Shown in pieces: positions 1 through 64,000 of a stretch of 64,000 nt of DNA. The notes beneath the pieces were generated by a model, which saw only the letters and a program-made list of their open reading frames with translations, was not told the DNA's origin and did no database searches. Every line of letters begins with the position of its first letter. Within the stretch, counting starts at the first letter, position 1. The DNA is from Paraspadella gotoi (lineage: Eukaryota; Animalia; Chaetognatha). Location of the stretch: positions 9,611,530-9,675,529 of the forward strand of contig CM119270.1 in NCBI GenBank assembly GCA_051294375.1, given 5' to 3'. A program made the translations under genes and the position numbers.

Positions 1-1437
1 AAAAGGATTTAATCCGAGAACCGACCATAAATCTTTTCTGACGACGACATGAGATCGACGCGGATGTGGCCAAGGTGTGGGCGGGAGATGTGGGAGATGT
101 AGAGCGGGATGTGGACAGAGATGAATATTTTGGCACGTGTGGACACAAAAATATCAAGGAAAAGCAATGGAAGGATCAACGCAAGAAGATGAAACGTCAA
201 AAGGGGAGAGCCAGAAATTGATTTTGAGTATATACGATTGGTAATTAAACTTGGATAAAACATTATATGAAATTGGTACAACCAATATAAAAATTATTCA
301 TCCATACTATTTTTCATATTTAAGTTAAAAAATGATCTAAGAAACAATAGAGAAATACAGGGAAAAAACGTTTACATGAAATAATCGTGGGAGAGTGGAA
401 AAAATGGAGAAAAGTTGCGTTTTAAGAGTAGAAAATATGGGAAAATAGAAGGAAGGAAGAAAAAAAAGGGGGAAAAAAAGAGCATCATTGAAAGAAAGAA
501 ATTTGGGCTCTCGTGAGAACATTAAGCAAAACAAAATATGACGAAGACGAAATAAAATAAAGCCTCCTGTAATAACATCAACGCTACAGGATTTCGGTTT
601 ATTCTTAACGGAAAAGAGAAAACGGATCAGAGTATCTGGACCCGCAACCCGCCGCCGCCGCCGCCGACGCAACTACAGCCGCAGCCTCGGAGTCTTCAGC
701 GTCCGCCCAACGTCGAGCCAGCGCCGCGCGGTGGCACTTCCGCTGCTTCCATCGCCGCCGCAACATCTTTGGCTTAAACCAGGATCGCAGTCTCGAAGTC
801 ACGGTGACCCAGGCGGGATTCACGGGGAAGTGAGGATGAAAGAGGGGAGAGAATAAAGAGTGAAAGGGTGAGAGGGAAAAAGGAGTCGTGAAACGAGAGA
901 AATAAAGTAATTTGTCGTATGAAAGTAAAAAGAAAATATTGAAACCGAAAAACCTATTAAATTCTACAAAAGGTACAAATTGAAAGCAAATTGAAGATAA
1001 AGGTTATGGGAAGAAAGGTAAGAAAGAAAAGTGGAAAATGTGTTTGCAAGAAAAAGAGCTGACAAAGAAATTTCGGCTGGTCGACCAAGGGGGGAGGTGA
1101 AAAAAATGAGAATGAAAAGAACTGAGGTTTGTCGTAAATATTGGACTGGCGAGAATCTGAGGTCGATGACTTTAATTCAATAAAAGTTGACAAAGAGAAA
1201 GTGAGAAAAAAAAAGACAAAAGGGAACGACAAAGAAAATGAAAATAATAAGTTATTTAAAGTTATATAATTATTTTAGCTCACAACATTTAGCCAAGAAG
1301 CTATTCGCCGTTAAGAGAAAATAATTATTCGACATAAGGTAAAAGGCAAAGGGAGGGGACGAGGGAGATAAGGAAAGAAAAGTACTGGATGGCTTTGCGA
1401 GAGCGCGCGAGCAGGCAAATGCACTGACGAGTGCGAA

Positions 1438-1499
<62 letters not shown>

Positions 1500-3689
1500 T
1501 TGTGCGATTGGGTAGGGTTTAGCTGTCAGCAAATATTAGGCGGATAGAGAGACAAGACGCAAAGCTCTAGATAGATTATATAAATAGATTATAGAAAGAC
1601 TATTTTATCCACGTTATTTCCCAATCAAATTTATAGTAAGAATCTATTTCATTAAAAGTTGTGACCTCCTAAAAAATATTCTAAAGAAATGAACCCGCCG
1701 TGAAATGTTGACTTACTGTCAATCCGCAAAAAAGGTCGTTTTACGAATGGGAGAGAAACAAACCATAAGATTTTTTGTTTGGTATACTCCAGTGCAACTG
1801 TTCCAAACACAAAACGGTCAAACACTAGTAAGATTTTTGTACGTTGACATAATTGTCAAAAGGCAACTAATTCGTATAGAGAAAGCTATTTTTGGGATAT
1901 TCCGATCTACTAAAAAGAACAGAATTGTGACATACGTAATAGTCTAGAACTCAACTGCCGATCATCAATAATATATAATATATTATTCACATATCATCCA
2001 GCTTAAATTCTTCTTTCTACCCCTGGCACCAACCTCTTTTTATAACCATAACCATCTCCCCCTCCCGGTCCTCTTCCCGAGACCCTAAAAATCCTCTTAA
2101 TTCTGACGAGCGATTTTATGTCCCATCTTCCGTCGAGAAAACTGAAAAATTACGACCGTGGGCGCCGGGGCGGTTTGGCGGGCGAAAAAAAGCGGAAGAA
2201 TCGAGCGGACGGAATCGGGTTTTTGGATTGAGGAACGCCCAACTCCCACCCCTCCCCAGTCTCCACCCCTAACCCCACACCACCCCTTTTTCCCTTCAAA
2301 TCGGGGAAGGCAAACCCGATCGATTGAGGTCCGAATCTTGACACATTTCGCTAATAATCCCTAAATCATGGAGTCTCACTATTCGGGATTTTTTTTAGCA
2401 CTATTTAATATTTGATAATTGAGCATTTAATATTATTTAGATTTTTAACTTGACCGAAACCAGGGAATACTTATTTTAGAAGAGAAAAGAGTTTCGAAAC
2501 GATTTGATAGGATGTGTATCAAGATTTGATGAAATCGAAAACTTTAGTAAACCGATTGGACATGATATTTCTTAAAATCAATCTAAAGTGTATGTTTAAA
2601 CGTTGGCGGAACATGACTCGGGGCAGGATTAGTTCGGAAGCATGAAAAACGTGGCTATCGTAATGTAATTTAATTAAGACAATATCGCGTGCAACAAGAT
2701 ATCCTGAGAAAAAAGTTCAGGAAGGAAACCATTAAATGATTGTTAACTCCATTTTGTTTGTAAATAAAGGTTTTGTCTTTGTTATTGTTACTTTTAAATA
2801 GTTAATATAAAATTAACCAATATCATTTATCGACTTTATTTTTTGTGACTAAATTTTTACTTACATTTAATATTTGTATAATCACGTGACCATAAAATAG
2901 AATTCATTGACATATCTCAATTACACAAATCTATTGCAAATATGGCATTAAGTGCAAGAGAAACCAAGTTATTTCATTCAGCGAATCCCATCAAGGTCAC
3001 CGTTTTGTTTCTTATTTCCGGAGCAGAAAAAAAAAGGAAAGCCGGTAACATATCAGACAGAGAGAGAGAGAGGTCAAAGTCGAAGGACATTTCTTTTTGG
3101 TCAGCTGATCATGAAAAAGACTGCAGTCCAAGAAAAATCTCATGTACATTGATAAGAACTGAAAACGAAAATTTAACAGAATCAAAGATAATTATGTAGC
3201 GAATTGCTTCCTTTGCTTCAATTACGAAAAAAAATCTTTATATGAAATCAATTACGACACGATAATGAAAAAATGGAAGCAGAAAACTAAAACCGAAGAT
3301 AAAAGATGAATTTTGAGCAAAGAAACATTTGTCCCTCAAACATCAAAAATGGAAGTCGTGAAAAAGGAGTGTTAAGTATTAAATTAAAATAAAAGGAATG
3401 AGTTTGAAAAAAATGGAAAATATTTAAGGCAGATTAGGAAAAGTGTATGAAAAGGGAGAAACAATCAGTCAGAAAAGTGAAAGAAGAAAGTTTGGGGAAA
3501 AAAGGTGAAGGAATGTCAGACAACGACGAGCGAGTGGACGGTTGCTCAGAGCTAGAACAAAAATCCTAAAAGTCAGAAGGTTAAACGGTAAAAACGTTCC
3601 GAGGCACTGACGACATTTCGTTTGACAGTTAGTAGAATAATCCGAAAAATTTAATCCAAATAATGTAAAGCTACTACAATTTTTTTTAA

Positions 3690-4220
3690 AATTATGTATA
3701 AACATACTGCTTAACAAGTTTGAGCAAACTATACCGGATCTGCTCACGATCATTAGCGGTAAGCAGCTGATTAATTAATTAATATTAATTTTTTTTATTC
3801 GTGTCAAAATTGTTTTCCACTTTATCTCGCCTCTCAATAACAAAACAACAATCTTGATCACAAAATTAATTAATTATTTATAAATAATTAATAATTAATT
3901 AAATATTTATTAATAATTAATTAATGCAGCTTGAATTTACATTTAATATAAAGATAAAAGCATAATTAAATAGTGAAATATATTTTTTTGTTTTTTCCAT
4001 TTTAACTCATTTCCACTCAAACGATTCCATCGAAACTTGATTTCCAGCTCAATCACGAGTATTGGAGTTTTTTGCTAAATTGGGACAGAAGGACAGACAG
4101 ACGGATGGACGGACATCATTTTTTTTGGCATAATTTATCATAATTCGATGTTCTGACATGATATAAGTGAATGCCCGACAAGATTGGGGGGCGGACCGAC
4201 AAAGTGAATTATAGAGCCGG
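3690..4220. repeat. Interspersed repeat with GTCY-type microsatellite (possible Helentron/DINE-like non-autonomous element)
   Basis: Reverse-complement similarity to 36660-36905 and 37290-37340 (AACTCATTTCCACTC..ATCGAAACTT; AACAAGTTTGAG..TAGCGGTAAGCAGC); related GACAGAC tracts at 16828-16913. Family assignment is inference. Confidence 0.5.
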
Positions 4221-4990
4221 AATATGCTGTAAGCAGATCTGGCTAAAGAAATAATCTTTAAAATAAAAAGGCCGAATCAGTGACCAAAGGATGGCAATTG
4301 GATACTCATGTAACATTCCATTTTTTCGTTTCGTGACCAAAGTTTTCCAGAGTAAACCGACTAAGAAGGAAGTACCAAAGAATTTGAACCAAAAAAAATT
4401 AAGAAACTGAATTAAGAGAATTCCTCACGAAAGGCGCGATAAATTGATTTTATTTTCTACATGAAATAATTCTTGGGAAATAAAAATATACGTATCTTGA
4501 GTATATGGTTAAAACTTAAAAGTGATCGAAAAGAAAAACGAAGAAGCTTGTAGAAGACGAAAGGCAGAAAATCAAATAGGGGGAAGAAATAGTTTGAGGA
4601 GTACGTAAATTAAAAAATTGGTTTGTGAGCTGAGCTCCCTTTTATTCCAAACGCCACGACATATGGGACCAACTTGACCTTGCGGTAGTCGCGGCTCTAT
4701 TACTTTGTCTGGTCCGTCTAAGGTCAAAGTTGGCTGATTTGACCGTGGTTAATGGTTAGTCGTGATCGAGAAAGAGAAAAAGTCGCCTCGAGCTAAATTT
4801 TTAATTTTTACGTTCACATTAGTTTTAAATTTTCTTCTCGTTTTCTTTAACTTGAATTAACAATTTTTGGAAGCGACATTTAGGTACATAGCTTGTGTTT
4901 CAATAAATTCCATTAAATTAAGCAGCCACTGTTCAGTACAAGGAAGATTTAAGTTAAGTCAAAAAAATAAAATAAGTGAACAATACTCAC

Positions 4991-7900
4991 TGGGTACCCA
5001 CGCGTTCGGCTCTGGCACCAGGCTAACATGGCATCCTTAATGGCAGCCGCTCCCGTCACCGCCCCACCGGACGCGCCTTTCTTCCAGCTGAAAAAGCGAA
5101 ATTAACATCAATACAATATTATTAATTAAACCTTTAAAATTTGATTTAACCTTGGTTTTGAACCAGATCCACCGCCGCCTCCGGTTTCAAATTTGCTCTT
5201 CGCTGCCGCCATTCCGCCTGAATTAAAAATTTAAGCTAATTATGAATTTAAAAAAAAAGTAATCATACAGGAGTAGAATAGTAGCAATTATTAGAAGGAA
5301 GTTTCAAATTTCAAAAGTTAAAATTTACATATAACTGTATAACTATAAGGCCGTAGTATTTTAGGTTTTGTTTTCCGGAAACTTCGGAAACTAGAGGACA
5401 GCAGATATTTAAACAGAAAACGCAAAAGAAATTTACAGACAAAACAACATCGAGATTGATGGGAAAGAGTTTGCAAAACTAAAAAGTAAAATGAGACTAA
5501 GCTTGAGCAAAGCAGTTACTTAGTTTCGCGGTTTAACGAAATAGATGCCAGAAAACTCAAACTCAAAACGTTTTAGAACAATACCTGGTTGCTCTTTTTT
5601 CTTAGTCGGTGCACCGACTGACCCCATGGCTTTTTTCGGCGGAGCTGACAGATACAATTAGTGTATTGCTTTAATATACATGATCAGCGGTAAATTAACG
5701 CATTCGAAACAAAATAGGACACCGCAAATCAAGAAGCAGTGTAGCTAAAATATGACAAAATTTGTGTCCGAAGATGTATATGCACTTATATTAAAAGAGC
5801 GTCAAACGGCATGCGAGACTAAAAAAATCATTCAAGTTTGACAAAAGAAAAAAAATGAACAAAGACAACGAAGTCTCATCGATCAAATATGGAGACACAA
5901 TTAACCCGTATACGAAAAGACAAAACAATTATGCGTCAGTTAGTTTTAAGAATTTAATAAAAAAAACAGGATGGAGAGCATTTAATAAAAGAAGTTATAG
6001 CCCCCCCCCCGTTTTTTTAGATATCGCGTCATAATTTCTCCGCAGTCACGCATCCATTCGTGCATCGACGATTTAAGTTCAGCCGATCGGAGAAAAAAAA
6101 TCTGTCGCGACTCGAATGAGATCACGTCAACCGTCAAGCAAAGAGATGGGGAGAGTGAAAAGACGACGGCCGTCTTAAAAAAGGCTGACCAACAAGGAAC
6201 TTCGTACAATATTAGAAAGGCTGACCAACAAGGAACTTCGTACAAGATTAGAGAGGCTGACCAACAAGGAACTTTGTACAAGATTAGAGGGCTGACCAAC
6301 AAGGAACTTCGTACAAGATTAGAGAGGCTGACCAACAAGGAACTTCGTACAAGATTAGAGAGGCTGACCTGACCACAAGGAACTTCGTACAAGATTAGAG
6401 AGGCTGACCAACAAAGAACTTAGTACAAGATTGAAAATAACGAAAACAAAGACTTCATCGCTGAATGTGGTCAAAACGAGAGACTGGAGAGTTGAGACTT
6501 GAGAGGACTAACAATCAACATTTTTTCGATACTTTATACTTATATACTTATATAATGACAATCGATCAGGATGAAGAGAATTAAATATTAAACAACTCTT
6601 GAAAAAAGAAACGGTGATAACAAAGTATGCTTAAACTTATGAATAGGGATACCGGCGAATTATCTTTCGGAATGAGTGACTGACTAAAATGACTAAATGG
6701 GCTCAGGAAGTCATTAAAGGAGAAAAAGAGCTTTTACGAGCGTCTTTTTTTTTAAATAAATAATTTTACATTTGGTTCGTCGGTTAATTTACTTTTTTTG
6801 TGTAAAAATCGTCACGTCATCTCTTTGTGCGAGTTGGTTTTATCGCTTCCTAAATTCCCGACGGAGCAAACTTCTCTGACAAATTGTATGAGTCACCACA
6901 ACTGTTATAAATTGTAAATTAGTCAAATAAAACTCTAAAATAGTAAACTTTAAACATTTAAATTTAAAATCATCGTCGTGTAAAAGATGAAGTAGGGAAA
7001 TCTATATCTTTGGTTATAAAAGTCGCGATATTCAAAATTTTGAAATTCACGTTACTTACCAATTGAATGGACACTTTTAAAACAAAAAAACTAAACAAAA
7101 CTTAGCCAATAAACTAGCGCAAACACGGCGGAAAAAGACGAGCCACTTCGTTAAATTTCCCCCCTTGAATTTTTTTCCTAAGTGTTCATGTTCTCTTTTC
7201 GGTTTTCTTTTCATATGTTTGCAGGGAATTTTTTTCCCCCAGAATTTCTCTTTGAAACGCGAATGGTTGGAATTTCGAAGATTTCTGGCGCATAACTCGA
7301 GATTTGTGCGGATTTCGGTTGCGTTAGGAGAAAAGGCTTAGACTGGAGGGAGGCTTCCGGAAATCCATAGGACCGAACCGGGGAACAATGACGTGAAAAA
7401 GAATTTTACTGACCTAAAGACCGTACAGATTTAAAAAAAATTATTAATCATCATTGACCAACATTTATGCGATCAACATTAAACATTAAATCATACTAAC
7501 TTCCGTAATTACTATAATTCCTATTGGCAATTTCTTCCAATTATCGACCACATAAACGGTCACTTCGTCAATCGTACACTGAGAATTTCTTTTTCCAATT
7601 CGATAAGAAAACGAGCTGGGTCAGGACTTTTTGTACCAAACTACGGGGGAACCAAGCCTCGATCGATTGAGAATAAGAAAAAAAAACGTTTGAATAGGAT
7701 TTACATAATAATTGGCAAAACGCGGAACTCCTTATTGTATCCCGCTTCTTTTGTCTTTTGTACTAGCGCCCCTCTCTTTTATCGCGCGACTCCGAATCGA
7801 AAAGGTGAGAATTAAAAGTAGGGACTTGAAAAGCAGAGAGCGAGAGAGACTGAGAGGGAAGGTAAGGAAGGAAGGGGAGAAAAGAACTTGTTTTTGGTGC

Positions 7901-10900
7901 TTCATTCAATCCAGAAGATGTCCATGTATCTGAGGTAAAACAGAAGTACAGATTCTCTTTAACCACCCCCCCCACCCAAAAAAAAGGAGATAAAAATGTG
8001 GATATTACTCAGTGGTCAAGGAATTTTCCTACTAAGGCATGCAGGTTGGATATTGGCGACAGAACGATACAGGTGGCGTTTCTTTTTGATTTAAGCCCCT
8101 CGGGCCTGAGGACAGTCATTGGTCACAATGTTCACTTTTCAATGTACATTGGTGATATTTTGACTACTTTTCCTTCTGCGAAAAAAACCGGCACACTGAT
8201 TATATTTTTAAAATTATTTCGATGTACCGACTCGATTAGAAAGAGTTTCCGTATTTTTCTTTATATAAAGAGGAAAGACATGAAATTGTAACTCGGTTCG
8301 ATAGAGATTCGTCTCTGCCAAGAAAAACAAATGCTTCGTAGAAACATTTTAAAAGTTCGCGAGGAATCGAAGGCACTCCGCCGGGGGAAACGATGACGAG
8401 AGAAAATGGAATGGAAGAAGGTGGAAGGGAGGGAAAAGGTGTGGAATTGAAGAAGGTGGAAGGGAGGGAAAAGGTGTGGAATTGAAGAAGGTGGAAGGGA
8501 GGGAAAAGGTGTGGAATTGAAGAAGGTGGAAGGGAGGGAAAAGGTGTGGAATTGAAGAAGGTGGAAGGGAGGGAAAGGTGTAGAATAGAAGAAGGGAGGG
8601 AAAAGGGAAACGTGTGGGAACAATTTGAGAAGTGGTGGAAGAAATGGGTGGGGAAAGGTTGGGCAGGGAAGAAGGAAGGGAGGGAGGGAGGTGGGTAAAA
8701 AGGAAATGGTAAAAGGATAGTTGGGTAGTGGGAGTGGTTTAGGCGGGAAGCAGTGGATAAAATTGAGACTGAAATGGACGTGAAAGGCGATTCAATTAAT
8801 GAAGTAGAAAAAGTACGATTGATTATTGAAAGATAGATAAAGAAATCAGATCCGAAGGTTGACAAAATGGGAAAAGACTTGAGAAACTAATAGGAGAAGA
8901 GAGAAAGGTGAACCGAACCTCGTGAACGCGGCCCCGAATCCCTGGGAGGAGGATTTGAAGAGGAGGTGAATGAAAAGGAGAGGGTAATAGACCGAGTCAG
9001 TCTATCTCCTTTTATAAATAGATCAACGATGACCAAAATTTACAAAACGTAATTGACCAACACGAACAAAGGAAAAGGGATTGAAAGAAAAATGAATGAC
9101 GAAGCTCGGATTAAGATTTAAATTCCAACTCAAACAAAAAAAAAATTAGGTAAAAAAAATTATAGAATGATAGAGAAAAATACAAAAAACCTTGAATGCA
9201 TATTAAGGCGTAGTGAAAGTTACATACGAAAATTCTAAAAGTCCATTATGAACAACATACAATCAGCGAACATTAATTTGTAAAAAAATTAATTTTATAT
9301 TTTTAATTTTTGCAGTAAGCTATATTTATATATAATACTATCCTTATAAAATCAAAAATTTCAAAATAGGCTTTTCTTAATTTTGATTGCAGATTTAAAT
9401 TCCTCGTTAAAAGTTGATAAAAGAAAATATAAATCAGTTTTTAAAAATTCTTTCATTAAGTGGGTTAAAAATTAAAAAAACTATATTTAATATATAAAAA
9501 TTAATTTTCAGCTTAAAAATAGCTTTTTCTAATTTTTGACCCACTTAATGAAGGAATTTTTAAAAAGAGTTATATTTCTTTTTATCAACTTTTTATGAGA
9601 ATCCAAATCTGCAAAAAATCTTTAAAATAACTGTTTTAAAATTTTAACATTTATTGAATTAGTCTAGTATAAATATGGCCTACTGCGTAAATTGTAAATT
9701 TATTATAAATTATTTTATTACATAAATGTTCATTAGTATAATGTTGTTCGTTCCTCACTTTTTAGAATTTTAATTAAAGTTAAATTTTAGAAAATTTTTC
9801 TACGCCTTAATGCATATCATATCAATCATATCCTGAGCAAGAAAAAGGGTCGGTATCAAAATTCATGAAATTGGTAAAACCAATATAAAAATTATCCATT
9901 CATTTAATAAATAAGCTATGGTGGACTAAAATCCACCAACCGTTCATCAGCGGCCATTGGTGCCGGAGGCAAGTCATTCGCCTCCCAACCCAAAGGTCCG
10001 GGGTTCTAGCCCGGTGGTAGCCTGGCAGTTAAGAGGGACGGGGCGCTTAAACCGCCTGTAACTCGTTGTTACAGCCTGATCCGAAGCTCAGGGACTGCTT
10101 ATATTGAACGGTTCTATCACTAACACATAATAATAATTACTGTCTTTTCAAAGCTATCTTGCCCTGACTTTGGACAGGCTTTGGTGGTATAAGGCCTCCA
10201 TCACTCTTACAAGATAATTACATAGCAGGTCCATGCAAGCTTTCAATCAAGACTCTCTCACAGTCCCGTTTATTCACTCCCAGAGTACCTGGCTTCCCTA
10301 TCAATGAAGTGGAAAATATTTCAAAGAATGTTTCAATTGTATGAAAAGACCACTCCCTTAAGTATTAGATCGGGGAATACTTATTGTACTCATGTTCGTA
10401 TAAAATTTTGTTTTCAATGCAACATCAGACGACGGTTTGACGAATAAACATTAAATTGGCAGCAGATCTCTCTCTCTCTCTCTCCTCGAAAAACCAGTTT
10501 CCAATCCAAAGTTAGCCGAAAAATTCGCGCCGCTCGTTTTCGCGTTTAATTTCCCGTGAAAGTCCGCCGCTTTTTAATTAATCTCGCCGCGCAAAAAGGG
10601 GAAGAGCGCTAAGGGGGCTCCTCTCGATTCGCCGGGATTGGTTTGTTTCCAATCTGTTTCGTAGCGGAGATGCTTATCCCTTTCGCCCCCCGTCGGTTAG
10701 CGTTAAAAGGAGAGCGAAATTTTGTGTGTGTATGTGTTGAAGAGAGAGAGCCATCAGATCAAATTGGAAAAAAAAAAAACCAGTTCCAATTTTTTCCCGC
10801 TCTAATCGAGACCACTTAATTGGCGATTCCCCCCCCCCGCGTATCAATCTTTCATTTATTATTTTAATTTTGGTTTAAGTGAAGTTTTCTTTAAAATTGA

Positions 10901-13900
10901 AGTCTAGGAGAAAGGAGCTCAGCGTGTTATCTGGACAAAAAAGGCAGTGGTAGTGCAGATAAGGACACTTTGCGGCCCCAAAATAACTTCTCTCCATTAA
11001 AAAAAAAAAACTGATAAAGGAAAAAATAGATTAAAAGGGAACCTGAAATGGTTTCTTTTTTTTAAATAAGAGGAAAAGGAAAAAAAGGTTTTCGACCCAT
11101 TTAATGAATGGATCAATTAAAATCAGGTCCATGGGAGACAAAAAAAGAGAGACGCTAATTGCCTTTTTGTTTCGACAGTGGCGAGGACCAAACACGCCAG
11201 TCAATCGGCTATTAGGCTATTAGGCCCCTACAATCAAAAATTTAAAAAATATGTTCCAAAATTTCCCGCGATTCCGTGACTGATGGTTTTGTCTTTGCCT
11301 CAGAAGAAGCAGCTGATAAGCAGATCCGACTAAAAAAAACAAATGCGCGTAGCAATATGAAACATAACAAATTAAAATACCTCAAAGATGAGAAGCCATA
11401 TCTAAGCCATATTTGAGCGTAACGACGACGACGAAAACGACGGTCGCAAAGAAGTAAAGCTTTCGCCCATCTGGCGAGGAAAATAAAATATCTCGCAAAA
11501 TTATCGGCGATTCCGTGATTTCAGGACTGACAATTTGCCTCTTCGGCAATACTGTAACAGTAACGCTGACATCTAAAAATACATCGGTATTCTCCTTTTT
11601 AACAGACGAATGTTTCAAAGTAAGGGAAACAAAATTAAAAAGCGATAAATTAGGCCAACAAAACAGAGACCCCGTCTCTCCTGAACCCAGAGAGAGAGAG
11701 AGATATAGAGAGAGATTCAACTGGGCTGAGAAGTATCGTTTAATCAAAAGAAACGTCTTTAACGAATGACTACACATACGACATTAGCGAAGAACACATT
11801 AATCACGGTCCACTGACATCTTCGTCATCGTCTCAGTCTCCATCGTTGTCGTCTCTGTCTCCATCGTTGTCCCGTCGTAAAGATCCAAGGCTTTCTTCTT
11901 ATATCCGTCTTTGTCGTCGTTCTAGTTTACAATCCCGTTCGCATCATAATTATGCAAAGTCAGTAGCTCTTCCTTGTTGTTGTTGTTATTCTCAGGTGAC
12001 ATTTTTACGAGGTTATTAGACCAAGGGTAGAATTTCTTCGCCCATGTTGCCCACTGATCGTTGCCATCATCGCTATCTTAATTATATCTATAATGTAATG
12101 CTTTTATTTATGTTAATGATAACACAATTATTAAATATATCACAAACGGAAAAATATGAGGAGCTTTTTGGCAACGAAGAAGCCGAACCCTAAATTATCT
12201 CTCTCGTTTTCATTCTCGCTCTCGCTCTCTCCGGATGGGTTCTTTAGTGGAGTTCCAGATTATCGATCATTGATTATGACACAACCATTAACGTTGGCAG
12301 CGATGTAGGATCGGCCTTTCCAAGGTAGGACTTCCTCGGAACAGAAAAAGCTGGTTAAGATGAAAACATTTTCGAAGGCAAAGCTTTTTCCTCCCACGAC
12401 TCTCTCTCTCTCTCTCTCACTGCGTTGATAGCTAAGGATGGGTACGATATACTAATTTTAATTTTCAATCCATTTGTCATCTCGTCATTTCTCATCAACT
12501 AATTATTCACTGTCATATTACAGTCAAAGTTTCGATACTATTACGTCATTTTGGTACCGTTCGGTGACGTTTTATCCGAAGTCAATTGTATTATTTAAAA
12601 CGAAAAAACCTAGTACATTTCCATAAAACAACCCACTGAGCGAGAGAGCAGTTGCCAGTTCTCTTTCTTCTCTCGTTTCGCCGACTGAACGATGACTTTT
12701 TCCGAGAGTGACACTTAAATTCGTGGTCGCCCCACCCCCCTTAACCCCCTCCCCGTTAAGAGCAGTGCCCCCCGTCAGGAAAACCGGCGAAAAGGGGTGA
12801 TGGTCCCTGACGTGAGTGAAGCAGTTAAATCGATTTTAGGGAAAAAGAAAAAAATAGTCTCTAATTGCCAAAACTTGACTCATAAAACTTAAAACATATA
12901 TTTTTTAACCGTATCCTTTGCTCGGTGATATTATATATTAGTATATATATTTTAGTAACCTTTCATGAACAATAAAAGGTTTATATTGTTTATAATATAT
13001 AAATATATATATATATATATTATTTCGTCTTCTACAGGGACCTGCTATGTAATTATCTTGTAAGAGTGATGGAGGCCTTAAACCACCAGAGCCTGTCCAA
13101 AGTCAGGGGCAAGATAGCTTATTTATTAAATGAATGGATAATTTTTATATTGGTTGTACCAATTTCATAGACAAAACGTATTACAAAACGTTACAACCTA
13201 CAAAGCTACATCTTCACTTTTAGAATAGGTTTTTCAGGGTAGTAAACATTAGTTAGAGACATATTTAGGAGTACCATCTGCTGATAAGTAGAGAAATTAA
13301 GAAATTTTTTAAATTCCTTCTTTAAATCTAGTCATTTTCATTGAGATTAGTTTTTGTTGGTTCAAATTTTATTTCTTTAAAATTACTCCCTTGTATTCCG
13401 AGACGAGACATAAACTCCCTAATTTTTACTACTCTTTTCCAGAGAAATAAACATGATCTAGTAAACATTTATCGTACAAAAAAAAAGGCGCAAAGATTGA
13501 AGTGAATGAGTCATAAAGATCAAAACAAGTGGCCTGTAGTAATTTAAATCTTTGGATCTCGTAATTTGCTTCCTCCCGATTCCCCAACGGGATAAAGAAA
13601 AAGAAGAGAAAAAGAAAAAAAGAAAAAAAGGAAAAGAAAAAATAAAACCAAAAGAAAAAGGCAATTAAGTTTACTACTACGAGAGATAGATTAATACGTG
13701 CCATCATAGAAAAACTAATGTAAAGCATTAGTCATGTACGTATGTTTGTCGAAATTTCGAGAATATTGAGTTTTAAAGTTAAATAACGAATTCAAAAACG
13801 TAATTCAGCCGCTTTAAATAAACCCGTTTTCCACTGCATGGGAATCAATATCACGTGACCTAGAGGCGACGATCCGTTTAATTTAATCTCGGCATAAAAA

Positions 13901-16900
13901 CACGAGAATCAAACCTTTGGGGGAAAATGTACGAACTGATCGCACGGATTCAGGGATTACAGGGATGGATCATTCCACAAACCACCACAACTTAGTCATC
14001 GACGAAAAAAAATAATAACGAACTTTTTAATTTTTTTGGGAGAGTAAATTATGTAATCCGTGTACAGACGATGAAATGATACTATTCAAACCGGTAAACT
14101 AACCAGTGATTTAGAAATCTCGTAAAAATTGAAAACCGTTTCTCAACCAGAGTTAAGCCCAAGAGAAAGAATTCTCGTCAATTTTATTTTCGTCTTTGGG
14201 TACGAACTACAAAAGCAAAAAGACGAAGAGCGAAAAACAGAGGGTGAAGCGGAGAAAGGAGCCGTGAATTACGGGCGTAGTTGTGGCAGATGTTGTAAAT
14301 TGTAGCTCACGAAAGAACGATCGAAATTTTTAATCGTTTGATTACTGGAGCGAACAAGAGAACGCATGCATCTTTATATCGCGGTAGTTCTCTCGGTTGA
14401 AAGTGACTAATAATAGCAAATACAGCCTGACTTCAATGGTCATATTAACATTGAACAACTCTACTAAAATCACTTAGTAGATCCCGCAATATATTTCGGA
14501 CATTTTTTCGGTCGTCCGGTGTATTTGGGTGATCGGTGACCCTGGGGTGAAACTGGAGTGGCTTGGATCTTTGTTTATAAACAAAGCAAAGCAGAGCATT
14601 AGAGAAAAGTGAAGAACTGCGTGATGGGAAAAACTATTGGATATATATTATATAGGGTAATTAATGAACAGTTGCGTTTAAGTGGTATAAATATTATAAA
14701 ACAAAAAAACAAAAAGCTTTGTAAAACCTGTCTTGTGTTTAAACAAGAGAAGGTATGAAAGTAGGAATGTATGAAAAAAAATAGTTTTAATTAAAAATAA
14801 AGGGACCTAATATTCAATATGTAATTTTTTTTTCAAGATGAAAAAATTGAAACCCGCAACCCCAATTCTTTCGTTGTTAAATTCGAACGACACATCTCGA
14901 ATAAACAAGTATTCCAATACAAAAGATCGGACGAGTGCCACTCCTCCGGAGCACCGGTGTACCACTCCTCCGAAAGGCTCTAGGGCTTTGACTGGGGGCC
15001 TCTCACAGCCTAAATCAGTTCAAAGCCTCGAAATCCCGAATGAAAAGGATGTTGATTGAGACGGGGAAGGATAGGGGTAAGGAGTGAAGGGTAAGGGGGG
15101 TAAGGAGAGGGGGCTGACGGTGAGGAGACAAGGGGGTGGACGATCTGGGTTGAGGGAGGCAAGTAGGGGTGTAAGAAGAGTAAGCAAAGAAAAATAGTGA
15201 ATGGAAGAACAAACGGCGATGAAAAAAAAACGAAACAAAAGGCGAACAAGATTTGAGACAAAAATCGAAATAAAACTAATAGAGTTAAAAAGAGGAAATG
15301 TCTAAAGTAGGTTAAGATAATATAAAAGAGAGGAAGGAGAAAGAGTGAATTTAAGGACGAGTGTTGTTTGGCTCGTGACCTAAGATCCTATTTTTCAGGA
15401 AACTCTTGGTTTGGATCAGAAGAATAAGAAATTGATGTGGGGAAAGTAAAAATAGAAGAGTTGAAAAGCGGAAATTGAAATGGAAATGCCGTGGTCAAAA
15501 TTTTTTCCCTCTTCATACGTAGCTCGATTGAGTGGGGGTATGTTTAAAGAATCAAAGTTGCTATGACTAATAAATTGTTTTAACTGGAAACCGACGAAAT
15601 TGGCCGATTTGGTCGTATTTACCAATTTCGGCCTTTGTTTGACTTGGACAACTTTAAATGGCGAAAAATTGGCTTTGATGGAGAAAATTTGCCTTAGTGA
15701 CTAATGTAAATCGTAATACGGGCAAACTTGTAAACGATTCTGTTCTTTTAAAAATCCTAAAGTTATGATAATTTCACAGAAGCAATTTTAGTATTTTTCT
15801 CTGCATTACTATCTATTTAAAACAGATACATCGATTTTTTTGTCAACACAGAATGAGGTTTTATGTGCAATACATGCTTAAAATTTGTTTCGATTACCTA
15901 ATTTACTTAATCGTCGCGCCATTATCATAAGGCAATATAAACCCTCAACTAGTTAATTAGCGGTACTTGTACAAAGAATAATGACTGATATTTGATATTT
16001 TCTGGAATACCCGAGCTTTTGAGTTTTGTTAATCATCATCGTCTCCAAACAACGACGTCACCGAATCAGACGCCAGGTGAGTAAAAAAAAATTAACTTTT
16101 ATGTTTGGCCGTCGAAAGTTCGCAGTTATGAATTATACGTTGGGTGAGAATCTGCGAAAGGAACTCCCACGAAAGGTGAAAGAGGAAACGGTGGGAAAAA
16201 AATCTTAGAGAAAACAACTGTTTTTATAACGCGTCTCAAGCACTTTTTGAATCTTGCGTTCAATCAGAAAATGATTCAAGATGGAAAACTCAAACACACT
16301 TGTGTTTGAAACTTAAAATTTCACAGCTTTTATTTTTTCTCTTTTTCTCTCTCTCTGAAAAGCTGTTTCACAAAAAGAGCAAAATTTGAGCAAACATTTT
16401 TTTACAGACGGGTGTCCAACCAGGGGTCCCCGCCTGACAACCAACTGGCGTCCAACAGTCAGCGAAAAAAGTGACGCTCAACATTCGAAGAAAATCCTTT
16501 TGTTCTCGAGAAAATTGGAAAACGAACCGAAAAATCTAGAAATTGAAGAACAAGAACGGTAATTCCAATGTGTTGCGTCGCAGTGACTTTATTTTCAAGT
16601 ATATTTACTTTTGATCACATATGACATGACCTGACATAATTAAAAAAAAAATTGTCCGGGTATTTATGACAAAACGATGACCAAAATTCTATCTTTTATT
16701 ATTTATAGTTTTAGGAATTCCTGAAGGAGGCGCAAGCAGTTCCTTAGATTTGAGTTTTTTTTTGTCTTAACAAACTCATTGAGCAATCAACTATAGGCAA
16801 ATTATATATATTTTTAACGTGAGAGGGACAGACCGACAGACAGACATACCGACCGACCGATGGAAAAGTGACTTATAGAGGTGCTCCGCGAGTACTCGTG

Positions 16901-19615
16901 GCGCAACTAAAAAAGAAGGGATGGGAATAAAAAAGAAAAGCATAGAAATTAAGCCCACCCTCCTTTGGTTAAAGAAAGAACAAGTTTTTCCCCCTTTCCC
17001 AATCAAAACTCGCGCGATAATTTTGGACCCCAAAATGATTTCGTTTGTTTTGGCCGAATTCCGTTGTCGCCGGAGAGAAGGGCAGGGGTTGCCTGGGTTT
17101 GGAGGTTGGGTTTATAAATTTTTAGGTGATCTCGGTCAATAATGGGATGATAACTTATGGCCAAATAGGTTCTGATTGTGATCTGGGTTAAAGAAGAGTG
17201 GAAAAGTCCGAGGAAGTCAACGTGAAAGTAAACTGTGAAGTTTCGTCACACAGAATCGCCTGTCGCCACGAAAATTAGCGCCTTAAAGAAAAAGAGAAAG
17301 AGAAAAAGTTAGAGAGAGAGAGAGAGAGAGAGAGAGAACCACCGCAGACTCGCGCCCGCGTGTGAAAAACACTAACAGAGACAGAGATGCAAATTTCTCA
17401 AGCGTCGCACATCAGGATCGAAACTTCACAGGGCTCAATTTTTTTTAAATTATTTTTTTATTTAGTGCTAAAAATCTTTTTGTGAACTCCTCATAAAAAA
17501 CAATCCTGAAATCTCACGCTCTTAATTTTACCGCGCTTTTAAAATCTGCTCTGACGGTAAAAAAAACTATAAAGTCCAAAACAGCCGCACCTTTTCAAAG
17601 ACTTTCCCTAAACAATAACAAGGTCACGCGTCGTAACAACATTTGCGTTGTTTTGGCCCCGAAAGGTCGTTATTATTGTGACGTTTGTGAGCAGAGGTTT
17701 ATTTTTCTTTCTCTCAAACCTCCATTGTATACATTCAAGAGACATCCAATCAATGCTCCGCAGTTTTGCTCGCCCTCTACCTCTATCGTGTTTGTTTGAT
17801 TTAAGTCTGTAGAAAGGGTTTTATTTGAACATTTCAACCTAATTTGCCTTTCAAAGCTTGGATATCGTCTTTGATGTTTTTGTGTAGTTTCTAGAAAATA
17901 AATATTTTGTCGTCGTTAAAGGACAGCAGAGGATTTGGAGAATAGATGCGCAAATACGTATTTTAAAAAAAATTATACCGGAAGGCCATTTACGGCTTGC
18001 TCTTCTTCTACTGAAGAAATGTACTGTACTGTATGCATTGTAATGTTCTGTAGAAATGTAAAGGAGGACAAAGGAATAACAAGTGATATCAAACCATCTG
18101 TTTTGCCCTGTTTCGAAAATGTTAGTATCACTAGTTTATGGAAAATTAAAGGTTAGATCTGAAACTCGTCCGCATCATCATTATCATCATCTTCGAAATC
18201 GTCGTCGTCCTAACCTTCGGGCAAAAAAAGGTGCCCGCTGCGTGGCGGTGACTTAAGTCCGGATTGAACTCGGTGCCAAAAAAGTTAAGGGGCTTGACCG
18301 ATGGAACTGGAACCGGAGTGAAAACCTTAAGGCCACGACGAGAGAAAGTGACTCGGTCGGAACCAAAATCCGCAGAGATGATAAATTCGGGAAACTTCTC
18401 GGCGGCTGGTCGCGGATTTTTCTCTCTCTCTCTCTCTCTCCCTCCTAGTTCCATAACATTGTTTCACCTTTTTTTCCTCATAAACGGAATAATGGGAATA
18501 AATTACGATTGTAGCTTTAAAATATCAAAGCAGAAAACTATATAAAAAGTTAGATCACGGATTATTCGAAACCTAAGATTCCAAGAAGAAAATTCATTTT
18601 CCTGCGCAAATAACGAGATTCCACCGAGTCTGGTGACATTTCTCAAAAAAATTCAAGGAAAAAAGGGGAAAATGGAATGAACTTTATAGGGAAAACTGTA
18701 AATTGACTAAGGGCGCCTAACGATTATTAGAAAATTTTAAGTTTCATACAAAAACAAAGCGACAAAACAAATCTGAATCTTCCGTAAGGTATGTAATTAA
18801 TGTCCAATTTCCAGTATAGACTAGGTCTTTCGTTAAAAATAAACCCGATTTCATCACGTTCGCAAGTTTACGCCGAATCTAATAGAAAAAAAAAGGAAAA
18901 GACCGGATTTTCACTCTCCAAGAGAATTATCCTATTGATCCCACGAAAAAAAGTAGGGCCTAACCGCGGGACCCACGCGGCTCAAACAAAACATTTAAAC
19001 GAAATTAAGGAGAAAAACCGAAAAAAAGGGGAAAGCGGAAGGAAAAAAGAACATTCAAAGCGAAACGGGGAACGAAAAAGAAACTTTTTTTCTTTTTTCT
19101 CTGTACCTTTCTTGGGTTGATTGTCTTTGGGCTTTTCTGCCGCAGCGGCCGCCGACGGGGGTTTCGCCGACGTCTTCGACTCTGGTTCGGCCGACTTACC
19201 CGAGGCGTCGGCGACCTTACCGTCGGCACCGGCGTCGGCCTCGGGGCGACTCTCATCGGGGGTGGAGCCCTTACCCGGGGGATCCTTACCCTGGGACACA
19301 GGGTCTTCGGCCTTGGCGGCCACCTCGGCCATTTTGATCAAGTTTTTTTTTTCAAACTCAAATCGAGGTCAGGTTTTGTTTGCTTTTTCTCTCTGGTCTA
19401 TTTTTTTCTCCGACAGCGCCTCCCTCGTTTATTTCAAAACCGTTGGCAATCCGCGGCGACGCCGGAGCCCAAATTAATCTCTCTCTTTTTCACGGATATA
19501 AATAGATTCGGAGGCCTCTGGCGGGATCTTTCTTCATTGAAGAGAGAGTATTTTCAAAACAATAGCTCGATGAAGAAGAGTCTGGGTGCGATCGCGTGAA
19601 TTTAGAGAAAGTGCC

Positions 19616-19659
<44 letters not shown>

Positions 19660-21321
19660 AGAGAGAGAAAATAATAAAGTCGGGTGCGGGTGAGTGAGTT
19701 GGACGTAAGTTTATTGCTGAAGCAGCAACGACGGTGAAAAAGAAATGAGTGCGACGAAAAAAAGAAAGACAGGGCAAAAAGGGAAAAGAAAAAGAAAAAA
19801 TCTAATGAGAAAAAATGCAATGAAATTGAGACTCACTCTTGAGGTAGTTGGTGGAGGAAGGGATGGTCCAACTCCTTTGAGGCTTCGGTCCCGAGGTTCT
19901 TTGGTCGGGAGCGGAAGACTCCGATTTTCGAGAAGGGGATTTCGAACTAAGAGAGAGGGATTGGGGGGAAGAGGATATTAAAAATGAAAAGTAATAAACA
20001 GTTCATTTACATCGCGCTTCAAAACAAATTACAGTTGCAAGAAGTTAGTTGGAACTTCAATCAGCATTCAAGAAGTTAAAACTGACCTTTCCTCCTCCGG
20101 CGAGGGTAAGTTCTGAACGAGGGTGTTGATGGCCGCCCTTAACCCCTTGTGGGACGGAGTCAGTAGGAGGCTGCACCCATTGACCTTTGGGGTGGAAGAC
20201 GACGAATACTCGGAAAAAGAATTTGCTTTTCTCGGAATGTTGGCGCTGGGGACTCCGTTGTTGACTTTTTGGGCAATGTGATCTTCGGCGCTTCGACCTT
20301 CGGCTTTAGTGTTAGAAGCGAGACTGTCACTAGCGCCACCATCCGTCGATGGACGCATAGCGGAACCCATCACATTTTTCGGATCAGACGGAGAAGAGGA
20401 TAGGCACCGCGGCGGCGTGGGCGGCGAAACTGTCTCCTTGGAAACGGAGTCGTCAGACGGAGATTTAAGAATCGGCGGCGTTGGCGGCGGCGTGGAATCT
20501 ACGGAGGAGAAGACTGGTGGTCCGTCGCCGCGGCAACTGCCCGCGCCGCTGGCGGCGTCGCTTCCAGTGGATGAAAAACGCGGTGTGGAAATAGAAGAAT
20601 AGTTGAGCGTCGAACGCCAGAGGGCGCGATTTGAAACGAGAGGCGATGTGACAGTCGAAGGGGCAGCGCCGGAAGTGACCGCAACTTTGGTGGTGGCTTC
20701 CGATTTACGGTATAGAGAAGCACTTTTGTCAACGCCGTTGACAGCGAATCCGTCCAGGGCGTCCAAATCGGCGCCGGGAGCTTCGACCGGCGTCGCCTCG
20801 TTGCTTTGCGGCGGCGTCGCCACGCCGTTCGAGAATATCGAGGATCTCTTGGTCACCATCGATCCCCTTTCTCCCGCGAGACGTAGGGACGAAGGTCTGA
20901 CCACGGGTTCTCGGTCCACGAGCGGTTCGAGGTCATGCGGGGCAATCTTTGAAGGCGGGGCAACTTTTGGAGATGAAGGAGGCGAAGCCGAATGAGCGGG
21001 AGGGCGGGTCTTAGGAAGAGGCGGCGGGACGTCGGGTGTTTCGGCTGTCGAGAAGGGAATAGCGGAAGCGCGGGAATAGCGAGTCTTCAACGTAGATAGC
21101 GAAGGAGAAGCGATGGTTAAAACTGGACTCGCGACGGTAGACGGCGCTTCGGAAGTCTCAGACGAGGAGAGCGGGCGGAAGCGGATGGGATGCACGTCGT
21201 TACAGTGCGGCGAGCTCGAAGTGGCGTCGTTGGCACCGTCAATAGCGCCGATCTCGCCGGTTTGACGGGCGTCGGGGGAAAAGGTGGGGTCGGTGACGGC
21301 GGGAAGACGTTGACGCGTCAT
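4991..21321 (-). CDS. Smoothelin-like protein with C-terminal calponin-homology domain (partial; 3' exons not found in the window)
   Basis: Phase-compatible GT-AG exons: 20087-21321 (Ser/Pro-rich, ORF 20068..21321), 19837-19946, 5585-5644, 5151-5217, 4991-5087. The last encodes AAAIKDAMLAWCQSRTRGYP, resembling the start of the smoothelin-type CH domain (IKQMLLDWCRAKTRGYE). The exon expected next (NFSSSW motif) was not found in 1-4990. Confidence 0.7.
6181..6431. repeat. 36-bp minisatellite, about 7 copies
   Basis: Unit AGGCTGACCAACAAGGAACTTCGTACAAGATTAGAG in head-to-tail array without spacers. Confidence 0.95.
8408..8610. repeat. 35-bp purine-rich minisatellite, about 5 copies
   Basis: Unit GGAATTGAAGAAGGTGGAAGGGAGGGAAAAGGTGT. 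Confidence 0.9.
9204..9809. mobile_element. 606-bp palindromic MITE/foldback-like non-autonomous DNA transposon
   Basis: Termini TAAGGCGTAG ... CTACGCCTTA flanked by 8-bp direct repeat ATGCATAT (9196-9203 / 9810-9817); imperfect inverted symmetry extends along the whole element. Confidence 0.8.
9920..10150 (+). mobile_element. tRNA-derived SINE-like element with internal twister ribozyme motif (family A, copy 1)
   Basis: Box A-like TGGTGCCGGAGG (9958-9969), box B GGTTCTAGCCC (10002-10012), flanked by direct repeat AAGCTAT (9913-9919 / 10151-10157). Near-identical second copy at 37042-37262. Confidence 0.85.
10025..10098 (+). ncRNA. Twister ribozyme-like motif, type P5
   Basis: P5 GCAGTT/GACTGC; AA; P2' GAGG; GA; T1 CGG pairing with CCG in L4; TAA; GC; P3 TGTAAC/GTTACA; P4 CCTGA/TCAGG; L4 TCCGAAGC. 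P2 and P1 are weak in this copy. Confidence 0.7.
13037..13168 (-). repeat. Interspersed repeat R1 (uninterrupted copy)
   Basis: Reverse complement of 9866-9919 joined to 10151-10232; further fragments at 267-307 and 34134-34195. Confidence 0.8.
19107..19332 (-). CDS. Alternative first coding exon of the smoothelin-like gene (MAEVAAKAEDPVSQGK...DNQPKK)
   Basis: AAAATGGCC start context, GC-rich codon-like ORF, phase-1 donor G|GTACAG compatible with the phase-1 acceptor of exon 5585-5644. Confidence 0.55.
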
Positions 21322-22424
21322 CGGTGAAGGGGACGACGACGCGGGGGACGAATAGAGTCTTCGAAGATCCTCGAAACACTTAGCCCGACCCTTTTTCTTT
21401 AATTGGGATTTCGAAAGGTTTCGTTATCGAGTGCCGTGCAAAAAAGGGGCCCCGCCGCGGATGAGACATCAACATGCCGTGGGAAGGGTTAATCGAGAAG
21501 CAATGGGGAGGGGAGAAAAAGCAAATGCTAAACAAGAGCAAAAAACTAGCGAACGACGATTTAGGCTTTTGGATACCTAATAAAAATCAATTAGTTATTC
21601 CATGCCAAAAATTTCAATAAAGGCAAGTCATTATGTAAGGGAAAGCGTCACATCAAGCGAATATGTTTAAATACGAGTATCATTAATTTATATTTATGAT
21701 AAGATGAGCCAATGTGAGATATTCCAAAGTCTATTCTTAACGCTTATTTTGCCAACACAAGAAATTTAAGAGAAAACAGAGATAATAAGGTAACTCAAAC
21801 TATTTTGAGTAAATGTGAATAAATTGCTCAAGTGATATCGAAAAAAAATGGGACGACATAAATCTATTCCGATGATGATAGATCTTCCCCACCGGCCACA
21901 CGGACCGCCAGGTCTGAACGGTGAGCCCATTAATATCACATCGATCACGATCCCGAAAGATTGAGCTGACCCACTTTGTGAACAAGTGGTCAGGCGCGTT
22001 GTTTCCTGGCTATATGAAAAAAAATGCAAATAGACTTCTGGCTAATTTGACCAACATGTCAAAATTAGGCAGAAAAGCGCAATAATTAATAATGATAAAC
22101 ATCAATAATGATCACATAAGGTCTAGTTTAAAAACCCTTAGCTTTGGGCGGTGAACGCAAATTAAAACGAATAGATTCAAATAATGAAATTCTGCTTCAG
22201 ATTTTATGAGATTTTTTCCCAGGTTATAAAAAGCCTTGGCTAAGTAAGATACATTACGTTGTAAGAATTGGTAAAAATTTTTTTGTTTATTCAAGATTTT
22301 AATCAACTTAACTTGCGAAATGCTTAATTCATTAGTAGGGACCGAGGGGGAGCGGTTGTGTTTCAAAAAAAGTGTAAAAATAATACAGTAGTGAAGCATC
22401 CATTCTTTTAACGACCACCGGCAC

Positions 22425-24181
22425 CTTTGAGAGAGGACATTAAAGCAGCGTTGCGCCTTGGTCTCTCGCTGGGTCAGGCTAATGAGTCTTCTTTTCTATG
22501 CGATACGCCGTAATTTTGAAAGCCGATAAATCATTGTTTTTTTTTAACTCAAACAGGGTGGTTTTGGTTTTTTTTCGTATTGTATTATTCATTTATTGTT
22601 TAATGAACTAAAATATTTCAATCATTTCCGTATTACATTGTATATTGTTAGTAAATGAGTCATGTTATCTATTATTAGGTTGTTACGGTTATCTAACCAC
22701 AACATTACAGTATCTTCCTTTTTAGACAACCTTTTTCGGCAATCTTAAGGTCGCGTAAGAGGTAAGAGCCTCTGGAAAATTTACACCAGCTTAATTTAGT
22801 CTTAGTTCGAAAAAATAATAAATTTACGCAAAAACAGAGCCGAGGGGTCCAGTCCGAGGGGGCCGACGGGGTCAAAACCATGAATGTCATGCATTAACCG
22901 GCAAATGAGGGTTTGATTTTCGCATTAATCAAAGGTTTTTAAGGTGCATTAAGGAAGGGTACAGCTGAGTCTCGTTAAAATCGTTCTTCCGAGCGAGCAC
23001 CGAGGAAAAAGGTTAACGAGGTAAAGACGAGAAGGGGAAAAAGGTACAAGAATATATCACCTCAGGCTTAGCTCAACCTATAGGTTTTTATTCATTCAGC
23101 GTTTTCTTTGGTATGATTAACCTCCATATGTTTAGAATTGTTAAAAAATTGTTCGCGAATGTGATTACTTTCGTCTTCACACCCTTCTTCGTTAATAATT
23201 GAAAAATGATAATATTTAGTAAGAGTAGAGAGGCACTCGACATTTAATACCCAATCTCTATCTCGCTTCTCTCTCTCTCTCTCTCTCTCTATCGCGACAA
23301 AATCTGAGCAAACAGGGATGTAAATCAAGGTTAAACGATGTTATCTTGAGAAATCCTAAGAATCTCTCCAGATAACATATTTCGGGGAAGGGCTAACCAA
23401 GCCAACCACTGTCGGAATTAGGTAAAACCGCGTAATAAATGTTAAATCCAGGGGTAAGAGAAAAATCATGATATTTTGCCTATTAAATTTTCTATAACCT
23501 CAAGATTCATTTTATTCGCAAAAATAGTCTAGTCAAAATGGATGGATTAGTTAACTTGAGCTTTTCTCAGGTTACTTTAGAATGAAGGTAACGCGATCGA
23601 TATCACCATAGCAGTTTAAACACAATCGCTCTATCATCTCTTTCTCTTTCAAAAAAACAAAAAAACTCGAAATCAGAAAAGCGGGAAATATAGTTTTCTT
23701 CATTGCTTCAATATATATGTAGCTGGGTTGAGTGTTTTAGAAATAAGCTTTGGTTTAAAATATGAAAAAATTTAAACTTTTTTTAATTAAGCTTACGGCT
23801 CAGACGGTCTAAACGAAGCACCTGTCCCCCTTTCTTCAAATCGGCCCCAAAATGCGGCGAATTGAAAAACGATAAAAAAGCAATTAGCTAATCGATAGCG
23901 CAGTAAACGAAATTATAGCTCGAAACCGTGACGTTAATGGCATTAATGGAATATAAGCGACATTAGCGACATTAAGCAACGGTAATGACGATAATGACTA
24001 GAACCAAACTCATTAACGATACGGAGATTAAGCCGCCGCGTTCGAAAAAGTGAAAAAGAAGGGCAAAGTGAACGTGAAAAGACTCACCGGTTCAGAGAGT
24101 GAGGTGGATGAGATGACCATTTCCGAGGAGAGCCGACCCTCGCAACTCTCCGTCAAAGTCATTATCGTCTTTCCGAAGAAT
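22425..24181 (-). CDS. Tentative upstream exons of the smoothelin-like gene (24088-24181, 22425-22495)
   Basis: Both are bounded by AG/GT and are open and phase-compatible with each other (MTLTESCEGRLSSEMVISSTSLSEP | KRRLISLTQRETKAQRCFNVLSQ). The link to the large exon is uncertain because the acceptor near 21357 is weak. Confidence 0.3.
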
Positions 24182-26622
24182 CTGAGATAGAAATGAAAAA
24201 TAGAATTTCAATTTTACTATGAATTTTGTTAAGTGGAACTATCACTTTTTGGTTTGTGTGTACTTGCTCAAGCACTTTAGATTCTCAATCTCTCTTTCAA
24301 TTTTCCCCTTTTTCTTGAAGGACAAATATTTCTCTAAGCTCATGAGGATGATAGAAATCTTTCTTGCGGAAGAGAGAGAGGGAGAGAGAGAGAGAGAGAA
24401 CACGAATTTAAATCCCAAGTTTTTTCATTTTTGCAACTTTTAAGAAAGAAGAAACGAATTTCAAAGGGAGTGGGGGCGAACAAGAAAAACTTTTTCGTAA
24501 CACTATGTAAACACATTTGATATTCCCGGTTTCGACTCGCTCTCTCTCTCTCTCTCTCTCGCTCTCATCCCGATTCACATAAATTCCGACTTTTAAGAAA
24601 TATGAACAAAATGTCATTTATGACAAGAGAGAGAAAATGAGTTTACATGATTGTTCCAACTTTCGAAATAACATTGGGCAATGGGAAAATGACATGCAAA
24701 AAAAAAAGAGAGATTAATTTACTTTCGCCGAACGGGGTTACGTCTTAAGGAATAGGGTTAAGAGGGTTTAGGGTTAGGGTAATTAGGTAATAATTTTTAT
24801 TAATTGTTTTTAAAAAAATAAGTATTTTTAAATTGTTTTTCAAAAGACGCCAAAACCCCGTGCGCGAAAGTAAAATTTTGCCGTAAGCCTAAAAAAAAAA
24901 AAAAAAAAAAGAAAATTAAAATCCGTCGATGGGATAAGAAATATGTGGTTGAATATCCTCACCAAGACGGAGCTGATGCTAAGTCGAACCAACTTTCTTG
25001 GCAATTTCTCCATCATTTGCCTCCTCTCCCTCACCCCTTTCACAGTCACTGCCCTTTCCCCTTCTCCTTCACCCCTCGTCATTCACTGCCCCTGCCCCTC
25101 ACCCCTTTCTCATTCACCACCCCTAACCTTCCCCGCCTTCGTTCTCCTCATCGCCCCCCCCCAAAAAAAAACCTCCGGCGAGAATATTGGACGAAACGAA
25201 TTTATTCGCGTCAAAATTTCGACGCAGAAAAACGTAGTTTGTTTTTCGTTCTCGTGCGCGACGTTACAATCGAGTTAAGAGATTATCGATCACGCGTACC
25301 TCCGCGGTCCTATGCAGCATTTTTTATATTAATCTTTTATTTAAAAAGGCTGACCTCTCCCCCGGCCAGCACCCTAATCGGTCCCCGTTTTAAAAAACAA
25401 AACTTCTACTCCTCCATCTTTAGATGTACTATCCTTTTTTCGCGATTGTAAAAATCGTAGCGTTAACGAGCGGAGAGTAAAAATAATCGGTATAAACCGC
25501 CGCCCCAAAGTCGGCGGCGTCTAACCAAAGAAAAAAAATCGATTTCCCCCGCCTCTCTCGTTTTCGGAGGCGGCTCCGGGTTTCGGAAATTTCCTTTCTT
25601 TTCTTTAGGAGAGTAGGAGAGAGAAAGAGAGAGAAAGAGAGAGAAAGAGAGAGAAAGAGAGAAAAAGAGAGAAAAAGAGAGAAAAAGAGAGAAAGAAAGA
25701 GAAAATCGATAAAATCGACAATTTTCCGGCTTCTTTAAGTCTTCGCGCCTGCGCCTCGATTCTGAGCCTGAAAAAACTGGATGTTTTGAGATGATGCTTG
25801 CCTAATTGTGCCAGTTGTCTAGAGATAAAGAGATAAGCGAAAATGCGAGCAACCTGTAGCGCACCTACTAAAAAAATTTAAAAGTTAACAGCTTTTTTCC
25901 TTTTATTTGACCAACCTTATGAATTATGGTGCATCGTCCGTGATCCGTTATCGGGATGGCAATGATTATTAAAATGAGAAAGTTCGATACAGAATTTCAA
26001 GTCAGTTTTTCTTTACGCTTTTACTTCTTTTTAATCAAAAATGTTTCATGTGTTAATCGCCCCGAAGTCTGAAAAAAAAAAGGATTGATTCGTCACACGA
26101 GGTGGTCAACGCATAAATTAGAGGCGAAACAATAAAATCGAAAAGAAATAAACTATCTTTTTTTCCTTCCAACAAATTCGCACAAGAGACGCGTGTTGTT
26201 CGTTCGTTTTAAAATAGAGAGATAAAAAAATTGGCTCGATTAATTGAGGCCACGAAAAAAAGGTCGAGTTCGTCCATCGCGAGCGAACAGATAATTGCTT
26301 TTTTTTACTTGAGAAAAAAAACCTGTAAGGTAAGAAAAAAAAAGAAAATTGGAAATTGAAAATTAAAAGTGGAACTAACCAAAACACGGACCAGTTTTTG
26401 TATATTTTTTCTTTCTTATCATTTCGTTGAAGGGAAGAATTGATGTACGAAGGAAACAACAAAAACGTTAAAAATGTTTTATTCGATTTCGAAAAAAAAA
26501 GATGTCAGATTTTTACTACGAATCCGTGATTAAAAAGTTTTGAAGAGAAAAAAAAGCAAAATGATTGGCGAAGACGAAGAGAGAGAGAGCGAGAGCGAGT
26601 CGGCGCGAGATAGGGAAGTCGG

Positions 26623-26683
<61 letters not shown>

Positions 26684-27320
26684 TAAAAATTGTGTGAATA
26701 GTTAAAAAAAACAAAAAACTGAGGAGTCGAATTAAAGGGGGTTTCCATCATTTTTGATTTATTAATTTTTAATTACCAATTTTCCAAATTTTCTTAAGAG
26801 ATTTAAAATTTAAAGAGTAATTCAATGACAGAATCAAATGAATCTTGAAAGTTCAGCTAAAACCTGTCGTTTCGTGAGAGACGAGTTCCTTCAGGTCGTT
26901 CGTTTTATTTCCACGCAAAAAAAACAACAACAACAAAAAACAACAACAACAGAGATGGCGAACAAAAAACCGAGATCCGCCTGCAATGATGTTTTGATTA
27001 AAGAACCGGGCGAACTAAGAACCCGTCCTCGCGACGCGGCCGACACCGTAGAGGCAGACACCGCCCGCCAAATCTTTTTGTGGGTCGAAACCAAAATGAG
27101 GTTCACATGACGGAGCGAGAGAGAGAATGAGCGAAAGAAAGATATATGGGTGAAAGGGCGGCCCAAGTTTTGCGAAAGTTTTCATCCTCATCTTTTCTCT
27201 CTTGTTTTCCGAGAGAAAAAAATATTTTGCTCCATGAAAATTAAGAGAGTGGTTCCTTTATTTCTTCTTCTTTTTTTGCGTTTTATGTTTTAGAAGTAAC
27301 GACAGATATTTAAAGTTGTT

Positions 27321-27407
<87 letters not shown>

Positions 27408-27809
27408 AGACGTACAAAAGGAGTCTCTCATGAGAAAGCGCCTGTGTTGAAGCCAGAAACGAGTCCAGATTTAGAAAAAAAAGTCGCAGAAATTTAGACG
27501 TGGGTTCTTTTTTCATTTTTAGGTTCGGTTGACTTTTCCCTTTGTTTTTAGGTTTTTTCAAAATAGGAAAAAAAAGTTTTTTTTCTTTATTATACTATAC
27601 TATAATTTATAGTCTTCATCAGTTTAACCGAAGTTTTGCCTTCTATCACAATCAAAGGGATTGTTTATTTATTATTATTTCCATCGCTCCGTGAACAATT
27701 TGTGGGCTTTCAGTTGGTCTTCCCCTCAGACGTGATCGGACGAGTCCCGGCGTCTCCGAGTGAACGAATTTTACGAACTTTTTCCGGAGTGAAAGCCGGC
27801 GGTGACGAA

Positions 27810-27841
<32 letters not shown>

Positions 27842-27879
27842 AAAAGTCAAATGGCGAATGATCGTCCGTCTTTTCTGTC

Positions 27880-27889
27880 NNNNNNNNNN
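27880..27889. other. Assembly gap (10 N)
   Basis: Run of n. Confidence 1.
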
Positions 27890-28138
27890 GAGTCTCATCG
27901 CCATCTGCGGTAAAACATTTCCGATGTTCGTGATTCTACAGTTTGATTCATAATATTCAAATGTAAATACTTACTTTATTATATGAGAAAAGTAAAAAAT
28001 GTTTCGCAAAAGGTTTTTATTTGCTTTTTTATTTATATTAGTTTAATTCTTTTTTATGTACCTTAGCAAAAAACATCAAGGTGTATATTTATTAAACAAA
28101 AATCTTGGAATCGAGAAAGTAAGAACGAAAGTGGAAGG

Positions 28139-28236
<98 letters not shown>

Positions 28237-28927
28237 AAAAAGAGAAGCGATGACGTCTTCTTCGTCGTCATCATTGCTCCAGTAAACCGAAACGATCGAT
28301 CCAGGAAGGCGGAGCTTCAGCGATCGACGACGACGAAAACGACGATGTAACAGACGACGATGAAGACGACGAAGAAGACGACGAAGAAGACGACGAAGAA
28401 GACGACGAAGAAGACGAAAGAGCGGAAAAAGTCGACAGAGCGTGAAGCCCAAGAAAGAGAGAGAGAGAGATAGATAGAGAGAGAGAGAGAGGCAGATGGA
28501 TGGATATTATTTCATGCGTTTTTTGATGAGTTTTCTCAACATCCGATGAGTTGCAACAAAATAAAAACTTTTTTTAAAGCTTTATATTTGGTTCTGAGCG
28601 TTCATTTAAATTTGCTGTAGAACTTTAAGTTAGTTTTGAGGAAAACTATATGTACCTAAAATCATTTGTCACTGAATGATTTTTATTGATAATGTTAATT
28701 ATTTTTATGCCTTGAGTTATGACTTAGTAGAGTTAGTTCTTAATTAACTTTAGTAACTAGTATTTAGTGAATAGAAGGTACACTCAATCATAACACGTTT
28801 CGGCATATTTTAACTTCAAATAATTAATACAACGTTAAAGTCGGAAAGAGTTTGCACCAAGTATAAATCTCTCACTACGAGGGAACAATAATGATCGCCT
28901 CCTCTTTTTCGGATCCTCCTTTTGAAA

Positions 28928-28973
<46 letters not shown>

Positions 28974-29551
28974 CTGCTCTCTCTCTTTCTCTGTCTTTCC
29001 TGTGTCTATGATCGCCTTTACTTCAATTTCAAAATGTAGTAATAAGACGTTATTAATATTTATTAATATTAATATGAATATATATATTAATATTAATATT
29101 TTTATTGCTTGATCGCTCCATTTTAAAGTTGATTTATCATGATTCATTTTAACTTTTCTCTTTTGTTCTTGATATTTTATTGGGTATTCTAAAATACAGA
29201 CGTGTTTTTATTTAAACGTATAATTTGCAAAATTTATGTGGCGACGCAAGAATTTTTTTAAAGAAGGTTTTTTTTAACTGCACGTGATAGATTAAATTTG
29301 ACTTTAAGAAAGTTTAAGAAAAGCTGACTTTTGTTTATACCCGATTTAAAAAAAAAACTCGATAGGGCGAATTGTTTAGGGGACAACACAGGAACAAACA
29401 AAAGGTACGTCTAGTATGAATCGCAGACGAAATAAAATTTGGATCTTTCCATAATGATTAATTTAAAAAAAAAAACCTAAGATGCCGTATGTCACATTTA
29501 ATTACAATCATACTTTACTTTCAAAATGTAACAAAATAATAAACAAAAAGG

Positions 29552-30296
29552 TTATGAGGACAAAATGTCAACGGCTTTCGACTTTCGCCTCTTGTGCCTG
29601 GGTGGCGGAGTCGGCGCTTTCGTAGTTTCCATAGAAACCAGAGGCGGCGACGTCGTTGGTGTGGACATCTTTCGTTCGTCTACGAAGGCCGGGGTTGTCT
29701 TCATCGTCGTCGTCGCCGCCGACGCCGTCGTTGTCATCGTCGTCGTCGTTTCATCCTCGTCTCCAGCTTCTCGCTTTTTTTCTTTCGATTTATCGTCATT
29801 CATTTCGTTTTCATCTCCGTTGTTGTTCTCGTCTTTTTCGACGCCAACGCCGGCGCCAACGTCGCCAACGTTCCCATCGCCGTTCGGTCCACGAGGTTCA
29901 GATCGCGAATCGATTACAGTCTCGCCTCTCTCTTCTTTCCAATCGTCGTTCTCGTCGTCGTTCTCGTCGTCGTCGACTCTCTCTTTAACGCAGACCGGAA
30001 ATCGAAACGCGACGCCGTCAGTGGGCGTGGTCGACGGAATCAGCGTCCCCTTTCTCTCTTTGTTGACGCCGTCGTCGTCGTCGTCGTCGTAGTCGTCGTC
30101 CAAGTTTTTGGCGACGTTGAATGCGACGTTGCACAAGTCGTCGTCGCCGTCGTCATTGCTGAAGTCGTCGTTGTTATCCTCGAATTCAGAAGAACTGAAT
30201 TCGGAGGAGGTCGTCCAGAAATCCAAGGATTCGTGGATGTTGAGATCTGCGTAATGAATGAATGAATGAATGAATGAATGAATGAATGAATGAATG

Positions 30297-30391
<95 letters not shown>

Positions 30392-32192
30392 TAATCAATC
30401 AAATAAATAGTTGGTGAATGAATCAATAAATTAATGAATGATTGAAAGAGTGAGAGATTGAATGAATAAATGAAAGAGAGAAAGAAACAAATCAATCAAT
30501 CAATCCTTTTGCCTCTCCACCGGCAATGCTCGAAAGATCCGAGACTGAAGCGATGCTCGCGCTGCAGTCGATCAAATCCAATTTTCGTCTCTCGTGTACT
30601 TCTTCCGAAATTCTCTCCAAATTTGCCAGCGCCGATTTATACTCTTCTTTTTTGTCTTTGGTCAGTTCCTAGGGAAGGAATATTCAAAAATCCCCGGGAT
30701 TAAAATGAAGCGGAGTAATTCGTGGTACATTTCGAATGAGAGTATAAGCTCTTTAATCAATTTACAATACATTCTCTCTATACATTTACAATAAAGAGAA
30801 CGTAACATGGCTTTTAACATGACGGTATAACTTCACCTCATGAATGTATTTAGCCACTCAAAATGGCTTAGCGGGAGTACGCAAAATCCTAACCGCGAGT
30901 TATCATCAACAGTCCTAACGGCTTCCCGCACCGTTGTTAAGGAAGACTACTAAGCGATGACACTGAAGGTCTAAAGACCCCCACGCCAACAGGTGAGATG
31001 TCGCCCTCCCGGCTGGTAATAGAGTTGCCATATTACAAGCACTAATATATCACTAATATATCGGGTCACGAAACTTATTTTAAAAATTTTTATGTTACGA
31101 TTTGCGACTTACCTGACGACTGAATCCCCAAAACGAGGCTTACCTGCAACTCTTCCATCTTGATTCTTAGAAGAGAAACTTCGTTGCTCAGCGATTCCTT
31201 CAATTCCATATAAGGAAGCGACTTTTCGATGTGAGCCCAATTCTTCCTCTGATGTTTGGCGATCTTTCGCTCCACCTCTAAATATTTCGCATTGAGTTGG
31301 TTGTAGTTTCGCTCGTCGAGACGTTTTTTTCTTTCCACCTCCATCAGCCTTAGGGATGAGAAAGTATAGATTTGATGTTTATTTCAAAGGATTGATTGAT
31401 TGATTTGATAGTTTTTTTAATAAAATTATTGATAAATAAATTGATTGATTGATCGATTGCTTTAATTTTTTATTGATATATTTGATTTGATTTGATTTCC
31501 CATAGGCGTTACTGAGATGAGAACTCCCAACCAATGAATTTGTCTCGAGAATGATTATAGCTCTTCTCCTGGTTCTGTCTTCCCCACCTGATGGTATTGT
31601 AGTTCAGCATATCTTGCCAGGCGTCGTCCAGCGTCACCGTCTTGTCCTCTTCCAGCCTCATCTCAGCCAATTTGATCGTTTCTTTGGCGGCGGCGAGTTG
31701 CAGGGCGTCCTCAGCCGCCGCCGCCGCCGCAGCTTCCACGCGGGGACGCAGCTCGCCGGCCAGGCGGAGGTAGTCGAAGTAAGGGCGGGACTTTTTGAGG
31801 GCGGGGCCAAGGGAGTCCGCCTCGGTCTGGAGGAAGACGGGATAATGTTAAATGTTAAAAGAAAAAACTATTAATATCAATAAGACTATGAATTTATGAC
31901 TAAATCAATTGAACAAACGGATAATTAAAACTTAAAAGACGAAAAAAAAGGGATTAATAAGAAATAGAAAATAAATAAGCAGAGCTCCCCTCGATTTGAA
32001 ATAATCAATGAATCAATCAACCTGCAGTTTTTGGGAAGCCGACGCCGATAGAGTCTTCAACTTTCTCCTCGTTTCCATTAAACTCATTTCCACTTGATTC
32101 AATTCGTCCGACGACGAGTTGAGTCGCTCCAACTCCGTCTGGACGCGAGGATCGAGTGGCTCGTCCGCGTACTCTTCGTCCGAGTCAGCCAT
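29552..32192 (-). CDS. SH3BP5: SH3 domain-binding protein 5 (SH3BP5/parcas/REI-1 family Rab11 GEF), about 485 aa, 5 exons
   Basis: Exons 32022-32192, 31588-31826, 31144-31348, 30521-30668, 29552-30246, all phases consistent. Family motifs LDPRVQTELERLN, KSRPYF, AAAKETIKLAE, LDDAWQDMLN, IEKSLPY, YKSALANLERISEEVHERR, then a long acidic/Thr-rich tail. Confidence 0.9.
30253..30400. repeat. Compound (AATG)n(AATC)n microsatellite
   Basis: Directly visible; abuts the acceptor of the last SH3BP5 exon. Confidence 0.95.
30959..31016 (+). repeat. Truncated 3' fragment of the twister-bearing SINE-like family
   Basis: GACACTGAAGGTCTAAAGACCCCCACGCCAACAGGTGAGATG aligns with 55510-55560. Confidence 0.45.
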
Positions 32193-33066
32193 CGTGGAGA
32201 GAGGGTGTTGAAGGTGTTTTACGAGACTATGACAGGACACATTTAGAGAGTTTTTTGATGAGGTAGATGATTGTTTGTTGTTCGTTTGTTTTGTTTTGTT
32301 TTGTTTGTTTGACTGGCGAGTAAATGAGAAAAAAAGAGAGAAGTTGTCTTCATTTTCATACAAGTCGTGGAATGCTTCCAGCGAGAAATATGTTCAACGA
32401 CAAGCACAGAAAACATACATTTCCGTTAGAAAAAAACTTTTTAAAATTCAACTTCAAAATCAACTCCGCGAAATAAAGTCTCTTAGTTTTGTCTCACTGA
32501 GCGGAACAACGAACCCAGTTATCTGAATAAAACTCAAATTTTATCGACTCGATAGATTTGATGTAAACAGATAAGATTGGCAAAGCGAGTGACAGAGAAA
32601 ATTGTTTTGACGACCCCGTCTATACCTTTCGAGAAATATCTATCAATTCCTTTCGTTTCAGTTCTATTAGGTTTTGTTTCAGCTGAGTTCACCAAATTAT
32701 TCCTTGTATACTTGTCTAAAATATCCAAGAAATCAACGCCCTTCCCTTCCTTCCCACCCGCGCTCCTTTATTCTAAGACCACCACGATCCCTGGTGACGA
32801 CTCCACTCGTAAAAAACTCCCGAGAAGATCTCGTCTCTAGTCGCCCTCTTTAGGCTTTTCAACGCGTCTGTCGGCAAAATCGAGAATTTCTCTGTGGGGG
32901 AAAATGGACTCGAAACGATAGGAGATATTTTTTTCGGGGCTGCCGACGCCGGAGATTCTTAGTTTTAGATTTTTTTTTAGTTGGAGCCGTTCATTTTTTT
33001 AAACTCGAGATAGTGTTTTGTAGTTAGAAAATATTTTGGAATTACAAGTAAGGGTGAAGGGAGAGA

Positions 33067-33124
<58 letters not shown>

Positions 33125-33228
33125 AGAGAGAGCACTAATTAAATCCTCAATCATTAATTATTTAATTGAACAATCAATCAATCAATCAAATATTCCATCA
33201 ATCAATCAATCACGCCACCCAACCAAGG

Positions 33229-33500
33229 ATGATCTGGCAAGCGACGACGGCCGGAGTTACGGCCATTCTGGTCTTGGCCGCTTTTCTGCCTTCGTGGAGG
33301 AAGCCCAACGAAAGATTCGAAGGATTCCCGCCGACAACCCCGCCTACCTCTTTCACTTCTCCACCCACCACTGCCTCCGATGCCGCTTCCGCCGCCGCCG
33401 CCGCCAAGGAGCTCGTCGACGCCGACGAAGGAGGATGGTGGAGTTTCTGGTCGAGACGCAAGCGGGAGGAGCTGAGGAAGGCGGAGGCTTTGAGGGGTGA

Positions 33501-33575
<75 letters not shown>

Positions 33576-36500
33576 CTCTCGTCTCTCCTCTCTCTCCTCT
33601 CTCTCTCTCTCTCTCGCTTATAATATAAATTATTCGTTGCCAGCGGCGAAAGAGGCCAAAGAAATTCGGAAATACAGCATCCCTTCGATGTTGCGTTCTT
33701 GGTGGCCATGGGAAGTCGAGCAAAGCGTTGAGCGAGAGGGTAAAGTTTAATTAATAATTTATATGAAGAATTTCTTTATTATTTTCTTCATTTATTTAGT
33801 TTTTAACTGCATGTTCGGCTAATTTCTATCTGTGAATCAAATATTGCTATAAAAATTTGATTCCTTTATTTGAATTTCGATGGATTGAGTGATGAATTAA
33901 ATGACTTCTTGATTCATTTATTAATCGAATAAACTAAATTATTTATCCATCGTTTTATTTAGATTCGGGCGAAGCCGAGGAAGAATCGCTATTAAATCGA
34001 GGTATCTTTACACTAGAAAATTCTCGTTACAATAAATAAACTAGATTGTGAGAGTGTCTTTATGAAAAGCTTGCTTGCTGCTATGTTATTAGTTTGGAAG
34101 CGCGATGGAGGCCGATATCCGTCAAATCCGGTCCAAAGTCAAGGGCAGGATAGCACGTTTTTTAAATGAATGGATCATTTTTGTATTGTTTATCCATCGC
34201 CAGACATCGCGGCCGAGATCGCCGTCCTGCAATCTGGCGCCGAGGAACTCCTATCCGACGCCGCGGCGTGGTTCCACTTTCTCGTCGATCTCGGGCGGCG
34301 TCGCGTCGCCGCCAACGCCGCTCTTTACTTCTCTCTCGGTGTCGTGGCGCCGGTTCTGGCGGCGCTCTGGAAATTGGATGCCGCGAGGAGGAGGAAGAGG
34401 GAGAGGACGGAGAAGAGGAAGAAGAAGAAGGACGCCATCGGTCGGTTTAATTGTTGTTGTCATTGTTAAATACTCGATAATTAAACCTAATCTTTGTTTT
34501 TTAACTTTAAATCAAACCTCCTTTTCTCTTCCGCAGGCGAACTCGTGGACTCTTACTTCGTTGTCAGCGCGAGAAAGGAAATGATGGAGAGGCTGGCGAG
34601 ATTCGGCGACCTAAAAATATCCGCGCCTGATATCAGGCCGAGCCTCTCCGACGAGGACAAACAGGCGAGAGAGAGGCTAATGAGGTAGCTGCCAATTAGT
34701 AAGACCGCGGTAAGGAGATGACATAAATAAATAACTAATAAGTATTTGTTCTTGAGCAGCAGGAATCTGAGTGAAAATATCCTAACGGGATAATAGATAA
34801 TATAATATATATTTAAAATATGAATTTTTAAAATATTCCCCCTCGCCGGAAATGGAACGTGATCTTGGCATGGAACCAGGCTTGGGGTTTTTCCAGTCAG
34901 TTTCCGGCCGTTCTTTCTCTTCCAGTAGGTTAAGTACCGGGTTTATAAGCGTGATGAACTCAATGTACGACTATAAAAATGATAATAAATTTCGCACAAC
35001 CTTCAGGGGAAAAAGGCGGATTTCCGTCAAGAGGCCGGCGAATATTTCTCACGCGGTTTAGACAACATTCAACGCCGATTGGACTTGACGACGGGAGAGG
35101 GGGACGTCACGCTTGGACTCAAACGAGACGTCGGTGACGTCACCGACGCCGCCGACGATGACGAATCCGTCTCTGCCCGTCGCGACGCCGTCAAACAACA
35201 GGGCAGAGAATCCAGCGCCGGAAACGCCGCTCGTTTTTGCGGCAACTTTTATTTCCGCAGCGCGGACGTTATCGGCGACGACGTTCTCTCCTCTTACGTC
35301 GATGCCGCGGCAGTCGACGCTGCCGCAGCAGACGCCGCTCCGGAGGCTAGAGACGAAAGCGCGAGCGGATTGGAAGATGGCGGTCATGAAGACGAATCAG
35401 ATGACGACGATTTTGATCTGGAAGGTGGCGCCGCCCTGGCGAGCAGCAATGTCAATAGCAACAACGAGAACGAGGTGAGGCAGGAGCGGAAATGGCGTTG
35501 ATGGATCCTGGAACGATTTTATTTTGTGGTTAAATTGTACATTCACTGTTTAAGATCTTCCAGGTCGGTGATTTTCTTTCTGCTTCTATGAGCACAAACC
35601 AACCTTAACTGTAAGCAGTAACCACCCCTAACCCTAACTACTTCTAACCACCCTTAACCCTAACCACCCCTAAATCTAACTACCCCTATCATTAACTACC
35701 TAACTACTTAACTATATAACTACCCGTAACCTAACCTAACTACCTAACCTTAACCACCCTTAATCCTATCTACCCCTAAACCTAACCACCCCTAACTACC
35801 CATAACACTCACAACCCCTAACCCTAATTAACTGTAACCGATAACCGATAACACGAACCACCCCTAATTCTTACCACCCCTAACCCTAACCATTTAACCT
35901 TAACCTTAATTCAACAAGGAAAAAAAAATATAATGAAGTATGCGAATAAAAAAATGAGCGACCGATTGGGTTCCGTTCGCTGAAAGTAAAAGTATTCCGA
36001 TTTGGAAGCAATTTCCCTCTTGGTCGCAGGATTCGCCTGATGACGACGTTGATGATTTGATGAACGACGACGACGACAACGACGACGACGTAAGAGACGA
36101 GAACGTCGACGACGACGACGACGCATTGACCGTCGATCATCAGCCTCTTCGAGTGGAACCGCGTTTATCGAGAGGTGAGTCGCTGGCGACTGGAATCAAG
36201 GGATTGAGGGCAAACGTTGATTCTGACAAAATGGCCCACCAACTCTAATTAAATCGGCCTTTCCTTTCCTTTTTAATCATTCCTATCGTTTTTATTTTTA
36301 TTTCTTTCCTTCCTTTCCTTCTATTGTTTCCGGGTATTTTACTCATCTTTTTTCCTTTACTCTTTTCTTTTCTTCTTTGTATTTTTTTTTCCCCTTTTTT
36401 TTCTTTTCACTTCTCTTTTCTTTTCTTCTTAGTTTTCTTTTCTTTTTTCTTAGTATTCTTTTCTTTTCTCTTTACTTTTTTCTCTTCCTTTCTCTTTTCT

Positions 36501-37508
36501 TTTCTTTCTCCTCGTAATTGGTAATGTCCTTTATTTCATTTTTAACCGCTTACAGCAGATCCCTGCTCTACAATTCACTTTGTCGGTCCGACGCCTTCTT
36601 GTCATTTCAATCATTTCAGAACATCAAATTATGATAAATTACGCAAAAAAAAACAAAAACGTTTGTTTGTCTGTCTGTCCGTCCGTCACTTCGTCGACCC
36701 GTAGCTTTGATCGCCAATTACTCAATACTCATGTGTAGATAAGACCATTCACCTGAAATTTTGTATGTGGGTTGATAAGCGAATGATTAACTTAGAAATA
36801 AAGTTTCGATGAAATCATCCGAGTGGAAATGAGTTTAAGTGGAAATAAAAAAAATTACGCTTAACTGTTTAATTTTGCATTTTTCATATTATATGAAATA
36901 TAAAATTATAAAAAAATTGGAATAACAAATACTACAAATATAACAAACACTACAACCACTACAACCACCGCAACTACCATAAAAACCAAAAAGACAATAA
37001 CCAGCATAACCTTCATTATCACAAGAATAAAAGAAATAGTATGGTGGACTAAAATCCACCAACCGGCCATTGGTGCCGGAGGCAAGTCATTCGCCTCCCA
37101 ACCCAAAGGTCCGGGGTTCTAGCCCGCTGGTCGTCTGGAAGTTAAGAGGGACGGGGCGCTTAACCCGCCTGTAACATGGTGTTAGAGCCTGATCCGAAGC
37201 TCAGGTACTGCTTATATTGAACGGTTCTGTCACTAACACATAACAATATTTACTGTCTCTTCAATAGCAAGATTAATCATAACTTATCATCTGATTCGCT
37301 GCTTACCGCTACGTGCTTCCGTGCAGAACCGGCGTTGTTTACTCAAACTTGTTTCTTTAACATAATGAAAATCCTTTTTCCTCTATTATTTCCCATTAAC
37401 TTCCTTATCATTTCAGACGTCGACGCGTCTTTTCCGGAAAACTTCGTCGCTCTCGCCGTCGTCACTTCCGCCAAATACTGCAAGGGCGGCGGAGAAACGT
37501 TCGTGTGA
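33229..37508 (+). CDS. Uncharacterised probable membrane protein with acidic C-terminal half; internal in-frame TAG at 34686-34688 (263 aa if terminated, 505 aa if read through)
   Basis: GT-AG exons 33229-33496, 33644-33739, 33963-34001, 34204-34440, 34537-34709, 35007-35474, 36030-36174, 37417-37508 join with consistent phases. Hydrophobic N-terminus, second hydrophobic segment ALYFSLGVVAPVLAALW followed by a basic stretch, AATAAA signals downstream. No family recognised. Confidence 0.65.
35618..35910. repeat. Degenerate CCCTAA/CCTAAC telomere-like low-complexity tract
   Basis: Repeated variants CCCTAA, CCTAAC, ACCACCCCTAA. Confidence 0.7.
37042..37262 (+). mobile_element. SINE family A copy 2 with twister motif (37138-37211)
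   Basis: Aligns end to end with 9920-10150; imperfect TSD AATAGTA/AATAGCA; lies in the last intron of the plus-strand gene in sense orientation. Confidence 0.85.
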
Positions 37509-38064
37509 AACGTAAAGAGTGAGGACGCCTTTCACAAAGGCGCTCCTATTTTGTGAAGGCACGGATCAACTTATCACGGCCATTTAAAATTTTGTGATGA
37601 CGACACTGGATTTAACAAGAGTTTTAACCCATGAATAAATTCAGTGATGAAAAATGAACAAACATACCTGAAATCGTCGCTGCTATCTTTTTCTTTTTAA
37701 TAAATAAAAACATTTTAGATTAAATTATTCTTTATTGTACTTTAGCAACTTTTTCCGTCACTATATATTTAAGTGGAAAACCGGTGCGATATAAACGGTG
37801 ACATAATACAATGTACATATGTTTTCATTTATGATTTTTATCATAGTTTTTCGAGGTTTTTTCTTAATTAGTAACAGGACTATTTGTAATCTTATTCTTG
37901 ACGAGTTAATACTTTCTGTGATATTATATGGAATTATCATAGGGAGTTAATTGTAAATGTGATGAAGTTCATTAGGGTTTGCTGTTAAAAACGTTGAGAG
38001 TTGTTCGTAAAATATATTTAATACAAAACAAAAAAGTATTCGGATTCTAGACGGAATTCAGCAT

Positions 38065-59462
<21,398 letters not shown>

Positions 59463-59829
59463 CTGAAAAAAAAATATATGTTAACAATTTTAACAAGTTT
59501 TTTAAAAAAAAGCTTTGTTAACAATTAAAAGGAAAACTGACTATCGATATTTAACAAACAAGAGAGTAACTCTTTCATCGCCAACTGCCTTTCCAGTCGA
59601 CGTAACTCGTTTCCGCTGACAACAAAAGCAAAAGAACGAGTGCAAAGTCGTGCGCCAAACTGCGGGAAGAAAAAGCTGGGAGTTCAAATGAAGAGTAAGA
59701 AAAAAGAGCATCGGCGAAGCCCATAAAAATAACAATAGACAATACTGGGAAATCTTGTTGAAGACAAAAGTAGATTTCATGTAGGAGTACAAGCGTACAA
59801 GTAAATAATCAGAATAGTTTTTAAAGTCA

Positions 59830-59929
59830 ACAACGATTTTTATTTATATTCGTACATGTTTCGGCTTTAATGCAAGCCTTCTTTAGCGCATTAAACAGAT
59901 TTGAAAAATTACAAAATCACAAACATTGA

Positions 59930-59976
<47 letters not shown>

Positions 59977-60090
59977 GACAGAGAGAGAAAGGTAAAGTTT
60001 CCAACAAAGATTTTAAATGGTCAATTTGTGAGGACTTGTTAAGTTTGGACAGAGAGAGATAAAGTGAAGAAAAAAGGAAATGAAATTGGT

Positions 60091-60180
<90 letters not shown>

Positions 60181-60843
60181 TGTACAAGGACCTAGGTACC
60201 TTCTGCAAGAGAGAGAGAGAGAGAGAAAGAGAGAAATAGAGAGAGAGAGGGAATGACATTTGGTTAAATCAATACATTAGGCAATGTACAATAGTGATTT
60301 TGAATAAATAGAATAAATAGAATAAATATTAACTAAAAAGAATTGAAATTTTGATAAAAAATTGAAATTTAGATAGTGAGGAATAGTTAAGATAAAGGAT
60401 AATGAAAAATAAGGAAAAGAAAGAAGCTCAAAATGAGCTGGGCCCCCCCCCCGGGTTGGCAAAGGAGGGATGCTGGCCATGGAATTGGGTCATTGGCCTG
60501 TCATAGGCTGAGAGGATATTACTACGGAGTGCGATTGGTTCGGATCTGGCAATGACCCTGATGTAAATAAACCTAACCCGACTCTAATATCTCTCTGGCC
60601 TGATATGCCTGCTGAAAGACCCCTTCTTGCCTGCTTGCAAGGTGGGCGGTTGCCTGTTCTCTTAAAATCCTAAAATCTTTGTTGGAAACTTTACCTTACT
60701 CTCTCTGTCTATCTCTGCCTCTCTCTCTCACATCAATGTTTGTGAAACTATTTTGTAATTTTTCAAAACAGTTTTATGAGCTGAAGAAGGCTTGCATTAA
60801 AGCCGAAACATGTACGAATACGATATAAATAAAAATCGTTTGT
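59830..60843. mobile_element. Inverted pair of hammerhead-bearing Penelope-like terminal repeats
   Basis: 59830-59940 and 60722-60843 are reverse complements. The plus copy has CTGAAGA-A-GGCTT..AAGCC-GAAAC-ATGTA (60781-60814); the minus copy has a mutated core CTAAAGA. Confidence 0.65.
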
Positions 60844-61454
60844 TAGAACATTTAACAATTTGGAGCAGACAATCGTCGGTTATGCCTACGAATAATAAAC
60901 GGTAATCGTGGTTCGTATCTACAGATTGATCAAACAAATAATTTTTTTTGAAATTTTTTTTTAATCGCAATTTTTTGTAACTCAGCAATCAGTTTTTTTG
61001 ATGCACATAATGTTTCAACTACATCATTTGTTTCAATTTACATCATTTTTACAATTCGCATCATTTTTTTTAACGTTGCATAATTTGGTTTCAACTGCAT
61101 AATTTAATAAATATAAAAAAATAAAAATAGAAACCCCTGTTGTGACCTAATCGACATTGGAGCTTCTTTGCCGCGGCATCTCGGTTTTCCTCCGGTCTCC
61201 GTGGCTCCAAACTGTGCAAGTTGTACACTTAATTATTAAGAAGTCATCTTGATGTATTTTGGTATGTTTTGAATTTTTGTGATATTTATGGTATTTTTCA
61301 TTTTGAGAGACGTTGTTTGCATGTTTATAACCGGTACATGAGACTGGTTGTGAATATTATTGTATTTTAGTAGCATTACTATATTTTATCAACATTCTGT
61401 TCAGTCACCTCGAGATAGACGACAACAATTATTTTGTTCTAATATTTAAGACAA

Positions 61455-61898
61455 TATATTATAAACCAGGGGGCAATGGAGCCGCTCGAGTTGAATCAAA
61501 TCTATTACAGAAATAATTCCTCACTTATGGATTCGAACTGCATCGAACTCAGCTCGGACGACCTGAGTTACAAACTCAGAGCCATCCAGACGGCCCTGAT
61601 TTCAGAGAATCCTAAAACTCTACTTAATACTTATAATACAAATTGGCGCAAGAATCTTTGGTAGAACAGAGGCAACTGTTTTAAGAAAAAACAAAAGATT
61701 TCCAAATCGAGATTTAAAGCTTTAAATGAAACAAAATCACTGAGAAATCAGGCCGCGAGTGGCCCAGAGCTGTAGCTCGAGGTCACTACAAGGAACTTGA
61801 GTTTGATGGTTCAAACATCCACACATGGATGAATTAGGTTCTATAAAAGATCTAGATGTCCGTCAAATGTGGCACAATGCCCTCCTGTTGTAATATAT
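61455..61898. mobile_element. Possible small element with imperfect terminal inverted repeats
   Basis: ATATATTATAAACCAGGGGGCAATG versus reverse complement of the right end ATATATTACAACAGGAGGGCATTG. Confidence 0.35.
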
Positions 61899-62749
61899 GG
61901 TTAAATATATTAAAGAAAAAATGATGTCGTGCATGTTTTTTAGTGTGAGGCTGAAAGTATGTTGATAATAAATATATTGAAATATATATAAAGATAATTT
62001 ACAAGACCTGGTTTAAAATGTGCAAAGCGAAAAAATAAAATTTAAGACAATCTAAAATTAAATAATGAAAAATACAAAAACATTAGGGAAATGTTGATGT
62101 ATATGTTAGACACTCGGAGCGCGAGGAACGGGAGGAAGACCGAGGATGCCGGGACGAAGATGCTTCCGACTGTCGATTAGGCGACAGGGGGGTTTTATTT
62201 TTGTTTTTTTTCGTTCGTGTTGTTGTCATTACTGTAGTCTTTGACGTCGAAGCACTCGCTTGAGCACAGACAGAGTAAGTGGTGCGATAGTGATTGGCAA
62301 TGCTACCGCTAGAAAGAAGTTCTCTGGCATTGGTCTTTGAAAATGCTTTTGACATCGTTATTGTGTCGTGTTTTTTCCTTTTTCATTTGTTGTTGGTTGT
62401 GATTCTCCTAGTCTTCTCGCTTGTGGGGATTGATCTGGCGTTCTCGCGTGGAGGCTGAGGAGAGAGTGGAGGGAGGAAAAAACGTAAAGGGAGGGGTGGG
62501 TCGGGGGGAAAGGTGGGTGGTTGGGAGTGAGAGGGGAGGAGGAGGAGGAGGAGGAACCGAGTTGGGCGAACGCTGCTCGTCTGAATATTTAACGAGTTGT
62601 CCGAGTTCTTTCCTGTAGCCGGCTGCACTCGTTTGTAAAAACCGGGCTGGCCGCCCCCCCTTGGCTGGTACAATCGCTGAGATGTCCCTGATTCAACCCA
62701 ATGTCTCGTCGGAACCCTACTGCTGGTTTGATGCGGCGATGTTAGCGTT

Positions 62750-63420
62750 TCCGGTCTAACTGACTTATTGATCGGTGACGATTCACTACACGGTAAGGTC
62801 CTTCATATGGTGCTGTAGCAGTGGAAGGGTGAACGCCTGCTCTACCGACGAAAACGTGTTGAGCGGTGTCGAGGGAGATGGAATCGGTTTTTGATGAGAC
62901 GGATGTCGCCGTCGCCTGGAGGCGTGCCCTTTGAAAGATTCGAAAGTTGACGTTGTACTGTTGTTGTACAGGCGTGCGTTGTCGAGATTGAAAGGTCGTA
63001 CGACGATCATCCGGGGACGCTAAGCCTATCCCCGCAAGCGCATTGTGCGCCGACTGACTAGGCGCGATCGCATGTCTTGCTTATGCTGAGATCATGGCAA
63101 TTTCCTGAAAACCATTTGTCGCGTATTTATTCTTTGCTAAGGCGAAGAGGCGATCGTTTGAGTTGCCTGTGAAAGCTGATGCTTTATTGATGCTTTAATC
63201 CCCAGTGTTTCATTCAGTTGTCATCCACAAAGCTTGAGTTGAATTGTGTTCCGCCTGTCTGTAGTGGATACAGGACGGTGTATACGCGATACACTTATAT
63301 CTCGAGGCTCAAAAAGCTCAATAGATCGGTTGGAAGTGAGGGTGGTGGAATTTGGGATGCGCCTGCCCATCTTGAAAAACAGTGTGCGTCGATTACTTTT
63401 GCCTCTGTGCATCTAGACAG
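62750..63420 (-). pseudogene. Decayed Ty3/Gypsy LTR-retrotransposon integrase
   Basis: Frame-disrupted motifs in the expected order: FSRW (~63370), TTDRG-TQF (~63250), LNETLGIK, FHRQLK (~63165), LDTAQHVFV..APYEGPYRVV (GPY/F module, ~62790-62870). Purine run AAGGGGGGG at ~62655 could be a polypurine tract. Confidence 0.75.
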
Positions 63421-64000
63421 TCCCTGCCCACTTTAAACATCTTGACTCGCATGTTATTCCAAACAAATTTTTGCGGAGATGGCTTTACTTGTCGCGTCAT
63501 CGCCTGGGTGCCTATCTCAGTATAGAAAGCAACAGAGTTTGAATATTTTTCTTTCGCCATGAATGAGCGGTACGAATAGACGGGCAGGTTTGTTTGAAGG
63601 TTCTGACCTTGCTTCTTTCCTGATTCTTTGGTAATTGGGTCGAGAACTTGTTCTTGAGCATTTTGCTCAAAATTGGTTCAAATATTTAGCGATGCAATTA
63701 CCGCCTGAGTGTCTTCGAGTCGATTAGTTTATCGATTTTCTTTCAGAGTTTCCAGTATTTTTTGAATTCCGTCGTTTTCCATCGATCGTATCCCATTGCG
63801 ATGTAATCTTTTTCTTTCCGCTTTGTCATCGTCCTCGCATCTGAGGCGTCATCATGATATTGACCCTGCTGTAGCTGCCGCTGCGCCGCTGCTGCTACTG
63901 ACGGGGAATCTGTCACCGTAGTGATGCTATCGCTGCTGCTGGCGCTGCTGAGGCTGCTGACTAGGCCATCAATTTTGTCGCTGTCGTCATTATCGACGTC

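Follow-up and report, generated by a model that had tools for sequence, protein, structure and literature searches.

A type-P5 twister motif in a tRNA-bearing repeat of the chaetognath Paraspadella gotoi, a likely Helenus-like solo LTR

The locus and its repeat element

The window analysed here is a stretch of 64,000 nucleotides (64 kb) from Paraspadella gotoi. It is animal DNA, with exons of SH3BP5 at ~31.5-32.4 kb and of an axonemal dynein heavy chain at ~47.6-57.3 kb; the named matches of the dynein exons belong to various animals, and a search with SH3BP5 gave none. It also holds two copies, A and B, of a short repeat whose parts are collected in Table 1; a self-search of the window followed by alignment gave 90% identity between the two, with a 10-nt deletion in copy B.

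Table 1. Parts of the repeat element and related features, in positions of the 64-kb window
Feature	Positions	Strand	Basis and remarks
Whole element, copy A, likely solo LTR	9917..10150	+	234 bp, TA...CA ends; alignment with copy B, empty site, loose contig ends
Left target-site duplication of copy A	9913..9916	+	AAGC, 4 bp
Right target-site duplication of copy A	10151..10154	+	AAGC, 4 bp
5' hairpin upstream of the tRNA-like part; U3-like segment	9919..9938	+	7 bp, by folding; same in copy B
Long-range stem around the tRNA-like part and the twister	9938..10113	+	9 bp, 9938-9946/10105-10113; 5' arm deleted in copy B
tRNA-derived Pol III-type promoter	9950..10022	+	Stems and boxes by inspection; Helenus box motifs from PMC10886601
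Twister fold in P5 strand order, P3 included	10024..10099	+	Cut predicted at U10048/A10049
Self-complementary linker of 6 nt at the place of P1 (palindromic tetraloop and one wobble pair); might form a dimer helix	10042..10047	+	Identical in both copies
T4 run, possible Pol III terminator	10145..10148	+	Copy A only, absent in copy B
Copy B	37040..37263	+	224 bp after a 10-nt deletion; flanked by ATAG (duplication of 4 bp) at 37036-39 and 37264-67
Uninterrupted form of the repeat that copy A entered (empty site)	13035..13168	-	Self-search; contig skip joints near 9919-10162

Regarding its boundaries, both copies start with TAT and end with TCA, both have almost no terminal inverted repeat, and both are flanked by a 4-bp target duplication (2/2, these being the only target sites readable in the 64-kb window). 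A poly(A), A-rich or simple-repeat 3' tail is absent from the two window copies (n=2), and no two-LTR copy, internal region, PBS or PPT occurs at either of them, each copy being solitary; the missing second LTR, PBS and PPT are as expected if the two are solo LTRs.

The family was further described with contigs of four public sequencing runs of the same organism. The contigs aligned to 9860-10220, host-repeat flanks included, numbered 23105, 13687, 5389 and 1518, and no copy number was derived from their depths. All four runs (4/4) had loose ends before 9917, in 191, 162, 130 and 34 contigs; their flanks were unrelated (agreement 0.40-0.47), which implies that a single run contains some 190 or more distinct 5' junctions and that the 5' end is sharp. 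Among the matches listed, 13/32 pieces started at 9917, while on the 3' side 59 loose ends lay behind 10150 in one run (X5), with 4/32 pieces ending at 10150 and 5/32 at 10145. The element is a high-copy repeat with many insertion sites, and its 3' end is less well documented than its 5' end. The original prediction let the element begin at 9920; such a start, with a 7-bp duplication, fits copy A alone and is contradicted by the alignment with copy B and by the loose ends, which both place it at 9917.

The internal promoter, at 9950-10022, is described here in tRNA numbering. Its acceptor-like stem (9950-56/10015-21) has 6/7 pairs and its T-like stem 5/5, and the anticodon-like loop lies at 9982-88; the B box (10002-12) is good, with the motif GGTTC of the Helenus retrotransposons, and the A box (9958-69) is a partial match to their motif TRGCY ... 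YGG. ARAGORN called no tRNA in this part. At the level of sequence, these boxes support the Pol III-type promoter that had been predicted upstream of the ribozyme. The tRNA-like part begins 33 nt inside the element, behind the 7-bp hairpin; folding of the whole element gave z-scores of -2.36 for copy A and -1.11 for copy B.

The twister motif

Every pairing listed in the original prediction (P5, T1, T2, P3 and P4), together with the G-A, the UAA and L4, was found where it had been placed, and the P5 strand order holds for the sequences of both window copies. P5 (10024-30/10093-99) and P3 (10056-62/10068-74) have 7/7 pairs each in copy A; the pseudoknots T1 (10039-41/10081-83, 3/3 pairs) and T2 (10054-55/10086-87, 2/2 pairs) and the stem P4 (10075-79/10088-92, 5/5 pairs) are complete in both copies, with the UNNNAAGC loop L4 at 10080-87. 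The catalytic G10037-A10038 and the cut loop U10048-A10049-A10050 are present in both copies as well, in support of the predicted cut at U10048/A10049, which lies 131 nt into the element. Copy B lacks two pairs of P5 and one of P3 and retains the core. The caveat that P1 and P2 are weak proved justified: P2 forms 1/3 pairs in copy A and 2/3 in copy B (one more each if A10034 bulges), and in place of a P1 helix there is a 6-nt linker, which could form no more than a single wobble pair if folded into a hairpin.

In the family table drawn from the contigs, 10083 is the only catalytic or pseudoknot position with a variant at 5% or more, position 10051 differs from copy A in 97-100% of the depth, as it does in copy B, and the twister helices contain no compensatory double change. 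Competing hairpins block the twister core in single-strand folding, and the folding z-score of the 91-nt twister region is only -0.11.

The motif was searched for with a descriptor composed after inspection of the sequence. With all helices required, it found exactly the two copies in the 64-kb window and matched 0/1000 block-shuffled windows; the core-only version matched 5/1000 block-shuffled windows, and a version requiring the first two P2 pairs retrieved copy B only, with 4/300 window shuffles and 2/200,000 element shuffles also matching. A type-P1 reading with a downstream G-A was not found by descriptor, and the metagenome loci that matched the P4-L4 motif were chance hits in 11/11 cases, with no further similarity.

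The covariance-model check that accompanied the original prediction came out negative: Rfam scans of the element gave no twister match, either at gathering (37.6 bits for RF02684) or at E<=10, and no hammerhead. The miss is real, because 21 phage motifs in 20 loci, used as a positive control, were matched as Twister-P5, 20 of them above gathering; it is plausibly due to P1, and the Rfam Twister-P5 consensus has an 8-bp P1 and no P3.

Phage twisters of the same strand order were collected for comparison, with 136 distinct candidates from which 26 poorly paired ones were dropped and 110 kept. A 3-nt P2 occurs in 70 of these 110, the T1 variant of the element in 16 and a P3 in 23, and hence all three are natural features. 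The P1 linker measures 14-30 nt in 110/110 phage twisters versus 6 nt in the element, and the third P2 pair, a C-G in 68/70, is replaced by a mismatch or bulge. Natural twisters with a short P1 were not encountered in a scan that covered only the GAGGG variant: neither its two matches in prokaryote genomes nor its one viral match was of that kind. A model built from 86/110 phage twisters ranked both copies at the top of the 64 kb, with 23.2 and 21.8 bits and the next hit at 8.8 (rough E-values of 5e-4 and 1e-3 for the two copies); it aligned them in a different register, so that it backs the resemblance and not the register itself. The alternative register (GAGGG at 10033-37, UAA at 10059-61) was rejected on inspection, as it leaves T1, T2 and P2 unpaired.

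We consider it extremely unlikely that the resemblance arose by chance: the missing Rfam match and the z-score of the 91-nt region would fit such an origin, but no shuffled window satisfied the full descriptor, the conserved residues and both pseudoknots occur in order, and an independent model built from phages sets both copies well apart from the background. The twister motif is real, and cleavage is predicted from its sequence. That the ribozyme of the family is active appears quite probable. According to the available part of a study of 1948 natural twisters of type P1, flaws in P1 and P2 are tolerated, and the pseudoknots, L1 and L4 are critical (PMC11662667). The element has all of these critical parts intact, with the limit that the data refer to type-P1 twisters. 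P1 is also described as dispensable for twisters (PMC6154101 and PMC11662667, available parts).

Identity of the element and proposed life cycle

Helenus (TRIMp3) elements are miniature LTR retrotransposons whose LTRs include a tRNA-derived sequence; those of animals have 4-bp duplications, PBS regions in common with Gypsy elements, and solo LTRs (Kojima 2024, PMC10886601). The repeat described here is likely a solo LTR of a Helenus-type mini LTR retrotransposon, with a twister predicted to cut each LTR, a reading to which we assign a probability of roughly 0.55. It agrees with Helenus in having tRNA-derived boxes inside an LTR (up to about 320 bp in Helenus), the 4-bp duplication of the animal families and solo LTRs, and its TA...CA ends are those of some Helenus; for instance, four wasp LTR consensuses start with TA and end with CA in the available part of the supplement of PMC10886601. 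It differs in its very weak terminal inverted repeat, in the lack of a two-LTR copy in the window, and in the twister that follows the tRNA part, where most Helenus LTRs have a T-run and no apparent ribozyme (same supplement, available part). With its two-LTR parent, PBS and PPT presumed, we call the element Helenus-like and do not count it as a proven member.

Apart from its reference 44, the text of Kojima 2024 (PMC10886601) has no mention of ribozymes, and a text search of the available part of the supplement found no twister L4 motif in an LTR context, a result limited by the line breaks at every 70 letters, which can hide motifs. In that same material, inspection by eye suggests a type III hammerhead core, three stems included, in two Synergus wasp elements, Helenus-2_SyJa and Helenus-2_SyUm; it lies directly 3' of the tRNA part, where, also by eye, the usual T-run is missing. 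With a twister here and hammerheads in Synergus, a ribozyme at this LTR position seems to have arisen more than once.

The SINE label of the original prediction is not supported. A tRNA-headed SINE, or a Pol III ribozyme repeat of Schistosoma type, copied by a LINE or a Penelope-like element from tandem units, would have the tRNA-derived boxes and the SINE-like size seen here; Schistosoma SINE-like repeats carry a Pol III promoter before their hammerhead (PMC6765202, available part), and the twisters of eukaryotes have been linked with non-LTR elements (PMC8501958, available part). We judge this origin distinctly unlikely, as the ends are sharp and common to the copies (TA...CA), there is neither a poly(A) nor a repeat tail, the duplications are of 4 bp in 2/2 copies (those of animal non-LTR retrozymes, which occur in tandem, are larger; PMC7229834, available part), and the 5' end of the element is away from the cut site, unlike that of Perere-3 (as far as the available source goes). 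Moreover, with the tRNA 33 nt inside, the first bases of the element would be hard for a SINE to inherit, because a Pol III start near the tRNA would probably miss them, while an LTR can inherit them; likewise, a cut in mid-body is hard to explain in a SINE of one unit and is expected in an LTR, where two cuts give unit-length RNA.

Some other element with fixed ends, such as a non-autonomous DNA transposon lacking clear inverted repeats, or a circular RNA unit that integrated directly and had no two-LTR parent, would account for the weak terminal inverted repeat and for a window devoid of PBS, PPT and internal region. It is nonetheless a very improbable explanation: published Helenus families (as available) have counterparts of the tRNA in the LTR, of the 4-bp duplication and of the TA...CA ends, and the element has no terminal inverted repeat of the kind that DNA transposons usually need.

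If the element is a Helenus-like solo LTR, its life cycle might proceed as follows. A parent with two LTRs, PBS and PPT would be transcribed by Pol III from a start near 9945 in the 5' LTR, with read-through; cuts at U10048/A10049 in both LTRs would release a unit RNA composed of the 3' half of the LTR, the internal part and the 5' half of the LTR; a host ligase of RtcB type could circularise it; and Gypsy reverse transcriptase and integrase might copy it into DNA and insert this either in full or as a solo LTR. Every step beyond the DNA anatomy is inferred, and the scheme would account both for the inheritance of the 33 nt upstream of the tRNA and for a cut behind the promoter that is not fatal. 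The T4 run of copy A counts against it, as it could stop Pol III inside the LTR; copy B is without this run.

The same T4 run enters another explanation, in which the Helenus-type solo LTR carries the twister as a passenger that came from a different retroelement and has become slow or inactive, so that the element would move by ordinary LTR strand transfer, with its transcript ending at the T4 near 10145. The 6-nt P1 (14-30 nt in all 110 phage controls), the imperfect P2 and the blocking hairpins agree with a passenger, as do the T-run after the tRNA and the absence of an apparent ribozyme in most Helenus LTRs (available data) and a P3 similar to that of the RTE-linked twisters of S. mansoni (PMC8501958, Table 1, available part). 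We hold it to be unlikely, given that neither copy has a defect at any catalytic or pseudoknot position, that flaws in P1 and P2 rarely silence natural twisters (PMC11662667, available part), and that copy B has no T4; that 10083 alone varies at 5% or more among the core positions points the same way, as weak evidence in a young family.

A more specific idea concerns the palindromic 6-nt P1: because of it, the twister may cut best when two LTRs pair with swapped strands, and the circle would then be spared. We regard this as tentative, at clearly less than even odds. Between two copies, the linker 10042-47 would form a 6-bp helix of -8.3 kcal/mol, and the strand-swapped pair was computed at -48.7 kcal/mol vs -37.2 for two monomer cores in copy A, and at -30.3 vs -18.6 in copy B (nested structures, pseudoknots not counted). 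In unconstrained co-folding, the linker helix between molecules reached 0.71-0.88 in copy A and 0.02 or less in copy B, in which the blocking hairpin wins; the latter result counts against the dimer, because copy B has the letter usual for the family in that hairpin. It should also be noted that a random 6-mer is self-complementary about 5% of the time, and that the monomer may cut anyway, P1 being reported as dispensable. A precedent exists in the hammerheads of axolotl retrozymes, in which helix III has one pair and a palindromic tetraloop and cleavage is far better in the dimer (PMC7229834, available part).

Taken to its full extent, the proposal would make the element an animal LTR retrozyme, mobilised by Gypsy and endowed with its own Pol III promoter, whose twister cuts only as a "double twister" joined by the palindrome, so that two-LTR transcripts are cut and the circle and the thousands of solo LTRs stay uncut. 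The whole of it is rather doubtful; if true, it would mean, along with the hammerheads of wasp Helenus, that ribozyme-processed Pol III TRIMs form a recurring animal class that swaps ribozyme types.

Comparison with known ribozyme-bearing elements

A search of mainly open literature, with few subscription papers, found no report of a twister in an LTR, of a Helenus with a ribozyme or of a swapped twister dimer. In the available parts of the reviews, animal retrozymes are without LTRs, PBS and PPT (PMC7761336, PMC7229834), and papers up to 2026 likewise describe them, where available, as non-LTR and hammerhead-based (including bioRxiv 10.64898/2026.07.22.740005); within retroelements, a role of twisters has been demonstrated solely at the 5' end of non-LTR elements (PMC8501958, available part). 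A twister in a tRNA-bearing LTR would thus join Helenus and the retrozymes, which were described apart, and would give twisters a second biological role, as well as a short test case of a natural dimer-dependent twister. The element also shows how such ribozymes go undetected by Rfam and how repeats of its kind get filed as SINEs.

With respect to the type-P5 twister (RF02684), the element has the same strand order, catalytic G-A, U-A cut site, L4 and both pseudoknots, and its 3-nt P2 and T1 variant occur in phage members; it differs in the P1, a 6-nt palindrome and not an 8-bp hairpin, in the imperfect P2, in the presence of P3, in falling below Rfam detection, and in its setting in an animal repeat.

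Turning to animals, the non-LTR retrozymes and the Schistosoma repeats are, like the element, short non-coding repeats with a ribozyme (PMC7229834, PMC6765202, PMC7761336, bioRxiv 10.64898/2026.07.22.740005, available parts); the Schistosoma repeats also have a Pol III promoter before the ribozyme, and in axolotl the ribozyme is dimer-dependent. As far as these sources go, the animal non-LTR retrozymes are in tandem, with type I hammerheads, a Penelope-like link and larger duplications, and without LTR, PBS or PPT, whereas in the 64-kb window the element has solitary copies, a twister and 4-bp duplications. The T-variant twisters of Perere-3, an autonomous non-LTR element of the RTE clade, are of type P1 and lie at its 5' end, where the target site adjoins the cut (Liu 2021, PMC8501958, available part); they share with the present element an invertebrate retroelement as host and a similar P3, and differ in that its cut is 131 nt inside and not at the 5' end.

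Finally, the plant LTR retrozymes have a hammerhead in each LTR, and two cuts yield a unit RNA without the R repeat that is then circularised; Gypsy machinery copies the circle into full or solo-LTR DNA, with 4-bp duplications (Cervera 2016, PMC4918200, available part). Like them, the element has a ribozyme inside what is likely an LTR, 4-bp duplications, probable solo LTRs and a proposed mobilisation of Gypsy type; unlike them, it belongs to an animal, has a twister and not a type III hammerhead, possesses an internal tRNA-type promoter, has an LTR of 234 bp versus 300-400 bp, and has a circle that is predicted, abundant circular RNA joined at the cut site being a mark of LTR retrozymes. The twister in place of the hammerhead makes membership among the retrozymes less probable, and does not lessen the likeness in the way of working. 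In conclusion, if the solo-LTR reading is true, the element would be an animal counterpart of the ribozyme-cut LTR retrozymes of plants.

Repeats and genes around copy A

Copy A, the element with a tRNA-like part and a twister motif, was inserted into a second abundant interspersed repeat; four older repeat pairs, interspersed or inverted, retain 72-78% identity. A short frame at 62742-63080 (-) ends in a motif reminiscent of the GPY/F region found in integrases of Gypsy elements, and this frame had no Pfam match at E ≤ 0.1.

Genes and repeats of the window
Feature	Position	Strand
SH3BP5 exons	31509-32393	-
Axonemal dynein heavy chain exons	47641-57290	-
Host repeat of copy A, flanks	9864-9916 and 10151-10274	
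Host repeat, further piece	13035-13168	-
Host repeat, further piece	34035-34191	-
Host repeat, further piece	267-305	
Older repeat pair	44233-44793 / 57545-58024	
Older repeat pair	9313-9654 / 44387-44715	
Older repeat pair	3936-4234 / 36548-36904	
Older repeat pair	59832-60015 / 60671-60840	
Minisatellite, 36-bp unit	6180-6436	
Minisatellite, 35-bp unit	8407-8595	

A candidate vault RNA gene

The segment 39382-39505 (+) matched the Rfam Vault RNA model with 36.3 bits (gathering score, 34); it has Pol III-type boxes and a T-run closing its 3' end, and it is probably the vault RNA gene of Paraspadella gotoi.

Apparent ribozymes of wasp Helenus LTRs, and phage twisters

Read by eye, the wasp consensuses Helenus-2_SyJa-LTR and Helenus-2_SyUm-LTR (PMC10886601, supplement DataS1) each have an apparent type III hammerhead, directly 3' of the tRNA-like part and with a long loop-loop pairing; the paper itself does not comment on them.

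Type-P5 twisters are clustered in the phage contigs L106, L108 and L115, spaced by a few hundred bases, with five matches within 1643 bases in L108. Among the phage pattern matches, the 3-bp form of helix P2 is commoner than the 4-bp form, whereas the Rfam consensus of type P5 has a 4-bp P2.
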